From: an uncultured Nitrospinaceae bacterium
GTDB lineage: Bacteria; UBA8248
DNA length: 64,000 nt
Assembly (NCBI GenBank): GCA_964558115.1
Contig: CAZLCI010000001.1
Coordinates: 6,336 to 70,335 of the forward strand
Reading direction: 5' to 3'
Shown: one piece after another, positions 1 to 64,000 of the stretch
Numbering within the stretch: position 1 is the stretch's first letter
How the letters are laid out: each line of letters begins with the position of its first letter
The notes under the pieces: model-generated
Databases searched by the model: none
Seen by the model: the letters and a program-made list of their open reading frames with translations, nothing else
What the model was told of the DNA's origin: nothing
Program-made: the position numbers and the translations under genes

Positions 1-44
1 AAAATTAGATCCAATCAATAATCTTAAAATTTAAATTCTAGTTT

Positions 45-1739
45 TTGGGAGATTTTGAATTCATGGCCAAAATAACAGCAGGACATGCAGTAATTGAAGC
101 TCTAGTTGAATTAAAAGTAAAGCATGTAATAGGGATGGCAGGTTCTTGTATGATTGAAATTCTTGACGGCATGTATGGTAGAGAAGATATTCATTTTCTT
201 ACTGTCCGTCATGAACAATCAGCAGCACTTATGGCAGATGCTTATTCACGTTTAACAAGAAAGCCAAGTGTTTGTATGGCAACCAATGGTCCAGGTGCAA
301 CAAATTTAGTTACAGGAGTAGCACATGCACAAGGTGCACAGAGTCCTGTTATTGTTATTACTGGTGCACCAATGATGAAAGATACATTTAGAGATTCCAC
401 GCAAGAACTAGACCAAATAGCCATGTTTAAACCGATGGTAAAATGGTCAGTTCAGGCAAGAAGGCCAGATAGGATTGGCGAAATTATCCAAGAGGCATAT
501 ATGATGTCTATTTCTGGTGTTCCTGGCCCTGTTCACGTGGATCTTCCAAGAGATGTTATGAATGAATTGGTGGATTTTGAACCTTCAGAAGATCTTTGGC
601 AAGTGAACAGACCAAATCATGCCCCTGATCCTAGTCTTATAAATAATGCCGCTAGTCTTCTAAATCAATCAAAAAAGCCTGTTATTATTGCAGGGGGCGG
701 GGTTCTATGGTCAGCAGCTAGCGAGAAGTTAGTGGCTCTTGCTGAGTCTCTTGATGCTGTTATCATGACTTCTACTGGGAGAGATGATGTTGTTGATAAT
801 AGACATCCTCTTTTCTTAGGTTCTATAGGCAGAGGAACCATTCCTGAGGCAAGACAACTATTTGAAGAATCTGATCTTGTTTTGGCAATTGGTACTCGAT
901 TAGCACATTCTAGTACTTTTCTTAAATCCGAATTTATTCCTAAAAACTCAAAACTTATTCATATTGCCGTTGACCAAAGTGTGATTGGAAGAAACTTTAA
1001 AACAGATATAGGGATTTGTTCTGATGCTTCGTTAGCTATAGATGGATTAAATACATGTTTAGGACAGGAAAATAATTCTCGTCCAGATTGGAGAAGAAGA
1101 GCAGAAGAAGTAAAAAATAATCAGGAAGTTCATAGAACTAATGCTTTTGAACTCAATGCGAAACCTATAGATCCCAGAAGGGCACACATGGCCTTATCAA
1201 AGGTTTTGGAACCAGGAACTATTTTAACAAATGATGCTGGAAGCGCAGCTGGTTATATATACGAATATCAGAGATTTGATAGACCTCATAGTTTTATCTC
1301 TCCACAGGATCTTGCTGCAATTGGAGTAGGTTATCCACTTGGACTTGGTGCAAAACTTGCGTGTCCTGATCGACCAGTTGTTACTATTAGTGGAGACGGT
1401 GCTTTTTTGTGTAATGGTTCTGAAATTGAAACAGCTATTCGTGAGGGTCTAAATACGGTTTGTGTAGTTTTAAACAATTTTAATCTTGGTTCTGAAAGGG
1501 CCTATCAAAAACATTTTTACGATGGTCGTTATGTTGCCGATCAAATAGGGAATCCGCGTTTTGATGATTATGCACGCTCTTTTGGTGCAAAAGGATATCG
1601 TGTTGAAGATGTACAAGATCTTGAAGATACATATAGTGAAGCTTTGAAACAGGATGCTCCTGTAATCGTAGAAGTTATTGTAGATCAAGATGTTTTTCCA
1701 GGTCCAAGAAGAAAAGATGCTGTTAAGAACAAAAAGTAA
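45..1739 (+). CDS. Thiamine-pyrophosphate-dependent enzyme, acetolactate synthase large subunit / sulfoacetaldehyde acetyltransferase-like
   Basis: 564 aa; three-domain TPP enzyme layout; GDG...N TPP-binding region near C-terminus (ISGDGAFLCNGSE...NN); N-terminal pyrimidine-binding domain. Confidence 0.75.
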   Translation: MGDFEFMAKITAGHAVIEALVELKVKHVIGMAGSCMIEILDGMYGREDIHFLTVRHEQSAALMADAYSRLTRKPSVCMATNGPGATNLVTGVAHAQGAQSPVIVITGAPMMKDTFRDSTQELDQIAMFKPMVKWSVQARRPDRIGEIIQEAYMMSISGVPGPVHVDLPRDVMNELVDFEPSEDLWQVNRPNHAPDPSLINNAASLLNQSKKPVIIAGGGVLWSAASEKLVALAESLDAVIMTSTGRDDVVDNRHPLFLGSIGRGTIPEARQLFEESDLVLAIGTRLAHSSTFLKSEFIPKNSKLIHIAVDQSVIGRNFKTDIGICSDASLAIDGLNTCLGQENNSRPDWRRRAEEVKNNQEVHRTNAFELNAKPIDPRRAHMALSKVLEPGTILTNDAGSAAGYIYEYQRFDRPHSFISPQDLAAIGVGYPLGLGAKLACPDRPVVTISGDGAFLCNGSEIETAIREGLNTVCVVLNNFNLGSERAYQKHFYDGRYVADQIGNPRFDDYARSFGAKGYRVEDVQDLEDTYSEALKQDAPVIVEVIVDQDVFPGPRRKDAVKNKK

Positions 1740-1765
1740 TTTTACCTAAATTTTATGTATAGTTT

Positions 1766-2905
1766 TTAATCTGATTTTTCAGATAGGTGTATTCTAAAGT
1801 ATAGAATACATGCAATTAAAGACACAAAAATACAAATTGGACCTGCCGTTTTTATGCCTCCTATTGCATAACCAAATCCCATGATTGAGGCTCCTAGCAT
1901 ATGACCGAGTTGATTACTAGTCGAATAGAATCCGATTATAGAGCCTTTTGCTTTGGGGGCGACGTTGGTAAGACTATTCATAACCATGGGTCTGCTTGTT
2001 TGACTTAAAAACATTAAACAAAACCCAGATATTGTAGTCATTAAAAATGTTATTTCTATAGTGAAAACAAATACCATCAAGAATCCTTGAAGTAAGGCCA
2101 TTAAAGAAATGTATTGAAAGCAATTTTTAAGTGATCCGAAAGGACCTGCTAATAGTGCTCCTGGAGTCGCACCTAAAAGAATATAGGGTAGTAATGTTGA
2201 AATATCCTGAATTTGTAGTTTGAATTTTTCTATTAGAAGAAGTGAAATATATGTTAAAAAGACTGCTGTAATAAATCTTTCACATATATTTCCTCCAATA
2301 ATATGCCATGTTTTTGGATTTTTTACCCATGAAAATTGTCTTGAAATTGTATGATTTTTTTTTCCTTTTAAATTTGGAAAAAGAATAAATACACAAAGAA
2401 CTACGAAAGCGCACAAAATTCCTAAGGCAACAAATCCCCCTTTCCACCCAAAAAAAGAAGTGATATACGCAACACTTGGCAGACCGATAAGCATACCGAT
2501 GGCAATTCCCGATGTAGCAAGCCCCATGCCTATGACACGTTTTTTTCCTGAAAGAAGTTCTCCTAAAGTAGATATACATGTAGCAGGAACGGAACCACAG
2601 AATAATCCAGCAGCAAAGCGTAGGCAGAGAAGTATTGTGTAATTGCTCGTTAATAAAATCGAAAAATTAGAAAGTACTACTCCTACGAGACCAAAAAGCA
2701 GAACGCGTTTTCCTCCTAATTTATCAGTCATTATTCCTGCTATGGGTCCACCAATTCCCCAACCGAGAAAAGTAATGGCGGCAAGCTGACTTAAATTTGA
2801 AATAGATTGGTTTAACTCTGAAGACATTTCTTCAAGTATTGGACCTATAAGGAATCCGGTAGTATAAACTGTAAAAATTGACAGAAAACAAATGAGGATT
2901 AGCAT
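1766..2905 (-). CDS. MFS family transporter
   Basis: 379 aa, ~12 predicted TM helices, Gly-rich loops typical of major facilitator superfamily. Confidence 0.65.
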   Translation of the reverse strand: MLILICFLSIFTVYTTGFLIGPILEEMSSELNQSISNLSQLAAITFLGWGIGGPIAGIMTDKLGGKRVLLFGLVGVVLSNFSILLTSNYTILLCLRFAAGLFCGSVPATCISTLGELLSGKKRVIGMGLATSGIAIGMLIGLPSVAYITSFFGWKGGFVALGILCAFVVLCVFILFPNLKGKKNHTISRQFSWVKNPKTWHIIGGNICERFITAVFLTYISLLLIEKFKLQIQDISTLLPYILLGATPGALLAGPFGSLKNCFQYISLMALLQGFLMVFVFTIEITFLMTTISGFCLMFLSQTSRPMVMNSLTNVAPKAKGSIIGFYSTSNQLGHMLGASIMGFGYAIGGIKTAGPICIFVSLIACILYFRIHLSEKSD

Positions 2906-3004
2906 ATGCCATCCAGTTTTAGAACGGAAAAGAAAAAATTTTATTCCCTGCAGACACAGTCCGATAATTTCTTTTTGGATTAGTTCTTAAAGAACAAATG
3001 GTAT

Positions 3005-3358
3005 TTAATGTCTAGCGGGTTGAAAAATCGCTACTAGCATAGTGTCAGATTCACTAGTACAGTGGTTACAGTGTCTAGTTCCTTTAGGCATAAATATAAA
3101 TTGTCCCGGACCATATACTATTTCTCCGTCGTCAAGGTCGTAGCGACCACTTCCTGAGATACAAAATATAACTTCATCTTCTTCATGATGATGCCAATCG
3201 TGAGTTTGTCCGGGTTGAATTCGTGAGTAAAATACATTTAAATCTATCCCGTCTGCCTCTTTGGAGATGATTCCTTTGTGAGTTGCACCACCGGCCATAC
3301 CTTCAGAATCTAATTTTGCAGGATCAATCAGACGAGCTTTTCTGTGATCTAAGTTCAT
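3005..3358 (-). CDS. Cupin domain protein
   Basis: 117 aa; His-rich two-motif cupin signature (HDWHHHEEDEVIFCISG ... GTRHCNHC). Confidence 0.55.
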   Translation of the reverse strand: MNLDHRKARLIDPAKLDSEGMAGGATHKGIISKEADGIDLNVFYSRIQPGQTHDWHHHEEDEVIFCISGSGRYDLDDGEIVYGPGQFIFMPKGTRHCNHCTSESDTMLVAIFQPARH

Positions 3359-3592
3359 ATTAATTCCCCTTCTAATTTAAAATATGGGATTATTTTTTCA
3401 TAGAATGTATTTTGGCGTAATACTATTTTTTTGTCACTCTTAAAAGAATCCTTTTATATATTTCCCGTAATTTTTTATTTTTTAGAATAATTATTTGTTA
3501 GGTAACTAAGTTTGATTTGATTTTTAGTTCTACTTTATGTTCAATATGTAAGTCAGTTTGATAATTCTTTTCGATTTACCTAGGAGTCTTTA

Positions 3593-4018
3593 ATGTATTT
3601 TCGTCTGATTTTCTTATTGATTGTATCCTTGAGTTTTATATCTAGTTTTTCCTTTTCAGAATTTGTGAATGCTCAGACCAGCAAATCAAGCTCTGCTTCG
3701 GTTGAAAAAAATTTATCTGGTTTTGATATTCCTGAAATTGCTACTTCTAATTTTCTTGGTTGGGACAAACGTGATTTTTCGAAAAGGATTCCTGGAAAAG
3801 AAACTATAATCAAACAGTTTCTTGATGAATGGGGCTTTCAATTTGAGACTTTTTCTATTAATAAAGTTGTATTTGCAATTAATCTTGATTTGGATGGGAA
3901 GTACCCATTTGATGTTACTTTTCTAGATCAAAATTGTGATGGAGTTTTTGAAACGAAGATAGAAGAGAAACCGGGAGAATCAGTAGATATGGGAATTCCA
4001 GAATGTGTTTTTAAATAA
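3593..4018 (+). CDS. Hypothetical secreted protein
   Basis: 141 aa; N-terminal hydrophobic signal peptide (MYFRLIFLLIVSLSFISSFSFS); preceded by 230-bp AT-rich region. Confidence 0.4.
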   Translation: MYFRLIFLLIVSLSFISSFSFSEFVNAQTSKSSSASVEKNLSGFDIPEIATSNFLGWDKRDFSKRIPGKETIIKQFLDEWGFQFETFSINKVVFAINLDLDGKYPFDVTFLDQNCDGVFETKIEEKPGESVDMGIPECVFK

Positions 4019-4065
4019 AAAAAACATAGAAAATTAAAATCTATTTCTAACATTTAAAAGATGAA

Positions 4066-4638
4066 ATGAATAAATTTCCTCAATTTTCAAAATCTTTGAT
4101 AGTAGTCGATGTGCAAAATGATTTTTGTCCCGGTGGTGCTTTGGCTGTTGATAGGGGAGATGAGATAATTTCAGAAATCAATAAATTACTTTCTATTGAT
4201 ACGTGGCTCCGTGTTGGGACTAGAGATTGGCATCCCACAAATCATATTTCTTTTGAAAAGCAGGGGGGTATATGGCCCGAACATTGTGTACAAGGGTCAT
4301 ATGGAGCACAATTTCATAATTTTCTGCATACTCATTTATTAGATAAAGTTGTTTCAAAAGGAGCAGATGAATCTTTGGAGGCATACTCTGGATTTCAAGG
4401 GACAGAACTTTCTGAAATTTTGAAAGAACACGGAGTAAAAAAAGTTTTCATTTGTGGACTTGCTACTGATTATTGCGTTCGAGCAACTGCAATAGATGCG
4501 AGAAAAGAAGGGTTCGAAGTAATTTTGATAAGTGACTGTGTTGAATCTGTTAATATAGAAGAAAGTGACGGAGAGAAAGCATTAAAAGAGATGGTAGAAT
4601 TTGGATGTGTTATATTGGACTCAGATGATTTAACATGA
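4066..4638 (+). CDS. pncA: Nicotinamidase / pyrazinamidase (isochorismatase family)
   Basis: 190 aa; VVDVQNDFCPGG start, catalytic Cys in ICGLATDYCV, Asp/Lys/Cys triad layout of PncA. Confidence 0.75.
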   Translation: MNKFPQFSKSLIVVDVQNDFCPGGALAVDRGDEIISEINKLLSIDTWLRVGTRDWHPTNHISFEKQGGIWPEHCVQGSYGAQFHNFLHTHLLDKVVSKGADESLEAYSGFQGTELSEILKEHGVKKVFICGLATDYCVRATAIDARKEGFEVILISDCVESVNIEESDGEKALKEMVEFGCVILDSDDLT

Positions 4639-4665
4639 GAAATTCAGATTTCTAAGGAGAAAAAC

Positions 4666-5595
4666 TTGACGCTTGTTAGGGTACAAGTTCCGGCTAGTAC
4701 GACAAATATTGGTCCAGGTTTTGATACTATTGGAGTCGCTTTAAATCTTTATAATCGTATTGAATTAGATGAACTCCCTTGGGGTTTATCCATTCACGTG
4801 GAAGGAGAAGGAGCAGGAATCATTCCACAGGATGAGACTAATATCTGCGTAGATGCTGTAAAGGCAGTGTATAAAAAAGCGAATATCCCATTTAAAGGAT
4901 TATGGATGAAACAAAGAAATCATATCCCTTTATCTAGGGGATTAGGAAGTAGTTCTGCTGCTCTAGTAGGAGGAATAGTTGCAGGTAATTTATTAATTGG
5001 AGAGCCTTTAAGTTTGGATGAATTGGTACAAATAGCTGTAAAAATGGAAGGTCATCCAGATAACGTTGTTCCTGCACTAGTAGGTGGTTTTTGTGTTTCT
5101 GCGATAGGTAAAAATGGAAAGACAATATATACCAGAGTTCCCGTCCAAGAGAATTATAATTGGGTTATCCTTGTTCCCGATTTTGAAGTAAATACCTCTG
5201 AAGCAAGAAAAAAACTTCCATCTAAAGTCACTCTTTCTGATGCTACTTTTAATGTTCAAAGAGTTGCGATGCTCCTCGCTGCTTTTTCCTCAGGTAGGAA
5301 TGACTTGTTTTCTGAGGGGATGGAAGATCGTCTACACCAACCTTATCGTAAAGAACTAATGGGTCCTTTAGACGAGGTTTTTGAAGCTGGTCGTAATGCA
5401 GGTGCCCTTGGAGTTTGTATTAGCGGTGCTGGTCCTTGTGTTTTGGCTATTTGTAAAGATGATGCAAAACAAATTGGAATTGCAATGCAGAAAATATATA
5501 CCGAACATGGAATAAATTCTAGAATTCACCATCTTCGCTCTGATCCTTTAGGAGCACATTCTATTTTATCATTTTCTGAGAGTTTTTCTATTTAG
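4666..5595 (+). CDS. thrB: Homoserine kinase (GHMP kinase)
   Basis: 309 aa; VPASTTNIGPGFDTIG N-terminus and PLSRGLGSSSAALVGG ATP-binding motif characteristic of ThrB. Confidence 0.85.
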   Translation: MTLVRVQVPASTTNIGPGFDTIGVALNLYNRIELDELPWGLSIHVEGEGAGIIPQDETNICVDAVKAVYKKANIPFKGLWMKQRNHIPLSRGLGSSSAALVGGIVAGNLLIGEPLSLDELVQIAVKMEGHPDNVVPALVGGFCVSAIGKNGKTIYTRVPVQENYNWVILVPDFEVNTSEARKKLPSKVTLSDATFNVQRVAMLLAAFSSGRNDLFSEGMEDRLHQPYRKELMGPLDEVFEAGRNAGALGVCISGAGPCVLAICKDDAKQIGIAMQKIYTEHGINSRIHHLRSDPLGAHSILSFSESFSI

Positions 5596-6193
5596 TGTTT
5601 TTTCGTTTTATAAGTTTAAATCCTTTCCAAAAAATATAAAAAAAGATTATAAACCCAATGAAAAAAAATATCTTTTGAAGAGAACTTAAAATATCAAGAG
5701 CATATTCAATGTGACTTCCGAAGTAGAATGAAAGCGAAAAGAGAATAGGGACGCTTATAACTGCTGCGACTAGGTCCATTAAGAAGAAGATTTTAAATGG
5801 AAATTTTGTTATTCCAGCTACAAGAAAAAGAGGTGCTCGTAATCCCATAAGGAACCGGCCGAAAAAAATCGCTTTTTTCCCATGAGTATCAAAGAAACGT
5901 TTTGATTTTTTTAATCTTTCATCAGTAGCTATTTTTTTTAAAAAATGAAATTTAAAAATTTGCTCTCCGTAATAATAGCCAATGCCATAAATAATCAAAT
6001 CACCTATAAGAATACCAATTAAATTAACAAAAATAGCTGTGATGGGTTCGATAGTCCCAAGATAGGAGAGATACCCAGATGTGAAAATAATAATATCTTC
6101 GGGTAAAGGGAGTCCTAAACCACAAAGAAGTAGAACGAAAAAAATTCCAAAATATGTGAACTCAGAAATGTAGTGAATAAAAAAAGGGAACAT
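5588..6193 (-). CDS. DedA/SNARE-associated (VTT domain) membrane protein
   Basis: 201 aa; GLPLPEDIIIF motif and 4-5 TM helices; convergent 8-nt overlap with thrB. Confidence 0.65.
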   Translation of the reverse strand: MFPFFIHYISEFTYFGIFFVLLLCGLGLPLPEDIIIFTSGYLSYLGTIEPITAIFVNLIGILIGDLIIYGIGYYYGEQIFKFHFLKKIATDERLKKSKRFFDTHGKKAIFFGRFLMGLRAPLFLVAGITKFPFKIFFLMDLVAAVISVPILFSLSFYFGSHIEYALDILSSLQKIFFFIGFIIFFYIFWKGFKLIKRKNTK

Positions 6194-6246
6194 AAAATTT
6201 CATCAATCGCTGGGGCTATTGTTTCCTAAAACTAGGCAATGAAAAA

Positions 6247-6681
6247 TTATTTAGGGCCTACACATTCAAGCATATTTCCGTCAGGGTCTGCAAAGAACAC
6301 AATGAAGCGTCCAGGAATAACTTCTGTTACTTCTCCTTGAATATTTACTCCTGCATTCTTAAGATTGTTATATGTTTCTTCAACACTATCAACCGTAAAT
6401 GTGATGTAACGAAAACCAGTAGAAGCATCTACTTTTCCACCACCATTATCAGGACTGGAATCTGCTTGTGCTACTTTTAGTTGTACTTCACCTGCTTGAA
6501 AAGCCTTAAATTGGAAACGTCCTGAAGCACATCCTGCCTGTGCAGCTTTATCAGCAGTGATTTCAACTTCACGAACAACAGGGAGACCTAAAATTTCTCC
6601 ATAAAAATGAGACGCTTTTTCAAGATCTGCAACTACGATTCCTATATCAATGGAATCCTTGACCATGTTTATTAATGCCAT
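6247..6681 (-). CDS. VOC (glyoxalase/bleomycin-resistance) family protein
   Basis: 144 aa; beta-alpha-beta-beta-beta glyoxalase-like motifs (HFYGEILGL ... FADPDGNMLE). Confidence 0.6.
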   Translation of the reverse strand: MALINMVKDSIDIGIVVADLEKASHFYGEILGLPVVREVEITADKAAQAGCASGRFQFKAFQAGEVQLKVAQADSSPDNGGGKVDASTGFRYITFTVDSVEETYNNLKNAGVNIQGEVTEVIPGRFIVFFADPDGNMLECVGPK

Positions 6682-6787
6682 TTTGAATTTTACTCCCTGA
6701 TAGTTTTCGGTTCTACGTCGATTAAATTACAAAAAGGATATCATCTTATTATAGATTTAAAAAATACGCTGAAAGTTAATTTGAAAA

Positions 6788-7909
6788 TTAGTTTAAAAGA
6801 GTTTTGTTATCTTGACCAAGCGAAGGTGCTTTTCCTTTAATTTTATTTTTAGAAAGAAAATTTGAAGATATTGGAATCGGAATCGAAGGTATTTTTTCAC
6901 CTTTGTCGTTCTCAATATATTTTGAAAATAAATTTCTATTAATAAAATGAGGATCTGTAAGCGCTTCTTTAATTGTTTTTACAATGGTGCAGCAACAATC
7001 GGATGTTTGAAAAAGACTTTCCCATTCGCCTGCATTTTTACTTTTTATGATTTCTTTAATACGTTTTCTGGTTTTATTAGGGTCTTCGGTATCTTTCGTA
7101 AACTCTGGTTCGAGTTTAATTATGTTCACAAAATTTTTCCAGAATCTTTCTTCCAAACAAGCTACAGCAACAAACCGATTATCCTTTGTAGGATACAAAT
7201 AATAGCGTGGATTGCCGCCAGTTAATTTTTCGTTTCCATTTTCTGGCCAAATATTATGTGCGAGAGCATTGCCTATTAATGAATACATCATAAAGAATAA
7301 ATTGTCTGTCATTGAAATATCAAGGAAAGAACCTTTTCCAGTTTGGTCTCGTTGTCTTAAGGCAAGAAGAATATTAGAAAAAGCTGGAAGAGTACCTCCA
7401 GCGAGATCAGCAATTAATGTGGGAGGAATGACAGGATTTTGTTCGTTTCCCATGCTTAGGGATAATAGCCCTGTATCTCCAATATAATTTAGATCATGTG
7501 CTGCATTCAGTTTTTTAGGTCCGTTTTGTCCATATCCAGTTATCGAACAATAGATCAATTTAGGGTTTTTTTTCGATAACGTAGTGTAGTCTAAACCAAG
7601 TCGTTGCATCACTCCAGGACGGAATTGTTCTACCAATACATCTGCAGTTTGAATCAATGCAAAAATACGTTTAAGTTCATCAGAATTTTTTAAATTCACT
7701 TCTAAACTTTTTTTGCTTTGATTTAACAAAGAGAAACTGATGCTACTTTCTCCCCATCTGGGATACTGCAAACGCATCTCTTCGCCTCTATCCAGAGGTT
7801 CTACTTTAATAACTTCTGCACCTGCTTCTGCAAGAAACAGAGTTGCCATAGGTCCTGGAAGAAGCGTCGAAAAGTCAATTACTCTAATTCCATCTAGAGG
7901 TTGAGGCAT
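6788..7909 (-). CDS. CoA-transferase family III (CaiB/BaiF-type)
   Basis: 373 aa; LDGIRVIDFSTLLPGPMATLFLAEAGAEVIKVE N-terminal signature of family III CoA transferases. Confidence 0.8.
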   Translation of the reverse strand: MPQPLDGIRVIDFSTLLPGPMATLFLAEAGAEVIKVEPLDRGEEMRLQYPRWGESSISFSLLNQSKKSLEVNLKNSDELKRIFALIQTADVLVEQFRPGVMQRLGLDYTTLSKKNPKLIYCSITGYGQNGPKKLNAAHDLNYIGDTGLLSLSMGNEQNPVIPPTLIADLAGGTLPAFSNILLALRQRDQTGKGSFLDISMTDNLFFMMYSLIGNALAHNIWPENGNEKLTGGNPRYYLYPTKDNRFVAVACLEERFWKNFVNIIKLEPEFTKDTEDPNKTRKRIKEIIKSKNAGEWESLFQTSDCCCTIVKTIKEALTDPHFINRNLFSKYIENDKGEKIPSIPIPISSNFLSKNKIKGKAPSLGQDNKTLLN

Positions 7910-7942
7910 AAATTACACTCGTTTTATGTCAATAAAGGATTC

Positions 7943-8344
7943 CTAAATTGTAATAACTTGATCAGGCATATTTCCTGATAAAGCTGTGTATAAATCTGGG
8001 AAACAACCTACAGCAACATTATCAACCGTATTTTTAGGAGCAGCGTTAGTCATTATACTATCTTTATCGCCTGGTGATCCTTCCGCTAAGCCTCTTGAAA
8101 GTGCACATTGATCGCACATCATGAGTAAAATATTTTGAGAGGCCGCAACTTTTGATAGTCTTTCTCCAATTTCATTTCCTTTTTGAAGAATCAGTGTATT
8201 GTCGTCGAAAAAAAATAGACCTACCACATCAACTCCATGACGATTTTCTTCTAGTTGAGGAAGAATCATTTGCCCTAATTTATAATGAGCAGTATTACCT
8301 GATGTTGCGAAAACGTAAGCTACTTTCAAGATTGAATCCTCCAA
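7943..8344 (-). CDS. DsrE/DsrF-like sulfur-relay family protein (tentative)
   Basis: 133 aa; small alpha/beta protein with conserved Cys (MMCDQCALSRG) resembling DsrE/YchN fold; weak. Confidence 0.4.
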   Translation of the reverse strand: MEDSILKVAYVFATSGNTAHYKLGQMILPQLEENRHGVDVVGLFFFDDNTLILQKGNEIGERLSKVAASQNILLMMCDQCALSRGLAEGSPGDKDSIMTNAAPKNTVDNVAVGCFPDLYTALSGNMPDQVITI

Positions 8345-8384
8345 TTAAAAATTTTGTTATATAGAAGTGTTAATTTATATATAG

Positions 8385-8420
8385 AAAAAAAAACGGAAGA
8401 GCAAATGCTCTTCCGTTTTC
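8385..8420. terminator. Bidirectional rho-independent terminator
   Basis: Perfect hairpin cggaagagc-aaat-gctcttccg (8394..8415) flanked by A9 on one side and T4 on the other; lies just downstream of the minus-strand OMP gene stop. Confidence 0.6.
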
Positions 8421-8442
8421 AGATTAAAAATTAAATCTGTAA

Positions 8443-9873
8443 TTAGAACGTATGTTTCATTTCAAAAAACCAAGCCCACATGTCGTCTTTATCTGTTGTA
8501 GCACTAGTGGACTTACCATAGTCACCTGATTTCAGGTAAGCATATGCAACTTTTGCGTAAAGACCTTTATAGATGGTGTACTTCAATTGAGCATCGAATT
8601 CAGTACCAATATTTTTATCTGATACATATTGGGTTCCACTCGTTATATCTTGGGCAGAAGAGGAGGAGTGAATCGATGAAATATTGCCATCAAAGGTTAA
8701 TTTTTTAGAAATTGGATGAGAAACAATAACTTCAAAGATTTTCATTCCATTTGCCACAGTTCCACCGCTTCCTGCACCAGTTGCAGATTCAATGGAAGAA
8801 CCAATACCGATTCCCACGTACCTTCCGTTTACTAACTGAGGCAAATCTGTGTCACTCGCACCATCTGAATTCGGACTTGTATATCTTTTTAGTTTATTAT
8901 CATCATCTTGTGCTGTCATGCCATGGCTTTGAGATGCGTCCAGAGTTGAATCATCACCAGATGTAGTGAATAGTCTGAATGTTACCCCAGTTTTTCCAAA
9001 GCTTGTCGAAGCCTGAATATCCATCATATGAGCCCTAATTTGGATATCAGAGACAGAAGTGGAACTGGTTGGATAATCTAAATCACCTTCTTGAAGTACA
9101 TAAAGTGCAGTAATATCAAATCCTGCGAATTTAGTAGATGCGTTGACTGACCACCATCTTATATCGCGGTCAGGTGTTGCTGTTGTAGCACCTCTATTAT
9201 CTGATTCTATAACAAGACCTAATTGTAAATTTAAATTAGAATTTACATCCTTAGATACCCCAAGGTAATAAAGATCTGCATCGGTAGAACCACCCCAAGG
9301 ACCTGCTGAACCACCTGCACTACCTTCGCTTATTTTAGTAGTCCAGGCCATCATGTCCATACCTGATATTTTTCCTGAAATCTGCCAACCTTGAGTTCTG
9401 TTAGGAACTGCAGCAACGACTACTCCGTCCATGGTGTCATAATCATCTCTACCGTACTGTAATCTTAACTTACTTCCAGGTAGAGCAAAATTTACATAAT
9501 GCCTATTGACCTTAGGTGCAGTTTTTCCTGTGGCCCATGCAGAAGAACCTAAATCTAATTCCCATACGGCTTTTACTTTTCCTCCTTCTGAAATAGCTGT
9601 AAACCGAGGGCGAAACAACATATCAGATTTTTGGTTTCCATCTTCGGATGTATTATCTTGATCTGCATTGTCATAAGATACGCCTCTATAGCGATAAGCA
9701 CCTGAGAATTTAAAACTAGCCGAAAATGCTTCAGGAAGCACAATAGCTAAGGCTAAAAAAGCCATTCCAACACTTAATAAGACTTTCCGCATTGCTAACT
9801 CCTTTCTTTCCTTTTTTTGAATAATAAAACAAAAAAATAAAAAAATAATACAAAGTAAAACTAACAAGTCCAA
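8443..9873 (-). CDS. Outer-membrane beta-barrel protein (porin-like)
   Basis: 476 aa; signal peptide (LSVGMAFLALAIVLPEAFSA), alternating amphipathic beta-strand pattern, C-terminal aromatic residue (…KHTF). Confidence 0.55.
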   Translation of the reverse strand: MDLLVLLCIIFLFFCFIIQKKERKELAMRKVLLSVGMAFLALAIVLPEAFSASFKFSGAYRYRGVSYDNADQDNTSEDGNQKSDMLFRPRFTAISEGGKVKAVWELDLGSSAWATGKTAPKVNRHYVNFALPGSKLRLQYGRDDYDTMDGVVVAAVPNRTQGWQISGKISGMDMMAWTTKISEGSAGGSAGPWGGSTDADLYYLGVSKDVNSNLNLQLGLVIESDNRGATTATPDRDIRWWSVNASTKFAGFDITALYVLQEGDLDYPTSSTSVSDIQIRAHMMDIQASTSFGKTGVTFRLFTTSGDDSTLDASQSHGMTAQDDDNKLKRYTSPNSDGASDTDLPQLVNGRYVGIGIGSSIESATGAGSGGTVANGMKIFEVIVSHPISKKLTFDGNISSIHSSSSAQDITSGTQYVSDKNIGTEFDAQLKYTIYKGLYAKVAYAYLKSGDYGKSTSATTDKDDMWAWFFEMKHTF

Positions 9874-10065
9874 ATTTCTTTAGAATTACTATTATGTTTC
9901 TAATTTGTTACGTGGCTTTCACAAAATTCATTAACGAAATATGTTTTATAACTATAAAAAAACTGCTACAACTTCTTAAGGTAAAAAATACAAAAGGTGT
10001 TATATTATAACATTACTATTTTGTAAAGTTTTTTTTCTATTACTTTAGAAGAGAGGAACGGAATT

Positions 10066-11106
10066 ATGCGAGCAGTAATTCTCAAAGCATTTGGTGGCAG
10101 TGAGAATTTTGAGGATGGAGAATGGCCTGAGCCTAGCCCTATTTCTGGGGAAGTCAAGATCAGAGCAAAAGCAGTTTCTGTAAATCCCACGGACTATAAA
10201 GCACGTTTGGGCGGAAATGAAGGCGCGGTCCCTATTATTTTAGGAAGAGATACTGCTGGTATCGTAGAAGAAGTTGGTGAGAATGTAGATCGTTTTTTTC
10301 CTGGAGACGAAGTAATGGCTTATCTGCCTCGTTTTGGTGATAGCGGGGGAAACGGTTATGCAGAATTTGTTTGCGTTCCCCATGAATTTGTGGCGAAAAA
10401 ACCTAGCAATTTAACTTTTGAGGAGGCAGCTTCGATTCCTTTGGTATCTTTAACTGCGTATGAAGCAGTTTCTATAAAGTCAAATGTCGAAAAAAACGAA
10501 TCTGTTTTTGTGGCAGGAGGTTCTGGAGGAGTGGGGAGTATGGCAGTACAGATGCTTCGTTTCTTTCAGGCAGATCCTTTAATAGTTACAGCGGGAAGTG
10601 ATGAAAGTGCGGTTTATCTTGAAGAACTCGGAATAGAACCCGACAAAATTGTTTTATATTCTGGATTGTCTCTGGATGATGTATATGAAAAAGTTGTGTC
10701 GATGAATAATGGTAAATTGCCAAGAGTTACTTGTGATTTTGTTGGAAAGGATATGAAAAAACTTTGTATGCGCCTTGTTGATTTTCTTGGTCGAGTCGTT
10801 TCGATTGCTCCAGAAGAGGGAGCGCCTATTGATAACTTTTTCTCATCGAAAACAGGACCTATGTATACGAAATCTGCATCCTTTCACAGCGTTTTTTTAA
10901 GATCTCCTGTAAGAGGTGGAGGTCCTGATTACTACGGTGTGTATATGAAGTCTCTGGAAACAATTAGAAACTGGTTAGCGGATGAAGTTTTAAGACCTGG
11001 TAAGCTGGATATAATTGGTCCAATGAACTCCAAGAATATAAGTCATGCACACACTCTTTTGGAAGACGGACACGTAAAGGGTAAGATAGTTCTTCCAGTT
11101 GAATAA
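10066..11106 (+). CDS. MDR-family NADPH:quinone oxidoreductase / zinc-type alcohol dehydrogenase-like
   Basis: 346 aa; MRAVILKAFGG start, GGSGGVGSMAVQ Rossmann motif. Confidence 0.75.
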   Translation: MRAVILKAFGGSENFEDGEWPEPSPISGEVKIRAKAVSVNPTDYKARLGGNEGAVPIILGRDTAGIVEEVGENVDRFFPGDEVMAYLPRFGDSGGNGYAEFVCVPHEFVAKKPSNLTFEEAASIPLVSLTAYEAVSIKSNVEKNESVFVAGGSGGVGSMAVQMLRFFQADPLIVTAGSDESAVYLEELGIEPDKIVLYSGLSLDDVYEKVVSMNNGKLPRVTCDFVGKDMKKLCMRLVDFLGRVVSIAPEEGAPIDNFFSSKTGPMYTKSASFHSVFLRSPVRGGGPDYYGVYMKSLETIRNWLADEVLRPGKLDIIGPMNSKNISHAHTLLEDGHVKGKIVLPVE

Positions 11107-11200
11107 TCTTAATGTTTGAGAGTTTTTGTAATAAAAAAGGTGTAAGATTTTCTAGATACTCGGGAAAATTTCAAGAAATGAAGTTGCTTATATTCGAAGA

Positions 11201-11512
11201 GTGAAGATAATGTTGTTTGACGATAGTTTCACTCACTTTATTTTTCTTTTTTTTAAGGAGTGGTTTTTGAAAAAGGACAGCTTAGGAAAAGAAGATAGGG
11301 AAAATGTTTCCGATAGTCCTGTTGAGAGAAATCTTAGGAGAATATTTGGTCAGATGAGTTTCGAGAAGAGTAATGTATACGAAGCTGGGACTAGAAATGA
11401 TGGAGAAGAAAATATGGATCGTCTAAAAACATTTTCTTCGAAGAAAAAAATTAGAGCAAAAAGAAGAGAAAGAAAAGAAAATAACGGACCAAATTATGTT
11501 CCAGGTCCCTAA
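11201..11512 (+). CDS. Hypothetical K/E/R-rich small protein (doubtful)
   Basis: 103 aa ORF in purine-rich 430-bp gap upstream of mqn cluster; low complexity, may be non-coding. Confidence 0.2.
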   Translation: MKIMLFDDSFTHFIFLFFKEWFLKKDSLGKEDRENVSDSPVERNLRRIFGQMSFEKSNVYEAGTRNDGEENMDRLKTFSSKKKIRAKRRERKENNGPNYVPGP

Positions 11513-11534
11513 ATTTTTATAAGGTAGGTAAAAA

Positions 11535-12674
11535 TTGGATAACCAGTACTATGAAACATATCTTCGAAAGACTTCATTGTCAGAAGTTTTGCAGAAAGTA
11601 GATAAAGGAGATAGATTATCATTTGAAGACGGTCTCTCTTTATACGCTTCAAATGATATTAATGCGATAGGATACTTAGCTAATAAAGTTCGAGAACGAC
11701 TTCATGGTAATCGTACTTTTTACAATGTGAATAGTCATATTAATTATTCGAATGTTTGTGTCTTGTGGAAGGCTTGTAAATTTTGTGCTTTTGGAAAAAA
11801 AGAAGGGCAGCAAGATGCGTACTCCTATTCGTTAGAAGAAATTTTTAAACAGGCGGAAGAACTGGGGAAAGGCCGTACGGAATTTCATATGGTCGGAGGC
11901 CTTCATCCTGACTTACCGTTTGATTATTACTTAGAGATGATTCACGGTATTAAGGAAATTCATCCTCATCTTCATCTGAAATGTTTTACTTCAACTGAAA
12001 TACGTTGGATTGCAGATCATATTGCCAAGATGAGTATTGAAGAAACTTTGGAAACATTGGTTAGAGCAGGACTTGGTTCCCTTACAGGTGGAGGGGCTGA
12101 AATTTTTGCAGAGCCAACAAGATCGAAAATATGCAAAGGGAAACAGTCTGCAGAGGATTGGCTAGAAGTTCACCGAATTGCACACAACATGGGATTATCT
12201 AGTACATGTACTATGTTATATGGCCATATTGAGACTGATGCTGATAGAGTAGATCATATGTTACAACTTCGAGAATTACAGGATGAGACCAATGGTTTTA
12301 CAACATTTATTCCACTATCCTTTCACCCCGATAATACACAAATGAGTGATGTACGTCCTTCTGGTGGCATTTTAGATTTAAAGAATTATGCTGTTAGTAG
12401 ACTTTTATTGGATAATATTCCACATATTAAAGCTTATTGGATTATGGTTGGTCTTCCTATTGCTCAATTAAGTCAACAATATGGAGTAAATGATTTAGAT
12501 GGGACTGTTGTTCAAGAAAAAATTTATCATATGGCTGGAGCTCAAACTCCATCTGAATTAACGGTTGATTATATACGAAATATTATTAGGGAAGTTGGTA
12601 GAGAGCCAGTAGAAAGAGATACCCTCTATAATGAGGTGATTCGTGAAGGAGAGAAATGGGCAGTTCATGCTTAA
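11535..12674 (+). CDS. Radical SAM enzyme of the MqnC/MqnE family (futalosine pathway)
   Basis: 379 aa; NYSNVCVLWKACKFCAF cysteine motif (Cx5Cx2C), HPDLP, TGGGAE, paralog of ORF 15020; MqnC vs MqnE assignment not resolvable by eye. Confidence 0.75.
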   Translation: MDNQYYETYLRKTSLSEVLQKVDKGDRLSFEDGLSLYASNDINAIGYLANKVRERLHGNRTFYNVNSHINYSNVCVLWKACKFCAFGKKEGQQDAYSYSLEEIFKQAEELGKGRTEFHMVGGLHPDLPFDYYLEMIHGIKEIHPHLHLKCFTSTEIRWIADHIAKMSIEETLETLVRAGLGSLTGGGAEIFAEPTRSKICKGKQSAEDWLEVHRIAHNMGLSSTCTMLYGHIETDADRVDHMLQLRELQDETNGFTTFIPLSFHPDNTQMSDVRPSGGILDLKNYAVSRLLLDNIPHIKAYWIMVGLPIAQLSQQYGVNDLDGTVVQEKIYHMAGAQTPSELTVDYIRNIIREVGREPVERDTLYNEVIREGEKWAVHA

Positions 12675-14965
12675 GACTCGGAACAGTTCCTTTCATTAAT
12701 GCAAGACCTCTTACATTCAGTCTCGAAAATAATGAAAACATTCAAATTGTTAGTTTCCCTCCTAGTGAACTATCTTCACTTTTAAAAGATAATAAGTTAG
12801 ATGGTGCATTAGTTTCTTCGTTTTCTTTATTTAGATTAAAGAATTCTAGATATGTGCCTAAAATTGGGATAGTAAGTAATGGTCCAGTAGAAAGTATTCG
12901 CCTGTATTGTAGAAAACCCGCGGATACATTGCAGGTGGTTGGTCTAGATTCTTGGTCTCTTTCCGCAAGCAATATGTTACGCGTTCTGCTGAAACACCGA
13001 TGGGGAGTAGAACCAAAGTTCGTTCCTGTAAATCCCAAAATACCTCCAAAAGAAGATAATCAATTAGATGCATTTCTTTTAATTGGTGACAATGCATTAA
13101 GAGAGCCTCCAGGAGATTTTTATGTGGTGGACTTAGGAGATGAATGGACTGCGTTCACAAAGCTTCCTTTTGTGTATGCAGTCTGGGTTTTCCCGGAAGG
13201 TAAAGGAAATTCTGATATCGCGTGTGAATTAATTAAATCAAAAGAAGAAGGGATTAAGAATCTAGATAAAATTACTTCTGTTCTTGCAAGTGAGAATTTA
13301 TTTATAAAAGAAGGAGATATCCGTAATTATTTAACAAATTGTATTTTATACGATGTGGGAGAAAAAGAGGAAGAAGGGCTAAATTTATATTACGATTACT
13401 TACAGAAAGATGGTCTTGTGGAAAAAGGATGGATTGCGAGGAAATTACCTGTACCAGACATTCGTTTCCATAAAGAAGGAGCAGAAAATCAAAAGGAAGA
13501 TTTAGAAATTTTTAATTCTTCTAATTCTCAAGAAGACGAGCAACTTTGTTTTAAATCTATTGCTGATGTGTCTTCCATGATTAGAGAAAAGAAAATTTCA
13601 CCTTTAGATCTTACACAGTCTTTCTTGAAACAAATTGAAAAAATAAATAGTAAATTGAACGTATACGTTACTGTTACAGAAGAAGAAGCGTTAAAAAAGG
13701 CGACAAAGGCAGAGAAAGAAATCAATAGAGGAAATTATAGAGGCCCTTTGCACGGTATCCCTTTTGCGGCAAAAGATATCATTAATACGGAGAAAATCCT
13801 TACTACAAATGGTTCTAATTTTTTTAAAGATCATTACCCTGACAAGGACGCGTTTGTAATAAGTTCTCTTTACGATGCAGGTGCTGTTTTGTTGGGTAAA
13901 GTGAATACTCATGAGTTTGCTGGGGGTTCAACAACCATCAATCCATTCTATGGTACTACTAAAAATCCATGGAATACCGAGAGGATAGTAGGAGGTTCTA
14001 GTGGAGGTTCTGCGGCTGCCGTAGCTTCGTATTTGACGACTTTTTCATTGGGAACCGATACAGGCGGTTCGATAAGAACTCCTGCTGGTTTTTGTGGTGT
14101 TGTAGGTCTTAAGCCTACTCATGGAAGAGTAAGTTTATCTGGAGTTTGTCCAAACGTTTTGAGCTTTGATCATGTAGGACCGATGGCAAGAAGTACAGAA
14201 GATATAGCTATAATTCTTGAAAGTATGGCAGGGTATGATTTTCAAGATTCTAAATCTAAAGATATTCCTGTTCCAGAATATTCTTCAACCATTGATCAGG
14301 GAATCAAGGATAAGAGGATTGTTATCTGTCCGGATTTTTATAATCATTCTGATGTCGATTCTGCAGTACGAGAAAATTTTGAAAGTGCATGTTTGGTTTT
14401 TGAAAGTCTAGGAGCAATTGTAGAGGAGATCCCTTTCCCACATTTTGAAAAAGTAATGAATATTTTTCCGAAGATAGCTGGACCGGAGTTTTCAGAATTT
14501 CATAGATCCTTTTTTGAAAAGAATCCAAAAAGTTATGGAGAAGATATTTTAAAACGTCTTGATTGGTCTTTTGAAATTTCAATGGACGAGTACGTTAGAG
14601 GTTTGCGTGAACGTGAAATTTTCCAAAGAGAAATGGAGGAATTTTTCAAAACTTTTGATGCTCTTATTTCTCCGGCTCTTCCGTGTGTTGCTCCAACAAT
14701 AGAAGGTCTCAAAGCTAATATAGACAAAAAAGAAATAGTTTATGATTATCTGCATCGACCATTTTTAACTCCTCATAATGTAACAGGATTTCCTGCATTA
14801 GTTTCTCCTACGGGATTTGACCAAATTGGGATGCCTACCTCTATACAGATTGTTTCTGGTCCATGGAAAGAGGAAAGTTTATTCCAGATTGCGCATGCTT
14901 TTGAAAAAGAGAGTTCATCATATAGAAATGTTATTCCTGAAATTATACTTAGAGAGAATGGTTAG
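12656..14965 (+). CDS. mqnA: Bifunctional-looking fusion: MqnA chorismate dehydratase domain (aa ~1-275) + amidase-signature enzyme (aa ~295-769)
   Basis: N-term LRLGTVPFINARPL MqnA motif; C-term typical AS-family N-terminus (ISPLDLTQSFLKQIEKINSKLNVYVTV), AAKDII Lys, GGSSGGSAAAVA Ser-cisSer-Lys block; single uninterrupted 769-aa ORF. Confidence 0.75.
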   Translation: MGSSCLRLGTVPFINARPLTFSLENNENIQIVSFPPSELSSLLKDNKLDGALVSSFSLFRLKNSRYVPKIGIVSNGPVESIRLYCRKPADTLQVVGLDSWSLSASNMLRVLLKHRWGVEPKFVPVNPKIPPKEDNQLDAFLLIGDNALREPPGDFYVVDLGDEWTAFTKLPFVYAVWVFPEGKGNSDIACELIKSKEEGIKNLDKITSVLASENLFIKEGDIRNYLTNCILYDVGEKEEEGLNLYYDYLQKDGLVEKGWIARKLPVPDIRFHKEGAENQKEDLEIFNSSNSQEDEQLCFKSIADVSSMIREKKISPLDLTQSFLKQIEKINSKLNVYVTVTEEEALKKATKAEKEINRGNYRGPLHGIPFAAKDIINTEKILTTNGSNFFKDHYPDKDAFVISSLYDAGAVLLGKVNTHEFAGGSTTINPFYGTTKNPWNTERIVGGSSGGSAAAVASYLTTFSLGTDTGGSIRTPAGFCGVVGLKPTHGRVSLSGVCPNVLSFDHVGPMARSTEDIAIILESMAGYDFQDSKSKDIPVPEYSSTIDQGIKDKRIVICPDFYNHSDVDSAVRENFESACLVFESLGAIVEEIPFPHFEKVMNIFPKIAGPEFSEFHRSFFEKNPKSYGEDILKRLDWSFEISMDEYVRGLREREIFQREMEEFFKTFDALISPALPCVAPTIEGLKANIDKKEIVYDYLHRPFLTPHNVTGFPALVSPTGFDQIGMPTSIQIVSGPWKEESLFQIAHAFEKESSSYRNVIPEIILRENG

Positions 14966-15019
14966 TTTTGTTATTTATGGCATAATTTTTTCGTAATTTA
15001 TTACGGAGATGATTTAATA

Positions 15020-16093
15020 ATGGCAGAAAAAAGATTTTACGAGGTAATAGAGAAAACCTTACTTGGTGAAAGATTATCTTCAGATGACTGTCTTGTATTG
15101 TTTCAAGGTGATGACTTAGTTGCGCTCGGCGCTGCTGCTGATCAAATCAGAAATTCTTATCACCCAGGGCGTATTGCTACTTATTGCGTTGATCGAAATA
15201 TAAATTATACGAATGTATGTGATGTTTATTGTACATTCTGTGCATTCTATAGACCTCCAGGTGGACATCCCGAATCATATGTAAGAACAAAAGAAGAAAT
15301 CAAGGAAAAGATAGATGAATTATATTCTTTGGGAGGAAAGCAGATTCTATTACAAGGAGGACACCACCCAGATCTGCGAATAGAATGGTATGAAGGTTTA
15401 TTTTCATGGATGAAGGCTGAATATCCCGATCTACATTTACATGCGCTGAGCCCTCCAGAGATTTATCATATTTCCAAACTAGAAGATATGCCGTTTGAAG
15501 TTGTAATAAATAGGTTGCATCAAGCTGGTCTTGATTCTATTCCAGGAGGTGGTGGGGAAATTTTAGTAGATCGAGTTCGAAACAAGATTTCAAAATTAAA
15601 AGTCAATACAGAAGGGTGGCTCGAAATTATGAGAGTAGCACACGGTCTTGGTTTGCGATCTACTGCTACAATGATGTTTGGTCATGTGGAAACTCTAGAA
15701 GAGAGAGTTGAACATTTAAATTCTTTAAGAGAATTGCAGGATCAAACAAAAGGTTTTACTGCATTTATTTGTTGGACTTTCCAGAATGACGGTTCTGCAA
15801 CTCTAAGAGTTCCCACAGTAGGTAGTAGTGAATATTTAAAAACATTGTCTATCAGCAGACTTTTTTTAGATAATATTCCAAATTTTCAATCTTCTTGGGT
15901 GACTCAAGGAATGAAGATTGGAGAACTTTCCCTTCACTATGGTGCAAATGACATGGGGTCTACTATGATTGAGGAGAATGTCGTGAGTTCTGCGGGCACG
16001 ACTTATTGCCTGAATGAAGAAGATTTGAGTGTCATGGCAAAGAATGCTGGTCTAGTGCCGAAAAGACGAAATTTTTTCTATGATTTAGTCTGA
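15020..16093 (+). CDS. Radical SAM enzyme of the MqnE/MqnC family (aminofutalosine synthase or cyclic dehydroxyfutalosine synthase)
   Basis: 357 aa; canonical NYTNVCDVYCTFCAF (Cx3Cx2C), PGGGGEI, paralog of ORF 11535. Confidence 0.8.
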   Translation: MAEKRFYEVIEKTLLGERLSSDDCLVLFQGDDLVALGAAADQIRNSYHPGRIATYCVDRNINYTNVCDVYCTFCAFYRPPGGHPESYVRTKEEIKEKIDELYSLGGKQILLQGGHHPDLRIEWYEGLFSWMKAEYPDLHLHALSPPEIYHISKLEDMPFEVVINRLHQAGLDSIPGGGGEILVDRVRNKISKLKVNTEGWLEIMRVAHGLGLRSTATMMFGHVETLEERVEHLNSLRELQDQTKGFTAFICWTFQNDGSATLRVPTVGSSEYLKTLSISRLFLDNIPNFQSSWVTQGMKIGELSLHYGANDMGSTMIEENVVSSAGTTYCLNEEDLSVMAKNAGLVPKRRNFFYDLV

Positions 16094-16103
16094 TTTTTCT
16101 TTC

Positions 16104-17381
16104 GTGAAAGAATTAAGTTTGGATAACACTAAAGATACATTTCAACTATGGACAGCCGATCTTATTTGCCCGGTAAACGATTTACCTATAAGAAATGGAG
16201 CAGTTTTAACTTCAAATGGTAAAGTTTTAGCAGTAGGAGAGGAAGAATTTATTCGTCCTCACAGCACTTTTGTAACCGAGAGACACTTTGAAAACTCGAT
16301 TCTTATTCCAGGACTAGTGAATTCACATACACATCTTGAATTAAGTGGTATGCAAATTTTACCATCGAAACTGTCGGAATGGATTCCAAATTTAGTATCG
16401 CAAACAAGAGAGTGGCCGAGTCATTTATTTCTTTCTTCCTCAAGGATTGGAACAGCTAAAAGTATTTCTTCAGGCGTAACCTGTGTTGGAGATATTAGCG
16501 TCTCGGGTGAGAGTAAGACAGCTATTGTTGATGCAGGAATGAGGGGCATAATTTTTCATGAATTTTTAGGAATTAATGAAAAAGAAGCTGAATCAATTTT
16601 TAATAAAAAAATAGCAGAAATTTATGAATCTAAGGATTACGAAGGAGAATCGAACGAATTTGTTCGTAATGGTCTTAGTCCTCATTCTCCTTATTCTGCT
16701 TCTTTCGATCTTTATAATAGAATTGTGTCTCATGGAAGTTCAAATAATTTCAAAGTAGCAACACATCTTCTTGAAAGTCCAGATGAGTTGCAATTTTTGC
16801 AGACTGGGGAAGGTGATTTTCAAGAGATGTTCGAAAGATTACAAAGTGATATAGATTTTTTTGAACCTTTCGGTTGCAGTCCCATAGAGTTTTTTAATCA
16901 AAAGGGGATTCTTCGAAATATTCATCTAACTATTCATTGTAATCAAACGGATGAAAATGATTGGAGATTATTACGGACAAACGGAGTCTATGTTTGTGTT
17001 TGTCCAAGGTCTGCATCTTTTTTTGATCATGCTTTAGCAGATATTCGAGGAATGAGGAATCAAGGAGTAATGTTGTGTCTAGGGACAGATAGTCTTGCTA
17101 GTTCTCCTTCTCTATCTGTTTTGGAAGAAGCAATAGCCTTAAGAGAAGCAGATAGTACTATCGAAGCAAGTGAACTTCTTATGTATTGCACACTCTCTGG
17201 TTCAAAGGCTTTAGGATTTGAAAATGAAGGAATTGGTTCAATTATGCCTGGAGGTGTTGCAGATTTTGCAGTTGTAGAAGTATCCAAAGACCATAAATAT
17301 TTAGATATAGAACATATTTTCGACAAACGTTCGGTTGTTGGATGTACTGTTATAAATGGGATGATACGATTTGAAAAATAA
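16104..17381 (+). CDS. Amidohydrolase-superfamily deaminase (aminodeoxyfutalosine/MTA/SAH deaminase-like)
   Basis: 425 aa; LVNSHTHLELS metal-binding HxH, downstream His/Asp ligands (GTDSLAS); position in mqn cluster. Confidence 0.6.
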   Translation: MKELSLDNTKDTFQLWTADLICPVNDLPIRNGAVLTSNGKVLAVGEEEFIRPHSTFVTERHFENSILIPGLVNSHTHLELSGMQILPSKLSEWIPNLVSQTREWPSHLFLSSSRIGTAKSISSGVTCVGDISVSGESKTAIVDAGMRGIIFHEFLGINEKEAESIFNKKIAEIYESKDYEGESNEFVRNGLSPHSPYSASFDLYNRIVSHGSSNNFKVATHLLESPDELQFLQTGEGDFQEMFERLQSDIDFFEPFGCSPIEFFNQKGILRNIHLTIHCNQTDENDWRLLRTNGVYVCVCPRSASFFDHALADIRGMRNQGVMLCLGTDSLASSPSLSVLEEAIALREADSTIEASELLMYCTLSGSKALGFENEGIGSIMPGGVADFAVVEVSKDHKYLDIEHIFDKRSVVGCTVINGMIRFEK

Positions 17382-17464
17382 ATATTAATGGGTTTGAATA
17401 AGTAAGAATTTTGTAATCAATTAATTTATGGGCCTAGATAGTCCAGAGAGGAGAATTTTTTCTG

Positions 17465-18070
17465 ATGCCAAAAAAAGAAATGTTATTTGATAAAACTAAT
17501 TGGAGAACTAGAAAACCAAGATATGATGTAGCAGAGGCAAAAATCGGAAGGGTGCTAACGGTGAGAATGGCACCGGGAGATGATTTATTCGGAACCACAG
17601 TAAAAATATGCAAGGAAAAAAAATTAAAATCAGGAGTGATATTGAGTGTAGCAGCTAGTCTTAGAAAAGCGACATTAAGAAATGTATGGAAATTTCCAGA
17701 ACCTTTCCCTATTAATGATGAATGTAGAATCTTTACTCCTATCAATGGACCATTAGAACTTTTGCAAATGAGCGGCAATATTACACAGACAGAAAATGGA
17801 GAACCTTATCTTCATGCGCATGTAACTATTTCTATGGGAAGGCCAGAAGCGACATGCTTCGGAGGCCATCTTGTTGAAGGATGTGAAATTTTTAGTACTT
17901 GCGAGATGGTGATAGCAGAGATTGATGGTATTGATTTTATGAGACTGATGGATAAGCATACACGTGTAGGCGAAATATATGGAATCGAACTTGAGGGAAA
18001 AAGTTCTACTCAAGTAAAAAAAGCTATTTCTGATAGAAAGAAACGTCCTAAACCTAATGGAGTTAGGTAG
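17465..18070 (+). CDS. PPC/DUF296 domain protein
   Basis: 201 aa; LHAHVTIS...GGHLVEG pattern of the PPC (DUF296) fold. Confidence 0.4.
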   Translation: MPKKEMLFDKTNWRTRKPRYDVAEAKIGRVLTVRMAPGDDLFGTTVKICKEKKLKSGVILSVAASLRKATLRNVWKFPEPFPINDECRIFTPINGPLELLQMSGNITQTENGEPYLHAHVTISMGRPEATCFGGHLVEGCEIFSTCEMVIAEIDGIDFMRLMDKHTRVGEIYGIELEGKSSTQVKKAISDRKKRPKPNGVR

Positions 18071-18346
18071 TTTCCTTTTCGTCAGATGATTTTTGAGATT
18101 TCTTAAATCGTTGATTCATACTTTGTGCTATTCCACCTATTACGGCTGAAACTACGTTGAAAGTTGAGTCTAGAGTTTCTTCTGATATTTCTTTTTTTCT
18201 AGCATCTGCTAGACGGTGGTTTACTCAGGGTTGGCAGTTTCTCGTGATAGCTACTGAGAGACCTATTAGAATTTTTTCTCTTTCTGTCAACAGATCGGAA
18301 CTGTGTGCATCACGATAAAATTTTCGGAAATCTGATTTGTCTGACA
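18062..18346 (-). CDS. AhpD/carboxymuconolactone-decarboxylase-like selenoprotein (in-frame TGA = Sec at codon 41); not in ORF track
   Basis: Minus-strand ATG 18346..18344 with AAAGGA RBS; MSDKSDFRKFYRDAHSSDLLTEREKILIGLSVAITRNCQP-TGA-VNHRLADARKKEISEETLDSTFNVVSAVIGGIAQSMNQRFKK...; TGA (plus 18224..18226) falls where the second Cys of the CMD C-x-x-C...H motif sits, giving CQPU-VNH; 6-bp hairpin 12 nt after TGA. Confidence 0.55.
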
Positions 18347-18469
18347 TGATTAGTCCTTTGTAAGAGGTTTGGTGAAATTATGGATAAAAATGAAATACTA
18401 GCATTTATCCTAAACGAGTTTTAATATTTTCATCAAATAATTTTACTAAAAATTAACAAGAGGTGAAAT

Positions 18470-19255
18470 TTGGAGCTGGGACTTAAGGGCAAAGTTGCAA
18501 TTATAACTGGAGGTAGTGCTGGTCTTGGTCTAGCATCTGCATGTGAATTGGCAAAAGAGGGTTGTCATGTAGCTATTTGCGCAAGAAACTCAGAGAGACT
18601 TATGAGCGCAAAAAACAAAATCGAACAAATTGCAAATGCTGAAGTTTTGGCAATTCAAAGTGATGTCTCTACTATTTCTGATACAAAAAAAATAGTGGAG
18701 GAGGTAATAAATCATTTCAGTACAATTCATATATTACTTAGTAATGCTGGTGTTAGTTTGACAAAAAACTTTCTGGATCTTGAAATCAAAGACTGGAAAG
18801 AATTGATGGATCTTAATCTTTATGCTGGAGTTCAATTATGTAAAGAAATTATTCCTTACATGCAGAGACAAAAGTGGGGTCGAATTATTTTTACCGGTTC
18901 AACTAGCATCAAACAACCAAGAGAAAAAAGAAGTGTCGCGAATGTTACGAAATCTACACTTTTAAATTTTATGAAATCTATAGCAAATGAATTTATTCTA
19001 GATGGGATTCTTGTGAATATGATAAGCCCGGGACGTTTTGATACACATTGGGAAGAGAGGATTAACGCAATGTCTTTAGAAACTGGAAAATCTAGAAATG
19101 AAATTTACTCCGATGTTATTAAAGATATTAAAATAGGCCGTCTTGGGAAGCCAGAAGAGTTTGCAGCTGCTGTTGCATTTCTTGCTAGCGAAAGAGCTAG
19201 TTTTATTACTGGAATCAATATGCAGGTTGATGGTGGAGAATTGAGAAGTATCTAA
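18470..19255 (+). CDS. Short-chain dehydrogenase/reductase (SDR)
   Basis: 261 aa; GKVAIITGGSAGLGLA cofactor motif, NAG, catalytic Y-x3-K region. Confidence 0.8.
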   Translation: MELGLKGKVAIITGGSAGLGLASACELAKEGCHVAICARNSERLMSAKNKIEQIANAEVLAIQSDVSTISDTKKIVEEVINHFSTIHILLSNAGVSLTKNFLDLEIKDWKELMDLNLYAGVQLCKEIIPYMQRQKWGRIIFTGSTSIKQPREKRSVANVTKSTLLNFMKSIANEFILDGILVNMISPGRFDTHWEERINAMSLETGKSRNEIYSDVIKDIKIGRLGKPEEFAAAVAFLASERASFITGINMQVDGGELRSI

Positions 19256-19260
19256 AGCGT

Positions 19261-19638
19261 TCAGCTAGAATTTGAAGCAATTGAAATCCCGAGCCAAACA
19301 GCTAATAATCCAATAGTAATTGAAAGAAATACATAAGAAACTGCGAGAAATAATTTTCCGTCTTGCAACATTTGAAGTATTTCTAGGCTAAAAGATGAAA
19401 AAGTAGTTAGTCCTCCTAGAAAACCGGTCATTATAAAACGTCTATATTCTTCGGTTGCAATATTTCTCGATAGTAGATATTGCATACTATAACCAATTAA
19501 GAAAGAGCCAATAATATTGACCATTATAGTTCCGATTGGTATTGCATTGAGAGTAAATCTTTTGCAAACCAACTCTGTAAAGTAGCGTATAACGCTACCT
19601 AAAGCGCCTCCAAATGCAACTAGTATGATAATATTCAT
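19261..19638 (-). CDS. crcB: Fluoride ion channel CrcB/Fluc
   Basis: 125 aa; GGALGSVIRY and GFLGGLTTFSSFS motifs, 4 TM. Confidence 0.85.
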   Translation of the reverse strand: MNIIILVAFGGALGSVIRYFTELVCKRFTLNAIPIGTIMVNIIGSFLIGYSMQYLLSRNIATEEYRRFIMTGFLGGLTTFSSFSLEILQMLQDGKLFLAVSYVFLSITIGLLAVWLGISIASNSS

Positions 19639-19698
19639 CGTGGTTTTCGCTTTTATATCTTTAATTTTTTATTTAATTTTGCTACCGAGAATTCTATT

Positions 19699-20934
19699 AT
19701 GAATCTTAAAAATCACAAAGTTTATAAAAAAGAATGGTCTAATTTTATTAGTAAAAATAATTCTTCAATGAGAGAAGACGCTCTTTTCCGTTCTCTTAGA
19801 ACAGTTCATGGTTCTCAATCTCCAATGATGAAATTTAAAGGAAAAAAAATAATAATGATGTCGTCGAATAATTATCTAGGATTAGCAGATCATCCAGAAG
19901 TAATTCGTTCAGTTGCTCTTGCTGCTGAAAGATATGGAAGTAGTTCTGCGGCAAGTCCTTTGCTTTCTGGATTTATGCAAATTCATGAATCTTTGTGTAA
20001 ATTAATTTCATCTTGGAAGGAGAAAGAAAAAACAATTCTCTTTGGTTCAGGTTTTCTTGCAAATATAGGGACAATATCTGCTCTAATGGGTAAGGGAGAT
20101 GTGATTTTTAGCGATGAACTAAATCATGCGAGTATTATAGAGGGGTGTAGACTAAGTGCTGCAGAAGTAAAAATATATCCACATAATAATCTTGCTGTTC
20201 TTTCAAAACTTTTAGACCAAACGAGTAAGAAAAGTAAACGTTTGATAGTCGTAGATGGAGTTTTTAGTATGGATGGTGATCTAGCTCCTTTAGATGAGAT
20301 TGTTAGTATTGCAAAAAGATTCAATGCTCTTCTAATGGTTGATGAAGCGCATGCAACTGGAATTTTAGGAAAAAGAGGAAGAGGAGTTGCTTCACTTTAT
20401 AAAGTTGAAGATGAAGTAGATATCTCGATGGGAACACTTGGTAAATCACTAGCTTCTTATGGAGCTTTTGTTTCTGCAGATAGTGATGTAATAGATTTTT
20501 TAACGAATAAAGCAAGAACATTTATTTATTCAACTAGTATCCCACCTTCTGCTGTTGCAAGTGCTCTGAAAACAGTTCGTCTAGTTCAAGGGAGAGAGGG
20601 AGAAAAGAGAAGAAAAAAACTTTTAAACCTTTGTCATTATCTTTCAAGTGGTCTAGAGAGAATAGGACTTTCTGTAAACGAAGAAAAAAGTTGTAAAGAT
20701 GTCCCGATTTTCCCTCTGGTAATCGGAGATACAGAAAAAACATTAAGACTGTCTAATTTTTTAATGAAGGCCGGAATATTTTCTCTAGCTATTAGACCCC
20801 CTACAGTTCCAGAAGGTACAAGTAGAGTTAGGATTAGCTTAATGGCTACTCACAAAAAAGAACATATTGATAATCTTTTGGATGCATTAGAGATAGGTTC
20901 TAAGAAACTAAAAATTTCTTTGTGTAAAAACTAA
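19699..20934 (+). CDS. Class-II PLP alpha-oxoamine synthase (8-amino-7-oxononanoate synthase / KBL family)
   Basis: 411 aa; SSNNYLGLADHPEV, DEAHATGILG, PLP-Lys region GTLGKSLAS. Confidence 0.7.
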   Translation: MNLKNHKVYKKEWSNFISKNNSSMREDALFRSLRTVHGSQSPMMKFKGKKIIMMSSNNYLGLADHPEVIRSVALAAERYGSSSAASPLLSGFMQIHESLCKLISSWKEKEKTILFGSGFLANIGTISALMGKGDVIFSDELNHASIIEGCRLSAAEVKIYPHNNLAVLSKLLDQTSKKSKRLIVVDGVFSMDGDLAPLDEIVSIAKRFNALLMVDEAHATGILGKRGRGVASLYKVEDEVDISMGTLGKSLASYGAFVSADSDVIDFLTNKARTFIYSTSIPPSAVASALKTVRLVQGREGEKRRKKLLNLCHYLSSGLERIGLSVNEEKSCKDVPIFPLVIGDTEKTLRLSNFLMKAGIFSLAIRPPTVPEGTSRVRISLMATHKKEHIDNLLDALEIGSKKLKISLCKN

Positions 20935-21938
20935 TTGTCACTTATTTGAATAATTACGTTCCCAATCATTTCGCCACTTTCAACAGCTTCATTTGATTCG
21001 TGAATTTTATCGAGCGCAAATAATCTAGCAACGTTATGATTTAAGCTATTGGTTTTGAGTGCGTTTGTAATATCATCAGCTGCTTTTTGAAGGGCTTCAA
21101 AAGGGGAACAGTGAATCATTACTAGACGAATATTTGCATTGCCTAACATGAGCTCATAGTGTGGAAAACTAGGATTTCTGTCTCCCATAGATGAGTAAGA
21201 AGAAATGGTTCCGTTTTCTTTTAGAATTTTATAATTTATTTCCCAATGTACTCCTAAATTCACGTCAACTATCCGATCCACTCCTTCTCCATCAGTAATA
21301 CGCATAATTTCTGAAAAAACATCTGTATCTCTATAATTAATAATGTGATCAGCCATTAAGACTTTTTCTGCTTTTTCAGAAGAACTTACAGTAGTTATAA
21401 CATTTGCTTTGCCTAGTTTTGCAAGTTGTACTGCATAGTTCCCAACACTACCAGCACCGCCGGTTACTAGTATATTTTTCCCTGCGATATCTCCATCTGA
21501 ATAAAGACAACGATGGGCAGTCATAGCAGGAACTCCAAGACAAGCTCCTTCTATAAATGAAGTATTATCTGGTAAGCGAGAAATTAAAGTTGCGGGAATC
21601 GTAATAAATTCTGCTGCAGTACCGAATGCTCTCCTGTACCTTGCATTGAAAACCCAAACTCTATCTCCAACAGAGAAAGTTGAAACATCGCTACCTACTT
21701 TGTCAATAATTCCAGCACCGTCGTTATTTGGAATAATAATTGGAAAGTCAGGAAAATGATGCGCATAATTCCAGTCTTTATCTCCATGTCCAGATCTTCT
21801 TTTACAGTCAGTATGATTTACTCCAGAAGCATAAATACGGACTCTAACCTCATTTGGCATTGGTTCTGGATTTTCTAATTCGCCAATATTATAAACATCT
21901 CTTGCCTGTCCTTTTTTTTCATACCATGCTGCTAGCAT
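20931..21938 (-). CDS. MDR-family zinc-type dehydrogenase / quinone oxidoreductase
   Basis: 335 aa; GGAGSVGNYAVQLAK Rossmann motif; MDR layout. Confidence 0.7.
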   Translation of the reverse strand: MLAAWYEKKGQARDVYNIGELENPEPMPNEVRVRIYASGVNHTDCKRRSGHGDKDWNYAHHFPDFPIIIPNNDGAGIIDKVGSDVSTFSVGDRVWVFNARYRRAFGTAAEFITIPATLISRLPDNTSFIEGACLGVPAMTAHRCLYSDGDIAGKNILVTGGAGSVGNYAVQLAKLGKANVITTVSSSEKAEKVLMADHIINYRDTDVFSEIMRITDGEGVDRIVDVNLGVHWEINYKILKENGTISSYSSMGDRNPSFPHYELMLGNANIRLVMIHCSPFEALQKAADDITNALKTNSLNHNVARLFALDKIHESNEAVESGEMIGNVIIQISDN

Positions 21939-21966
21939 TTTAAATCCTACATAAAATTAATTAGTT

Positions 21967-22395
21967 TTAACCGTGAGTTACCAAAATCCCAAGATAAACG
22001 ACAATAGTTGCAAGAAGTAAGTTGAATGAGAGCCAAGATTTTTTCTTGTTCTTTAAAGCATCAAATCCTTTTGGGATTGTTAATGCGACCCCTATAAAAA
22101 TTATAATCAGAGCGAGAACTATTTTCACTATAAGTGGAGTTGGGATAGTCATACCTTCTCTGATGAGGCGGGTTATATGGTGTATTCCTGTTAAAATAAG
22201 AAGTAAAAACGAAGTATGAAGAATAGGAACAAAACGTTTTCTGAGTGTTAATTGAAATCGTTGTTTTTCTTCATCTGAAAGGCTTTCTGAAAAGGGTAAT
22301 GCTACAAATCTGAGAAAAGCTACTCCACCCACTGATAGGATTGCGCATATTACATGCAAAGTTGTGACAATTATGTTCCCAGTACTATATCCCAT
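21967..22395 (-). CDS. Hypothetical integral membrane protein
   Basis: 142 aa, 4 predicted TM helices. Confidence 0.4.
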   Translation of the reverse strand: MGYSTGNIIVTTLHVICAILSVGGVAFLRFVALPFSESLSDEEKQRFQLTLRKRFVPILHTSFLLLILTGIHHITRLIREGMTIPTPLIVKIVLALIIIFIGVALTIPKGFDALKNKKKSWLSFNLLLATIVVYLGILVTHG

Positions 22396-22495
22396 GGTTG
22401 GAAACTCCTAAATTGATTAAATTTTAAAGGGCTTTCGATAAAAAATTATGATAGCCAATTCTTATTATATTACGATTTACAATTATAATAAACTT

Positions 22496-22921
22496 TTATT
22501 CTTTTTCTCTAATTTCTTTTACGCGGTCTTCAACTAACTGCATGAGTTCTTCTGCATTATCAACAGGGTTGTAATCTTCTCCCATGACTCCGCTACCTGC
22601 AGGACTTTTTGCTGCAAAAAACACACACTTATCATCGAGAGATTGTCCTCCTCCATGAACAGAATTTCGAGGAATATGAATTAAATCACCGGGTTCAGCA
22701 TATACTACTTTGCCGTCTAGAATCATTACTCTACGGCCTTCTAAAATTAAATTGAACTGTTCATCATTTGGATGAAAATGGGGAGGTGCACCTTTGTCTT
22801 TTTGATAAACAACTATCCCAACCTTCATTAGATCCCCTTTAACTCTTTGCATTTCTGCTTCAGGGGTAGACTCTTCTCGATTTTTTTCCATTTCAAAAAT
22901 TTTATGTATTGGCATCTTCAT
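22496..22921 (-). CDS. Cupin domain protein
   Basis: 141 aa; HFHPNDEQFNLILEG ... GDLIHIPRNSVHG cupin motifs. Confidence 0.55.
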   Translation of the reverse strand: MKMPIHKIFEMEKNREESTPEAEMQRVKGDLMKVGIVVYQKDKGAPPHFHPNDEQFNLILEGRRVMILDGKVVYAEPGDLIHIPRNSVHGGGQSLDDKCVFFAAKSPAGSGVMGEDYNPVDNAEELMQLVEDRVKEIREKE

Positions 22922-22984
22922 ATACTCCAGTTTAATTGTCTTTTTTACATGGTCAAATAATATTTTCTCATTTCTATTTTATTT

Positions 22985-23671
22985 TTATTCCTTTGAAATG
23001 AAACTTGTTTTATTAGGAATAATTAATTTTGGCTCAGAGAATTTTTCGATCAATTCCTGATTAAGTCCAGTCGTAATTTCCTTGAGTATAGGACCCTTCT
23101 CAGTAATTTCTATTAGTGCCATATCAGTAAAAATTTTCGTTACCACTTTTTTTGCAGTAAGTGGATAAGAACATTTTTTGAGAAATTTGAGCATTCCATC
23201 TTTAGTGATATGTTTCATTACAGCATATACTTCCTTTACTCCCTTAGCTAAATCCATAGCTCCTCCGATACCACCTCTGGCCTCTCCTGGAACAGTCCAA
23301 TTTGCAAGATCTCCATTTTCAGATACTTGAAGAGCACCCAAAATGGCAATATCAATGTGCCCTCCTCTTATCATGGAAAACGCTTCCGCATGGTCAAAGA
23401 TTGATGCCCCTTTTATTGGTACGATGGGTTCTCTGGACGCATTAATATAATTTAAATCTTCTTCTCCTTCTTTTGGTTTAGGTCCAGTCCCTAAGATTCC
23501 GTTTTCTGCCATAAATAAAATTCCTTTTAATGGATCGACATAATTTGCGACAAGAGTAGGGATACCAATGCCAAGATTAACAGTAGATCCATCCGGAATT
23601 TCTTTTGCAATACGTTTGGCTATATCTGTTGGAGTCAACAAAAGATCACTATATTTCGGATCGAAGCTCAA
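22985..23671 (-). CDS. 3-oxoacid CoA-transferase subunit B (family I)
   Basis: 228 aa; ENGILGTGP ... catalytic Glu region SENGDLANW; follows subunit A with 23-nt overlap. Confidence 0.85.
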   Translation of the reverse strand: MSFDPKYSDLLLTPTDIAKRIAKEIPDGSTVNLGIGIPTLVANYVDPLKGILFMAENGILGTGPKPKEGEEDLNYINASREPIVPIKGASIFDHAEAFSMIRGGHIDIAILGALQVSENGDLANWTVPGEARGGIGGAMDLAKGVKEVYAVMKHITKDGMLKFLKKCSYPLTAKKVVTKIFTDMALIEITEKGPILKEITTGLNQELIEKFSEPKLIIPNKTSFISKE

Positions 23672-24347
23672 TATTTTCTCCTACGACAATTTTATTAACA
23701 TATACACTAGGTGTTTGTACAGATTCAGGTTCTATTTCTCCTGTTTCTACTAATAATTCGGTTTCTGCGATAGTTATTTTTGCAGCTTTTGCCATTACAG
23801 GATTAAAATTGCCTGCAGTTCCTTTGTAAGTTAGATTCCCAAGATTATCCGCCTGATGACATTTAATTAGAGCAAAGTCAGTTTGCAGGGAAAACTCCAG
23901 AACGGTTTTCTCGCCATTAAAACTTCTTGTTTCTTTTCCTTGTTCAAAATCTGTATCAACTGCAGTTTTAGTATAAAAGGCAGGAATTCCTGCACCACCA
24001 GCTCTTAGTCTTTCAGCAAGTGTTCCTTGAGGAACTTGCTCAAGTTCTATCTCTTTGGATATAAAAAGATCACGAAAAATATAAGAATTTTTATGGAAAG
24101 CATAAGAACATATCAGTTTTTTTACTTTTTTTTGCTTTATTAACGCAGATAATCCTTGTTCTCCCTGTCCAGCATGATTTGAAACTATTGTTAGGTCATG
24201 TACATCATGTTCCAATAATGCCTCTAATAAGTTTTCAGGAATTCCTATTCCCCCAAACCCACCGATTGAGACTATTGATCCATCTTGGATTTCAGAAACT
24301 GCTTCTGAAGATGATGAAATGATCTTTTTTTTTGAAATTTTTTTCAC
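23649..24347 (-). CDS. 3-oxoacid CoA-transferase subunit A (family I)
   Basis: 232 aa; DGSIVSIGGFGGIGIPENL N-terminal glycine-rich motif. Confidence 0.85.
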   Translation of the reverse strand: MKKISKKKIISSSSEAVSEIQDGSIVSIGGFGGIGIPENLLEALLEHDVHDLTIVSNHAGQGEQGLSALIKQKKVKKLICSYAFHKNSYIFRDLFISKEIELEQVPQGTLAERLRAGGAGIPAFYTKTAVDTDFEQGKETRSFNGEKTVLEFSLQTDFALIKCHQADNLGNLTYKGTAGNFNPVMAKAAKITIAETELLVETGEIEPESVQTPSVYVNKIVVGENIELRSEI

Positions 24348-24469
24348 AAAAATTAATAAACCTATAAATGAAACAAATATTTTTTTATTTATCTATTTAT
24401 AATCTGAAATTATGATAAATTGAAGGGTATAAATACTTAATCTTTAATTTTTTCTTTTAGGAACATGAT

Positions 24470-25531
24470 ATGGCGAAGCATTCGATAGCGTTAATTCCTG
24501 CAGATGGCATAGGTCCAGAAGTCATAGGAGAAACTGTTCGAGTTCTTCGTGCGCTTGTTAAGATTGACAAACAATTGAAATTAGATTTTAGAAAACTTCC
24601 ATGGGGCAGTGATTTTTATCATAAGCATGGGAAAATGTGCCCAGACGATTTTTTGACTACTTTAGAATCTTTTGATGCCATACTACTGGGTGCGGTTGGG
24701 CGACCAGATATTCCTGATCATATTACGCTTAATGAATTGCTTTTACCTATAAGAAGAGGTTTTGATTTGTATGTTAATAAGAGGCCAATCATTCTTTACG
24801 AAGGTCTAAAATCTCCTCTTAGGGATTATGTTCCTGGAGATATAGATATTCTTTTCTTTCGTGAAAATACTGAAGGTGAATATAGTCCTATGGGAGGACG
24901 TCATTATGAAGGCCATTCTAATGAAATTGCGACTCAAATAGCTATTTTTTCACGTTTAGGTTGTAAAAGAATTATTGAAGAGTCATTCGAAGCTTCTTTG
25001 AAAAGAAAAAAGCATGTGACCAGTGTAACAAAATCAAATGCACAAGGACATACTTTAGTTTTGTGGGATGAAATTTTCGACGAAGTTGCTAAACAAAAAA
25101 AATATCAAAGAGTCAAGACAAATAAACTTCTCGTAGATGCTGCAGCTTTAGATTTTGTGAGAAAGCCTGAAATTTTTGATGTTGTAGTATCGACGAATTT
25201 GTTCGCTGATATTTTAACAGATCTTGGTGCTGGTATTGTAGGAGGTTTAGGAATTGCAGCAAGTGCGAATTATAATCCTAATGGAAAAGTTCCAGGACTT
25301 TTTGAGCCCGTTCACGGTTCTGCCCCAGATATAATGGGAAGAGGAATATCAAACCCTGTTGCAACACTTTTTTCGGCTTCTATGATGCTTGAATTTCTTG
25401 GAGAAGAAAAAGCATCTTCCCGTTTAGATGCTTCAATTCGTGAACATTTATCCTCAGGAAATACCACCCCGGATTTGGGAGGTTCAGGTTCTACTAAATC
25501 TGTTGCTAGCGAAATTATAAAAAATTTATAA
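24470..25531 (+). CDS. Isocitrate/isopropylmalate dehydrogenase family (tartrate/D-malate dehydrogenase-like)
   Basis: 353 aa; IALIPADGIGPEV start, NLFADILTDLGAG, GSAPDI motifs. Confidence 0.8.
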   Translation: MAKHSIALIPADGIGPEVIGETVRVLRALVKIDKQLKLDFRKLPWGSDFYHKHGKMCPDDFLTTLESFDAILLGAVGRPDIPDHITLNELLLPIRRGFDLYVNKRPIILYEGLKSPLRDYVPGDIDILFFRENTEGEYSPMGGRHYEGHSNEIATQIAIFSRLGCKRIIEESFEASLKRKKHVTSVTKSNAQGHTLVLWDEIFDEVAKQKKYQRVKTNKLLVDAAALDFVRKPEIFDVVVSTNLFADILTDLGAGIVGGLGIAASANYNPNGKVPGLFEPVHGSAPDIMGRGISNPVATLFSASMMLEFLGEEKASSRLDASIREHLSSGNTTPDLGGSGSTKSVASEIIKNL

Positions 25532-25548
25532 ATAAAAGGAATTAATTT

Positions 25549-26073
25549 ATGTCTCTTGTTACAAGACGTGGGGACGATGGGAAAACTGATTTATGGTTTG
25601 CAGATAGAGTTTCTAAGTACCACCCTCAAGTAGAAGCTTATGGTGCAATGTATGAATCTCAGGGAGCTCTTGGGTTAGCCAGATCGAATGCTCCTGAATG
25701 GTTAAAACCTGAAATTTTAAAAATACAGAAAGATATTTTTGTTATTAGTGCAGAGTTAGCAACTCTTCGAGGAAAAAATTCTTTGCTTAAGGAAAGAGTT
25801 GATAAAAAGATGGAGCAATGGATTGATTCTCAGATCGAAAGATATGAAAAAATTATCAAAATAGAAAATTGGTATATATCCGGAGAATCTGCCAGTGGTT
25901 CAGCACTTGACCTCGCACTTTCAATTATTAGACGAGGAGAACGTTGGGTAGTTAAAATACGAGATGAGGGATATATAGAGAATCCGCATTTAATGATCTA
26001 CTTGAACCGTCTTTCAGATTTATTATTTCTTATGGCAAGATCTTGTGACCAGGATATTGAGATTTCTTCATGA
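25549..26073 (+). CDS. PduO-type ATP:cob(I)alamin adenosyltransferase
   Basis: 174 aa; TRRGDDGKTDL N-terminal signature, EAYGAMYE. Confidence 0.75.
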   Translation: MSLVTRRGDDGKTDLWFADRVSKYHPQVEAYGAMYESQGALGLARSNAPEWLKPEILKIQKDIFVISAELATLRGKNSLLKERVDKKMEQWIDSQIERYEKIIKIENWYISGESASGSALDLALSIIRRGERWVVKIRDEGYIENPHLMIYLNRLSDLLFLMARSCDQDIEISS

Positions 26074-27144
26074 AGAGTTTTCGTCTGAGATAATATAATA
26101 GTCATAGACAGCTTCTAATCCGACTTTTGCTGTTGCTGCAAAAGGTACAGCTAGCAGTATTCCTATAAAACCAAGTAATTCGCCGCCAACTAAAATTGCA
26201 GACAAAATTACGACCGGATGTAACCCAATTTTTTCTCCAAGAATTTTTGGAACAAGGAACATGCCAGTTAAACTTGATAAAACTCCAAAGATTAAGAGTA
26301 CTCCAAAGAAATGAGTCCAATCTTGATGTTGGAGTGCAGTAAGAAGAACTACTATAGGAAATGCTATGATCCATTCAACATAAGGAAACATACTTGCGAG
26401 ACCTGTTAGAATACCGAGTAGAAGCCAAAGAGGTACATCCATAAAATAAAAACCTAACATATATAGTACAGAAAGTATTATTCCTACAATTAGTTGCCCC
26501 TTGATAAAGGCAGACAGTAATTCGTCCAAACGGAAAAAACGTTTTTCAACTTCTTTCCGATAGTCTGGATGTACATATTGTAAAAAAGTAGGAGAAATTC
26601 TTTTCATATCTCTTCCGATATAAAAAACAATTACCGGAATAAGGCCTATATATAAGACACTCATGGCAATAGAGAAAATACCTTTTGTAGTAGAAAGCAA
26701 AAAATTACTCGAGGCTTGAAGAGTTTTTAAGGGAACAGACGCGAATAGATTTAAATTTTCAGAGATGAATTTTTGTAATTCTGCCTGTGAACTTATTTTT
26801 AATTTCATAAGAAATTTTAAAATCCATAATTCTAAAATCTTTATATATTTTGGAATATTGCTTGAAAATGATTCTATCTGGGTTTTCACCTGAGGACTCA
26901 GACCTACAAAAAGTAGGACTAGCAAAAGAGCAAAGATAAACAACACTATCAAAATACCAAATCCTCGGGGTATCTTTCTTTTATGGAGAAATTCAACAAT
27001 AGGTTGTGTTGCATAAGCGAAAATAAAAGAAAATATAATGGGAGTAAGAGCAGAACGGGCAGAAAAAATGAGCCATAGACTAAAACCAAAAATTATTACT
27101 AGCCACATTCTTTTCCAGGTCATAAATGGAGAACTTTTATCCAA
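26068..27144 (-). CDS. AI-2E family transporter (UPF0118/PerM-like)
   Basis: 358 aa; 8 TM helices, family-typical topology and C-terminal acidic tail. Confidence 0.65.
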   Translation of the reverse strand: MDKSSPFMTWKRMWLVIIFGFSLWLIFSARSALTPIIFSFIFAYATQPIVEFLHKRKIPRGFGILIVLFIFALLLVLLFVGLSPQVKTQIESFSSNIPKYIKILELWILKFLMKLKISSQAELQKFISENLNLFASVPLKTLQASSNFLLSTTKGIFSIAMSVLYIGLIPVIVFYIGRDMKRISPTFLQYVHPDYRKEVEKRFFRLDELLSAFIKGQLIVGIILSVLYMLGFYFMDVPLWLLLGILTGLASMFPYVEWIIAFPIVVLLTALQHQDWTHFFGVLLIFGVLSSLTGMFLVPKILGEKIGLHPVVILSAILVGGELLGFIGILLAVPFAATAKVGLEAVYDYYIISDENSS

Positions 27145-27162
27145 GATAATCTCTTTAAAAAG

Positions 27163-27726
27163 TTAAGTTTTTAAAACATCTTTTCTAATTAAACGCAAAC
27201 CAACGAAAAAAAGATAATGTATTCCAGAAACAATAGTAAATATTCCTGTTAGTATAAATAAAATGTACAAAGTATCAAGATTTTTTAAACCTGATGATAA
27301 TGATACCAGAAGTACAATAATGATAGTAGACATTTGAAATACTGTTGTTGTTTTTCCTAGATACGATGGTTTTATAATATCAGGACTTGTTATTGTTCTA
27401 AGAATAAAAAACCCTGAAACTAAAATTATATCTCTTCCTATTACTAATACTGCAAGCCAAACGGGAAGATAATTAAAAGAGGATAATAATAGAAAAGCGG
27501 TAAGCATTAAAATTTTATCTGCTGCTGGATCTAGAATACTTCCTAGTGATGTAATTTCCTTTCTGCTTCTTGCTAAAAAACCATCTATACCGTCTGCAAT
27601 GCTAGCTATTGCAAACGATATCAAAGCACAACCCTCAAATCCATTAAGGATGCAAATAATGAATAAGGGGACCAAAATTAGTCTTCCAAGTGTAACCTTA
27701 TTTGCTAAGGTAAGATTTTTATTCAT
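27163..27726 (-). CDS. pgsA: CDP-diacylglycerol--glycerol-3-phosphate 3-phosphatidyltransferase
   Basis: 187 aa; NKVTLGRL...DGIDGFLAR...G..LDP.ADK CDP-alcohol phosphatidyltransferase motif. Confidence 0.8.
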   Translation of the reverse strand: MNKNLTLANKVTLGRLILVPLFIICILNGFEGCALISFAIASIADGIDGFLARSRKEITSLGSILDPAADKILMLTAFLLLSSFNYLPVWLAVLVIGRDIILVSGFFILRTITSPDIIKPSYLGKTTTVFQMSTIIIVLLVSLSSGLKNLDTLYILFILTGIFTIVSGIHYLFFVGLRLIRKDVLKT

Positions 27727-27837
27727 GAAAAATCCGAAAACTGTTTTTAGAAAAAGTTATTTTACCCTAATTCTGGTAAAATTTTTAGTCAGGTAATAAC
27801 ACTATTCTACTAAAATACTTTGTCGTTAATTAAAAGC

Positions 27838-28614
27838 TTAATTTTCTAAGTTGGTAAGTTTTTTTAGTTTGCGGATTTCTTCAGGTGTTAGAGGTCTGAT
27901 TTTTCCAGGTAAAAGACCTTTAATCGTTATTCCTGCATATGAATAACGATTTAATTGAATTACGGAATGACCCACTGCACGACACATTCTCTTAACTTGA
28001 TGATTTTTGCCTTCTCTAAGTTTAATTCTAAGCCATGTATTTTTTTTTGTTTTTTTAGGAAGAATTTCTACTTCGCTTTTTAAAAGATGTTTTGTTTTTC
28101 TTTTTTGTGAACCCTCTTTATTTTTTTCAAGTGCTAACCAAGCCCCTGATTCCATTTTTTCTAGATCTTTTTTGTCTGGGATACCTTCTATTTTTACCAT
28201 ATAAACTCTCTGAATTTCATATTTAGGATGCATCAGGCGATTCGCGAGTTCTCCGTCGTTTGTCAAAACAAGGGTGCCTTTTGCATCAAAATCTAATCGT
28301 CCTACAGGAAAAACTCTGGCTTTTTTGGTTGGTAGAAAGTCAGGGATCCGCAAACGGGTCTCGCCTTCGTCTTCACTCATAGTAGTTAAAACAGAACGAG
28401 GTTTATGCATGACTAAATATAGCAAACCTTCTCGTTTTGTTATTAGTTTTCCATTTACCTTAATAGAATCAATCGAGGGTTCAGCTTTTGTTCCTAAGGC
28501 ACGAATAATCTTACCGTTTACACTAACAACTCCACTTGAAATAAGTTCCTCAGCTTTGCGCCTTGAAGCAACACCAGCTTGTGCGATTATTTTCTGTAAT
28601 CTTAAGGAGGTCAT
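27838..28614 (-). CDS. rluB: 23S rRNA pseudouridine synthase, RsuA/RluB family
   Basis: 258 aa; S4 domain (RLQKIIAQAGVASRRKAE), catalytic GRLDFDAKGTLVLTNDGEL, K/R-rich C-tail. Confidence 0.8.
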   Translation of the reverse strand: MTSLRLQKIIAQAGVASRRKAEELISSGVVSVNGKIIRALGTKAEPSIDSIKVNGKLITKREGLLYLVMHKPRSVLTTMSEDEGETRLRIPDFLPTKKARVFPVGRLDFDAKGTLVLTNDGELANRLMHPKYEIQRVYMVKIEGIPDKKDLEKMESGAWLALEKNKEGSQKRKTKHLLKSEVEILPKKTKKNTWLRIKLREGKNHQVKRMCRAVGHSVIQLNRYSYAGITIKGLLPGKIRPLTPEEIRKLKKLTNLEN

Positions 28615-28768
28615 TTAATTGTATCCGATTAAAAAAACTAAGCTAACATAAATGCTATCATGTTTTTTTTGCAAATTAATAATTATAATATTTTTAGTTT
28701 TTAATCGATCTTTCTTTTTAAGGTAACAAATCAAATAAAACAGAGACTTTTTAAAAAGGAGTCGAACT

Positions 28769-29875
28769 TTGTCTTTTGATTCTAAAATTTTAAGTGTTAC
28801 TCCGATTCATTTGAGTATTCCTCTCACAAAACCTGTTTATGTTTCGACTTTTCATATGAAGTCGGTGGAGACGTGTCTCGTCAAGGTTAGGACGAGAGAC
28901 GGTTTGGAGGGATTGGGATGGAGTTTTGCTTTTGGAGCAGAGCGCGCTCGAGCAATAGTCGCAATGGTTCGAGATCTGTCAGGAATTTTAGTAGGAAAAG
29001 ATCCTACAAAACTCGAGGATAATTGGAATGCTATGAGGAGTTCTGTAAGTTTTGTCGGCAGAGACGGGATAAGTGCAATGGCCATTGCAGCTTTAGATAC
29101 AGCTTGTTGGGATATAAGTTCTAAAATTAGCGAAATGCCACTTTGGAAATATTTGGGCGGGAAAAAGACGCAGATACGTTGCTATGCAAGTGAAGGATTA
29201 TGGTTGAACTATTCAATAGAACAATTACAAGAAGAGGCTTTATTTTTCAAAAGTCAAGGATTTAAAGGAATGAAATTGCGTGTTGGAAAGAACGAGTTAC
29301 AGGAGGATATTGATAGAATTGTTGCTGTTCGTGAAACTATTGGTGAGAAAATGAATTTGATGATTGATGTAAATCAAGGCTGGAATAGAGAAGAAGCATT
29401 TAAAGCGATTGAAAGTTTAAAACTTTTTAATTTGACATGGATTGAAGAGCCTGTTGATCATGAGGACTATTTGCTTTGTAGCGAAATTAAAGAAAAAAGT
29501 TTAATCCCTATTTGCAGCGGAGAGACAAATTATAACGTTGGAGGTATGCTTCGCCTCCTTTCTGAGAATTGCGTAGATTTTTTAATGCCCGATTTACAAA
29601 GATGTTCTGGAATTACTGGTTGGCAAAAAGTTTCTGAAATAGCTAAAAAATATTCTGTAAAACTTACTTCTCATTTATTTCATGAAGTTTCTGCTCATCT
29701 TATGAGTAATGAAAATACACAATTTTGGTGTGAATATATGCCTTGGTGGGATTGTATTTTTGAAATAAATCATCAGATTTCAAAAGGTAAAATTATTCTG
29801 TCTGAAGAACCTGGTATTGGTTTAGAAATAAAAAAAGGAGTTCTCGATAAATTCTCTCCTCCTGTTGGAGGATAG
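28769..29875 (+). CDS. Enolase-superfamily enzyme (mandelate racemase / muconate lactonizing enzyme family)
   Basis: 368 aa; KLRVGK, MIDVNQGW, IEEP metal-ligand spacing typical of MR/MLE. Confidence 0.75.
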   Translation: MSFDSKILSVTPIHLSIPLTKPVYVSTFHMKSVETCLVKVRTRDGLEGLGWSFAFGAERARAIVAMVRDLSGILVGKDPTKLEDNWNAMRSSVSFVGRDGISAMAIAALDTACWDISSKISEMPLWKYLGGKKTQIRCYASEGLWLNYSIEQLQEEALFFKSQGFKGMKLRVGKNELQEDIDRIVAVRETIGEKMNLMIDVNQGWNREEAFKAIESLKLFNLTWIEEPVDHEDYLLCSEIKEKSLIPICSGETNYNVGGMLRLLSENCVDFLMPDLQRCSGITGWQKVSEIAKKYSVKLTSHLFHEVSAHLMSNENTQFWCEYMPWWDCIFEINHQISKGKIILSEEPGIGLEIKKGVLDKFSPPVGG

Positions 29876-29895
29876 AATTTATCATTAAGTATTCT

Positions 29896-30759
29896 TTAAA
29901 AAAGTACTCTTCTAGGACTTTTCTTTGGTCTATCTCCTGGAAAGGTAATACCACTTGCATTAATCCCCATATCCACCATCATTTTTGCTAACATGATTGA
30001 GCAACTGTATCCTTCGAGTACAGGAACTTCCCATCCCAACTCAGACAATCGTTTTTGTAAAAAAGGTTGAAGCCAGAACATACCAGAACATCCAAATGTT
30101 AAAACTTCAGCGCCATCCTCTTTTAAAGCCGATTCCGCTTCTTCTACAGCTCTTTCAACTGCATCTGAATGCTCACCATTTAAGGCTTTAATGTTTTCCT
30201 GTGTGAGATCTGGTTCCCCATCATAACCAGGTCTTGGGTGGTAGTATCCAATGTTTCTTATTGAAGCACATCTTCTATCAAAACGATGTTGAACAACAAG
30301 ATTGTAGTAATACATGTTATGTGGTTCGGCAAAATCTATAACGCTGAATTTATTACCAAGCATAGTAGCAATATGCATTTGTGAAAAACCGCAGGATGTA
30401 ACGACAACGTTATTTTTTCGGCAGATTTCTCTAGATTCAAGAAAACCGGGTTCTCCACCTCCCAAGAGAATTATTCCGTTATATTTCCCACTTTCAGCAG
30501 CCTCACGAACCGCAGGAAGGCGAGCTGAAGCGGCATATGCAAATTCTTCTCTATTTTCTACTGCCCAATCACCATATTGAGGTACTCCACCAAGATGTAT
30601 TTCCCAATCTACGTCCTCAAGTAAATGCGAAATATCTTTATAATTTCTTAAAGCTTCTTCTTTTGGAAGATTTGCTCTTGAAGCGTAATATTTACTTTTA
30701 CCTGGTATCTCGAATGCTTGAACTAATAAAAAGCGATATTTTGCATTTTTCCCAGACAT
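29896..30759 (-). CDS. Asp/Glu/hydantoin racemase-superfamily protein (tentative)
   Basis: 287 aa; paired Cys-containing half-sites (VTSCGFSQ ... TFGCSGM) reminiscent of hydantoin racemase/arylmalonate decarboxylase fold. Confidence 0.4.
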   Translation of the reverse strand: MSGKNAKYRFLLVQAFEIPGKSKYYASRANLPKEEALRNYKDISHLLEDVDWEIHLGGVPQYGDWAVENREEFAYAASARLPAVREAAESGKYNGIILLGGGEPGFLESREICRKNNVVVTSCGFSQMHIATMLGNKFSVIDFAEPHNMYYYNLVVQHRFDRRCASIRNIGYYHPRPGYDGEPDLTQENIKALNGEHSDAVERAVEEAESALKEDGAEVLTFGCSGMFWLQPFLQKRLSELGWEVPVLEGYSCSIMLAKMMVDMGINASGITFPGDRPKKSPRRVLF

Positions 30760-30794
30760 ATGTTCCTCCTTAAAGCATTAGTTAAAAATATTAT

Positions 30795-31286
30795 CTATGA
30801 AATCGACATTTTAATAACTTCATCAAATTCTTTTTTCTCTACTGGCTGTACACTTAATCTTTGTCCTTTCTGAGTCACACGCATTTCTTTTAGTTTTGGA
30901 TTTGATTTAAGTTCTTCTAAAGTGACAATTTTTTTTAGTCTCATTATTGGTTGAACGTCTACCATAAACCATCTTGGATTTTCTTTAGATGCTTTTACGT
31001 CATAATAGATAGATTTTTTATCTAGAGCTGTATGATCAGGATATGATTCACGAACTATTTCCACAATTCCAACGATATGTGGGGGTTTGCAATTAGAATG
31101 ATAGAAAAAGGCTTGGTCTCCGATTTTCATCGATATCATTAGATTTCGTGCTTGATAATTTCTGACCCCATCCCAACAAGCCTGATTACTTGGTTCAGAG
31201 AGTAAATCGTCAAAAGAATATGATTCTGGTTCACTTTTCATTAGCCAATATTGAATTTTGTTTTTTTTAGAATCTGATTTTTTCAT
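30795..31286 (-). CDS. EVE (PUA-like) domain protein
   Basis: 163 aa; YWLMKSEPESYSFDDL ... VRNYQARN signature. Confidence 0.7.
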   Translation of the reverse strand: MKKSDSKKNKIQYWLMKSEPESYSFDDLLSEPSNQACWDGVRNYQARNLMISMKIGDQAFFYHSNCKPPHIVGIVEIVRESYPDHTALDKKSIYYDVKASKENPRWFMVDVQPIMRLKKIVTLEELKSNPKLKEMRVTQKGQRLSVQPVEKKEFDEVIKMSIS

Positions 31287-31402
31287 GCAACGATCCTTTG
31301 AAAAAAAGAAAAGAACAATTTCAATTAGAAATTTTGTTTAAATCATTATATTCAAATTAAGAGGAGAAATTCTAGTGAACAGCCATGTTTTATTTTTATT
31401 AC

Positions 31403-32320
31403 CTATTTGGTCTCATGAAATTTAATTGTATGATAAACAAAATCATTGATGGGTGTAGGAATTTTATGTTTTTCTCCCAACTTAGAAACAAATCCACAAA
31501 GAGAATCTATTTCTGTTTTTTTCCCTGCTTCTAAGTCATGACACAAACTCCCTTTACTTGAAGGGTCTTGTTCTTTAATAAAATTGAATCTGTCTTCATC
31601 TGTTCCTATAGGAAGATTGATTCCTTCGGCTTTTGAAATATCATAGACTTCTTTCATCATTGAACGAGTCATAGTTTTCGTGCCTTCATATTTCATAATC
31701 TCTCCAATTGAGGAGCGAGTTAAGGCCGTCATACCCCCAACAGCGCAAATAAAAATAAATTTCGTCCATAATTCTTTGAGAATATTTTGAGAAAGAAATG
31801 CATTAATTTTTGCCTTTTTCATAACATTTAGTATTTTTTCGGATCTTTCGGTATGAACACCATCTAACTCCCCAAAAACTAATTTTCTGGGACCTCCAAT
31901 CTGAGAAATTACTCCTGGGCTAGTCACAGAAGTGAAAATATATGCAGCCCCACCCATAATTTTTTCTTTACCATAAAAATCGGCAAGTTGTTTCTCATTA
32001 TCTACACCATTTTGTAAGTTAATTATTGTTGTATTCTTTCCAACCATCGGTTCTATTGCAGGAATTAAAGATTTGTTAGATATAGTTTTCACACAAAAAA
32101 GAATTACGTCACAAGTACCAATTTTTTTGGGATCTTCCGTAAAGGAGGCATTTTTAATTACAAAATCCTTGGGTTCGATACATTTTATATGCAAACCATT
32201 TTTACTCATAGATTCGAGATGTTTTCCGCGTGCTACAAAGTGAGTCTCGTTTCCTGAAGCAGAAAGGAGACCTCCAAAATATCCACCAACACCGCCACAT
32301 GCCATAATTCCAAATTTCAT
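31403..32320 (-). CDS. panE: 2-dehydropantoate 2-reductase
   Basis: 305 aa; MKFGIMACGGVGGYFGG Rossmann start, ApbA/PanE layout. Confidence 0.8.
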   Translation of the reverse strand: MKFGIMACGGVGGYFGGLLSASGNETHFVARGKHLESMSKNGLHIKCIEPKDFVIKNASFTEDPKKIGTCDVILFCVKTISNKSLIPAIEPMVGKNTTIINLQNGVDNEKQLADFYGKEKIMGGAAYIFTSVTSPGVISQIGGPRKLVFGELDGVHTERSEKILNVMKKAKINAFLSQNILKELWTKFIFICAVGGMTALTRSSIGEIMKYEGTKTMTRSMMKEVYDISKAEGINLPIGTDEDRFNFIKEQDPSSKGSLCHDLEAGKKTEIDSLCGFVSKLGEKHKIPTPINDFVYHTIKFHETK

Positions 32321-32360
32321 TTCTTGCCCTGCATTAGAAAGGTTTTTTGTAAGAAAAATC

Positions 32361-33047
32361 TTATTTCAGCTTAAAAAGGTGATCAGAACCACTCCAAGGT
32401 GCAATATATTCCCATTTTTTTTCTTCAGCCATTTGTAAAAAATATGGAAAATCATCTTTCCAAACTTCAACTAATAAAAAATCAATAATTTTCGAGTTAT
32501 GGTCATATCCATTTAGTACTTCGAAAACGTCCCCTTCAACGTCAAGTATCATTATATCGACGTGGTTAATAGAATGTTTTTCTAGTAGAGAATCTAAAGG
32601 TGTATTTTTTGCAAAAAAAGTTTTGTTCTTTGTTTCTTCAATAATTTCTTGATTATATCGATTGTAAGTTGAATCCGAATGTAAATTATGTCCGACTTTT
32701 CTTGAACTTCTTTGTGCATCTCTCATTTGCGTTGTTGAAGAAGTATTTGAAAAATCAGTAAGGAAGAAATTTTCAACGATACAATTTTTTCTGAATCGTT
32801 TGCAATAATTAAATTGTTCTGGTGTTGGTTCAATTAATAAACCAGTCCAGCCATAATTCTGTTCTAAAAAAAGTGTATGTGATTCAATAAAACCTTCTGC
32901 TGCACCAGCTTCTATGAAAAAGCCATTCTTTTTATAGGAAAAAAGTTCTGCGATTCTCTTATCTAATCTATTTCTACTTGTGTAATAACCAATATTAGAT
33001 AGATGCCTAGTTAAGAATCTCCGAATACTATTTGAGAATTTAATCAA
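32361..33047 (-). CDS. FkbM-family SAM-dependent methyltransferase
   Basis: 228 aa; FIEAGAAEGF ... ILDVEG motifs. Confidence 0.55.
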   Translation of the reverse strand: MIKFSNSIRRFLTRHLSNIGYYTSRNRLDKRIAELFSYKKNGFFIEAGAAEGFIESHTLFLEQNYGWTGLLIEPTPEQFNYCKRFRKNCIVENFFLTDFSNTSSTTQMRDAQRSSRKVGHNLHSDSTYNRYNQEIIEETKNKTFFAKNTPLDSLLEKHSINHVDIMILDVEGDVFEVLNGYDHNSKIIDFLLVEVWKDDFPYFLQMAEEKKWEYIAPWSGSDHLFKLK

Positions 33048-33084
33048 AGTGATTTTTTTCTAAGTGGTTTTGAAATAAAAGAAA

Positions 33085-33924
33085 TCAATTATTTTGATTG
33101 TCGTTTTTGTCACCGTTAGTATCCATAACATTTATACTTTGGAGATTTTGTTCTAAACCAATTTCAGAAAGATATTCCTCTGGATTTGGCATATCAGAAA
33201 TACTTTTAAATCCAAAGTGTTTAAGAAATAAAGGAGTAGTGCCGTAAACTATGGGTTTCCCAAGGACATCTTTTCTTCCCATGATTTTAATTATATTTTT
33301 TTCTAATAACGTATTCATAACACCACTACAATCCACTCTTCTGATTTCTTCAACTTCTATCCGAGTAATAGGTTGTTTGTATGAAATAATTGCAAGTGTT
33401 TCGAGTGCAGCTTGAGACAATTTTTTGCTTTTTTCTTTTCTTAGAAGTTTTCTCACCCAAGGATGAAATTCGGATCTAGTCCTAATTTGGAAACCTTCGG
33501 CTATCTCTAGTATTTGAAAGGTTTTATCTTTATATTCATCTACCAGACCCAGAAGAATTTTTCTTACTTTTTTTACATCAATATTTTCTACTCCTCTAAA
33601 TACGGCAGAAATATCACGTGCACGGAGAGGTTCTTTTGAAGCAAAAAGAAGAGTTTCTACTATTTTTTTCGCTTCACTTTCTTCTATAATTAGAGGAATT
33701 TCTTCTGATTTTTTTACTTCTTCTTCACCGGCAACTAGATCGAAAGTAGCATGAGTAGGCAACTCTTCCATAGCTTCCATTTGATGGTCTGCAAGAGCCT
33801 TAGCACTTTCTTCAGGAGAAGAAGTATGATCTGAAGCTAACTCAAATTTCGATTGTTCGTCTTTATTCATTAAGCACCGCCTTTTTAATTCTGATTTCTG
33901 AAAAACTTTGATTTTGAAAAACAA
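33085..33924 (-). CDS. scpB: Segregation and condensation protein B (annotated start probably too far upstream; likely starts at MNKDEQ, ~33870)
   Basis: 279 aa; IVETLLFASKEPL core, winged-helix repeats; 62-nt overlap with scpA disappears with internal start. Confidence 0.8.
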   Translation of the reverse strand: MFFKIKVFQKSELKRRCLMNKDEQSKFELASDHTSSPEESAKALADHQMEAMEELPTHATFDLVAGEEEVKKSEEIPLIIEESEAKKIVETLLFASKEPLRARDISAVFRGVENIDVKKVRKILLGLVDEYKDKTFQILEIAEGFQIRTRSEFHPWVRKLLRKEKSKKLSQAALETLAIISYKQPITRIEVEEIRRVDCSGVMNTLLEKNIIKIMGRKDVLGKPIVYGTTPLFLKHFGFKSISDMPNPEEYLSEIGLEQNLQSINVMDTNGDKNDNQNN

Positions 33925-34804
33925 TGATCAAATTTCTTTTTATGAGTTCAAGTAGAGCAAGAAATGTGGCAACGATTGTTAAAGTTCTCTTGTTTTCTAG
34001 AATTTTTTCGAAAGCTATGCCATCAGAGCCTAAATTTTTTATGAAATCCAAGATATAGTTTTGCCTGTCAGCTACTTCTAATTCGTCTATTTCAACTAAA
34101 TGTACATTTTCTCCATCTTCTAAGGTAAGCATATTCTTCATTGCGTTCATGAGTTCAAAAGTTGTCAGAATGATCTTCCCGTCCTCTTCAGGGTCAATTT
34201 TTCTTATGATAGATTCTATTTCTTGATCACCACCTCTTTCAAAATGGAGTGATTGTTCTTCTTCGGCAATTTTAAAGTAACCGCTTAAATTTTTATATTT
34301 TTGATATTCTATTAATTGTTTTTGTAACTCTTGGCGAAGCATTTCTGGGTCTTCTTCAAGAAGTTCTTCACCATCAGTTTTAGGTAGTAAGGTTCTACTT
34401 TTAATGTAAATAAGCCAAGAAGCCATAACTAGATATTCTGATGCAAGATTAATATTTAAATTTTTCATCAAGTTTACATATTCCATATATTGGTTTGTTA
34501 TAAATGTAATTGGAATGTCGTTTATATTTAATTCATGTTCTTTTACTAAGTTAAGAAGTAGTTCTAGAGGACCTTCGAAAACTTGCAATTTTACTCTGAA
34601 TTTATTTTCTTCTTTTGTAGTAAGAAATTCAGGTTGATCAACATTTCTAGATGAAAGCTGTATTGAAGGTTGTTGTTCTTGATGCAAACTTTCAATCCAA
34701 TCCTCAGAATGAATATCTTGAGAATTCCCATCTCTTTTTTGTTTCAGGACAGGTTTTTTTATCTCTGGAGATGAAGTCGAATTACTATGAACTGTTTCTT
34801 TCAA
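33863..34804 (-). CDS. scpA: Segregation and condensation protein A
   Basis: 313 aa; LELLLNLVKEHELNINDIPI ... kleisin ScpA signature. Confidence 0.8.
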   Translation of the reverse strand: MKETVHSNSTSSPEIKKPVLKQKRDGNSQDIHSEDWIESLHQEQQPSIQLSSRNVDQPEFLTTKEENKFRVKLQVFEGPLELLLNLVKEHELNINDIPITFITNQYMEYVNLMKNLNINLASEYLVMASWLIYIKSRTLLPKTDGEELLEEDPEMLRQELQKQLIEYQKYKNLSGYFKIAEEEQSLHFERGGDQEIESIIRKIDPEEDGKIILTTFELMNAMKNMLTLEDGENVHLVEIDELEVADRQNYILDFIKNLGSDGIAFEKILENKRTLTIVATFLALLELIKRNLIIVFQNQSFSEIRIKKAVLNE

Positions 34805-34990
34805 GTTTACTTACCCAAGATTAGGGGGGTGGCGGATTAAGCAATAAACCAATAGACTATAACAACAACTAGCGTAGGCAATTCACCTATAATTGTCAAT
34901 AAGATTCTATTTGTTAGAATTTAAATTGGAATCGTGTTTAAATGTACAATTGTAGCTTAATTATATTTGTCGTTTTGCTGAAGGTTTCGC

Positions 34991-35803
34991 ATGAAATCTA
35001 AACTTTTATCTTTGTCTGATGCCGTTTCGCTAGTGGAGAACGGGCAGATGTTGGCTTTAGGTGGGAACTCATTTTCCAGAATTCCCTCTTCGTTTGTTCG
35101 TGAACTTGCACGTCAAAAAAAAAGAAACCTATCATTAGTAAAAACTGCAGGTGGTTATGATATCGATCTTCTATGTTTTTCTGAAGTCGTTTCTGAAGTG
35201 ACTGTTGGATATGTTGGATTTGAGAATATTTTTGGCTTATGTCCATCTTTTCGAAGATCAGTTGAGTCTGGAATAGTGAAAGTTCAAGAACACGCATGTG
35301 CAACCGTTATTGCAGCATTGCGTGCATCTTCTTACGGTATTCCTAGTCAGCCTATAGCTGGTCTGCAGGGAAGCGATGTTCCTAAAATGACTGGTTTTGA
35401 TAAAATATCTGATCCTTACACTGGAGAGGAAATTTTCATGATCCCTTCTATTACACCAGATTGGGCAATTATTCATGTTCCTTACTCGGATAAATTTGGA
35501 AATGCGAGAATAGAAGGTGGAGTATTTGAAGATATTCTAATGACAAGAGCCTCAAAACAAGTAATTTTAACAACTGAAAAAATTAAAGAAACGTCTTTTT
35601 TTCAGGAAAATCCTATGAAAACTAAAATTCCGTCTTTCCTAGTAAGGGCTGTAGTACAAGTAGAAAAGGGAGCATTCCCAATGTCATGCTATCCTTTTTA
35701 TGATTATGATGAGGAAGTTATGAAAAAATATTTTTTACAATCAAAATCCAATAATACAATAGAAGAGCATCTTGTTTCTTTAGAAAATATAGATTACGCA
35801 TAG
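34991..35803 (+). CDS. CoA-transferase family I, subunit A (glutaconate CoA-transferase-like)
   Basis: 270 aa; SLSDAVSLVENGQMLALGGNSFSRIP N-terminal signature. Confidence 0.7.
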   Translation: MKSKLLSLSDAVSLVENGQMLALGGNSFSRIPSSFVRELARQKKRNLSLVKTAGGYDIDLLCFSEVVSEVTVGYVGFENIFGLCPSFRRSVESGIVKVQEHACATVIAALRASSYGIPSQPIAGLQGSDVPKMTGFDKISDPYTGEEIFMIPSITPDWAIIHVPYSDKFGNARIEGGVFEDILMTRASKQVILTTEKIKETSFFQENPMKTKIPSFLVRAVVQVEKGAFPMSCYPFYDYDEEVMKKYFLQSKSNNTIEEHLVSLENIDYA

Positions 35804-35823
35804 GAAAAAGAAATAGGTTTCAG

Positions 35824-36567
35824 ATGAATAATTCTCAAGTTTCTGTAGAGACTAAAGAAATTGCAGATAGGATGGTTGTTTTCCTTGCAAGAGAGATTAG
35901 AGACTATGAAACAGTCTTTCATGGTGTTTCTTCTATTTTACCTATGGTAGCAATTTCTTTGGCAAGGGTAACTAAAGCACCAAATATTACATATCTTAAT
36001 ATTCCTGGTGGAGTGGATCCAATTCCTTCAAAATTGCCATTAACGACAGTTGGTATACAACTAATGGAAGGCAATAGATCATTTTTCTCTCTTTCTGAAA
36101 TTTTTGATCTTTCTGCTAGAGGGAAATTAGATTTGGCTTTTTTGAGTGGTGCTCAAATAGATTCATTTGGAAATATAAATCTTTCTTTTATAGGGGAATC
36201 TGAAAAACCTAAGACAAAATTTCCTGGTGGTGCGGGGAGTGCAATGCTACTTCCTACGGCGAAACGAGTTGTCTTATGGAGAACCGTTCATACAAAAAGA
36301 ACATTTCCTAAGGATTGTTCTTTTATAACAGCAGCAGGAAATGTCGATAAAATAGTTACACCACTTTGTATTTTCAAAAAAACAGAACGGAATCTTTCTT
36401 TGCATAGTAAACATTATGGGACTGACGAAAAAAGTTTACGTGAATGTACTGGTTTTGATATTGGAAGTTTCGAAAATTGTCCTGAAACAGTTGAACCTTC
36501 TAGTGAAGAAATCGCTGCTTTAAATCAGGTTGACCCATGTGGAATTCGCTATAGAGAATTTGATTAA
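35824..36567 (+). CDS. CoA-transferase family I, subunit B
   Basis: 247 aa; follows subunit A; GAQIDSFGNINL region. Confidence 0.65.
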   Translation: MNNSQVSVETKEIADRMVVFLAREIRDYETVFHGVSSILPMVAISLARVTKAPNITYLNIPGGVDPIPSKLPLTTVGIQLMEGNRSFFSLSEIFDLSARGKLDLAFLSGAQIDSFGNINLSFIGESEKPKTKFPGGAGSAMLLPTAKRVVLWRTVHTKRTFPKDCSFITAAGNVDKIVTPLCIFKKTERNLSLHSKHYGTDEKSLRECTGFDIGSFENCPETVEPSSEEIAALNQVDPCGIRYREFD

Positions 36568-36570
36568 AAA

Positions 36571-37497
36571 ATGAAAAATTATATTTTTGATGTTGTCGGT
36601 CTTGGTCTTAATTCAGTTGATTTATTATGCGAGTTAGGAACCTTTCCTGTTTTTAATTCAAAATCTGAGGCTAGGAATATTAACTATGAAGGCGGTGGTC
36701 AAGTTGCAACTGCAATGGTTGCACTTTCAAGATTGGGACTGAATGTTTCTTATATAGGTTCAATCGGAGATGATGAACTTGGGAAATTTTCTATAGACAG
36801 TCTTCGTAATGAAGGGGTAAATGTTGAAAATGTAACTATACAGACTGGTTTGTCTAGTCAGTTTGCAATTGTATTGGTTCAAAGAGAGGGAGAAGAAGAA
36901 TTACGTGGCGGGAGAACAATCATATGGAAAAGAGATACTTTTATAGCGCCAGAAGATGTAGATCCCAAACTTATTACATCCTCAAAATTTTTACATATCG
37001 ATGGGCATAATCTACATGCAGAAATTCTTGCATGTGAGATTGCCAAAAGTGAAGGAACATTAATTTCTTTTGATGCAGAACGTGTTTTTACCGGGATAGA
37101 AAAATTGATAGAAAAAACTGATTTTTTGATATCATCAGAACATTTTCCTAAAGAATTTACGGGCAAAAAAAATCCATTCGAGTCCTTGGAAGAGATCTTT
37201 TCATTAGGACCAAAATTGGTTGGAATGACTCTCGGATATAGGGGTGTACTAGCCTATGATGGTAGTACTTTTTATGAAGTTGAAGCTTTTCCTGTAGATG
37301 TTGTAGATACAACTGGTGCAGGAGATGCATTCCATGCAGGGTTCCTGTATGGTCAACTAAAGAATTTTTCTATTGAGGAATCTCTTCGGTACGGAAATGC
37401 TGTTGCTGCAATAAATTGCACAAAACTTGGAGGACGTTCTGCTCTTCCTTCTTCAGAGGAAGTTTCTGATTTTTTGCGTATTAACAAAAAGGGATAA
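36571..37497 (+). CDS. PfkB-family carbohydrate/sugar-phosphate kinase
   Basis: 308 aa; VVGLGLNSVDLL start; DTTGAGDAFHAGFLYG anion-hole motif. Confidence 0.8.
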   Translation: MKNYIFDVVGLGLNSVDLLCELGTFPVFNSKSEARNINYEGGGQVATAMVALSRLGLNVSYIGSIGDDELGKFSIDSLRNEGVNVENVTIQTGLSSQFAIVLVQREGEEELRGGRTIIWKRDTFIAPEDVDPKLITSSKFLHIDGHNLHAEILACEIAKSEGTLISFDAERVFTGIEKLIEKTDFLISSEHFPKEFTGKKNPFESLEEIFSLGPKLVGMTLGYRGVLAYDGSTFYEVEAFPVDVVDTTGAGDAFHAGFLYGQLKNFSIEESLRYGNAVAAINCTKLGGRSALPSSEEVSDFLRINKKG

Positions 37498-37505
37498 TAA
37501 TTAAA

Positions 37506-38300
37506 ATGTGTTCGAGGATTTTCTTTTTTTTCTTATTTGGGTTTAGTTTTTTTATTTATGGATGTGATTTTTATCCGGTTTTTTCTGTGCCAAAAGAATC
37601 GGTATCAGGAGTTGTTCGTATAACCCCTCAACTTAAAAAAAGAGTGAAAAATGTAAGAACACTCTTTCTATATTTACAGTCTGAGCGAGGGGGGCCTCCT
37701 TTAGCTGTACAGAAATTAATTAATGTTAAGTTTCCTTACAATTTTATTCTAACAAAGAACGATTCGATGATGCCGGGAGTATCTTTTAGTGGTCGTGTTT
37801 TAGTTAGGGCAAGATTAGATGCTGACGGAATTGTCGGGCCTCTTACTAAAGGTGATTTTGAGGGTGTTTCTCGTGAAATTGTTCAAATCGGATCAAATAA
37901 TGTCAACGTTATTATTGCAAGAGAGGGAAAAAGCAATAAAAAATCAAAAAAAAATTCTTTGGTTAGAAAAATATCTGGGGTGATTACAATTGATGATTCT
38001 TTAGTTTCTTTTAAAAACAAAAAATCTGTCTTATATGTTATTGCCAAAAATAAAAATAGACCGGCTCCAGTCGCAGTTGTAAGAATAATGTCCCCTTCGT
38101 TTCCATTTAAGTTTGAATTATCTGAAAGAAATGTCATGATGAGAGGTGTGAAATTTGACGGGAGGTATCGAATTGTAGCTCGTCTTGATTTTGATGGTAT
38201 TGCTGGTCCAGTTGCAAAAGGAGACATGGAAGGTATCTCTAATGAGGAAATTTCCGTGGGGTCATCTAACGTACGTATTAAAATAAATAAAAAATATTAG
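37506..38300 (+). CDS. Hypothetical secreted/lipoprotein with two internal ~85-aa repeats
   Basis: 264 aa; signal peptide ending ...YGC; repeats GVSFSGRVLVRARLDADGIVGPLTKGDFEGVS...SNNVNVII and GVKFDGRYRIVARLDFDGIAGPVAKGDMEGIS...SSNVRIKI. Confidence 0.4.
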   Translation: MCSRIFFFFLFGFSFFIYGCDFYPVFSVPKESVSGVVRITPQLKKRVKNVRTLFLYLQSERGGPPLAVQKLINVKFPYNFILTKNDSMMPGVSFSGRVLVRARLDADGIVGPLTKGDFEGVSREIVQIGSNNVNVIIAREGKSNKKSKKNSLVRKISGVITIDDSLVSFKNKKSVLYVIAKNKNRPAPVAVVRIMSPSFPFKFELSERNVMMRGVKFDGRYRIVARLDFDGIAGPVAKGDMEGISNEEISVGSSNVRIKINKKY

Positions 38301-38427
38301 ATTGGTCATTTGAAGTAATTTTTATCTATAGCTTGAAAATGGCCGGTTTTTTGTTTAAATACTTTTAAATAGAAAATTTAGAATTTTATGTGTTTAATTA
38401 TAAAATCTTTCCAATAAGGAGAAATCA

Positions 38428-39435
38428 GTGATAATTGACCCTCATGCCCATATAGCTCCACCTAGTTTTATAGAGGATGTAAGAAAAGGTAGTTTTGGTG
38501 ATTCTGTAATTATTGAACCAGGTGAAGACTGGGAATTTTTAACAACTAAGAATACGGTTTTGGGACAGGAAAGAATTCATAAAAATCCTCTTCCAAAAAC
38601 AACTTATGATGTTGATCTTAGGCTTTCTGATATGAAGAATATGGGAGTTGATATGCAGGTTTTATCAGTCGTTCCTCCCATGACATTTTACGCTTTAGAT
38701 GCAGGATTGAACAAAGAAATCTCCTCATCCTTAAATGATGCTTTAACTGAATTGACTAAGACATATCCTGAACAATTTCATTGCATGGCCCAGATTCCGC
38801 TTCAAGATCCAGATGCTGCTGCTTCTGAATTAGATCGTGCTGTAAAAAATGGGCATAAAGGTTGCCAGATAGCATCAAATGTTGCAGGAACAAATCTTGA
38901 CGATTCTAGTCTTGATGTTGTATGGGCAAAGGCTTGTGAATTAGATGTCCCTGTTTTTATTCACCCTTCAGATGTTATGGGAGTAAATGATCGTCTTAAA
39001 GACTACTATCTTCGCAATTTTATTGGCAATCCTTTAGATACAACAATTTCGATGGCTTGCTTAATTTTTGGTGGTGTTTTTGACAGGTTCCCAAATATTA
39101 AATTTTTAGTTTCCCACACTGGAGGTTTTACTCCTTGGATTCGTGGTCGCTGGGAACACGGTTATGGTGAAAGACGTGAGCCGAAGGTTAATGGGGCAAA
39201 AAATCCTGAGCAATATATTGATAATTTTTATTATGACACAATAATTCATAATGCTGATTCTTTTGAATTTGCAGTCAACACTTTGGGCTCTGAACGAATT
39301 TTATATGGGACGGATTACCCGTTTGATATGGGTTATTTAGGTGCAGCAAAGGATATTCCTGGACTTTCGCGATTGTCGGATGCAGATCAAGATAAAATCT
39401 TGAGTGGGAATGTAAAAGAACTTTATAAAATATAA
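38428..39435 (+). CDS. Amidohydrolase-2 (PF04909, ACMSD-like metal-dependent decarboxylase/hydratase) paralog 1
   Basis: 335 aa; IDPHAHIAP start, conserved HPxD, HxGG, GTDYPFD C-terminal motif. Confidence 0.75.
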   Translation: MIIDPHAHIAPPSFIEDVRKGSFGDSVIIEPGEDWEFLTTKNTVLGQERIHKNPLPKTTYDVDLRLSDMKNMGVDMQVLSVVPPMTFYALDAGLNKEISSSLNDALTELTKTYPEQFHCMAQIPLQDPDAAASELDRAVKNGHKGCQIASNVAGTNLDDSSLDVVWAKACELDVPVFIHPSDVMGVNDRLKDYYLRNFIGNPLDTTISMACLIFGGVFDRFPNIKFLVSHTGGFTPWIRGRWEHGYGERREPKVNGAKNPEQYIDNFYYDTIIHNADSFEFAVNTLGSERILYGTDYPFDMGYLGAAKDIPGLSRLSDADQDKILSGNVKELYKI

Positions 39436-39449
39436 TTTCTTTTTAGACT

Positions 39450-40472
39450 TTGGAGTTTAAGATGGTTATTGATCCTCACACGCATATTGTTCCTTCAGGT
39501 TTTTTAGAAGATGTTAGAAACAAAGCTTTTGGAGATACTGTAACCATTCAAAATGCGGATGGGAAGGAATGGATAGTTACGAAGAGTAATGTTCTTGGGA
39601 AAAGCAGGGAATTGAGAAATATTCTTACTCCGATGTATTATGAAGTTGATTTACGTTTAAAAGATATGGAGCGTATGGGAGTTAGTCGACAGATTCTGTC
39701 TGTTTCTCCGTCACTTACTTTTTATTCTCTAGACAAGTCGATTACTAATGATCTTGCTCAATCTATGAACGATGCACTAATCGAAATTTCAAATAATAAC
39801 TCTTCTGATTTTTCCTGTATGGCAACAGTTCCTCTCCAAGATCCTGAATTAGCAGCAGTAGAATTAGAACGTGCAATAAAAAACGGCCATCTTGGTGTTC
39901 AGATAGCGTCGAATGTTGCAGGCAAAAATTTGGACGATCCTAATCTGGATGTTTTTTGGCAAAAAGCACAAGATCTAGGGATTACTATATTTATCCATCC
40001 AATTGATACAATGGGTGCGGCAGATAGACTCAAGGATTTTTATTTACGTAATTTCATTGGGAATCCTCTTGATACAACTATAGCCGCTGCATGTTTGATT
40101 TTTGGAGGGGTTTTGGATCGTTTCCCAAATTTAAATTTCTTACTTTCTCATCTAGGTGGTTTTCTCCCTTGGATTCGAGGACGTTGGGAACATGGTTATG
40201 GAGAAAGAAGGGAACCAAAAGTACATGGTTCTAAGAACCCAGAAGAATATATAAATAGATTTTTTTACGATACCATAATTCATAATTCTGACTCATTTGA
40301 ATTTGCCGTAAAAACTTTGGGTTCCGAAAGAGTTGTGTATGGGACGGATTATCCAGCAGACATGGCGAATCATGAAAATTGTCGTGAAATTCCTGGAATG
40401 AGCAAATTGGAAGAGAAACAGCAGAATGAAATTTTGGTTGAGAATGTACGTAAGCTTTATCAAATTACTTGA
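39450..40472 (+). CDS. Amidohydrolase-2 (PF04909, ACMSD-like) paralog 2
   Basis: 340 aa; ~60 % identical to ORF 38428 by eye across full length (tandem duplicate). Confidence 0.75.
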   Translation: MEFKMVIDPHTHIVPSGFLEDVRNKAFGDTVTIQNADGKEWIVTKSNVLGKSRELRNILTPMYYEVDLRLKDMERMGVSRQILSVSPSLTFYSLDKSITNDLAQSMNDALIEISNNNSSDFSCMATVPLQDPELAAVELERAIKNGHLGVQIASNVAGKNLDDPNLDVFWQKAQDLGITIFIHPIDTMGAADRLKDFYLRNFIGNPLDTTIAAACLIFGGVLDRFPNLNFLLSHLGGFLPWIRGRWEHGYGERREPKVHGSKNPEEYINRFFYDTIIHNSDSFEFAVKTLGSERVVYGTDYPADMANHENCREIPGMSKLEEKQQNEILVENVRKLYQIT

Positions 40473-40546
40473 AAATAGATTTGTCTTTCGTTACTCTTTT
40501 TGTATTGATTTTAAATTTTTTTTTTAATTAAACTCGTGGGGTAAAG

Positions 40547-40828
40547 GTGTCAAAATTTGAAGTTGGAGAAGAAGTTCGAATAAAAGACACTTATTTCGAA
40601 GGTCATCATAGAACAACTGAATATGTGAAGGGCAAATCTGGAAAGATTATTCGTTATTTTGGAAATTACGAGAACCCTGAAATTCTTGCTTATGGTGGAG
40701 ACGGAAAGCCTTCCCAAGATCTGTATTGGGTTCAGTTTAATTTAAATGATCTTTGGGAACATAAACCAGGTGAGAAGAAGGATAAGTTGAATATTGAAAT
40801 CTATGACCATTGGATTGAAGCATTATAG
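40547..40828 (+). CDS. Nitrile hydratase beta-subunit C-terminal domain homolog (stand-alone, 93 aa)
   Basis: GTG start with RBS; matches only the C-terminal SH3-like half of NHase beta (EEVRIKD...GHHRTTEYVKGKSGKI...DLYWVQFNLNDLWE...IEIYDHWIE); in-frame TAA 18 nt upstream excludes a longer protein. Confidence 0.7.
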   Translation: MSKFEVGEEVRIKDTYFEGHHRTTEYVKGKSGKIIRYFGNYENPEILAYGGDGKPSQDLYWVQFNLNDLWEHKPGEKKDKLNIEIYDHWIEAL

Positions 40829-40848
40829 TTTCCTTAAGGAGAAAATAA

Positions 40849-41601
40849 ATGTCAGACAACCACCATGGAAGTGGGCATCATCATAATCATCCTCATGACA
40901 ATGAAAGTCCGTATAGTCACGATTTGTCATCGCATAATGCTCGAATGAAATCGGATGAAGCTTACATGGAAGATAAGGTTGTTCCTGTAGAGCACGATCT
41001 GGATTATTTTCAGGTACGTGTTGTTGGATTATTGAATCTTTTGAGAGAGAAGGGGATAGTAACTACTGATGAAATGCGACGTACGGTAGAGGATATATAT
41101 GCTCAAACTCCAACAACTGGTGCCAGGGTAGTTGCTCGAGCCTGGGTTGACGATGAATTTAAAGAACGTCTTCTTGCTGACGCACATTCTGCATGCGGAG
41201 AAATGGAAATAGATATAGAAGCAAGCAGTGTTACTAAATTGATAGTTGTTGAAAATACTGAAAGTTTACATTACATGGTCGTTTGTACTTTATGTTCTTG
41301 TTATCCAAGAGTACTTCTTGGACAACCTCCTACCTGGTATAAAAGTTTCCCTTACCGGTCAAAGGCAGTTACTGATCCTAGAGGTGCCTTGCTTGATTTG
41401 GGATACACTCCTCCAGAAGATATTGAATTAGTCGTTATAGATAGTAATGCCGACTGTCGATATCTTGTCATACCTCGTCGTCCAGCCGGAACAGAAGAAT
41501 TGGGAGAAGAGGCATTGTCTAGGCTCGTCACTCGTGATTCTATGATTGGTGTTGCAGATGCATTGACACCGGAAGAATATGAGAAGGTAGCGTTCGATTA
41601 A
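40849..41601 (+). CDS. Cobalt-type nitrile hydratase alpha subunit with His-rich N-terminal extension
   Basis: 250 aa; VVCTLCSCYPRVLLGQPPTWYKS metal-claw (Thr/Tyr = Co type), RYLVIPRRPAGTEELGEEALSRLVTRDSMIGV; first ~30 aa MSDNHHGSGHHHNHPHDNESPYSHDLSSH. Confidence 0.85.
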   Translation: MSDNHHGSGHHHNHPHDNESPYSHDLSSHNARMKSDEAYMEDKVVPVEHDLDYFQVRVVGLLNLLREKGIVTTDEMRRTVEDIYAQTPTTGARVVARAWVDDEFKERLLADAHSACGEMEIDIEASSVTKLIVVENTESLHYMVVCTLCSCYPRVLLGQPPTWYKSFPYRSKAVTDPRGALLDLGYTPPEDIELVVIDSNADCRYLVIPRRPAGTEELGEEALSRLVTRDSMIGVADALTPEEYEKVAFD

Positions 41602-42857
41602 TTAGTTTTCTTCTGTGTAGATAAAATTAATGCAGAAACTCCTGATATGATAAACATTAATGAAGCGATAGAAAATCCCCAATAGTAATTCAAGTGTATA
41701 TCATAAAGGAAGCCGGTGAACCATGCCCCAAATCCGCCAAAAATGGCAAAAAGACACATTGCGATACCATTTGTCTTGCCAAATTTTTCACCTGAAAAAT
41801 GGTCTGCCATTATTGCTGATGCAGTTGAACGTATAAGACCGAGAGCTATACCGTTTGTAATAGTTAATAAGTAAATTGACCATGGTGCGAAAGTAATATT
41901 GTATTTTCCTATCACGAACATTGAGATTACTCCGAGCAAACTACCTGTTAAAAACGTAGGAGTTCTTCCGTAGTAATCTGAAATTGAACTAATCAAATAG
42001 CCTACGATTAAAGATGCACCCCAGGTTGCAAAAATTCCTGCAGAAGAAAGATTCGTTATTCCGTGATCTGTCAAATGAGCAGGAAAGTGAACTAAGAGAA
42101 CAGTAAAAACATAAGCAATAGGCAGAAATAAAAATAAAAAAAGATAAAAACGAAATGAAAAAAAATTAACGGGGTCATTATGAATGTTTTTTGGAAAAGA
42201 TTTTTCTTTTTTTGTATGTTTTTTCTCTAAATGTAAAAAAGGGTGATCGGCAACCGTATTTTTTTGTTCAGGAAGATCACGATGGAATATTGCTGCGAGA
42301 GGAAGTGTAATGAATAGAATCAAAACAGAAAAAAAAACGTAACTCATTCTCCAGCCAAGAGCAAGAATGAGAATTGGCGTAAAAAAATTTAATATAAATG
42401 CAGTACCTTGAGCGGAACTAGAAATACCTAGAGCAAGTCCTCTTTTAGTAATAAACCAGTTAGAAAGAGTTGGTACTTGCGCAACCCAAGTACTTGATGC
42501 AAATCCAATATTCATAAGAAAGTAAGTTAGATAAAAGAAAGTAAGACTATTTATTTGACTTCCCAACAAGAGAGAAAGTCCGAAAACAGCAATTCCTGCA
42601 GACATTGTTAAACGTATACTTAATCTGTCAGAAATCCATCCAGAAAAAAGAGAGCAGACTGATTGTGCAAACATTCCAATTGAAAATGCAGCTGCAGTTT
42701 CAGCACGTGACCACGAAAATTCGTTTGAAATATCTTTAAAGAAAAAACCAAAACTTGAACGTGTTCCTATGAGTGAGAGCATTACAAAATAAACAATCGA
42801 AAGCACGATCCATCCATACCATATTTTATTTTGGTTTTTTTGTATTTTTAGTTTCAA
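41598..42857 (-). CDS. MFS family transporter
   Basis: 419 aa; 12 TM helices, central cytoplasmic loop. Confidence 0.65.
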   Translation of the reverse strand: MKLKIQKNQNKIWYGWIVLSIVYFVMLSLIGTRSSFGFFFKDISNEFSWSRAETAAAFSIGMFAQSVCSLFSGWISDRLSIRLTMSAGIAVFGLSLLLGSQINSLTFFYLTYFLMNIGFASSTWVAQVPTLSNWFITKRGLALGISSSAQGTAFILNFFTPILILALGWRMSYVFFSVLILFITLPLAAIFHRDLPEQKNTVADHPFLHLEKKHTKKEKSFPKNIHNDPVNFFSFRFYLFLFLFLPIAYVFTVLLVHFPAHLTDHGITNLSSAGIFATWGASLIVGYLISSISDYYGRTPTFLTGSLLGVISMFVIGKYNITFAPWSIYLLTITNGIALGLIRSTASAIMADHFSGEKFGKTNGIAMCLFAIFGGFGAWFTGFLYDIHLNYYWGFSIASLMFIISGVSALILSTQKKTN

Positions 42858-42881
42858 TTATGATTACCTACTAGGAGTATT

Positions 42882-43205
42882 TTAGTTTTCCCAAAAGGAA
42901 TAGCCAGAAAAAGTTTTTTCTACTCTGTTCAATGCAGCTTTAGATAAACGTACCCCTTCAATTTCTACTTCGTGAATTTCAGGATGTTGCAATAACCTTT
43001 GTCTTACACCGAGTGCATAGGTAACACTTTTTAAAGGACATCCAAGACAAGCACCCTCAAAGGCAAGTTGAACAGTTTTATCATCTTTTATTTTAACAAA
43101 GCGTATACCACCGCCATGTATTTTTAAAAGTGGTTTGATTTGTGTTTCGATCAAGTCATTAATGTCTTTTTCTAATTCATGTTCTTTCATAAAAAAATAT
43201 ACCAT
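42882..43205 (-). CDS. NifU-like (Nfu-type) Fe-S cluster scaffold domain protein
   Basis: 107 aa; ...HGGGIRFVKI...AFEGACLGCP CxxC motif of Nfu C-terminal domain. Confidence 0.65.
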   Translation of the reverse strand: MVYFFMKEHELEKDINDLIETQIKPLLKIHGGGIRFVKIKDDKTVQLAFEGACLGCPLKSVTYALGVRQRLLQHPEIHEVEIEGVRLSKAALNRVEKTFSGYSFWEN

Positions 43206-43206
43206 T

Positions 43207-44226
43207 TTATTTTTTGATAAATTCTTTTTTCTTAGATTCCAGATCTATATCGAATAATCTTGCTTGGTTCTCTGCTAAAATATTTCTTTTGTCTTCTTCT
43301 GTAATTTCTGGATAACCGTAATCCTCTTGAAGTTGTTCGTCAATTTTCATGTTCCATATCCAATCTAGGATAGGTCTTGGATTTCCAAGAAGTGGTGCTT
43401 CTGAACCCCACAGAATTCGATCAGAACCTACATCTCTTAGTAGCCTTCCTATCCACTCTTTAAAAGTTCTTGGTGCGACCATAGGAGTATGGCCTATGCC
43501 TGAAAGAACTAAGAAAACATTTGGGTATCTAGAGGCAATCCAGACGGTTTCTTCAAAATATGGGACGGCTAGATGATGTATTCCAAAAGATAAATCCGGA
43601 AAATCCATCGCAGCTCTTTCAATATCTAGAGGAGAAAGGTCCCTTAAACTAGCTCTCGTAATTGGATTGCCTTTATGGAACTGAAAAATTTTCATTCCAA
43701 GTTCAAGACCTTTTTCATATAGAGGATAGGCAATTTCTGGATCATCACATGCCCAAGACTTTCCATCTACATGAGCATTGTATATTTTAATTGATTTTGC
43801 TCCCATTTCTTTAACCTGTTCTTCCATTTGTTCCAGTGCTCCCTCTAAACTTGGGTACATAGGATCAACTGCGCCACAAAATAAAACTCTTTCTGGAAAG
43901 GCTTTTGAAAATTCATACTGTGCTTTCACGGGAGCGAAACCATCTTTGTAAAGATCAAATAAAGGAACTGCTTGGGCCATTGCCATATCTGTTCCAGAAT
44001 CCTCAAAAAGCAATTTGCCAAGGTCTTCGGAAGTCCATTTCCTAGCAAAGCCTTGAATTGGATCCCAGGAAGAGTAAATATCGTTTTCTGATCTTTGTCT
44101 TCGACCAAGAACTTTATTTAGATGATATTGTCTATCAAAATCACTCTCTTTTGATTTTAAGTTTTCGTCAGAATAGTCGTACATATGAACAACGTTATCG
44201 AAAATGAATACGTCTTTCTCTATCAT
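43207..44226 (-). CDS. Amidohydrolase-2 (PF04909)-like metal-dependent hydrolase
   Basis: 339 aa; FIFDNVVHMY N-term, FGIHHLAVP, ILWGSEAPL C-terminal motif; distant from the tandem pair. Confidence 0.5.
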   Translation of the reverse strand: MIEKDVFIFDNVVHMYDYSDENLKSKESDFDRQYHLNKVLGRRQRSENDIYSSWDPIQGFARKWTSEDLGKLLFEDSGTDMAMAQAVPLFDLYKDGFAPVKAQYEFSKAFPERVLFCGAVDPMYPSLEGALEQMEEQVKEMGAKSIKIYNAHVDGKSWACDDPEIAYPLYEKGLELGMKIFQFHKGNPITRASLRDLSPLDIERAAMDFPDLSFGIHHLAVPYFEETVWIASRYPNVFLVLSGIGHTPMVAPRTFKEWIGRLLRDVGSDRILWGSEAPLLGNPRPILDWIWNMKIDEQLQEDYGYPEITEEDKRNILAENQARLFDIDLESKKKEFIKK

Positions 44227-44367
44227 TATTACTCTCCAATATAGGATTTTTATTGATCGTATAACATAGTGAGTTTGAACTCAAAGTTAATTTTTAAGAG
44301 AAAGAAGAAACACTTTTTTGAAATCCTAGGTATAATCTTTTCGTTTTCTCTTTAAATAATTTTTGGT

Positions 44368-45249
44368 GTGGGGTTTTTTTTGGACTGGATCGCCTTATCT
44401 CTTGTTTCTGCAATGGCTCAAGTGTTGAGAAATGTGTCTATGAAATCCATTGGACATAATCTTGATGAATATATAAATGTCTTAGGTCGATTTTTTATGA
44501 CATTGCCATTTGCAGGATTAGTTCTCTATTTAACGGGTATTCCTAAAATCCATTCTGATTTTTATATTGCTTGTAGCATCTTTGCAGTGTCCCAGACTAT
44601 TGCCACACTTGCACTGTCGAAAGCGCTATTATATGGGAAAATTGGTGCGGTAACAGCACTTTGGAAGATTTCAATTGTATGGCTGATGTTGCTTGAATAT
44701 TTTACTGCTGACGATACCCCTTCTTTCTTTGGTATTACTGGTATACTAATTACTCTTTTAGGAGTTTATTTTCTTAATGTCTCAAGATCAAAAATATCAT
44801 TTTGGGAGCCATTGAGAATACTTTTTAAAGATAAAGGAATGAGATACGCTTTAATTTCATCAATAATGTTTGCACCTTCAGCGCTTACTTTTAAATGGGC
44901 AGCTGTTTCTTCAAGTGGTCCTATGGGAACATTTGGTACGTATGTAGCGGCATTTGTTTTTACTTTACCTATAGTGTTTTATAAATCTAAATCAGATTTA
45001 TCAAAGATCTCTTCTTCTTGGAAAGATTTTTTGGCATTAGGTTTTTTTGCTGCTCTTAACAGCTTGATTCTTGCAGAAGCATATCAAATGACTTTTGCAT
45101 CATATGTAGAATCTATTAGGCAGACAGAAGTTTTGCTTGCTATATTTATTGGGTATGTTTTTTTAAAAGAAAAGGAACGTTTTTGGGAAGTTTTTTTTGG
45201 TGGTTCAATAATTATATCTGGGCTTGTGATCTTGATTCTGTTAGGTTAA
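44368..45249 (+). CDS. DMT/EamA-like integral membrane protein
   Basis: 293 aa; ~10 TM helices in two 5-TM halves. Confidence 0.45.
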   Translation: MGFFLDWIALSLVSAMAQVLRNVSMKSIGHNLDEYINVLGRFFMTLPFAGLVLYLTGIPKIHSDFYIACSIFAVSQTIATLALSKALLYGKIGAVTALWKISIVWLMLLEYFTADDTPSFFGITGILITLLGVYFLNVSRSKISFWEPLRILFKDKGMRYALISSIMFAPSALTFKWAAVSSSGPMGTFGTYVAAFVFTLPIVFYKSKSDLSKISSSWKDFLALGFFAALNSLILAEAYQMTFASYVESIRQTEVLLAIFIGYVFLKEKERFWEVFFGGSIIISGLVILILLG

Positions 45250-45261
45250 TTCAGGTAAATG

Positions 45262-45291
45262 TTGACACTTGCCCCCCACGATCCCTAATAT
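45262..45291 (+). promoter_or_regulatory. Sigma70-like promoter for nuo operon 1 (TTGACA-18-TAATAT)
   Basis: ttgaca at 45262..45267, taatat at 45286..45291, 18-nt spacer, ~60 nt upstream of nuoA. Confidence 0.45.
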
Positions 45292-45350
45292 GCTCCTGAG
45301 ATTTACAGATTTTGTTTTTTTATATTAATTTTAAGTTTTAGAGGTTTAAT

Positions 45351-45707
45351 TTGTCTCAAGATTTTCTGCCTATTTTTATGATGATTGGATTAGCGACTTG
45401 TTTTGCTTTTTTGAATATTTGTATAACTTTTTTGTTTGGTAAGAGAACTCCTTCAAACAAAAAGAATGTAGCTTATGAATGTGGAATTATTCCTGAAACG
45501 AGTGCGAGAGGACGCTTTTCGATACAGTTCTTTTTGGTAGCAATCCTTTTTATTGTTTTTGATGTTGAAATAATTTTTTTATATCCATGGGCTGTTAATC
45601 TGAAAAGTCTTGGGGTTTTTGGTTTTGTGGCAGTTATGCCTTTTGTTTTCTTGCTTTTTGCAAGTTTAATTTATGAGTGGAAAAGAGGGGCTTTAGATTG
45701 GGATTAG
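45351..45707 (+). CDS. nuoA: NADH-quinone oxidoreductase subunit A
   Basis: 118 aa; YECGIIPE...[12 protein letters not shown] conserved NuoA core. Confidence 0.9.
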
Positions 45708-46186
45708 AAGAAAAACTGGAAGGTAGTGTTGTTCTAGGCAGGATATCTGACGCAATAAAATGGGCTAGAAAAAATAGTCTTTGGCCTGCACTTTTTGGTC
45801 TTGCATGTTGTGCTATAGAAATGATGTCTACTTCTGCTTCAAAATATGATATTTCTCGATTTGGAGCGGAGGTTTTTCGTGCTTCTCCTAGACAAGCAGA
45901 TTTAATGATTGTGGCGGGTAGAGTGTCAAAAAAAATGGCGCCGGTTTTAAGGCAGATTTATGATCAAATGCCAGAACCAAAATGGGTAATTTCCATGGGC
46001 GCATGCGCTTCAACCGGAGGTGTTTTTAATAATTATGCTCTCGTTCAAGGAGTAGATGAAGTAGTGCCCGTTGACATTTATGTGCCTGGTTGTCCTCCTA
46101 GGCCAGAGACACTTATAGACGGGATTTTAAAACTTCAAAAGAAAATTGAGGCGGAAGGTCTTGTTAGGAATAAAATCCTCAGTTGA
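45677..46186 (+). CDS. nuoB: NADH-quinone oxidoreductase subunit B (GTG at 45677, or TTG at 45698 giving MGLEEKLEG)
   Basis: [23 protein letters not shown] cluster-N2 ligands. Confidence 0.9.
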
Positions 46187-46222
46187 TTTCCATTTTTAGG
46201 TGAAAGATACAAAGGGTAAAAG

Positions 46223-46783
46223 ATGCAGAGTGAAATTGAAGATGAAGGTATGACTGTTGAAAATATTTTAGATCACGACGAAGATGTTATTGCTTTAAAA
46301 AAAAATTTTCATGATTCAAATCTTCTTTTTTTTAAATATTTAGATCAAATTACTGTTCAGATTTCTCCTTCTCAGATTCTCAGTGTTTCAAAATTTTTGT
46401 TAAAAGAAAGAAATTTTAAGCAACTCAGTTTTCTAGCTGGTGTGGATTGTCTTGAACTAAATCAAGAATATAGATTTAAAGTTGTGTACTCACTTCTTGA
46501 TTTTGAAAGGAGTAAACGAATTCGTTTAGAGGTCATTTGTGAAAGTGATTTAATACCTAGTGTGCCTAGTGTTTGTTCTGTTTGGGCTGGCGCAAATTAT
46601 CATGAGTCAGAAGCTTTTGATTTAGTTGGCATTCATTTTGAAGGGCATCCAAATTTAGAAAGAATTTTTACTCCCGAAGAATTTGAGGGTTTCCCACATC
46701 GCAAAGATTTTGATGTATCGTCTGAAACAGTAGAGTTTAGTTTTCGTCCTACTCCTGATGGTAAGCCTTCTGCTAAAGAATAA
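46223..46783 (+). CDS. nuoC: NADH-quinone oxidoreductase subunit C
   Basis: 186 aa; ESEAFDLVGIHFEGHPNLERI 30-kDa subunit motif. Confidence 0.85.
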   Translation: MQSEIEDEGMTVENILDHDEDVIALKKNFHDSNLLFFKYLDQITVQISPSQILSVSKFLLKERNFKQLSFLAGVDCLELNQEYRFKVVYSLLDFERSKRIRLEVICESDLIPSVPSVCSVWAGANYHESEAFDLVGIHFEGHPNLERIFTPEEFEGFPHRKDFDVSSETVEFSFRPTPDGKPSAKE

Positions 46784-46809
46784 GTTTAAATTAAAGAGAT
46801 TACATAATT

Positions 46810-48033
46810 ATGTCCACAGAATTAGAAAAAGAACAAAATTATAGCGGAGAGACTCTAGGACCAATTGGTACGGAGAGAATGACTCTTAATATGGGTCCAC
46901 AACATCCTTCTACTCACGGTGTTTTGAGAGTGTCTTTAGAATTAGAGGGTGAAACCGTTAAATCTTGTAAGCCTGTAATTGGATATCTTCATACAGGTAT
47001 AGAAAAAAATATGGAGGTTAAGACTTTTAATAAAGCATTGCCTATGACAGATAGGATGGATTATCTCGCACCCATGTCAAATAACTTAGGGTATGTGCTT
47101 ACAGTAGAGAAACTTCTTGGTATTGAAATTACTCGAAGGTGTTCTTATCTGCGAGTTTTGTTAGTAGAACTTACTAGATTAAATAGTCATCTTGTTTGGT
47201 TAGGCACACATGCTCTAGATTTAGGTGCGATGACCGTTTTTCTTTATTGTTTTCGAGAAAGAGAAAAACTCTTAAAGATTTTTGAAAAAGTTTCAGGTGT
47301 TCGTATGATGACAAGTTATTTTAGGGTTGGTGGAGTCGCAAGAGAACCTTACCCCGAATTTTACTCTGATTGTGAAGTCTTTTTGAAAGATTTTATTAGT
47401 AGAGTTAATGATTATGAAGAATTACTTACTGACAACCCTATTTTTAGAAGGCGAACAGAAGGCGTTTGTCCAATCACGAAAGAGAAGGCAATTGCTCTTG
47501 GAATTACAGGTCCTATACTTAGAGCTTGTGGAGTCTCTTATGATATAAGAAAAAAAGAACCATATTCTTGTTATCAGGAGTTTGACTTTAGTGTTCCGGT
47601 CGGGAAAAATGGCGATGTTTTCGATCGATATTCAGTTCGTATTTCGGAAATGCGTGAATCTCAGAAAATTGCTACTCAAGCTCTAAAGGGTATGCCAGAA
47701 GGACCTCTAATGTCAGACGCTCCTAAAGTTGTTCCTGCTCCTAAGGAACAACTGTCTCATGATATGGAGGCTTTAATTCATCATTTTAAGATATTTACTG
47801 AGGGTTATGATGTGCCGGCTGGTGAGGTGTATCAAGTTATTGAGTCTCCTCGCGGGGAACTAGGTTATTTTATAATAAGTGATGGGAGCACAAAACCATA
47901 TAAAGTAAAAGTAAGAGCCCCAAGTTTTGCAAATTTACATTCTCTGTCTGAGATTACTTCAGAATGTTTAATAGGTGATGTAGTTGCTGCGATAGGAAGT
48001 ATTGATATTGTTTTAGGTGAAATTGATCGTTAA
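46810..48033 (+). CDS. nuoD: NADH-quinone oxidoreductase subunit D
   Basis: 407 aa; MTLNMGPQHPSTHGVLR ... VLGEIDR 49-kDa signature. Confidence 0.9.
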   Translation: MSTELEKEQNYSGETLGPIGTERMTLNMGPQHPSTHGVLRVSLELEGETVKSCKPVIGYLHTGIEKNMEVKTFNKALPMTDRMDYLAPMSNNLGYVLTVEKLLGIEITRRCSYLRVLLVELTRLNSHLVWLGTHALDLGAMTVFLYCFREREKLLKIFEKVSGVRMMTSYFRVGGVAREPYPEFYSDCEVFLKDFISRVNDYEELLTDNPIFRRRTEGVCPITKEKAIALGITGPILRACGVSYDIRKKEPYSCYQEFDFSVPVGKNGDVFDRYSVRISEMRESQKIATQALKGMPEGPLMSDAPKVVPAPKEQLSHDMEALIHHFKIFTEGYDVPAGEVYQVIESPRGELGYFIISDGSTKPYKVKVRAPSFANLHSLSEITSECLIGDVVAAIGSIDIVLGEIDR

Positions 48034-48052
48034 ATTTAAGGAGTAATTCCGC

Positions 48053-48652
48053 TTGGTTTTTGCACACTTTCCAAATTCTTCAGATGAAGAAGATTTTGAA
48101 TTTTCAGACGAAAATAAAGAAGAGCTTGAAAGGATTGTTAAAAAATATCCTGTGAAACGTTCTGCTCTCATTCCTGCATTGATACTTATTCAAAAACAGG
48201 AGGGAAAAATTTCAAGTAAAGCTATGCAGTATCTTGCGAGTTATTTTGAGACCTCTGCAATGGAAATTTGGAGCGTAGTTAGTTTTTATACGATGTTGAA
48301 AACTAAGGATATGGGCGAGTTTCATTTTCAAGTTTGTGATAATTTGTCTTGCGCATTACTGGGAGCAGGAAAATTAATTAATTTTCTAGAAAAACGCTTG
48401 GATTGCCCTTCGGGAAAAACTCGTTCAGATAAAAAATTTTCTATAGAAAGAGTCGAATGTCTTGGTGCATGTGGAGGTGCCCCTTGTTTAATTATCAATA
48501 CTGATTATTTTGAAAATTTGACAGAAGAAATTTTAGAACCAATTATAGTTTCTTTAGAGAAAGGTGAAATCGTTTCTCCTATAGGAGCGGATGAAGTTGC
48601 TTTAAATTTGACAAAAGAGAGTTCCTTAGCTTCAGGTGAAAATAAAATATAG
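48053..48652 (+). CDS. nuoE: NADH-quinone oxidoreductase subunit E (2Fe-2S)
   Basis: 199 aa; CDNLSC...CLGACGGAP thioredoxin-like [2Fe-2S] ligands. Confidence 0.85.
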   Translation: MVFAHFPNSSDEEDFEFSDENKEELERIVKKYPVKRSALIPALILIQKQEGKISSKAMQYLASYFETSAMEIWSVVSFYTMLKTKDMGEFHFQVCDNLSCALLGAGKLINFLEKRLDCPSGKTRSDKKFSIERVECLGACGGAPCLIINTDYFENLTEEILEPIIVSLEKGEIVSPIGADEVALNLTKESSLASGENKI

Positions 48653-48673
48653 ACTATTTCAGAATGATTTTTT

Positions 48674-49987
48674 GTGGATAAAAATATGAATTTTACTTTA
48701 GAAAAAATTGTAACATCTCGTTTTGAAGATCCTGATTGTCAAAAAATAGATGCTTATGAAAAAACCTCGGGTTACCAAGCAATCAGATCTATTTTAAATA
48801 AAAATATTTCAAGCGAGGACGTAATTGAAATTGTAAAAACATCTGGTCTTCGAGGAAGAGGGGGTGCAGGTTTTCCATGTGGATTAAAGTGGAGTTTTGT
48901 TCCTAAAGTTGATGGTCCAAAATACTTAGCTGTGAATGCAGATGAAGGCGAACCAGGAACTTTTAAAGATCGAGAATTAATGCTTCGAGATCCGCATCAA
49001 TTAATTGAAGGGATTTTAATTGCTTGTCATGCAGTTGGAATAGAGAAGGCGTACATTTATATTCGTGGAGAATACTCTGCTCCTATTTCAGTTGTTGAAC
49101 AAGCACTAGAAGAGGCATATAAAAAGGGTTATGTAGGGGAAAATATTTTTGATAGCAATTTTGATTGTGATATTTACGTTCACTCTGGAGCCGGTGCATA
49201 TATTTGTGGCGAGGAAACTGGTTTGCTAGAATCATTAGAAGGAAAACGAGGGCATCCACGTTTGAAACCCCCTTTTCCTGCTGTTGAAGGTTTGTATGGA
49301 CGACCAACTGTAATTAATAATGTAGAAACACTCTGTAATCTACCTCATATTCTTAATAAAGGTGCTGACTGGTTTTCTCAGATAGGTATAAATGAGAAAA
49401 ATTCTGGAACTCGCATGTATTGTGTTTCTGGACATGTAAAAAAACCGGGACTCTATGAATTGCCACTCGGACTTACTTGTGAGGAGATCATTGAAGAGCA
49501 TTGTGGTGGAATGATTAATGGTAAAAAATTAAAAGCGGTTATCCCAGGTGGTGCAAGTGCGCCAGTTTTAACTTCAAAAGAAGTTTATGAAGATAAAATA
49601 AAGATGGATTTTGATTCTTTGGCTGCGGCAGGAAGCATGGGTGGAAGTGGTGGTGTTGTTGTAATGGATGAATCAACTTGTATGGTCGAAGTTGCTGCTA
49701 GACTTTCTCGTTTTTTCGAACATGAGTCTTGTGGTCAGTGTTCTGTTTGTCGTGAAGGAACAGGATGGGTTTCCGAAATAATATCTCGGATAGAAAATGG
49801 TAAAGGGGTCATGCAAGACATTTCTACTTTAAAGTCAATTGACCCAAATATGAGAGGAAATACAATATGTGTTTTATCAGATGCATGTGCGATGATGTTC
49901 GGGGCAATTTTAAATAAATTTGAAGATGAATTTGAGGAGCATATAAGAAAGAAATGTTGTCCACTTAATAGTCCATATTCGGTCTAA
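48674..49987 (+). CDS. nuoF: NADH-quinone oxidoreductase subunit F (FMN, 4Fe-4S)
   Basis: 437 aa; GLRGRGGAGFPCGLKW FMN motif; ESCGQCSVCREG N3 cluster. Confidence 0.9.
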   Translation: MDKNMNFTLEKIVTSRFEDPDCQKIDAYEKTSGYQAIRSILNKNISSEDVIEIVKTSGLRGRGGAGFPCGLKWSFVPKVDGPKYLAVNADEGEPGTFKDRELMLRDPHQLIEGILIACHAVGIEKAYIYIRGEYSAPISVVEQALEEAYKKGYVGENIFDSNFDCDIYVHSGAGAYICGEETGLLESLEGKRGHPRLKPPFPAVEGLYGRPTVINNVETLCNLPHILNKGADWFSQIGINEKNSGTRMYCVSGHVKKPGLYELPLGLTCEEIIEEHCGGMINGKKLKAVIPGGASAPVLTSKEVYEDKIKMDFDSLAAAGSMGGSGGVVVMDESTCMVEVAARLSRFFEHESCGQCSVCREGTGWVSEIISRIENGKGVMQDISTLKSIDPNMRGNTICVLSDACAMMFGAILNKFEDEFEEHIRKKCCPLNSPYSV

Positions 49988-50012
49988 TTAAAATTAGTAT
50001 TGGAGATTCAGT

Positions 50013-52526
50013 TTGTCACAAGAATCAAACATAAATTTTATTTTTAATGGAAAAGAGTTAAAGGCAAAAAATGGTGAGCCTATTATTCAAGCTGCCCTAG
50101 ATGCAGGAATACATATCCCTCATTTTTGTTATCACAAAAATCTTTCAGTGGTTGGTCAGTGTCGCGCATGTTTAGTAGAAATCACAGATGCTGGAAATGG
50201 GAAACCAATCCCTAAACTGCAACCTTCTTGTGCAACATTTGCTTCGGAAGGAATGGTTGTAAGTTCTAAAACACCAAAGGTAGACGAAGCTCAAAAGGGT
50301 GTTTTTGAATTTCTCTTAAAAAATCATCCTTTAGATTGTCCTGTATGCGATCAGGGTGGAGAGTGTCCGTTGCAAGACCAAACTATGTCTTATGCTAATG
50401 CAATCAGTCGTACTCAAGAGCTTAGACGAATTTTTCCAAAAAAAGAAATTAGTCCGTTTATTAAACCTGAGATGAATCGTTGTGTTCATTGTACGCGCTG
50501 TATACGATTTACTTCCGAAATTGACGGTGGAGAAGAATTTGGTTGGGCTTTTAGAGGAGATAAAACTGAAGTGGGAATTTATGAGGATCTTCCACTATCT
50601 AGTATAGTTTCAGGAAATGTAATTGATATTTGCCCTGTAGGTGCTCTTACAGATAATAAATATCGCTTTACTTCGAGAGTATGGGAGATGGAACATAAAG
50701 ATACATCCTGTACTCTGTGTAGTATTGGTTGTAAGCAGCGTGTCTGGTCACAAGAGGGAGTTTTGAAAAGAGTAACAGCTTCTGAAAACCCAGATGTGAA
50801 TGATACCTGGATATGTGATGTTGCACGGTATGGTTGGAGCGGAGTCCATGCTGAAAATAGAATTAGTAAACCAATGATTAAAGTAGATGGTACTTTAAAA
50901 GAAGTTGATTGGCATGATGCGGTTCAGTATATAGCAGAAAAGTATATTTCTTTAAAACAAATAAATGGAGGGAACTCGTTTGCTGGTATAGGTGGTTCTT
51001 ATTCAAGCAATGAGACTGCATACCAATTCCAAAAATTCTTTCGTACTGTTTTAGAAAGCGAAAAAATAGATTGCAGAATACATCCACGTGATTTTTCGCA
51101 AACTGTTGCACAAATTTCTGTTTTCGGCCACACAGGTGGTTTTGCTAACTTATTGGATTTATCAAATTCTGATCATATTGTTTTGTTCGGTTCTGATCCT
51201 TTTTTAGAGCATCCGATTTTAGCTCTTCAAATAAGAAAAGCTCATTCAAAAGGTGCTTATATAGATAGTGTTAATCCTAGGAAAATCGATTTACGTTTAA
51301 ATAATAGGATGTCTCATTTTGTCCCATCGATAGGTCAAGAGATCAATTTTATTAAAGCAATTCAAAAAATTGTTTCAAAAAAACTCTTTCAAGATGGAAA
51401 GTCTAATTTGAGCAATGACAATCAATCAAAAGGATTTGATCGACTAGATGAGTTTCTGGAAAGAGTTTCTGCTGAAAATATAAATGAAAGTGAAATGGAA
51501 ATGTCTCTCTTAGAAGAAATTGCGAATAGATTGATATCAAAGAAAGATAAACTCACCTTTGTGATTGGCCCTTTTATAAGTGATTTTTCTTTAAACTTAG
51601 AAATCTTGAATCTTGCGAAGATTCTCGATTGTAATTTCTTTTATGCTAGTGTTCCACCGAATCTTCAAGGTGCATTTGATATGATTTCTCCTTCAATCGA
51701 GGCAAAAAATGAAGAAATTTTTGATTCTATTTTATCAGGTGATATTTCTTCATTGTATTTGATGGATTGTGACCCTGTTTCAGAACACCCTAATGGAAAA
51801 TTAGTCCGAGAGGCTATGGAGTCTTCCTGTTTCGTTCTTGTTCACGCTTCACATGTAAATGCTACTGTCCCTTTTGCTGATGTGATTTTGCCATCATTAA
51901 CCTCTTATGAAGAAAATGGTTCTTATACAAATATAGAGAGAAGAGTTTTAAGAAATAGAAGGGCGATTAAACCTGTTAATGGTTTATATGGAAAAGAAAC
52001 TTGGAAAGTTTTTAGCGAAATTGCAAAAGCTATGGAAATTCCAATGAAGACAAATTCTATAGAGCAAATACAAACTGAAATTTCTAAATCCTTAGATGAT
52101 TATGAGTTTGTTTATACAGCCTCAAAACCGTATGGAATTTGCTTATCTCAAGAAAAAGAAGGGCAGTTTGTATTTTCAGAAACATCTACTGTGGAAGAGA
52201 TGGACGAACATAGTCTCAAATTAATTTTAACTCCCCATTTACCTCTTTCGGGTGTTTATGTTTCCTCTTCATTTCATCTTTGGGATATGCCAGGTGCATG
52301 TATACGAATGTGTGAGGCAGATGGAAAAATGTTTGATGTTTCGAATGGGGACGAGATCGAATTTAAAGTTGGAGAGAAAATTTTAAAATTGCCAGTCGAA
52401 ATTGATCGATCTATTCCTGCTGGTCTAGTTTTCGCTCCCGAAGGGTTTTTGAAAATTTACAATGATAGTTTATTAAATATTGGAGAATTTTCTTTGCTCT
52501 TAGAAGAGAAGCAAGAAAATTCATAG
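50013..52526 (+). CDS. nuoG: NADH-quinone oxidoreductase subunit G
   Basis: 837 aa; N-terminal 2Fe-2S (CYHKNLSVVGQCRAC), HPLDCPVCDQGGEC, CxxCxxC 4Fe-4S, molybdopterin-like C-domain. Confidence 0.9.
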   Translation: MSQESNINFIFNGKELKAKNGEPIIQAALDAGIHIPHFCYHKNLSVVGQCRACLVEITDAGNGKPIPKLQPSCATFASEGMVVSSKTPKVDEAQKGVFEFLLKNHPLDCPVCDQGGECPLQDQTMSYANAISRTQELRRIFPKKEISPFIKPEMNRCVHCTRCIRFTSEIDGGEEFGWAFRGDKTEVGIYEDLPLSSIVSGNVIDICPVGALTDNKYRFTSRVWEMEHKDTSCTLCSIGCKQRVWSQEGVLKRVTASENPDVNDTWICDVARYGWSGVHAENRISKPMIKVDGTLKEVDWHDAVQYIAEKYISLKQINGGNSFAGIGGSYSSNETAYQFQKFFRTVLESEKIDCRIHPRDFSQTVAQISVFGHTGGFANLLDLSNSDHIVLFGSDPFLEHPILALQIRKAHSKGAYIDSVNPRKIDLRLNNRMSHFVPSIGQEINFIKAIQKIVSKKLFQDGKSNLSNDNQSKGFDRLDEFLERVSAENINESEMEMSLLEEIANRLISKKDKLTFVIGPFISDFSLNLEILNLAKILDCNFFYASVPPNLQGAFDMISPSIEAKNEEIFDSILSGDISSLYLMDCDPVSEHPNGKLVREAMESSCFVLVHASHVNATVPFADVILPSLTSYEENGSYTNIERRVLRNRRAIKPVNGLYGKETWKVFSEIAKAMEIPMKTNSIEQIQTEISKSLDDYEFVYTASKPYGICLSQEKEGQFVFSETSTVEEMDEHSLKLILTPHLPLSGVYVSSSFHLWDMPGACIRMCEADGKMFDVSNGDEIEFKVGEKILKLPVEIDRSIPAGLVFAPEGFLKIYNDSLLNIGEFSLLLEEKQENS

Positions 52527-52537
52527 GGATTTAAAAA

Positions 52538-53521
52538 ATGGCGATTGCAGGTGTAATTTTAATTAAAGTGATTGTAGTTTTTACCGTTTTATTAGTTCTT
52601 GCTGCTTATATGACCTGGATGGAACGAAGAGTTTTTGCTTTAGTTCAGGTTCGAGTAGGACCAAATCGGGTTGGTCCCGCAGGTCTTCTTCAGCCAATTG
52701 CTGACGGAATAAAACTAATGTTCAAAGAAACTTTGATTCCTGCAGATGCAAATAAAATTGTTTTTATTTTAGCTCCTACACTGACTCTCATTCCAGCTTT
52801 ATCTTCTATTGCAGTTATTCCCTTTGGAGATCAAGTTGAGATTTTTGGCTATAAGGTCGACTTGTTTTTGGCTGATGTAAATATTGGAATACTATATATT
52901 TTTGCTCTGAGTGGACTTGGTGTATACGGGATTGTTCTTGGTTCTTGGTCTTCAAATAGCAAATATCCTTTGCTTGGTGGACTGCGTTCTGCAGCCCAGT
53001 TAATTAGTTATGAATTGTCATTAGGAATGTCATTGCTTGGTGTAGTTATGTTGTCAGAGACATTAAGTTTAAAAGGAATTGTTGATGCGCAATCTGAAAT
53101 ACCTTTTATCATTTTACAGCCTCTAGGGTTTGTATTGTTTGTAATTTGTATGTTAGCAGAGACGAATCGAGCTCCATTTGATTTGCCTGAGGCTGAAAGT
53201 GAGCTAACAGGAGGATTCCACACTGAGTATAGTAGTATGCATTTTGCAGTATATTTTCTTGCTGAATATTGCAATATGATTACTCTTTCAGCAGTTGGTG
53301 CAACTTTCTTTTTGGGAGGATGGAGAGGCCCGTTCTTACCGCCAGTTGTTTGGTTTTTAATAAAAGTAATAGCTTTCATGTTTTTCTTTATGTGGTTAAG
53401 AGCAACTACGCCAAGGTTGAGATATGATCAATTGATGGATTTTGGTTGGAAGATTTTGCTTCCTGTCTCGATTTTAAATGCGGTAGCAACTGCAGGAGCT
53501 ATAACTTTTTTTAATTTATAA
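52538..53521 (+). CDS. nuoH: NADH-quinone oxidoreductase subunit H
   Basis: 327 aa; ERRVFALVQVRVGPNRVGP...[11 protein letters not shown] NuoH signature. Confidence 0.9.
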   Translation: MAIAGVILIKVIVVFTVLLVLAAYMTWMERRVFALVQVRVGPNRVGPAGLLQPIADGIKLMFKETLIPADANKIVFILAPTLTLIPALSSIAVIPFGDQVEIFGYKVDLFLADVNIGILYIFALSGLGVYGIVLGSWSSNSKYPLLGGLRSAAQLISYELSLGMSLLGVVMLSETLSLKGIVDAQSEIPFIILQPLGFVLFVICMLAETNRAPFDLPEAESELTGGFHTEYSSMHFAVYFLAEYCNMITLSAVGATFFLGGWRGPFLPPVVWFLIKVIAFMFFFMWLRATTPRLRYDQLMDFGWKILLPVSILNAVATAGAITFFNL

Positions 53522-53545
53522 ACTTCAGAAATATGAGGGATTTCA

Positions 53546-54025
53546 ATGTTTACAGCTATTTTTAGAGGTCTTTGGCTTACCCTGAAACATTCCTGGAAAA
53601 GCCGTGAGACGGTTCAATATCCTGAGCAAAAAGAGATTATGCCAAAAGGGTATAGGGGCTTACATAAACTTCTTCGGTGGGAGGACGGTCTTGAGCGTTG
53701 TGTTGGATGTAAACTTTGTTCTGCTGCTTGTCCAGTTGATTGTATATATGTTGAGTCTGAAGAGAATGAGTCTAATTCTCCTGTTTCTAAGGGAGAGAGG
53801 TATGCATCTATTTATGAGATCAATGAACTGAGATGTATTTTTTGTGGATACTGTGAAGAAGCATGTCCGGTTGGTGCAATTGTTCTTAGCAACGAGTACG
53901 AATTTTGCGCTGATGACAGAAATAAATTTTTATATGAAAAAGAAGATTTTTTAGTAGATAGGAACGAAGATTATCCTGAATTGAAAAATCGTTATCCTGA
54001 AGAAAAACTTCTTACATATTTATAG
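53546..54025 (+). CDS. nuoI: NADH-quinone oxidoreductase subunit I (2x 4Fe-4S)
   Basis: 159 aa; CVGCKLCSAACP and CIFCGYCEEACP ferredoxin motifs. Confidence 0.9.
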   Translation: MFTAIFRGLWLTLKHSWKSRETVQYPEQKEIMPKGYRGLHKLLRWEDGLERCVGCKLCSAACPVDCIYVESEENESNSPVSKGERYASIYEINELRCIFCGYCEEACPVGAIVLSNEYEFCADDRNKFLYEKEDFLVDRNEDYPELKNRYPEEKLLTYL

Positions 54026-54037
54026 GGTTTATGATTT

Positions 54038-54556
54038 ATGGCTTCAACTTTAGTTTTTTATTTCTTGGCTGTAGTGACCACAGTTGGCGCAGTTTCTGTT
54101 GTTGCCTTACCTAATCCGATGTATTGCGTTTTTAGTTTGATAGTAACTTTCCTTGGTCTTGCTGGATTATTCTTATCTTTGAACGCCCAATTTGTTGCGA
54201 TTGTTCAAATTATTGTTTATGCAAGTGCGATAATGATGCTTTTCTTGTTTGTGATTATGCTCATAAATTTAGACAAAGAAGAAAAAAAAGATTTAAAAAT
54301 TCCTTTTCAAAAACTTCTAGGCATTGTTTTTGGTTTATTCGTTTTTTTGGTCTTAATAATTGTTTTGAAAGATATGACTATTTCTGACCAACTCAAGGGA
54401 GTTTTCACTTCGCAGTTTATTAATGAAGTTGGAAATACTCAGTTAATAGGCCAATTGTTGCTATCGAAATATCTTTTACCTTTTCAAACAATGGGAGTCC
54501 TTCTTTTTGTCGGCATCATTGGAGCAGTTGTTTTAGGAAGAAAAAAAAGCCGTTAA
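54038..54556 (+). CDS. nuoJ: NADH-quinone oxidoreductase subunit J
   Basis: 172 aa; 5 TM, QIIVYASAIMMLFLFVIML motif. Confidence 0.85.
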   Translation: MASTLVFYFLAVVTTVGAVSVVALPNPMYCVFSLIVTFLGLAGLFLSLNAQFVAIVQIIVYASAIMMLFLFVIMLINLDKEEKKDLKIPFQKLLGIVFGLFVFLVLIIVLKDMTISDQLKGVFTSQFINEVGNTQLIGQLLLSKYLLPFQTMGVLLFVGIIGAVVLGRKKSR

Positions 54557-54573
54557 TTTTAGGATGAAAATAT

Positions 54574-54876
54574 ATGGTACCTTTAGAAAATTATCTCTTT
54601 CTTAGTTCAATTCTTTTTACGTTGGGTGTTATTGGCGTAATTGTAAGACGTAGTGTGATAGTTGTTATTTTATGTATAGAACTTATGATGAGTGGTGCGA
54701 ATCTTGCCTTTGTAAGTTATGGATATTTTTTAAATTCTATGGATGGGCAACTTATTGTTTTTTTTGTTATGGCTGTAGCTGCTGCAGAAGCGGCGATTGG
54801 TTTGGCGATTGTTGTAATGATATACAGGAATCGAGAATCTACTGACCTTGACGAAGTCAATTTGTTGAAATTTTAA
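54574..54876 (+). CDS. nuoK: NADH-quinone oxidoreductase subunit K
   Basis: 100 aa; 3 TM, AAAEAAIGLAIVV motif. Confidence 0.85.
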   Translation: MVPLENYLFLSSILFTLGVIGVIVRRSVIVVILCIELMMSGANLAFVSYGYFLNSMDGQLIVFFVMAVAAAEAAIGLAIVVMIYRNRESTDLDEVNLLKF

Positions 54877-54877
54877 T

Positions 54878-56806
54878 ATGAGCAAATTAATTCTCTTAAT
54901 ACTTTTTTTTCCACTGCTGGGTTTATTCGTTAACCTTTTTTTAATTGGAAAAGGTAAAAAAGACTTACTATCTGGCTGGATAGCTTCTGCAGCGATGTTG
55001 TCATCATTTCTTGTTTCTTTTTTTATATTTTTCAGTTTTCTCCTCGAGAGCCCAGAAGACAGGTTGTTTTCTATTTTCCTTTTTGATTGGATTCCTATTG
55101 GGAATTTGATAATCAAAGTTGGATTTGTCATCGATCCTATTTCTTCTATTATGACTTTAATTATTACTGGTGTTGGATTCATGGTCCATGTCTATTCTAT
55201 TGGATACATGCGTGAAGATTTGGGAGTCGTTCGTTATTTTATTTACTTAAATCTTTTTTCTTTTTCTATGTTGTTGCTAGTTTTAGCTGATAATTTTTTA
55301 TTAATGTTTGTCGGTTGGGAAGCTGTAGGTTTGTGTAGTTATTTACTTATAGGATTTTGGTATGAAAAACCTTCAGCAACAGAGGCGGGTAAGAAAGCCT
55401 TCATAGTTAATAGGGTTGGAGATTTTTGTTTTCTAATTGCCTTGTTTCAAATTTTAACTATTTTCGGAACATTTGATTTTACAGATATTTCTAAAAGTGC
55501 TTCTGAACTTTTTGTAAAAGATAGCCTTAATGTGAATTTATTATGTTTGTTTCTGTTTTTGGGAGCAGCAGGGAAAAGTGCCCAGGTTCCACTTCATGTA
55601 TGGCTTCCAGATGCTATGGAAGGCCCCACGCCTGTAAGTGCTCTCATACATGCGGCAACAATGGTAACTGCCGGGATTTATTTACTTGTTCGGAACGATG
55701 TTCTTTTTAGTCTTGCACCATCTACTCTTATGATAATAGCGATTATAGGAACTTTCACTTTGTTATTTGCGGCTTCTATTGCACTGGTTCAGAATGATAT
55801 CAAAAAAGTTTTGGCATACAGTACCCTAAGTCAGTTGGGCTATATGTTTTTAGCCTGCGGTCTTGGAGCCTATGCAACAGCAATGTTTCATCTTATGACT
55901 CATGCTTTTTTTAAGGCTTTGCTTTTTCTTGGTGCAGGAAGTGTAATTCATGCTATGGATGGGGAACAAGATATTGAAAAAATGGGAGGAATGAAATCGT
56001 ATATACCCAAAACCAGTTTTGTTTTTCTAATTGGTTCTTTGGCAATTGCAGGAATTTTTCCTTTAGCAGGATTTTTTAGCAAGGATGCAATTCTATTTTC
56101 GGCTTTTACAAGTCATTCTTTGTCTAATCTTTTTTGGGTTGCCGGAATACTTGGTGCATTAATGACTTCCTACTATACCTTTCGAGTGGTATTTAAAGTT
56201 TTTTATGGTGATAAAAATTTTGACGAAAATAAAATACATGTTCATGAATCACCACCGATTATGATTTTCCCCCTGTTTGTACTTGCTTTTTTTTCTATTG
56301 TAGGAGGATGGGTAGGTATCCCAATTATTTCAGGTGGAAATGTTTTTGCCGAATTTCTTTCTTCAGTTTTAAGTTCAGGAACTTCTGAAGGGACACATCA
56401 TAATTTAACTTTAGAACTTGTGTTGATGTTATTGTCTCTTGTTGTTGCTGTGTTAGGTATTTTTATAGCTTATCAAACCTGTTGTAAAAAACGTCAAATC
56501 TTTTCTAGGGTATCGATTTTTAATATCCGGATTCATTCGCTGCTTAAAAATAAATATTATGTTGATGAAATATATGATTTCGTCCTGGTGCGACCATTGA
56601 GATCGATAGCAAGTCTGTTTTTTAAACTTTTTGAGCAAAACATAATTGATGCAACAGTTAATGGTACTGGTCGGTTGGTAAAGTCTTTAGGATTAACGCT
56701 ACGTTCACTTCAAGATGGATATGTTAAAACATATGCAGTATCTATTTTGTTTGGCGCAGTATGTATTATTTTATTGTTAGTTTTTAATTTTTCAAATAGA
56801 TTTTAA
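54878..56806 (+). CDS. nuoL: NADH-quinone oxidoreductase subunit L
   Basis: 642 aa; antiporter-like, WLPDAMEGPTPVSALIHAATMVTAG motif, long C-terminal arm. Confidence 0.9.
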   Translation: MSKLILLILFFPLLGLFVNLFLIGKGKKDLLSGWIASAAMLSSFLVSFFIFFSFLLESPEDRLFSIFLFDWIPIGNLIIKVGFVIDPISSIMTLIITGVGFMVHVYSIGYMREDLGVVRYFIYLNLFSFSMLLLVLADNFLLMFVGWEAVGLCSYLLIGFWYEKPSATEAGKKAFIVNRVGDFCFLIALFQILTIFGTFDFTDISKSASELFVKDSLNVNLLCLFLFLGAAGKSAQVPLHVWLPDAMEGPTPVSALIHAATMVTAGIYLLVRNDVLFSLAPSTLMIIAIIGTFTLLFAASIALVQNDIKKVLAYSTLSQLGYMFLACGLGAYATAMFHLMTHAFFKALLFLGAGSVIHAMDGEQDIEKMGGMKSYIPKTSFVFLIGSLAIAGIFPLAGFFSKDAILFSAFTSHSLSNLFWVAGILGALMTSYYTFRVVFKVFYGDKNFDENKIHVHESPPIMIFPLFVLAFFSIVGGWVGIPIISGGNVFAEFLSSVLSSGTSEGTHHNLTLELVLMLLSLVVAVLGIFIAYQTCCKKRQIFSRVSIFNIRIHSLLKNKYYVDEIYDFVLVRPLRSIASLFFKLFEQNIIDATVNGTGRLVKSLGLTLRSLQDGYVKTYAVSILFGAVCIILLLVFNFSNRF

Positions 56807-56819
56807 AAAGGGTTCTATC

Positions 56820-58370
56820 TTGTTTCCTGTGATTAGTTGGATGATTTTTTCTCCTTTAGTTGGTGCTTTTTCTCTTTTGTTTTTTGGAGATAACAATCAA
56901 ACTCAATGTAAAAGAATTTTTTTCATTGCAATTGTTTCCAGCCTAATCTCTTTTCTCTTTTCATTGGTAATTTTTGTAAATTTCCAATCTTCTCCAAAAA
57001 TGCAATTTGTAGAGAATTTAAAATGGATAGAATCCATGGGGGTTTCTTATAGGGTTGGGTTGGATGGAATTAGCCTCCCGTTAATTTTACTTACGACTTT
57101 TTTAACCCCAATAGTTTTGCTGTTTTCTTGGGATGATATTAAGAAACGGATTCGTTTGTATTGCTTCTCTATGCTTCTTCTTGAAACCGCGATGTTAGGT
57201 GTTTTTGTTTCTTTAGATTTTTTTCTTTTTTACGTGTTCTGGGAAGCAATGTTAATTCCAATGTATTTCATTATTGGAATATGGGGTGGAAAGAAAAGAA
57301 TTTACTCCGCAATGAAATTTTTTCTATATACGATGAGTGGAAGTGTTTTGATGCTTATTGCAATTTTATGGCTATATTTTGCAACCGGTGTTGGAACTTT
57401 TAACATTTTAGTTTTCCTGAATTCTCCTGTTGACCCTTTGATTCAGACATGGCTTTTTGTTGCTTTTGCAATAGCTTTTGCAATTAAAGTGCCTATGTTC
57501 CCTTTTCATACCTGGTTGCCGGATGCACACGTAGAGGCGCCAACAGCGGGGAGTGTGATTCTTGCTGGTGTTCTTTTGAAAATGGGTACCTACGGTTTTA
57601 TAAGACTTGCAATTCCACTTTTTCCTGAAGCCGCTATCGCGTTTTCTCCCCTTTTTATTTTTCTTTCCTTGGTTGGCATTATTTATGGGGGATTGATGGC
57701 TATGATCCAAAGGGATGCCAAAAAACTTGTAGCTTATTCTTCTGTGAGTCATCTAGGATTTGTTATGTTTGGACTTTTCTCATTTAATCTTTTAGCCGTT
57801 GAAGGAAGTGTTTTGCAAATGGTCAACCATGGAATTTGTAGTGGGCTACTTTTTTTGATGGTTGGTATGCTCTATCGAAGAAGGCATACACGTTTGATAG
57901 ATGATTTTGGTGGGATCGCAAAAGTGATGCCTGTTTTTTCTGTTTTTTTTGTAATTACTGTCTTCAGTAGTATCGGACTTCCTGGTTTGAACGGTTTTGT
58001 CGGAGAATTTGCGATTTTGTCTGGTTCTTTCCAATCTCACGTTATCCCCACGATAATAGCTACTATTGGCGTTGTTCTTTCAGCTGTCTATATGTTGCCT
58101 ATGGTGCAGAAAGTAATTTTCGGAAAAATAAGAATAGAAGCGAATAAGATTTTAACCGATTTGAATATTCGAGAATGGTTTGTATTAGTGCCGATGATTT
58201 TTTTAGTTTTTTTGTTAGGTATTTATCCAAAGCCAATTCTTAAGATAATAGAACCTTCTACAAAGTCTTTACTTCTTAAAATTAAAGGACGTAAACTTAT
58301 TGCGAAAGAGGCGAAGAATATGAAACCTCGAATAGTTTTATCTTCAACCACTACTAGAGGGAACGAGTAA
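56820..58370 (+). CDS. nuoM: NADH-quinone oxidoreductase subunit M
   Basis: 516 aa; FPFHTWLPDAHVEAPTAGSVILAGVLLKMGTYG motif. Confidence 0.9.
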   Translation: MFPVISWMIFSPLVGAFSLLFFGDNNQTQCKRIFFIAIVSSLISFLFSLVIFVNFQSSPKMQFVENLKWIESMGVSYRVGLDGISLPLILLTTFLTPIVLLFSWDDIKKRIRLYCFSMLLLETAMLGVFVSLDFFLFYVFWEAMLIPMYFIIGIWGGKKRIYSAMKFFLYTMSGSVLMLIAILWLYFATGVGTFNILVFLNSPVDPLIQTWLFVAFAIAFAIKVPMFPFHTWLPDAHVEAPTAGSVILAGVLLKMGTYGFIRLAIPLFPEAAIAFSPLFIFLSLVGIIYGGLMAMIQRDAKKLVAYSSVSHLGFVMFGLFSFNLLAVEGSVLQMVNHGICSGLLFLMVGMLYRRRHTRLIDDFGGIAKVMPVFSVFFVITVFSSIGLPGLNGFVGEFAILSGSFQSHVIPTIIATIGVVLSAVYMLPMVQKVIFGKIRIEANKILTDLNIREWFVLVPMIFLVFLLGIYPKPILKIIEPSTKSLLLKIKGRKLIAKEAKNMKPRIVLSSTTTRGNE

Positions 58371-59854
58371 TGGAATTTATTTTTCCTGTAATTTTATGGA
58401 AAAGCTTTCTTCCGATACCAATTTTAACTTTTGGTGCTGTGGTGGTATTGCTTTTCGATATTTTTGCCTCCGATAAAAGTAAAAAAGTTACGTTTTGGTT
58501 GTCTATTATAGTTTTGTTGGTCACATTAGCCTCATGTTTGCTTTCAAGTCCGGAAATTGCAGAGATTTCTTTCGGCGGAATGTATTTGTTTGATGGATTC
58601 ACAAGATCTCTTTTTTTAATAATTCTTTTCTCAAGTTTTATAGTTGTTTTAATGTCTTCAATAGAGAGGAAATTTGAAGAAAACTCATATGGGGATTTTA
58701 TAGGTCTAATACTTTTTGCAACACTAGGAATGATGCTTATGGTATCTACAAGAAATCTCGTGATGATTTTTATTGCTCTTGAGATTTTTTCACTTTCTCT
58801 TTATGTCCTAGCTGGTTTTTTCCGTTCTAGTTCTATTGGAAATGAAGCCTCCTTGAAATACTTTCTGTTAGGTTCCTTTGCCTCAGGATTTTTGCTTTTT
58901 GGAATAGCTCTTATTTACGGATCAACTGGGTCTACAGATCTATATGAAATTATTAGTTTATATGAACTTTCTTCCCAAAAAACTGTTTTCTTCTTGGGGC
59001 TAAGTCTTATTATTGTTGGTTTTGGATTTAAAATAGGAGCATTTCCATTTTATATGTGGACTCCGGATGTATATCAGGGTTCTCCTACTGTTGCTACTGC
59101 TTTTATGTCTGTAGGTCCAAAAGCAGCTGCATTTGCAGCGCTCTTTCGCGTTTTTATTGCTTTCTCGGGTTTTTCCGCAAGCAAAATAGAGACAACAATA
59201 TGGATAATTGCAGTATTGACAATGACTTTAGGAAATCTTGTAGCTATATGGCAGACAAATATAAAAAGAATGCTTGCCTATTCTAGCATTGCTCATGCTG
59301 GTTATTTGCTAATTGCATTAGTCACAATTAAGCAAGCTGGAACTTTATCCTCTGGTAGTTTCCTCTTTTATGTTTTTGTTTACACTTTTATGAATATAGG
59401 CGCATTTGTTGTGGTAATGCTTGCGAAAAAGGAAGATGGAAAAGAAAGAACGCTTATAGAGGAATTTTCTGGATTAGGTTTAAATCGACCGGGATTAGCA
59501 TTTTCAATGACAGTATTTATGATTGCATTGGCAGGGATTCCTCCAACAGGTGGGTTTGTTGCAAAATTTTATATTTTTAGTGCTGCTATCAAATCAGACT
59601 TTGTGTGGTTGGCTATTATTGCTGTTTTGAATAGTGTAGTTTCAGTTTTTTATTATTTAAGAATAATTGTTGTAATGTATATGAGTGACTCTTCCGAAGA
59701 TGTGAAAAAAGAACCATTCAGATTTGTATGGGGGTCTAGATTATCTTATGCTGTACTTGCATTAGTTATATGTGTAATAGGAACACTGGGTTTGGGCGTC
59801 TTTCCATCTTTCTTTGTGGAGTTTGCCATGAACTCAAATATTTCCTTGAATTGA
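58370..59854 (+). CDS. nuoN: NADH-quinone oxidoreductase subunit N
   Basis: 494 aa; antiporter-like, FYMWTPDVYQGSPT motif. Confidence 0.9.
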   Translation: MEFIFPVILWKSFLPIPILTFGAVVVLLFDIFASDKSKKVTFWLSIIVLLVTLASCLLSSPEIAEISFGGMYLFDGFTRSLFLIILFSSFIVVLMSSIERKFEENSYGDFIGLILFATLGMMLMVSTRNLVMIFIALEIFSLSLYVLAGFFRSSSIGNEASLKYFLLGSFASGFLLFGIALIYGSTGSTDLYEIISLYELSSQKTVFFLGLSLIIVGFGFKIGAFPFYMWTPDVYQGSPTVATAFMSVGPKAAAFAALFRVFIAFSGFSASKIETTIWIIAVLTMTLGNLVAIWQTNIKRMLAYSSIAHAGYLLIALVTIKQAGTLSSGSFLFYVFVYTFMNIGAFVVVMLAKKEDGKERTLIEEFSGLGLNRPGLAFSMTVFMIALAGIPPTGGFVAKFYIFSAAIKSDFVWLAIIAVLNSVVSVFYYLRIIVVMYMSDSSEDVKKEPFRFVWGSRLSYAVLALVICVIGTLGLGVFPSFFVEFAMNSNISLN

Positions 59855-59943
59855 TACCTTGGGCTTGGTTTAGAATCAATAGCATGGTATAAATTTTTTT
59901 AGATTTTAATTCTGAATTTTTTTACAATCGTTTTCTTATTCTT

Positions 59944-60354
59944 TTGGAAGATTTTGTTGTGCCAGAATTTCTAAGTGTATTTTTTAGAGATTATCAAGTT
60001 ATTAATGGTTATTTGCCTATTTTTATTTTTGTAGTGTTTGCGTTTGCATTCGCTGGCGTTACTCTGCTAATTGCTTTATTAATTAGACCTAATAATCCAG
60101 ATCCTGAGAAATTATCAGCATATGAATGTGGTTCTCCTCCATTAATGGAAGCGAATGAAAGGTTCTCTGTGCGCTTCTACTTATTAGGGATTTTGTTTTT
60201 GCTATTTGATGTAGAAGCTCTTTTTCTTTTCCCTTGGGCAGTTAAGTATGATGCTTTAGGTTTATTTGGTTTTGTAGAAATGATGTTATTCATTTTAGTT
60301 TTATTAGTAGGATATTTTTATGCTTGGAAAAAAGGAGCTCTGGAATGGGCGTAG
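59944..60354 (+). CDS. nuoA: NADH-quinone oxidoreductase subunit A, second copy (TTG start)
   Basis: 136 aa; YECGSPP...[12 protein letters not shown]; paralog of 45351. Confidence 0.85.
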
Positions 60355-60821
60355 TAGAAGGAAAATTTAGCGATAATTTTATTACTTCCAAGGTAGATAG
60401 CCTTGTTGCTTGGGCAAGGAAAAGTGCTTTATGGCCCATGACATTTGGCCTCGCTTGTTGTGCGATCGAAATGATGGCTTCAGGTGCGGCAAGGTATGAT
60501 TTTGATAGATTCGGAGTAATTTTTCGTGCCACCCCGAGACAATCAGATGTAATTATTGTTGCTGGAACAGTCACTCACAAGATGGGAAGTGCAATTAGAA
60601 AAGTTTATGATCAGATGCCTGAGCCAAGATGGGTGATAGCTATGGGAAATTGCGCAACTTGTGGCGGACCATATCCAAATTATGCAGTAATGCAAGGAGT
60701 AGATGAAATAATTCCTGTTGATGTTTACATTCCTGGATGTCCTCCTAGACCCGAATCCCTTATGTGGGGAGTAATGCAACTACAGAAAAAAATTGAACAA
60801 GAGAAGTTTATTCGTAAATAA
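60324..60821 (+). CDS. nuoB: NADH-quinone oxidoreductase subunit B, second copy (likely true start ATG 60345, MGVVEGK)
   Basis: [23 protein letters not shown]. Confidence 0.85.
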
Positions 60822-60851
60822 GATTCAGAAATTAACCTTTTAAGGAATGAG

Positions 60852-61445
60852 ATGACAGACGAGTCAGGTCAAGGTGAAAATTCAGAGGTAGATGAAGAAA
60901 CCTCAGATTTAAACCCAGAGGAAGATTCGAAAGAAGACGTTGGCAGGGATATCCTTGAATTTCTTGAGGGTAAATTTCCTGATTCTACTTTTGATGCTGA
61001 GGCATTTAGTAATTTTGAAGATGAGCTTTGCATTACTATAAAACCAGATTCTCTAGAAGAAGTTGCTCTCTTGCTTAGGGATGATGAAGTTTATAAGTTC
61101 ACTATGCTTGTTGATTTGACAGCCACGCATTATCCAGATGACGATCTTCCCCTTCAGGTACTTTACCAATTATATAGTTTCGAAAAGAATCGACGTGTAC
61201 GCCTAAAAGTAAAATTGCAAGAAGAACAATCTATACCAACAATATCCAATCTTTGGTCTAGTGCAAATTGGATGGAGCGGGAAGTTTTTGATCTTTTTGG
61301 AATTAATTTTTCTGGTCATCCTGACTTGAGAAGAATTTTGTTGCCTGATGATTGGGGAAGTCATCCAATGCTTAAAAGCTATCCTTTAGAAGGAAAGGGT
61401 GAAAGGGTATATGAGAAGCCTCAACGAAAGGAAATAGGAGAGTAA
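60852..61445 (+). CDS. nuoC: NADH-quinone oxidoreductase subunit C, second copy, with 30-aa acidic N-terminal extension
   Basis: 197 aa; EREVFDLFGINFSGHPDLRRI; N-term MTDESGQGENSEVDEETSDLNPEEDSKED. Confidence 0.8.
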   Translation: MTDESGQGENSEVDEETSDLNPEEDSKEDVGRDILEFLEGKFPDSTFDAEAFSNFEDELCITIKPDSLEEVALLLRDDEVYKFTMLVDLTATHYPDDDLPLQVLYQLYSFEKNRRVRLKVKLQEEQSIPTISNLWSSANWMEREVFDLFGINFSGHPDLRRILLPDDWGSHPMLKSYPLEGKGERVYEKPQRKEIGE

Positions 61446-61463
61446 TGATTAGGGGATTGAAAC

Positions 61464-62606
61464 TTGTATGAAATAGAAGAAACAAATTCAGAAATTCAAA
61501 CGAAGACTGTTACAGGAGCTGAAGAACTAGTAGTAAATATGGGACCCCAGCATCCTAGTACACATGGTGTACTTCGTGTCATTCTTCATCTAGATGGTGA
61601 AACAGTAACAGATCTTGATTGTGATATTGGGTACCTGCATAGAGGGACTGAAAAAATAGGTGAAAATATAACCTATTCGATGTTTATACCTTACACTGAT
61701 CGCTTGGATTATATTGCTGCTCCTTCTAATAATTTGGCATGGGTAACCGCAGTTGAAAAATTTTTCGATTGGGAAATTCCTATTAGAGCCAACTATATAC
61801 GTTCTATGGTTGGTGAATTTTCTCGTATTGCTAGTCATTTGTTATGGTTGGCTACTCATGCTCTTGATATTGGAGCAATGACAGTTTTTCTATGGTGCTT
61901 TAGAGAAAGGGAGATGGTACTTGATTTATTTGAAACAGCGTTTGGTGGTCGTTTGACGGTGAATGCATTTCGTTTAGGCGGATTAGAGCAAGATGTTCCA
62001 CCAAAGTTTTTGACATTAGCTCAAGAGTTTATAGATATTTTCCCTAGTCGAATTCAAGATTATGAAACTCTTTTGACTAATAATCGTATTTGGCTCCAAC
62101 GTACTCGTGGAGTAGGAGTTATTTCAGGTGAAGATGCAGTTGATTTTGGTTTGTCTGGTCCTCTCTTGAGGGCAAGTGGAGTAAATTACGATTTGCGAAG
62201 AGCTAAACCATATGCCGCCTATCCATACTTAGATTTTGTAGTGCCTACTGGTGAAAATGGAGATATATACGACAGGTATATAGTTAGGATTGAAGAATTA
62301 AGGCAAAGCGTGAAAATCATTCAGCAGTGTTTAGAGCAATTGCCTGATGGACCTGTAAGTTGTAAAACCCCTAGAACAATTAAGCCTCCCGAAGGTGAAA
62401 TATACCACAGTATAGAAAACCCTAAAGGAGAATTCGGATTCTATATAGTTAGCGATGGTTCAGAAACACCATATCGTGTGCGTATTAGACCCCCTTCATT
62501 TGTAAATTTAGCAGCTCTAAAAAAATTATGTGTTGGAGGTCTACTTGCAGATGTTGTTGCGGTTATTGGGAGTATAGATATCGTACTTGGGGAATGTGAC
62601 AGATAA
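61464..62606 (+). CDS. nuoD: NADH-quinone oxidoreductase subunit D, second copy
   Basis: 380 aa; LVVNMGPQHPSTHGVLR ... VLGECDR. Confidence 0.85.
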   Translation: MYEIEETNSEIQTKTVTGAEELVVNMGPQHPSTHGVLRVILHLDGETVTDLDCDIGYLHRGTEKIGENITYSMFIPYTDRLDYIAAPSNNLAWVTAVEKFFDWEIPIRANYIRSMVGEFSRIASHLLWLATHALDIGAMTVFLWCFREREMVLDLFETAFGGRLTVNAFRLGGLEQDVPPKFLTLAQEFIDIFPSRIQDYETLLTNNRIWLQRTRGVGVISGEDAVDFGLSGPLLRASGVNYDLRRAKPYAAYPYLDFVVPTGENGDIYDRYIVRIEELRQSVKIIQQCLEQLPDGPVSCKTPRTIKPPEGEIYHSIENPKGEFGFYIVSDGSETPYRVRIRPPSFVNLAALKKLCVGGLLADVVAVIGSIDIVLGECDR

Positions 62607-62627
62607 TTAGTCTGGGAGTTAATTTCA

Positions 62628-63599
62628 TTGGATATTGCAACAGAGGCATTAATAGCGTTTATTAAAATTGCAGTAGTACTTTTAGTTGTTTCTCTAGTGG
62701 TTGCTTATTTGACCTATCTGGAGAGAAAAATTATTGCTCATATACAAATGCGTTTAGGTCCAATGCGGGTAGGTTGGCACGGTCTTTTACAGCCTATTGC
62801 TGATGGTCTTAAGCTTTTCTTGAAAGAAGATATAATTCCTGCAAAATCAGATAAAATTGTTTTTGTCCTTGCTCCTATAATGGTTTTAGTTCCGGCGTTT
62901 GTAGTATATTCAGTTTTACCTTTTAGTGAAAATTTCTATATAACCCAAGTAAATATTGGATTGTTTTTGATACTGGCTATAAGTTCTCTAGGTGTATTTG
63001 GAGTTGTTATGGCTGGTTGGGCATCAAACAGTAAGTATAGTTTACTAGGTGCATTGAGAAGTGCTGCGCAAATGTTAAGTTACGAAATTTTTCTCGGATT
63101 TGCTCTAATCGGTCCTTTAATGCTTGCGGGTTCATTAAATATGCAAAAAATTGTTGAAGCACAGTCGGGAGGTTGGTTTGTATTCTCGCAACCGTTAGCT
63201 TTTATAGTTTTTTTCATTGCCGCTTTAGCGGAAACTAATCGTGTACCTTTTGATTTGCCCGAAGCTGAGACGGAACTGGTTTCCGGTTTTCATACAGAAT
63301 ATAGTGGAATGAAGTTCGCATTTTTCTTTCTAGCTGAGTATGCAAATATTATGGTTGTTTCAACTGTTGGAATTACGCTGTTTTTTGGGGGTTGGATGGG
63401 AATACCTGGAATTCCTTTGCCTGGTTTTGTATGGTTTGTGCTAAAGCTAGCCGCTATGATTTTTGTTTTTATTTGGCTTCGAGCTACATTGCCTAGATAT
63501 CGATATGATCAATTGATGCGTGTTGGTTGGAAATTTATGTTTCCTCTTGTTCTTATTAATATTTTTCTAACTGGCTTGATTAAGTATCTTTTCTTATAA
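62628..63599 (+). CDS. nuoH: NADH-quinone oxidoreductase subunit H, second copy
   Basis: 323 aa; [32 protein letters not shown]. Confidence 0.85.
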
Positions 63600-63615
63600 G
63601 TTTTAGGAGCTACAT

Positions 63616-64000
63616 TTGGAACTACCATTTTTCTATCTTTTTTCTGCCGGTATAGTAATTACATCTTTGTTCATGATTACAAGGTCTAATGTAATTCATG
63701 CAGCTCTTCTATTAGTTTTGTCATTCTTCTTCTTGGCAGGGCTTTTTGTCTTAGCTGGAGCTGAATTTCTAGCGGCTGTTCAGGTTCTTATTTACTCTGG
63801 TGGTATTATGGTTTTGTACCTGTTCTCGATTATGTTAATGAATGTCCAGGTTGCAGTACGAATTCGTCAATGGCACAGACAACGATTTTTTGCGATTCTA
63901 ATTGTGTTAATTCTAGGTTTCGAAATCTGGTCTGTTCTTGGCAAGGGAGTTTTTCCTGCAATGAAAGTATGGCCTTGGAAATTGGGAGCAACCCCTGGAA
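63616..64000 (+). CDS. nuoJ: NADH-quinone oxidoreductase subunit J, second copy (5' partial; TTG start after AGGAG RBS; runs off window)
   Basis: Manual translation: (M)ELPFFYLFSAGIVITSLFMITRSNVIHAALLLVLSFFFLAGLFVLAGAEFLAAVQVLIYSGGIMVLYLFSIMLMNVQV...; directly follows nuoH2 with no nuoI between. Confidence 0.7.
   Translation, partial: MELPFFYLFSAGIVITSLFMITRSNVIHAALLLVLSFFFLAGLFVLAGAEFLAAVQVLIYSGGIMVLYLFSIMLMNVQVAVRIRQWHRQRFFAILIVLILGFEIWSVLGKGVFPAMKVWPWKLGATPG

Follow-up and report, generated by a model that had tools for sequence, protein, structure and literature searches.

A single gene in the window (the whole stretch of DNA analyzed, 64,000 nucleotides of a marine Nitrospinota genome) joins a chorismate dehydratase (MqnA) to an amidase-signature (AS) enzyme in one continuous reading frame. 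The fusion is confirmed, and on balance we favor an account, set out below, in which its product is an evolutionarily stable two-enzyme polypeptide that arose by read-through and whose amidase is an operon passenger. We found no report of an MqnA-amidase fusion in the literature on futalosine, on chorismate dehydratase or on Nitrospina, Nitrospinota and Tectomicrobia, and a comparative-genomics paper on the Nitrospinota mentions neither menaquinone synthesis nor an amidase. What is new is the architecture, namely, MqnA fused to an intact amidase and stable across a phylum-level clade; the parts were already known. Besides being a drug target, the futalosine route serves as a marker of early quinone evolution, and the clade carrying the fusion includes the main marine nitrite oxidizers.

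The fusion gene and its conservation

The fusion gene (12656..14965, plus strand) has an ATG start and 769 codons followed by a stop codon, with no internal stop, and its 5' end overlaps the 3' end of mqnE by 19 nt. Pfam searches matched PF02621 (VitK2_biosynth) at residues 6 to 250 (E = 1.4e-44; profile positions 1 to 251 of 252) and PF01425 (Amidase) at residues 318 to 742 (E = 2.3e-112; profile positions 1 to 444 of 445). From the PF02621 match, matches to MqnA structures in the PDB and invariant residues, we delimited an MqnA domain of residues 1 to 262 (12656..13441); from the PF01425 match, alignments with GatA structures and a conservation table, we delimited an AS domain of residues 297 to 769 (13544..14962). 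Between these lies the linker, residues 263 to 296 (ARKLPVPDIRFHKEGAENQKEDLEIFNSSNSQEDEQ; 13442..13543), and all three lie on the plus strand. These domain matches, together with the invariant residues described below, bear out the proposal of an earlier note that this is a genuine in-frame fusion of two enzymes, both catalytically intact as judged by their residues.

Full-length proteins of the cluster formed at at least 90% identity with the 769-residue product were found in NCBI, JGI, ENA, Logan and Tara assemblies, and the cluster representative was found on 8 contigs. MqnA-amidase fusions, which the earlier note had proposed seeking in other genomes, are present there: both domains lie in one open frame in 28 of the 31 GTDB species representatives with clade-type MqnA (related Nitrospinota and Tectomicrobia MAGs), and these 28 include closed chromosomes of 3 to 4.5 Mb. 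A search of 1.84 billion representatives returned a single fusion cluster among its best 150 matches, and none of those 150 was a second MqnA-amidase architecture from outside the Nitrospinota/Tectomicrobia lineage. Purifying selection is equal on the two modules and relaxed on the linker (dN/dS of 0.08 to 0.14 for MqnA, 0.11 to 0.14 for the amidase and 0.2 to 0.9 for the linker). The suspicion of two separate genes brought together by a sequencing or assembly frameshift, or by contig chimerism, stems solely from the metagenome-type source assembly, and the recurrence of the cluster in independent assemblies, the identical frame in 28 species and the signature of selection on a continuous frame make such an artifact vanishingly improbable and exclude the frameshift that the earlier note had wanted checked. 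An AlphaFold2 model built from a 20-sequence alignment of fusion proteins was poor (mean pLDDT, 53.5; pTM, 0.52).

The linker and the origin of the fusion

The linker, of about 35 residues, varies in both sequence and length in the alignment of homologues. In 22 of 29 fused genes, it contains an in-frame Shine-Dalgarno (SD) sequence of the AAGGAGG type followed by ATG or GTG, and this fossil start coincides with the N terminus of the stand-alone amidases (M-x-D-D/E-x-LC[FY]). Stand-alone MqnA proteins, for their part, end 8 to 17 residues past the GW motif. We infer that the linker combines the old C-terminal tail of MqnA with a translated former intergenic spacer. The fossil SD and start sites in relatives suggest that two adjacent genes merged through loss of the mqnA stop codon, whereupon translation would have run on through a spacer of about 15 codons and into the operon gene that followed, which encoded a stand-alone amidase.

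In the window, the sequence GAAGGAG is found at 13473-13479 with no start codon after it, and the ancestral Met position of the amidase reads Q or E in the window's lineage. The ancestral SD and start codon have been erased in this lineage, and the earlier note was right that the junction holds no usable internal start in the window. The fused amidase domains were not monophyletic in a weak, star-like neighbor-joining tree; such trees are indicative only, and this one is compatible with one ancient fusion followed by fission or with several independent fusions. The lack of monophyly could mean that fusion recurred; that would point to selection for linkage and so count against the amidase being a passenger.

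The amidase in the futalosine operon

The fusion gene sits in a futalosine operon, in agreement with the earlier note, and both flanking genes score above NCBIfam cutoffs on the same strand. Directly upstream lies mqnE (aminofutalosine synthase; 11535..12674; TIGR03700, 492 bits against a cutoff of 434.55), and directly downstream, at a distance of 54 nt, lies mqnC (cyclic dehypoxanthinyl futalosine synthase; 15020..16093; TIGR03699, 480 bits against a cutoff of 428.1). These are followed, again on the plus strand, by a gene for an aminofutalosine-deaminase-like amidohydrolase (16104..17381; PF01979; NF006269 at 183 bits, below the cutoff of 320), syntenic in nearly all related loci, and by the conserved last gene of the cluster, encoding a PCC/DUF296-domain protein (17465..18070; PF03479) that is 77 to 82% identical across the wider clade and 93 to 97% identical in the window's own clade. 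Promoter/terminator, Rfam and tRNA scans gave no feature that would split the operon or account for the 430-nt gap upstream of mqnE. A triple MqnE-MqnA-amidase fusion, suspected because GC-rich relatives have open frames as long as 1,135 codons, was rejected, as mqnE always lies in another reading frame.

The mqnE-mqnA-mqnC order of the window recurs in 30 or more related loci, and in a deep clade within which MqnA identity is only about 55%, 30 of 31 lineages have an amidase gene, fused or unfused, directly downstream of mqnA. Unfused mqnA and amidase genes occur at L003, L034 and L064, where the amidase gene is still within the mqn cluster. In the sister lineage L019, NadA and NadC fill the slot between mqnA and mqnC, and the amidase is absent there. 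Of the closed Nitrospinota chromosomes (e.g., OZ242260.1, OZ244713.1 and OZ245330.1), OZ245330.1 has no amidase in this slot. The cargo of this slot is variable among lineages, and the amidase stays beside mqnA while the other cargo turns over, an observation that speaks against regarding it as a passenger. No amidase was found within 7 kb at the 22 MqnA loci recovered from other phyla (Dehalococcoidia, Planctomycetota and Marinimicrobia among them), 15 of which have the compact mqnE-mqnA-mqnC order.

Stand-alone relatives of the amidase (e.g., P0024-P0120) are 472 to 475 residues long and 51 to 57% identical to it across the whole domain. Those labeled "amidase" by NCBI come from Thermodesulfobacteriota, Methylomirabilota, Nitrospinaceae and Burkholderiales MAGs, and the only source names in this subfamily are "amidase" or an automatic "GatA." In six distinct contexts outside the clade, stand-alone genes adjoin ABC or Tct transporter genes or housekeeping genes (an SBP_bac_1 ABC transporter, TctABC genes, and YchF with CTP_transf_like [PF01467]) and never mqn genes. 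Every conserved residue, including K373, S448, S472, H419-E420, H616-R617, R634 and the H700-R701-P702-F703 motif, is identical in the stand-alone proteins, and a comparison of fused amidases with 95 stand-alone relatives revealed no fusion-specific conserved position.

A conserved neighborhood combined with a fusion is a classic signature of a functional link. It is possible, if distinctly the less probable case, that in Nitrospinota and Tectomicrobia the amidase assists the futalosine pathway, or the handling of chorismate, as an unrecognized accessory enzyme. It might, for example, hydrolyze a dicarboxylate precursor protected as an amide or ester, or a side-product, at step one, and fusion would then secure stoichiometry or proximity. 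Consistent with such coupling are the persistence of fusion and mqnA adjacency in the deep clade, the position of the gene within an operon with no detectable terminators, purifying selection as strong as that on MqnA, and a pocket with invariant R634 and R701 and no amino-binding Asp, which may suit an anion of the chorismate or 3-enolpyruvyl-benzoate (3-EPB) type. However, the active-site residues are the same in relatives from non-mqn contexts, the amidase is missing from the mqn clusters of other phyla, and the slot in L019 is occupied without it. In addition, the internal SD and start retained in most fused genes would give free amidase, which speaks against a need for the covalent link as such, and we know of no amide intermediate in the described futalosine route.

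The earlier note had taken the fusion to imply either that a futalosine-type intermediate is amidated or that a moonlighting or salvage activity is coupled to step one, and neither is supported. Against this inference stand the lack of fusion-specific conserved residues, the unrelated contexts of the stand-alone relatives, the 22 amidase-free loci, the NadA/NadC pair in L019, and the ribosome binding site (RBS) and start of the formerly separate amidase kept by most fused genes. That note had also held that relatives with separate genes and an amidase unrelated to menaquinone synthesis would speak against its view. Separate genes do exist, but at all three loci the amidase remains in the mqn cluster, which leaves a functional link between the amidase and menaquinone synthesis weakened. 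The view that the amidase has nothing to do with menaquinone is drawn from context, not from biochemistry.

A further proposal, which we consider improbable, is that the futalosine pathway of Nitrospinota and Tectomicrobia has an extra, undescribed hydrolytic step performed by this amidase subfamily. Such a step could take an amide or ester protecting group off a chorismate- or 3-EPB-like dicarboxylate or clear a side-product formed at step one. A Rosetta-stone trace of this link would then be seen in the fusion to MqnA, and the equally conserved PCC/DUF296 protein might be a second unrecognized component. The amidase probably adds no new step to the futalosine route. We lean instead toward an overall explanation in which stop codon loss fused two independent modules and the amidase is carried along by the operon. 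The modules would most likely act independently at either end of a flexible, fast-evolving acidic linker, and the fused amidase, a long-term passenger, would catalyze the reaction that its stand-alone relatives catalyze.

If the two activities are unlinked, as the evidence favors, the gene is a clean, datable case of fusion by stop codon loss, in which most lineages still show the fossil RBS and start codon and that of the window has lost them, and it cautions against inferring pathway chemistry from fusion alone. If they are linked, it would reveal a missing or modified step of menaquinone synthesis. Either way, attention is drawn to a large, highly conserved amidase subfamily of uncharacterized members.

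Catalytic residues and comparison with known systems

In the AS domain, K373 of the AAKDII motif (codon at 13772-13774), S448 of GGSSGGS (13997-13999) and S472 of TDTGGSIR (14069-14071) represent the Lys, cis-Ser and nucleophile of the AS triad. They align with the triad of GatA and are invariant in 20 fusion proteins and 125 aligned amidases, and the GGSSGGS signature (residues 446 to 452) fits the GGSS[GS]GS of the AS superfamily. The C-terminal module would be a Ser-cisSer-Lys hydrolase, competent as judged by its residues, of a widespread, uncharacterized subfamily of about 473 residues in the neighborhood of GatA and AtzE. Its stand-alone members are separate genes in non-menaquinone contexts outside the Nitrospinota.

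With GatA (Staphylococcus aureus 2DF4/2F2A; Aquifex 3H0L), the fused amidase shares the AS fold family, the triad, the GGSSGGS signature, a comparable length and an N-terminal helix. GatA structures were its best PDB matches (approximately 245 bits), TIGR00132 was its top NCBIfam match, and JGI automatic annotation labels its relatives GatA, which would favor a GatA-type glutaminase yielding ammonia from glutamine, either as the GatA of the cell or for chorismate amination. However, the TIGR00132 score was 338 bits against a cutoff of 481.1, and of the glutamine-binding residues Tyr309, Arg358 and Asp425 of S. aureus GatA, which correspond to F604, R634 and R701, the Arg alone is retained, the Asp-to-Arg change being invariant. 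GatA identity was rejected on these two grounds; no GatB- or GatC-like Pfam domain was found among the neighbors scanned at 10066-19255, and a role as a glutaminase is very unlikely. R634 and R701 are putative substrate-binding arginines. Retention of the carboxylate-binding Arg of GatA (R634) and replacement of its amino-binding Asp with R701, which is invariant, point to a small anionic amide lacking an alpha-amino group, rather than glutamine, as the probable substrate.

AtzE (1-carboxybiuret hydrolase, 6C62), another AS enzyme, gives family scores about as high as those of GatA (NF006631, 334 bits against a cutoff of 461; TIGR02715, 324 bits against 425.75), and membership was rejected because these lie below the cutoffs. 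The substrate of AtzE is an anionic amide, in keeping with the arginine-rich pocket proposed here. In contrast to AtzE, no conserved small partner of the AtzG/GatC type is apparent for the fused amidase, and the cluster has no triazine or urea catabolic genes. In the window, no small open reading frame (ORF) separates the fusion gene from mqnC; at L003, two ORFs of 84 and 86 residues, with no Pfam match recorded, follow the unfused amidase, and they are absent at L064.

The PDB matches of the N-terminal domain were MqnA structures only (7ahr, 2nxo, 2i6e and 6o9a); no MqnD structure matched at an E value of ≤0.01, and no NCBIfam model matches the domain. N15 (codon at 12698-12700), S80 (12893-12895), Y225 and G144, invariant in 20 fusion proteins, align with Asn17, Ser86, Tyr242 and Gly151 of ScMqnA, whose roles are catalytic or substrate orienting (PMC9672406). 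With these residues intact and the gene in its canonical place between mqnE and mqnC, this module would be a chorismate dehydratase of the ordinary kind, making 3-EPB from chorismate for the MqnE encoded just upstream. The MqnA fold is that of periplasmic binding proteins (PMC9672406), and the MqnA-like half might be conceived as a nonenzymatic Venus-flytrap domain that senses a ligand or delivers it to the amidase, but this is hardly credible: every residue needed for chorismate dehydration is invariant, mqnE and mqnC flank the gene, and neither the window nor any related locus has a second PF02621-type gene. The 64-kb window contains no further MqnA/MqnD-like or amidase gene.

The module thus resembles the known MqnA proteins (Streptomyces coelicolor SCO4506, 7AHR/2NXO; Deinococcus radiodurans 2I6E) in its full-length PF02621 match, its four residue equivalents, its place in the cluster and, presumably, the predicted substrate-assisted dehydration of chorismate to 3-EPB, at an identity to the solved structures of only about 25 to 30%. 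To our knowledge, described MqnA proteins are single-domain proteins of about 270 to 290 residues, whereas the protein encoded here continues beyond MqnA into a linker of about 35 residues and an amidase of about 473 residues.

The fusion gene and its cluster

The 769-codon gene at 12656..14965 on the forward strand opens with ATG, contains no internal stop codon and encodes full-length Pfam matches to PF02621 (VitK2_biosynth; residues 6-250, E 1.4e-44) and PF01425 (Amidase; residues 318-742, E 2.3e-112). Across 125 aligned sequences, neither the GGSSGGS signature of the amidase nor its triad (K373, S448 and S472) varied; the earlier note had described MqnA joined to an intact amidase-signature enzyme, and that description was accurate. 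Comparison with the three closest relatives gave dN/dS values of 0.08-0.14 for the MqnA domain and 0.11-0.14 for the amidase domain, versus 0.2-0.9 for the linker (13442..13543). These sequence comparisons indicate that selection maintains both modules and that the linker is merely a tether. The AlphaFold model of the fusion was of too poor quality for domain packing to be read.

The upstream mqnE (TIGR03700, 492 bits), which shares its last 19 nt with the beginning of the fusion gene, and mqnC (TIGR03699, 480 bits), 54 nt downstream of the fusion gene, both exceed their cut-offs, which bears out the proposed location inside a futalosine cluster. Farther on lie genes for an aminofutalosine-deaminase-like amidohydrolase (16104..17381; best family match NF006269, 183 bits against a cut-off of 320) and a PCC/DUF296-domain protein (PF03479; 17465..18070, forward strand). 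No terminator-like sites were found between any of these genes. A triple MqnE-MqnA-amidase fusion was ruled out, since the MqnE frame differed from that of the fusion in every locus compared. Neither mqnB/MTAN nor mqnD was found near the cluster, so the genes for the remaining steps must lie elsewhere, or those steps must proceed differently.

The PCC/DUF296 protein, which has counterparts in loci L001-L038 of other genomes, is the most conserved of the cluster, with 77-82% identity across the wider clade versus just 50-57% for MqnA, amidase and amidohydrolase. Its gene comes after the aminofutalosine-deaminase-like gene wherever a locus reaches that far, except in L019, and we know of no role for it in menaquinone synthesis. 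Upstream of mqnE is an unusually long gap of ~430 nt (11107..11534), in which the sole ORF (11201..11512, 103 aa, GTG start) is doubtful and no Rfam family or convincing promoter was found. The whole 64-kb window yielded no tRNA genes and no Rfam families at the gathering threshold.

Origin of the linker and role of the amidase

Stand-alone amidases of the same subfamily begin with M-x-D-(D/E)-x-L-C-(F/Y). The linkers of 22 of the 29 fused genes have an ATG or GTG, in frame and exactly at this start position, with a Shine-Dalgarno-like sequence at the right distance before it (typically AAGGAGG-ACGAC-ATG; loci L014-L040, e.g., about 7820-7850 in L015). Such relatives may, judging from these signals, produce free amidase besides the fusion. 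The fossil start has been lost in the window's own clade (window and L011-L013) and in three other genomes; the earlier statement that the junction lacks an internal start and ribosome-binding site thus holds for the window and fails for most relatives. Stand-alone MqnA proteins of this clade end 8-17 residues past the conserved GW motif. Together, these positions suggest that the linker consists of the old MqnA tail and some 15 codons of former spacer, now translated, and that the two genes became one through loss of the stop codon that ended mqnA. Read-through would have joined the operon neighbors mqnA and the amidase gene, bringing the intergenic spacer into translation.

The closest relatives of the fused amidase are stand-alone enzymes of 472-475 aa (51-57% identical) from Thermodesulfobacteriota, "Deltaproteobacteria," Methylomirabilota, Burkholderiales and Nitrospinaceae MAGs, none with an informative name. 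No alignment column was conserved in 28 fused domains but different in 95 stand-alone amidases, indicating that the fused amidase has gained no distinct active site. Outside Nitrospinota, mqn genes were absent from six distinct neighborhoods of stand-alone members: two adjoin an SBP_bac_1 ABC transporter, two have TctABC genes nearby and two are flanked by YchF and a CTP_transf_like (PF01467) gene. With moderate confidence, we favor a bifunctional read-through fusion of an ordinary MqnA and an amidase that would act independently, with the presumed anionic-amide specificity of its stand-alone relatives. The amidated futalosine intermediate suggested in the earlier note is required by no finding.

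The main rival, a genuine functional link between amidase and MqnA, is possible but doubtful. It would account for the fact that 30 of the 31 lineages in this deep Nitrospinota/Tectomicrobia clade have kept the amidase adjacent to mqnA or fused with it while other cargo between mqnA and mqnC turned over. That cargo is variable and lineage dependent: the window clade has the fused amidase alone; the large fused clade adds an alpha/beta hydrolase and a Fer2-adenylate/guanylate cyclase (L015, 9331-11883); three Nitrospinaceae-type loci (L003, L034 and L064) carry a PEMT/ICMT-like membrane methyltransferase (L034, 7698-8621), an unfused amidase and a toxin-antitoxin pair. However, L019 (7951-11709) has NadA, NadC and a 345-aa protein without assigned function but no amidase, and none was found within 7 kb of mqnA in 22 loci from other phyla, the Dehalococcoidia order being a compact mqnE-mqnA-mqnC. 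The unspecialized active site, the unrelated contexts of its relatives and the internal start kept in most fused genes, which would give free amidase, also argue against a link.

In a neighbor-joining tree of MqnE, MqnC and MqnA, distance based and without support values, fused lineages flank the unfused and amidase-less group on both sides, a pattern that fits either two or more fusions or an old one with subsequent fission and loss. The amidase tree, built likewise, is star-like and does not separate one fusion from several.

Distribution of the architecture

Full-length 769-aa members of the fusion's ≥90%-identity cluster, among them MBE17516.1 (NCBI, "Nitrospinae bacterium" MAG), occur in NCBI, JGI, ENA, Logan and Tara assemblies, and the cluster representative by itself is present on 8 contigs. 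We surveyed one genome per GTDB species with the MqnA-domain alignment as query, followed by tblastn with the amidase domain. Of 31 loci with an MqnA ≥47% identical, 28 had both domains in a single open frame, closed 3-4.5 Mb chromosomes included, answering the earlier call for a search of other genomes. That a sequencing or assembly error joined two genes is therefore very unlikely, and the fusion is genuine, as had been claimed. Record titles of these loci name Nitrospinota, Nitrospinaceae or Tectomicrobia. One contig with a Nitrospinota-type mqnE/MqnA-amidase/mqnC cluster (L017, JAKZRQ010000265.1) belongs to a MAG labeled "Pseudomonadales bacterium"; this label or the binning is probably in error. 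When 1.84 billion representatives were searched exhaustively with HMMER, the best 150 matches included one fusion cluster only and no second MqnA-amidase architecture outside the Nitrospinota/Tectomicrobia lineage.

Comparison with known MqnA and GatA enzymes

The solved structures matching the N-terminal domain were exclusively MqnA chorismate dehydratases (7AHR, 2NXO, 2I6E and 6O9A), with no match to MqnD. Mutagenesis and structures of Streptomyces coelicolor MqnA identified Asn17, Ser86, Tyr242 and the Gly151 backbone as key (PMC9672406); the equivalent N15, S80, Y225 and G144 are invariant across 20 fusion proteins, and it is highly improbable that this half is a non-catalytic binding domain. 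UniProt automatically names one fusion member "Chorismate dehydratase," and the architecture went unmentioned in the literature searched.

Among solved structures, the amidase domain is matched best by those of GatA subunits (about 245 bits) and of AtzE. It reached no NCBIfam equivalog cut-off, scoring 338 bits against 481 for GatA and 334 against 461 for AtzE. Staphylococcus aureus GatA binds glutamine through Tyr309, Arg358 and Asp425 (bioRxiv 10.1101/733030). Arg358 is kept as R634, whereas Tyr309 is replaced by F604 and Asp425 by R701, inside an invariant H-R-P-F motif. With only Arg358 retained and a score so far below the cut-off, we rejected a GatA-type glutaminase as scarcely credible. 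This residue pattern predicts a substrate with a carboxylate and no alpha-ammonium group. MqnA-amidase is a new domain architecture that combines known families rather than a system of a new kind.

Follow-up and report, generated by a model that had tools for sequence, protein, structure and literature searches.

A putative nitrile hydratase with half a beta subunit linked to a tandem pair of ACMSD-like genes in Nitrospinaceae

Introduction

The PF04909 family includes ACMSD, the gamma-resorcylate and 2,3-dihydroxybenzoate decarboxylases, LigW, IDCase, LigJ and LigY, a group of decarboxylases, hydratases and hydrolases that serves here for comparison. To our knowledge, no PF04909 enzyme hydrolyses simple amides. 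In nitrile hydratases (NHases), the N-terminal half of subunit beta (betaN) normally lends the active site a second, essential Arg and forms most of the substrate pocket. Beta can also be split over separate genes, and the resulting three-gene architecture is that of thiocyanate hydrolase. Toyocamycin nitrile hydratase (ToyJKL) is an (alpha-beta-gamma)2 complex with subunits of 21.2/10/11.4 kDa (PMC8574189), and eukaryotic fused NHases carry a His-rich stretch just ahead of the alpha domain (PMC3323583).

The cluster described here, from a 64-kb stretch of DNA (the window) of an uncultured bacterium, belongs to Nitrospinaceae, which are marine nitrite oxidisers. It is an association of a cobalt-type NHase devoid of betaN with two ACMSD-like metal enzymes (AH2). 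A preliminary description had suspected that the combination was undescribed, and a full-text search of the literature found no account of an AH2-NHase cluster. The most unusual feature, the missing N-terminal half of beta, had gone unnoticed in that description.

Results

The seven genes of the region were recovered with the coordinates and families first assigned to them, as judged from open reading frames and Pfam matches. Four of them form a predicted same-strand operon, the core, which is real and conserved at the level of gene order. It begins with AH2-1 (38428..39435, + strand; 335 aa; PF04909, 1e-31), an ACMSD-like, metal-dependent TIM-barrel protein, and its paralog AH2-2 (39450..40472, +; 340 aa from a TTG start; PF04909, 4e-27). 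These are followed by betaC (40547..40828, +; 93 aa; PF02211 NHase_beta_C, 2e-19), which consists of the C-terminal SH3-like half of beta only, and by the cobalt-type alpha (40849..41601, +; 250 aa; PF02979 NHase_alpha, 9e-71), whose ATG is preceded at 8 nt by an AAGGAG ribosome-binding site. The 14-nt spacing first given for the AH2 genes holds with the TTG at 39450; with the alternative ATG at 39462, which yields 336 aa and is chosen by the gene callers on this contig, it becomes 26 nt. We infer that the four genes are co-transcribed. The intergenic region 5' of the core (38301..38427, +) may contain the promoter; the only consensus matches in it, at 38377-38406 and 38408-38435, are weak, its promoter-like sites are fewer overall than in shuffled sequence, and no Rfam element was found in it.

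The order AH2-AH2-betaC-alpha is present in every related Nitrospinota/Tectomicrobia locus examined, about 15 distinct loci (L011, L013, L015, L017-L024, L089, L096, L098-L100), and this recurrence excludes chance adjacency. The strand and the short gaps (13-140 nt) are preserved at alpha identities down to 61%. The betaC of the window is 94-96% identical to that of Nitrospinaceae MAGs, which supports its assignment to this family. The neighbours change, with MarR, MBL-fold or NmrA genes upstream and Exo_endo_phos, Phosphodiest or dioxygenase genes downstream. The suspected tie between the ACMSD-like pair and the NHase genes is thus borne out by a synteny that outlasts its surroundings. All AH2-linked loci nevertheless lie in one backbone of the chromosome, bordered by ScpA, CoA-transferase and PfkB at one end and by EamA and nuoA at the other, so that the association may reflect one ancestral event followed by vertical inheritance rather than repeated selection. 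We propose that the core was inherited vertically within Nitrospinota and Tectomicrobia. This common backbone also leaves room for a reading in which the AH2 pair belong, as decarboxylases or hydratases, to a separate route for (hetero)aromatic acids, the NHase has an unrelated target, and vertical inheritance in Nitrospinota maintains the linkage. Standalone AH2 homologues without NHase (62-65% identical), whose neighbours in other phyla are either a Mo hydroxylase of the xanthine-dehydrogenase type or a cupin together with a flavoprotein, are consistent with such independence. We regard it as unlikely, since the four genes stay contiguous, close and on the same strand while both flanks have been replaced repeatedly, since they do so even where PfkB is only 46-52% identical, and since a Tectomicrobia contig retains AH2-betaC-alpha with a different gene downstream.

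The tandem paralogs, estimated at first to be about 60% identical, have a computed identity of 62%. AH2-2 sequences form their own clade across Nitrospinota, which indicates that the duplication is ancient; on this phylogenetic pattern, it is older than the divergence of the lineages. Both proteins retain the HxH, His, His and Asp motifs for metal binding and catalysis, AH2-2 differs in a loop at residues 50-60, and no protein of the region is more conserved than AH2-1 (72-80% identical where nuoA is 60-64%). Motif retention, conservation above that of nuoA and the age of the duplication together suggest that the pair is under selection. No NCBIfam family or equivalog matched AH2-1 or AH2-2, and their nearest solved structures are those of ACMSD (~2e-48).

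The NHase-like pair proposed initially was correct as to genes, families and coordinates; it is, however, not a normal pair. In the beta model TIGR03888, which has 226 positions, betaC matches 137-224 only. Its G-H-x-R motif is invariant, among about 35 invariant positions, and the Arg of this motif aligns with that of the canonical GHTR, which we take to be a second-shell residue contacting the oxidised cysteines. No NHase_beta_N sequence was found in any frame of the 64-kb window or in the Nitrospinota loci; a betaN gene may lie in another part of the genome, the search having covered these 64 kb. As the missing half normally holds the second active-site Arg and most of the pocket, the activity of alpha/betaC is putative. 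Its absence would accord with a remnant, in which the loss of betaN inactivated nitrile hydration and left alpha/betaC repurposed or with no enzymatic role. A remnant would also accord with the scores of alpha, which lie below both equivalog cut-offs: 223 bits against TIGR01323 (cut-off 249.85) and no more than 173 against the gamma model of thiocyanate hydrolase (cut-off 291). Such decay is highly improbable in our view, given that alpha is 61-98% conserved among deep lineages with its whole Cys-cluster region invariant, including the cobalt-type motif VCTLCSCYP, that betaC keeps its invariant positions, and that no locus has a broken reading frame. Moreover, the alpha subunit of toyocamycin NHase is reportedly active by itself, as Nelp et al. 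are said to have found in 2014, which speaks against a remnant. At its N-terminus, alpha is further extended by a His-rich segment (residues 1 to about 53; 40849-41007, +), some 50 residues long and probably disordered, the AF2 model having pLDDT below 50 at residues 1-35 and 43-48.

The wider family places this truncation in an evolutionary context. Beta is split in around 135 related loci, where the gene order is betaN, betaC, alpha. BetaN, confirmed as PF21006 in the outgroup, lies directly upstream of betaC in 42 of the 63 genome loci and, among the metagenome loci whose contigs extend upstream, in nearly all. Only the Nitrospinota/Tectomicrobia clade is without betaN, and in all of its roughly 15 distinct loci AH2 genes stand directly upstream of betaC; none were found in the betaN-bearing split-beta loci. 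This perfect complementarity raises the idea that AH2, possibly as a heteromer of the paralogs, binds alpha/betaC in the place of the lost betaN, completing the pocket and channelling the amide in a bifunctional complex. The retention of both paralogs since their duplication would fit, as would the clade-specific changes in alpha (PPTWY versus PPDWY, FPYRSK, ADCRY with an extra Cys, HYMVVC), which may lie at a subunit interface. We consider this replacement improbable; a single evolutionary event could explain the complementary pattern, AH2 and betaN have no sequence similarity, and the standalone AH2 homologues are ordinary enzymes.

As first reported, no amidase-signature or nitrilase gene was found by Pfam within about 10 kb on either side of the core. 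Among the ORFs scanned (the larger ones in 1-30 kb and, in about 30-52 kb, the annotated genes), the single amidase-signature domain forms a fusion with an MqnA-like domain (12656-14965); it lies within a menaquinone cluster, some 23 kb upstream of the core. In the split-beta lineage, 16 of the 63 genome loci carry an amidase or allophanate-hydrolase-like gene, directly after alpha in Rhodobacteraceae and after an isochorismatase-like gene in others. An amide-processing partner is thus common among these NHases, and it is missing here. Regarding the substrate, the initial idea of an aromatic or heterocyclic nitrile or amide is weakly supported by gene context. A gentisate/5-aminosalicylate 1,2-dioxygenase-like gene immediately follows alpha in the Tectomicrobia locus L089, and L096 has a gene for an HpaD-like extradiol dioxygenase 4 kb downstream, these ring-cleavage enzymes occurring in only 2 of about 15 lineages. 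MarR regulators upstream of the core in three lineages, and the Mo-hydroxylase and cupin neighbours of the standalone homologues, hint in the same direction. An aromatic, arylaliphatic or carboxylated nitrile would be a more likely substrate than a simple aliphatic one.

Three genes converge on the core. An oxalate:formate/monocarboxylate-like MFS transporter (41598..42857, - strand; MFS_1, 2e-38) overlaps the end of alpha by 4 nt; its best NCBIfam matches, the SfMCT lactate and oxalate/formate families, are all far under cut-offs. A NifU/Nfu-type domain protein of 107 aa (42882..43205, -; PF01106, 4e-16; CxxC motif GACLGCP) starts 1 nt after AH2c (43207..44226, -; 339 aa; PF04909, 4e-30), which lacks the N-terminal HxH motif and matches profile positions 57-288. 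AH2c was rightly called more divergent, being only 23% identical to the tandem paralogs. The seven genes had been presented as one module, and they are indeed adjacent in the window and in L017-L019 and L021; most Nitrospinota lineages have an MFS gene, or two, downstream of alpha (5 kb away in L096). A functional unit of all seven is nonetheless quite improbable and largely refuted by the comparative data: AH2c and NifU are missing from most NHase loci (absent in L011, L015, L023, L024 and L096, with AH2c fragmented in L013), and the MFS gene lies on an opposite-strand unit and is absent in L024. AH2c and NifU also occur without NHase in a Nitrobacteraceae locus (L097), with overlapping stop and start codons and beside an ABC transporter, and AH2c homologues (59-66% identical) are widespread in Bradyrhizobium, Paraburkholderia and Mycobacterium. 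On this distribution, AH2c-NifU is predicted to be an independent two-gene module, conserved as a pairing across phyla, to which the MFS transporter may probably be added.

Discussion

The explanation that we favour by a modest degree is a vertically inherited AH2-betaC-alpha operon, in which a minimal NHase and the AH2 enzymes process the same skeleton. The NHase would have descended from the widespread three-gene split-beta type and then lost betaN, leaving an alpha with an intact cobalt-type motif and a 93-aa betaC with its conserved Arg. Since no activator gene is present, the flexible His-rich N-terminus of alpha might serve to acquire cobalt. The minimal NHase would convert a nitrile to the amide, and the two Zn-type ACMSD-like paralogs would act next on that carbon skeleton, perhaps hydrolysing the amide, in the role of the amidase-signature enzyme of related loci, or perhaps decarboxylating or hydrating a neighbouring carboxylated or unsaturated group. 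Either option would make nitrile nitrogen available to a nitrite oxidiser obliged to scavenge reduced nitrogen. If true, the locus hints at an unstudied route of organic nitrile use in marine nitrite-oxidising Nitrospinaceae.

Among known systems, the NifU-like protein shares PF01106 and the CxxC motif with NfuA-type Fe-S carriers, but it is a stand-alone protein whose translation is predicted to be coupled to that of an uncharacterised PF04909 protein, and it scores far under both the NfuA and NifU equivalog cut-offs. The tandem AH2 proteins share with ACMSD the residues for metal binding and catalysis, and their RGRW segment has an Arg that aligns with an ACMSD Arg. They differ in being about one third identical (as read off the alignment rather than computed), in having Asn at the F-R-P arginine position in AH2-1, and in that their genes lie beside an NHase and not in a kynurenine or lignin pathway. 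The cobalt NHases of Pseudonocardia thermophila, Bacillus/Geobacillus and Pseudomonas putida (PDB 1ire, 1v29, 3qxe) share the VCTLCSCYP core of alpha (1e-47 to 3e-49 against solved alpha chains) and the beta-then-alpha order, and betaC aligns to residues 129-217 of their beta chain (3qxe_B) with the conserved Arg kept. The present locus differs from them in the absent half of beta, the roughly 50 extra His-rich residues of alpha, the score of alpha under the TIGR01323 cut-off, and the lack of both an activator and an amidase gene. The eukaryotic fused beta-alpha NHases, such as that of Monosiga brevicollis, have their His-rich stretch at the equivalent place (PMC3323583), but a full beta domain is fused to alpha there, whereas a separate half-size beta is found here. 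With ToyJKL and thiocyanate hydrolase (PDB 2dd4), the locus shares the division of beta into small, separate proteins, and betaC is similar to the alpha chain of thiocyanate hydrolase (1e-6). The betaN equivalent, separate in those three-subunit enzymes, is absent here, while the closest outgroup loci (L090, L092, L025-L088, L101-L177) have exactly the three-gene layout of the ToyJKL type.

Gene content and occurrence of the locus

The seven genes listed in the preliminary description were all recovered, each with the family assigned there. On the plus strand lie two tandem amidohydrolase-2 genes of PF04909, AH2-1 (38428-39435, 110.7 bits against a cut-off of 26.4) and AH2-2 (39450-40472, 96.3 bits against the same cut-off), followed by the genes for the C-terminal half of a nitrile hydratase (NHase) beta subunit, termed betaC (40547-40828, NHase_beta_C, PF02211), and for the NHase alpha subunit (40849-41601, NHase_alpha, PF02979, 9e-71). 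The gaps in this four-gene set are 14 (or 26), 74 and 20 nt, and an AAGGAG ribosome-binding site precedes alpha. The minus strand carries an MFS transporter gene (41598-42857, MFS_1), a NifU gene (42882-43205, PF01106, 59.5 bits against a cut-off of 27) and a third, divergent PF04909 gene, AH2c (43207-44226). The tandem paralogs, initially put at about 60% identity, are 62% identical, AH2c being 23% identical to the pair. The claimed lack of a nearby amidase-signature or nitrilase gene holds for about 10 kb on either side, and no activator or metallochaperone gene was found within about 10 kb on either side of the NHase genes. The sole amidase-signature domain among the ORFs scanned lies at 12656-14965 (+), in a menaquinone (futalosine-type) cluster, where a 769-aa protein fuses an MqnA/MqnD-like domain (PF02621) to an amidase-signature domain (PF01425). 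This combination is unusual; the gene is flanked by two radical-SAM CofH/MqnC-type genes and adjoins an Amidohydro_1 gene (neighbours at 11535-12674, 15020-16093 and 16104-17381).

The window has a G+C content of about 35%. No Rfam element matched at the gathering score across its whole length, and the search for a riboswitch or other RNA upstream gave nothing credible at E<=1 within 37.4-44.5 kb. Promoter and terminator scans for the operon limits gave no more matches than shuffled sequence did. The alpha protein occurs unchanged on 21 marine metagenome contigs, many of them from Tara Oceans, and marine metagenomes contribute tens to hundreds of members to the gene clusters. Among genome records, those closest to the window are uncultured Nitrospinaceae MAGs, whose betaC is 94-96% identical; the named members of the sequence clusters are all MAG-derived, with no cultured strain among them.

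A nitrile hydratase with half a beta subunit

The alpha subunit contains the motif VCTLCSCYPR, which is invariant across 34 aligned sequences and corresponds to the C-(T/S)-L-C-S-C cluster in which Thr and Tyr mark the cobalt type (VCTLCSCYP). It matches solved Co-type alphas at about 1e-47 to 3e-49. Its score against TIGR01323 (nitrile hydratase), 223.1 bits, falls just under the equivalog cut-off of 249.85, so that we regard it as a distinct subfamily; against TIGR03887 (thiocyanate hydrolase gamma) it scores 173.3 bits, well under the cut-off of 291.45. A database search with this protein returned about 25 sequence clusters (229-260 aa, >300 bits) set apart from ordinary alphas of 204-215 aa. 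The additional length is situated at the N-terminus, where about 50 His-rich residues were found, and AlphaFold2 assigns pLDDT <50 to residues 1-35 and 43-48, so that the model tells nothing about structure in that part. What is specific to the clade in this extension is only its length and a VEHDLDYFQ segment, since shorter His-rich N-termini in split-beta alphas (those whose beta halves are separate genes) rule out its uniqueness. Elsewhere the clade is distinguished by PPTWY (vs PPDWY), FPYRSK, ADCRY (with an extra Cys) and HYMVVC. Eukaryotic fused NHases likewise have a His-rich stretch ahead of their alpha domain (PMC3323583).

The betaC protein has 93 aa, compared with about 210-230 aa and the two domains PF21006 and PF02211 in canonical beta. 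It is thus not a full-length two-domain subunit, and it matches the C-terminal domain only: PF02211, positions 137-224 of the 226-position TIGR03888, and residues 129-217 of the solved beta chain 3qxe_B. Across the betaC alignments a G-H-x-R segment never varies; its counterpart in 3qxe_B is GHTR, whose Arg we take to be a second-shell residue touching the oxidised cysteines. Ordinary relatives encode betaN, the N-terminal half (about 100-120 aa, PF21006), then betaC (about 95-105 aa), then alpha. Our sample of such split-beta loci comprises a Binatia MAG (L090), a further MAG (L092), about 60 mostly alphaproteobacterial genomes (L025-L088) and about 75 metagenome contigs (L101-L177). Seven of these contigs (L103-L108, L111) carry, ahead of betaC, two betaN-like ORFs in succession. 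NHase activator-type proteins are related to beta, and the extra ORF may be one of them.

With an HMM of 39 betaN proteins, no betaN was found in the six-frame translations of the window or of the Nitrospinota-type loci L011-L024, apart from a match to the alpha N-terminus, and none was found in L098-L100, loci of the same type. Neither the window nor any Nitrospinota or Tectomicrobia locus has a separate betaN gene immediately ahead of betaC, and betaN is missing in every locus of the long-alpha group. The match to the alpha N-terminus (E ~1e-7) made the extension a candidate betaN relic, which was rejected: the extension alone gives about 0 bits, the signal lies wholly in the ordinary first alpha helices, and split-beta alphas score equally or better. 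A replacement of the betaN arginine by the DEMRR segment of alpha was likewise ruled out, as DE(M/V/I)RR also occurs in alphas with a betaN partner. As judged from these comparisons, the NHase part in the window and the loci examined goes back to a split-beta NHase that lost betaN. There is a faint chance that it represents an inactive or repurposed remnant, a reading against which its strong conservation argues.

Association of the amidohydrolase pair with the NHase genes

In every locus lacking betaN, the gene next upstream of betaC is an AH2 gene of the same strand, and both copies are present where the contig reaches far enough. These loci are the window itself (L001), L011, L013, L015, L017-L021, L023, L024, L096 and L098-L100 of Nitrospinota type, and the Tectomicrobia contig L089. 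None of the split-beta loci examined contains AH2 genes. This complementary distribution would fit AH2 proteins that structurally stand in for betaN in a complex, which we consider very unlikely. The distribution may stem from a single evolutionary event.

The Nitrospinota loci share one chromosomal backbone, with ScpA/B, CoA-transferase, PfkB and an Ig_CycH lipoprotein on one side and EamA and nuoA on the other, from which vertical inheritance follows. Adjacency of the AH2 and NHase genes kept by vertical inheritance alone is unlikely in our view, although we grant it some weight. The synteny check suggested in the preliminary description bore out the association, which is conserved across the betaN-less loci while the flanking genes change. 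The genes next to the four-gene core have been exchanged repeatedly. On the upstream side there is MarR with a small membrane protein, there are MBL-fold hydrolases, or there is an NmrA-like protein; on the downstream side Exo_endo_phos, Phosphodiest, a split PrdB/GrdB-like gene or EamA directly. No protein of the region is better conserved than AH2-1, at 72-80% identity versus 60-64% for nuoA and 46-52% for PfkB. In a distance tree the position-1 and position-2 AH2 proteins form two separate clades, which implies that the duplication is old and that both copies were kept. The HxH, His, His and Asp metal/catalytic motifs are kept in both paralogs across lineages, and the loop at residues 50-60 differs. 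Comparative gene order thus indicates that AH2-1, AH2-2, betaC and alpha are a conserved unit, and they are probably co-transcribed.

Several neighbours of this unit recur in part of the loci. In three Nitrospinota lineages, and not in the window, the AH2 pair is preceded by MarR and the small membrane protein (L011 2281-3394; L013 4090-5199; L023 1823-2332 and 4867-5151); the membrane protein has 160-198 aa, is 69% identical between L011 and L013, and has no family match. A phosphoesterase gene directly follows alpha on the same strand in three lineages, recurring but non-orthologous (Exo_endo_phos, L011 8769-9665; PF01663 Phosphodiest, L096 10294-11703; and, Phosphodiest-like by eye only, a 466-aa ORF at L021 11158-12558). 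Abutting ORFs at L021 12563-13465 (-) and L096 11761-12646 (-) correspond to the N- and C-halves of a PrdB/GrdB-type selenoprotein B, and the halves in L021 are parted by an in-frame TGA followed by Pro-Leu-Cys (U-x-x-C pattern). The pair is probably a selenocysteine-containing reductase subunit beside the NHase cluster in two Nitrospinota-like MAGs.

The best solved relatives of the AH2 proteins are ACMSDs (about 2e-48), followed by 2,3-dihydroxybenzoate, gamma-resorcylate, 5-carboxyvanillate and uracil-5-carboxylate decarboxylases, then LigY and LigJ. In ACMSD the substrate carboxylate is bound by two arginines, Arg51 and Arg239 in the Pseudomonas fluorescens enzyme. The first Arg position, in F-R-P of ACMSD, is Asn in AH2-1, and the RGRW Arg is kept. 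No NCBIfam model matched the AH2 proteins, and there is no 3-hydroxyanthranilate dioxygenase gene near the pair. Both arginines in a kynurenine-pathway context, as in ACMSD proper (EC 4.1.1.45), were therefore not encountered, and the Asn replacement together with the NCBIfam result leads us to call the proteins ACMSD-like. Single AH2 homologs, 62-65% identical, are found in other phyla; the neighbours are a three-subunit xanthine-dehydrogenase-type hydroxylase in L094 and TctC, a cupin and a flavoprotein in L095, so that the family is not intrinsically tied to NHases.

The AH2c, NifU and MFS genes

The preliminary description had treated all seven genes as one module. AH2c and NifU, 1 nt apart, occur among the NHase loci only in the window, L017-L019 and L021, with AH2c fragments in L013. 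AH2c homologs at 59-66% identity are found in Bradyrhizobium/Nitrobacteraceae, Paraburkholderia, Mycobacterium and Reyranella. The AH2c-NifU pair also occurs in a Nitrobacteraceae locus (L097 6001-7355), where the stop and start codons of the two genes overlap. No NHase is present there, and the pair adjoins a POR/DUF6537 oxidoreductase and an amino-acid-type ABC transporter. This patchy distribution, the outside homologs and the NHase-free pair contradict the seven-gene module, which we regard as highly improbable. AH2c-NifU is, by sequence, an independent and uncharacterised two-gene module that crosses phyla and is predicted to be translationally coupled; it joins a domain of Fe-S carriers to an amidohydrolase-2 fold. 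The NifU protein contains a GACLGCP (CxxC) motif.

Where AH2c is present (window, L013, L021), the minus-strand order is AH2c, NifU where it occurs, and one or more MFS genes. Such genes often lie downstream of alpha; they are 5 kb off in L096 and none is present in L024, which makes their assignment to the NHase unit uncertain. The MFS protein of the window shows general MFS_1 membership only, the closest models being those for lactate and oxalate:formate transport, whose cut-offs it misses by a wide margin (SfMCT 102 bits against a cut-off of 320; OFA 39-52 against 335-375).

Proposed function

It can be hypothesised that alpha and betaC still hydrate a C≡N group, given the invariance of the active-site region and of the betaC Arg. 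The alpha subunit of toyocamycin NHase is reportedly catalytic alone. The His-rich tail of alpha could possibly serve cobalt loading, a role that we propose because no activator gene is present. In related split-beta loci an amidase or allophanate-hydrolase-like gene comes after alpha; an amide-processing partner is therefore expected, and the AH2 pair is the sole candidate here. The AH2 paralogs may share this skeleton as substrate, hydrolysing the amide or else working as decarboxylases/hydratases.

For the aromatic or heterocyclic nitrile or amide suggested beforehand as the substrate there are sparse hints, which point to an aromatic or arylaliphatic compound. In L089 alpha is directly followed by a gentisate/5-aminosalicylate 1,2-dioxygenase-like gene (322 bits), L096 has an HpaD-like extradiol dioxygenase (263 bits), and MarR regulators occur in L011, L013 and L023; the contexts of the lone AH2 homologs in L094 and L095 are a further hint. 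A more far-reaching form of the proposal, which we rate as quite improbable, is that a minimal NHase of alpha and half a beta works in physical or metabolic partnership with the AH2 pair, which would replace betaN and the amidase. As a conjecture, the physiological role of the four-gene unit would be the scavenging of nitrile nitrogen by a nitrite oxidiser.

Significance and relation to known systems

Nitrospinaceae are the ocean's dominant nitrite oxidisers and require reduced nitrogen for growth, with urea and cyanate as established organic nitrogen sources; the operon would add nitriles, or amides made from nitriles, to these. If true, the partnership reading would describe a new nitrile-to-ammonium enzyme architecture and an unrecognised organic-nitrogen source for these organisms. 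A natural NHase without betaN tests the share of beta in cobalt insertion, cysteine oxidation and substrate selection, and the alpha/betaC enzyme could serve as a small engineering scaffold. An NHase paired with PF04909 enzymes, and not with an amidase, would broaden the chemistry or context of that family. The truncated-beta architecture and the ecological angle are the main points of interest. In full-text literature searches we found no description of an NHase in Nitrospina/Nitrospinota, of a link between an NHase and PF04909 enzymes, or of an NHase beta subunit without its N-terminal half; what has been published deals with ordinary NHases, those of comammox Nitrospira and of ammonia-oxidising archaea.

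The components all come from known families and the likely chemistry is known. Among the split-beta relatives, the loci of Rhodospirillales/Hyphomicrobiaceae are flanked by LysR, an NMT1-type ABC transporter, an isochorismatase-like hydrolase and an allophanate-hydrolase-like amidase (e.g. L035 5634-13504), and those of Rhodobacteraceae have an amidase directly after alpha. By pure conjecture on our part, such loci resemble an N-cyano/ureido pathway, for instance from cyanourea through biuret to allophanate. Thiocyanate hydrolase has the split-beta subunit architecture too, and its small alpha chain matches betaC of the window. The same subunit architecture as in the split-beta relatives is found in toyocamycin NHase, an (alpha-beta-gamma)2 enzyme with subunits of 21.2, 10 and 11.4 kDa (PMC8574189).

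What the first reader, a model, noticed from the sequence alone, without database searches (positions are those of the whole stretch)
40547..41601. Cobalt-type nitrile hydratase alpha subunit with a His-rich N-terminal tail, partnered only with a 93-aa beta C-terminal-domain protein
ORF 40849..41601 is unmistakably an NHase alpha subunit with the cobalt-type claw VCTLCSCY and the downstream RYLVIPRRPAGTE...VTRDSMIGV block. It carries an extra N-terminal segment rich in His (MSDNHHGSGHHHNHPHDNESPYSHDLSSH) that resembles the tails of Ni/Co metallochaperones (HypB, UreE, CooJ). Canonical NHases need a ~230-aa beta subunit whose N-terminal helices wrap alpha. Here the upstream gene (40547..40828) encodes only the C-terminal SH3-like half of beta, and an in-frame TAA 18 nt upstream rules out a longer beta. 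No beta N-terminal domain is encoded in the flanks. Split beta subunits exist in thiocyanate hydrolase and toyocamycin nitrile hydratase, but there both halves are adjacent. This could be a minimal or new NHase-superfamily architecture with a built-in cobalt-binding tail, or the half-beta could be an activator-like protein (P14K/NhlE type).
Basis: partly seen in the sequence, partly recalled or inferred. Interest (0 to 1): 0.7.

Follow-up and report, generated by a model that had tools for sequence, protein, structure and literature searches.

The report
Nitrile hydratase lacking half its beta subunit
A lineage of uncultured marine and sediment bacteria (Nitrospinota and relatives) carries a conserved cobalt-type nitrile hydratase that appears to have lost the N-terminal half of its beta subunit, a part thought to be essential, and has a longer histidine-rich tail on the catalytic subunit.

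Summary
ORF 40547..40828 (93 aa) is a nitrile hydratase (NHase) beta C-terminal domain only. ORF 40849..41601 (250 aa) is a Co-type NHase alpha with an intact VCTLCSCY claw and a ~50-aa His-rich N-terminal tail. No beta N-terminal domain (bN) is detectable in the 64-kb window, even at E<=50.

This is not an artefact. The same module (one or two ACMSD-like Amidohydro_2 genes, a 93-113 aa beta_C, a His-tailed alpha, then usually MFS transporters) recurs in at least 7 distinct contigs. The alphas form a clade with 200/200 support, named Nitrospinota or Tectomicrobia by sources. Both genes and the tail are under strong purifying selection (dN/dS 0.04, 0.04, 0.005).

The nearest relatives are three-gene NHases (bN + bC + alpha, the ToyJKL/AnhDEA type). 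About 70 of 80 outgroup loci have bN adjacent.

The His-rich tail is not special: 88% of those relatives also have one. Here it is about twice as long.

The half-beta is an orthologue of the bC subunit and keeps the betaArg157-equivalent Arg22. It is not a P14K/NhlE-type activator.

Most likely this is a bN-less, activator-less variant of the three-subunit NHase. An unlinked bN gene cannot be excluded. A complex model could not be obtained.

The parts
40529..40531 (+). In-frame TAA stop 18 nt upstream of the beta_C start codon. It excludes a longer beta.
   Evidence: Sequence read. The six-frame ORF starts just after it.
40547..40828 (+). Half-beta subunit: 93-aa NHase beta C-terminal (SH3-like) domain, GTG start.
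   Evidence: Pfam PF02211, E 1.6e-19. Matches PDB Co-NHase beta residues 129-217. dN/dS 0.039 against L095. Orthologues of 93-113 aa lie next to alpha in all clade loci.
40610..40612 (+). Codon for Arg22 (GHHR motif). This is the equivalent of betaArg157 (P. thermophila), the beta C-domain arginine that hydrogen-bonds the oxidised active-site cysteines.
   Evidence: Ungapped alignment register to 3qxe_B and 1ire_B (138 aligns to 3). H20, R22 and T23 are invariant in 25 paired sequences. The role of betaArg157 is taken from PMC7587978.
40836..40841 (+). AAGGAG ribosome-binding site 7 nt before the alpha ATG. The 20-nt gap between beta_C and alpha suggests co-transcription.
   Evidence: Sequence read.
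40849..41601 (+). Co-type NHase alpha subunit, 250 aa.
   Evidence: Pfam PF02979, E 9e-71. TIGR01323 scores 223 bits, below its cut-off of 249.85. PDB Co-NHase alpha about 1e-49. AF2 gives a canonical alpha fold from residue 53, mean pLDDT 82.5. dN/dS 0.041.
40849..40989 (+). His/Asp-rich N-terminal tail (codons 1-47), including the subclade motif HNARMKSDxxY. Predicted disordered.
   Evidence: pLDDT below 50 for residues 1-33, with a weak helix at 36-41. 10 His in the 52 residues before helix 1. 1 nonsynonymous versus 17 synonymous differences against L095, dN/dS about 0.005.
41281..41304 (+). Metal-binding claw V-C146-T-L-C149-S150-C151-Y (Co-type signature).
   Evidence: Sequence read. C146, T, L, C, S, C, Y and P are invariant in 115 aligned alphas.
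38428..39435 (+). ACMSD-like Amidohydro_2 protein A, upstream in the same orientation.
   Evidence: Pfam PF04909. 62% identical to paralogue B. Orthologues are linked to beta_C and alpha in every clade locus.
39450..40472 (+). ACMSD-like Amidohydro_2 protein B. It ends 74 nt before beta_C.
   Evidence: Pfam PF04909. E 1e-43 to ACMSD structures 4igm and 2hbv. Linkage shown.
41598..42857 (-). MFS transporter, convergent with alpha and overlapping it by 4 nt. One or two copies are conserved next to the module in most clade loci with enough flank.
   Evidence: Pfam MFS_1. Weak matches to lactate and oxalate/formate-type models. Orthologues in L001, L006 and L094.
42882..44226 (-). NifU-like protein (42882..43205) and a third, divergent Amidohydro_2 (43207..44226). 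Possibly part of the same island.
   Evidence: Pfam. An Amidohydro_2 gene sits in the same position in L094. No orthologue was found in the other loci held.

Best explanation
This is a lineage-specific, two-gene variant of the activator-less, split-beta ('three-subunit') cobalt nitrile hydratases of the ToyJKL/AnhDEA type. The gene for the beta N-terminal half has been lost.

Shown:
- The alpha subunit has a complete Co-type claw and a canonical predicted fold.
- The 93-aa partner is the orthologue of the beta_C subunit. It keeps Arg22, the equivalent of betaArg157, one of the two beta arginines that hydrogen-bond the oxidised cysteine ligands.
- Both genes, and the His-rich tail, are under strong purifying selection.
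- The module is conserved in synteny across a monophyletic clade named Nitrospinota or Tectomicrobia by sources.

Inferred:
- Alpha and beta_C assemble into a minimal enzyme that still hydrates a nitrile. Its active site would lack the betaArg52 and Tyr residues and the pocket wall that bN normally supplies, so it is probably more open or has altered specificity.
- The disordered His/Asp-rich tail captures Co(II) and hands it to the claw in cis. That would fit the lack of a recognisable activator gene among the genes profiled within about 10 kb, and could cover the chaperone role reported for bN in ScNHase.
- The substrate is probably taken up or exported by the adjacent MFS transporter(s). 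It is probably processed together with the tightly linked ACMSD-like amidohydrolase-fold enzymes. This could be a nitrile-bearing carboxylate, or the amide product could be hydrolysed to release ammonia. The substrate is unknown.
For: - Domain and claw identity.
- No bN in the 64-kb window or in seven distinct clade loci (window, L001, L004, L006, L008, L094, L095/L096), even at E<=50. Synteny of those loci.
- The same scan finds bN (75-133 bits) next to bC and alpha in about 70 of 80 outgroup loci. This includes a Nitrospinota three-gene locus (L025) and the natural bC-alpha fusion P0131.
- The clade is monophyletic in 200 of 200 NJ bootstraps. Its most frequent sister is L012 (136/200), which also lacks a separate bN gene and retains one bN-like helix plus a His-rich linker fused to alpha. 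This suggests stepwise reduction.
- Clade-specific replacements occur at positions that are invariant in enzymes with a full beta. In alpha: R172K (65/65 Arg outside the clade), E183D (64/65), M/L203C. In beta_C: LYRV to LYWV. These are consistent with a remodelled interface.
- Purifying selection: dN/dS is 0.039 (bC), 0.041 (alpha) and about 0.005 (tail).
- No accessory-protein model matches the half-beta, and no P14K-type activator or NiCoT family appeared among the neighbouring genes profiled.
- From the literature: three-subunit ScNHase has no activator gene, and its bN (AnhD) acts as metal and swapping chaperone. ToyJ alone is catalytically active and self-modifying (PMC7329996).
Against: - The whole genome could not be searched, so an unlinked bN gene remains possible.
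- betaArg52 lies in bN (the conserved R of the DELRR motif). Mutating betaArg52 or betaArg157 abolishes activity in canonical NHase (PMC7587978). In ScNHase both bN and bC were needed for activity (PMC7329996). A bN-less enzyme might therefore be poorly active unless something substitutes.
- No residue in the tail is conserved across all subclades that could obviously replace betaArg52.
- No complex model could be made.
- The His-rich tail also occurs in enzymes that have bN, so it is not specifically a replacement for bN.
- The alpha scores below the NCBIfam equivalog cut-off (223 versus 249.85).
- There are no activity, metal or expression data.
Confidence: 0.58

Rival explanations
1. It is an ordinary three-subunit NHase whose bN gene has moved elsewhere in the genome. 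The enzyme is still alpha + bN + bC and nothing is mechanistically unusual.
For: Only 64 kb of this genome (40 kb upstream, 22 kb downstream) and at most 10 kb of flank in related contigs could be scanned. betaArg52 in bN is reported as essential (PMC7587978). Both halves were needed in ScNHase (PMC7329996). Some Nitrospinota do encode bN, in three-gene loci (L025; P0356 and P0361).
Against: bN is adjacent in about 70 of 80 outgroup loci, in either order, so the subunit genes are normally tightly linked. It is absent from all seven distinct clade loci. None of the 120 best bN relatives of a Nitrospinota bN sits on a contig whose length matches those carrying the clade's bC. This is a weak test. 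Clade-specific changes at otherwise invariant interface-type positions, and a sister lineage with a vestigial bN helix fused to alpha, fit loss better than relocation.
Confidence: 0.2
2. The alpha subunit is the whole enzyme, as ToyJ alone can be. The 93-aa protein is not a catalytic subunit but a maturation or stabilising factor, analogous to an activator or swapping chaperone.
For: ToyJ alone is active and self-modifying (Nelp 2014, as cited in PMC7329996). Known Co-NHase activators show weak similarity to beta (same paper). The half-beta gene lies directly upstream and is translationally close to alpha.
Against: There is no match to the accessory-protein model. The only NCBIfam hit is nitrile_beta positions 137-224. 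The closest relatives are bC subunits of three-gene enzymes at 40-47% identity. The catalytic Arg22 and the GHxRTP motif are invariant. In ScNHase the chaperone-like subunit was bN, and bC showed no such function (PMC7329996).
Confidence: 0.12
3. The pair is not a nitrile hydratase in function. It would be a diverged NHase-superfamily enzyme with another substrate (a thiocyanate hydrolase-like reaction, or another hydration or hydrolysis linked to the ACMSD-like decarboxylases).
For: The alpha is below the NHase equivalog cut-off. It is missing the bN pocket residues. It has a unique and conserved linkage to two ACMSD-like Amidohydro_2 genes rather than to a signature amidase. There are clade-specific changes near the claw (Y142, Q159, K172).
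Against: It scores higher to NHase alpha than to SCNase gamma (223 versus 173 bits, with the SCNase cut-off at 291; PDB 1e-49 versus 3e-35). It carries the full Co-type claw and the conserved RYLVxPxRP and TRDSMIGV blocks. It nests among loci annotated as NHase.
Confidence: 0.1

Closest known systems
Three-subunit Co-type nitrile hydratases: toyocamycin NHase ToyJKL (Streptomyces rimosus) and ScNHase AnhD-AnhE-AnhA (Streptomyces canus)
   Same: The beta subunit is split, with a stand-alone beta_C of about 95-100 aa directly upstream of alpha. The claw is Co-type CTLCSC. There is no P14K-type activator gene. The alpha groups with alphas from bN-bC-alpha loci (PMC7329996).
   Different: No bN (AnhD-type) gene occurs in any clade locus. 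The alpha N-terminal His-rich tail is about twice as long. There are clade-specific substitutions at otherwise invariant positions in alpha and beta_C. The module is linked to ACMSD-like Amidohydro_2 genes and MFS transporters.
Canonical (alpha-beta)2 Co-type NHases (P. thermophila 1IRE, P. putida 3QXE, B. smithii 1V29)
   Same: The alpha core is about 50% identical across residues 51-242. The claw is the same. The beta_C domain is homologous and keeps the betaArg157-equivalent.
   Different: There is no beta N-terminal domain (betaArg52, betaTyr68/72 and the pocket wall). There is no downstream activator gene. The beta_C is a separate 93-aa protein.
Eukaryotic fused NHases (Monosiga brevicollis and other opisthokonts)
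   Same: A His-rich stretch sits immediately N-terminal to the alpha domain (2-17 His between the beta and alpha domains; PMC3323583).
   Different: Those are single polypeptides with a complete beta (N and C parts) fused to alpha. Here the His stretch is the free N-terminus of alpha and bN is missing.
Thiocyanate hydrolase (SCNase alpha/beta/gamma, 2DD4)
   Same: The beta is split: SCNase alpha (126 aa) corresponds to beta_C and matches the half-beta at E 1.2e-6. The gamma subunit is homologous to NHase alpha.
   Different: SCNase has the bN-like beta subunit. The window alpha scores well below the SCNase gamma model cut-off (173 versus 291 bits).
Co-NHase activators / self-subunit-swapping chaperones (P14K, NhlE, NhhG)
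   Same: They are small proteins encoded next to alpha and are said to be weakly similar to beta (PMC7329996).
   Different: No hit to the accessory-protein model. The gene is upstream rather than downstream. It has full beta_C domain homology, including the catalytic Arg.

Membership tests
NHase alpha subunit, Co-type | NHase_alpha domain (PF02979) over the whole core | tested here: met
   E 9.3e-71, residues 54-236, profile positions 3-184 of 184.
NHase alpha subunit, Co-type | Metal claw C-(T/S)-L-C-S-C with the Co-type context V-C-T-L-C-S-C-Y | tested here: met
   VCTLCSCY at residues 145-152. Invariant in the clade and in 115 homologues.
NHase alpha subunit, Co-type | Score above the NCBIfam equivalog cut-off (TIGR01323, 249.85 bits) | tested here: not met
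   223.1 bits. It is the best-scoring model but sub-threshold, so this is a divergent subfamily.
NHase alpha subunit, Co-type | Cobalt content, Cys-SO2H/SOH modification, nitrile hydration | not testable with these tools
   Requires expression, ICP-MS, mass spectrometry and assays.
Canonical two-subunit NHase | Full-length beta of about 210-235 aa with an N-terminal domain (PF21006) carrying the betaArg52-type arginine | tested here: not met
   The beta ORF is 93 aa and bounded by a stop. No bN match in the window at E<=50.
Canonical two-subunit NHase | Adjacent activator or accessory gene (P14K/NhlE type for Co enzymes) | tested here: not met
   No accessory-model hit for the neighbouring genes scanned. 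ORFs under 110 aa were not all scanned.
Three-subunit (split-beta) NHase, ToyJKL/AnhDEA type | Stand-alone beta_C gene next to alpha | tested here: met
   93-aa PF02211 protein 20 nt upstream of alpha. Its nearest relatives are stand-alone beta_C proteins.
Three-subunit (split-beta) NHase, ToyJKL/AnhDEA type | Stand-alone bN gene next to beta_C or alpha | tested here: not met
   Absent in the window and in seven clade loci. Present in about 70 of 80 outgroup loci.
Three-subunit (split-beta) NHase, ToyJKL/AnhDEA type | Alpha groups phylogenetically with alphas of split-beta loci | tested here: met
   In an NJ tree of 103 alpha cores, all nearest outgroups come from bN+bC+alpha loci. ToyJ and AnhA sequences themselves were not available for inclusion.
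NHase activator / self-subunit-swapping chaperone | Match to the accessory-protein model; lacks the catalytic beta residues | tested here: not met
   The only NCBIfam hit is nitrile_beta positions 137-224. The GHxR Arg22 is conserved.
Thiocyanate hydrolase | Gamma subunit above the TIGR03887 cut-off (291 bits), plus alpha and beta subunits | tested here: not met
   173 bits. No bN-like SCNase beta is present.
NHLP-type RiPP precursor | Short precursor (about 80-120 aa) with an NHase-alpha-like leader, a core peptide, and nearby maturation enzymes | tested here: not met
   The TIGR03793 domain model is hit (54 bits against a cut-off of 50.9). However, the protein is a full 250-aa alpha with an intact claw, and no RiPP maturation genes are nearby. 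The hit reflects the shared ancestry of NHLP leaders with NHase alpha.

The most novel reading that the evidence does not exclude
The clade represents a truly minimal NHase in which bN has been dispensed with altogether. The extended, strongly conserved N-terminal arm of alpha would do in cis both of bN's jobs. The first is cobalt delivery and maturation, through the His/Asp-rich segment. The second is partial closure of the active site, through the conserved segment around residues 30-52, whose first helix is paralogous to bN helices. If so, the catalytic unit of the superfamily can be reduced to alpha plus an SH3-like domain supplying a single arginine. The alpha N-arm and bN would be interchangeable evolutionary modules, with a fusion, reduction and loss series visible in L087/L071, then L012, then this clade.
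Probability: 0.25. Interest if true: 0.65.

Novelty: new variant of a known kind. Interest (0 to 1): 0.5.

Why it matters
NHase mechanism and engineering assume that two beta arginines (betaArg52 in the N-domain and betaArg157 in the C-domain) and N-domain tyrosines are needed. They also assume that cobalt insertion needs either a dedicated activator or, in three-subunit enzymes, the bN subunit. A naturally conserved enzyme that keeps only the C-domain arginine and has no activator would have three uses:
- It would define the minimal catalytic and maturation unit.
- It would give a direct natural test of what the His-rich tails, widespread but uncharacterised in this subfamily, do.
- It would offer a compact scaffold of about 340 aa in total for biocatalysis.

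Ecologically, the module is conserved in Nitrospinota-related marine and sediment bacteria, next to transporters and ACMSD-like enzymes. This points to an unrecognised organic-nitrogen (nitrile or amide) utilisation route in a nitrite-oxidiser lineage.

Tried and rejected
1. Modelling the alpha + beta_C complex.
- An unpaired block alignment could not be produced, because MAFFT mis-aligns bC-only rows onto alpha or its His tail.
- The accepted job (concatenated window sequence plus alpha-only rows) left the beta_C part at pLDDT below 50. It gave no interface information.

2. Finding clade members in the species-representative genome collection.
These were useful as controls but not for whole-genome bN checks.

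3. Contig-length fingerprint test for an unlinked bN.
- None of the 120 best bN hits shares a longest-contig length with the clade's bC clusters. Only 120 of 2866 hits are visible, so this is weak.

4. The idea that the alpha tail is a fused remnant of the bN N-terminus.
- The bN profile does match alpha residues about 24-84 (23-33 bits).
- Ordinary alphas match at similar levels, through helix 1.
- I treat this as old paralogy, not a recent fusion.

5. NHLP/RiPP precursor reading: rejected (full-length alpha, intact claw, no maturation genes).

6. Promoter and terminator scan of 38.2-41.9 kb: uninformative, with fewer promoter-like sites than in shuffled sequence.

7. Literature searches for a bN-less NHase, for Nitrospinota NHase, or for the function of His-rich alpha tails found nothing specific. 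The Nelp 2014 paper itself is not held.
Full report
**1. What is in the sequence**

ORF 40547..40828 has a GTG start and encodes 93 aa. ORF 40849..41601 has an ATG start and encodes 250 aa. An in-frame TAA at 40529..40531 precludes a longer upstream reading frame. An AAGGAG lies 7 nt before the alpha ATG.

Pfam assigns the 93-aa protein to NHase_beta_C only (E 1.6e-19). It assigns the 250-aa protein to NHase_alpha (E 9e-71, residues 54-236).

Against solved structures, alpha matches Co-type NHase alphas at about 1e-49 over residues 51-242. The small protein matches only the C-terminal about 90 residues of Co-type betas (3qxe_B residues 129-217, E 2.4e-10).

The claw is the cobalt-type VCTLCSCY. 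In the ungapped alignment to 3qxe_B and 1ire_B, Arg22 of the half-beta (GHHR) corresponds to betaArg157 of the P. thermophila enzyme. betaArg157 and betaArg52 hydrogen-bond the oxidised cysteines, and mutating either one abolishes activity (PMC7587978). The other arginine, betaArg52, lies in the N-terminal domain. It is the conserved R of the DE(L/W)R motif in my bN alignment.

**2. Is a beta N-terminal domain really missing?**

I built a bN profile from ten sequences: two stand-alone bN proteins and the N-terminal parts of eight longer proteins that contain bN (full-length betas and one bN-bC-alpha fusion). I scanned all six frames of the window and of every locus fetched.

- In the window, the only match is the alpha subunit's own first helix (about 24 bits), both at E<=1e-4 and at E<=50 with ORFs of 15 aa or more.
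- Ordinary alphas give the same weak match. It reflects paralogy between the alpha N-arm and bN helices, not a hidden bN.
- The scan is sensitive. It recovers bN at 75-133 bits next to bC and alpha in about 70 of 80 related loci from many phyla.

**3. It is a conserved architecture, not an accident**

The alpha has a tight group of relatives: P0001-P0025, above 300 bits, 229-260 aa, all with His-rich tails. The score then drops to ordinary alphas of 204-215 aa.

Contigs encoding these relatives show the same module, set in conserved chromosomal synteny. The order is ScpA, CoA-transferase, PfkB and a CycH-Ig protein; then one or two Amidohydro_2 genes; then a 93-113 aa NHase_beta_C; then alpha; then usually MFS transporters, EamA, MsrA and NuoA/B. 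The loci are L001-L009, L094 and L095/L096. None has a bN.

Sources name members as Nitrospinota, Nitrospinae or Candidatus Tectomicrobia. The small protein is annotated 'SH3-like domain-containing protein' or 'nitrile hydratase subunit beta'. The window's own beta_C cluster includes Tara Oceans sequences, so the organism is a marine uncultured bacterium, probably Nitrospinota.

An NJ tree of 103 alpha cores makes the clade monophyletic in 200 of 200 bootstraps.

Comparison of the window with L095 gives dN/dS of 0.039 for beta_C and 0.041 for alpha. For the first 47 codons of alpha it gives about 0.005, from 1 nonsynonymous and 17 synonymous differences. dS is near saturation, so the values are rough. 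Even so, all three parts are clearly under constraint.

**4. Where it comes from**

The nearest outgroups have three adjacent genes: bN of about 80-105 aa, bC of about 94-100 aa, and alpha of about 205-225 aa. Examples are L010 (Binatia), L011 and L025 (Nitrospinota).

This is the arrangement described for toyocamycin NHase ToyJKL and for Streptomyces canus AnhD-AnhE-AnhA (PMC7329996). Stand-alone beta_C proteins of 90-125 aa are the closest relatives of the window half-beta in an exhaustive HMMER search, with 545 hits at E<=1e-3.

Other architectures exist in this radiation:
- bC-alpha fusions that still have bN upstream (P0131).
- bN, His-rich linker and alpha fused together without bC (L071, L083).
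- bC followed by a His-rich, bN and alpha fusion (L087).
- bC plus alpha alone within 10 kb on each side (L037, L038).
- L012, whose alpha carries one bN-like helix and a His-rich linker at its N-terminus and has no separate bN.

L012 is the clade's sister in 136 of 200 bootstraps. This suggests, but does not prove, a series of fusion, then reduction, then loss.

The clade has replacements at positions that are invariant in enzymes with a complete beta:
- alpha R172K (65 of 65 Arg outside the clade)
- alpha E183D (64 of 65 Glu outside)
- alpha M/L203C
- beta_C LY(R)V changed to LYWV

These fit a remodelled interface.

**5. The His-rich tail**

Among 67 outgroup alphas, nearly all from loci with bN present, 88% carry at least 3 His in the N-terminal tail. 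Typical starts are MPHDHDHDH... or MSDHEHHHH..., with a median of 25 residues and 5 His. The clade's tails have a median of 48 residues and 9 His. The tail is therefore a general, apparently undescribed, property of this activator-less subfamily. It is elongated here.

AlphaFold2 with 115 sequences gives a canonical alpha fold from residue 53 (mean pLDDT 82.5). Residues 1-33 are disordered, and there is only a weak helix at 36-41.

A cobalt-capturing role is plausible for three reasons:
- The composition is His/Asp-rich.
- Purifying selection on the tail is very strong.
- No activator gene was found among the profiled genes of the locus. The three-subunit ScNHase also has no activator gene (PMC7329996).

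An analogous His stretch sits just before the alpha domain in eukaryotic fused NHases (PMC3323583). The role is inferred, not shown.

**6. The half-beta is a subunit, not an activator**

- It hits no accessory-protein model. Its only NCBIfam match is nitrile_beta positions 137-224.
- It is orthologous to the bC subunits of three-gene enzymes.
- It retains H20, R22 and T23, which are invariant across 25 paired sequences.
- In ScNHase the chaperone-like activity resided in bN (AnhD), not in bC (AnhE) (PMC7329996).

**7. Context and likely role**

The two upstream genes are 62% identical paralogues of the ACMSD-type branch of the amidohydrolase superfamily (E 1e-43 to ACMSD structures). They accompany bC and alpha in every clade locus. 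Homologues also appear beside NHase genes in two outgroup loci, L017 and L062.

A convergent MFS transporter follows, with weak monocarboxylate and oxalate/formate-type matches. Then come a NifU-like protein and a third Amidohydro_2.

I infer a small catabolic or nitrogen-scavenging island acting on an imported nitrile-bearing compound. The substrate is unknown.

**8. Verdict**

The most likely reading (about 0.58) is a bN-less, activator-less variant of the split-beta cobalt NHases, conserved in Nitrospinota and relatives.

The main rival (about 0.2) is that a bN gene exists elsewhere in these genomes. I could not search whole genomes. An indirect contig-length fingerprint test was negative but weak.

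The lesser rivals are:
- Alpha works alone and beta_C acts as a helper (about 0.12).
- The pair has a non-nitrile function (about 0.1).

A model of the alpha and beta_C complex could not be obtained with the tools available.

I found no paper describing this architecture. Public annotation treats the genes as ordinary NHase subunits or as SH3-like proteins. I rate it a new variant of a known kind, of moderate interest.

Noticed in passing
window 12656..14965 (+), with 11535..12674, 15020..16093 and 16104..17381: A 769-aa protein fuses a menaquinone-biosynthesis domain (VitK2_biosynth, MqnA/MqnD-like) to a full amidase-signature domain. It sits in a futalosine-type cluster with two radical-SAM CofH/MqnC-like genes and an Amidohydro_1 gene. 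This is an unusual fusion. It is also the only signature amidase seen among the window ORFs profiled (those upstream of the nuo genes).
   Followed up: no
L071 9620-10585 and L083 9629-10585 (Alphaproteobacteria MAGs): This is the mirror-image architecture. bN, a His-rich linker and alpha are fused in one ORF. No beta_C is detectable within 10 kb on either side.
   Followed up: partly
L012 1018-2161 (Syntrophobacterales MAG; P0027 is similar): beta_C is followed by an alpha whose N-terminal extension holds one bN-like helix (SYFERRARATADLLKEKGVLS) and then a His-rich linker. There is no separate bN. This locus is the most frequent sister of the window clade.
   Followed up: partly
L037 9491-10570 and L038 9633-10603 (Dehalococcoidia / Chloroflexota MAGs): Two further lineages have only beta_C and alpha within 10 kb on either side and have short His tails. 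The bN-less arrangement may therefore have arisen more than once.
   Followed up: partly
L032 8456-9519 (Dehalococcoidia MAG): Three tandem bN genes precede a single beta_C and alpha.
   Followed up: no
P0153 (310 aa) and P0176 (394 aa): These are NHase-like bC-alpha and bN-bC-alpha fusion proteins in which the cysteine claw is replaced (VSSLGGSYP and VGTLDSSGYP). They are presumably metal-free relatives of unknown function.
   Followed up: no
window 41005..41100 (alpha residues ~53-84) and the same region of all related alphas: The first helices of NHase alpha (..YFQVRVVGLLNLLREKGIVTTDEMRRTVEDI) match the bN profile at E 1e-5 to 1e-9, including the DE(L/M)RR motif that holds betaArg52 in bN. 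bN itself looks like an internal repeat of this helix-turn unit. This suggests that the alpha N-arm and bN are ancient paralogues.
   Followed up: partly
window 42882..44226 (-): A NifU-like protein and a third, divergent Amidohydro_2 lie just beyond the MFS gene. The Amidohydro_2 has only weak PDB matches. An Amidohydro_2 gene occupies the same position in L094.
   Followed up: no
P0122/P0123 and L096 101-442: In the subclade closest to the window (about 84% alpha identity), beta_C carries a Lys/Glu-rich insertion of about 20 aa before the last strand (113 aa instead of 93).
   Followed up: no
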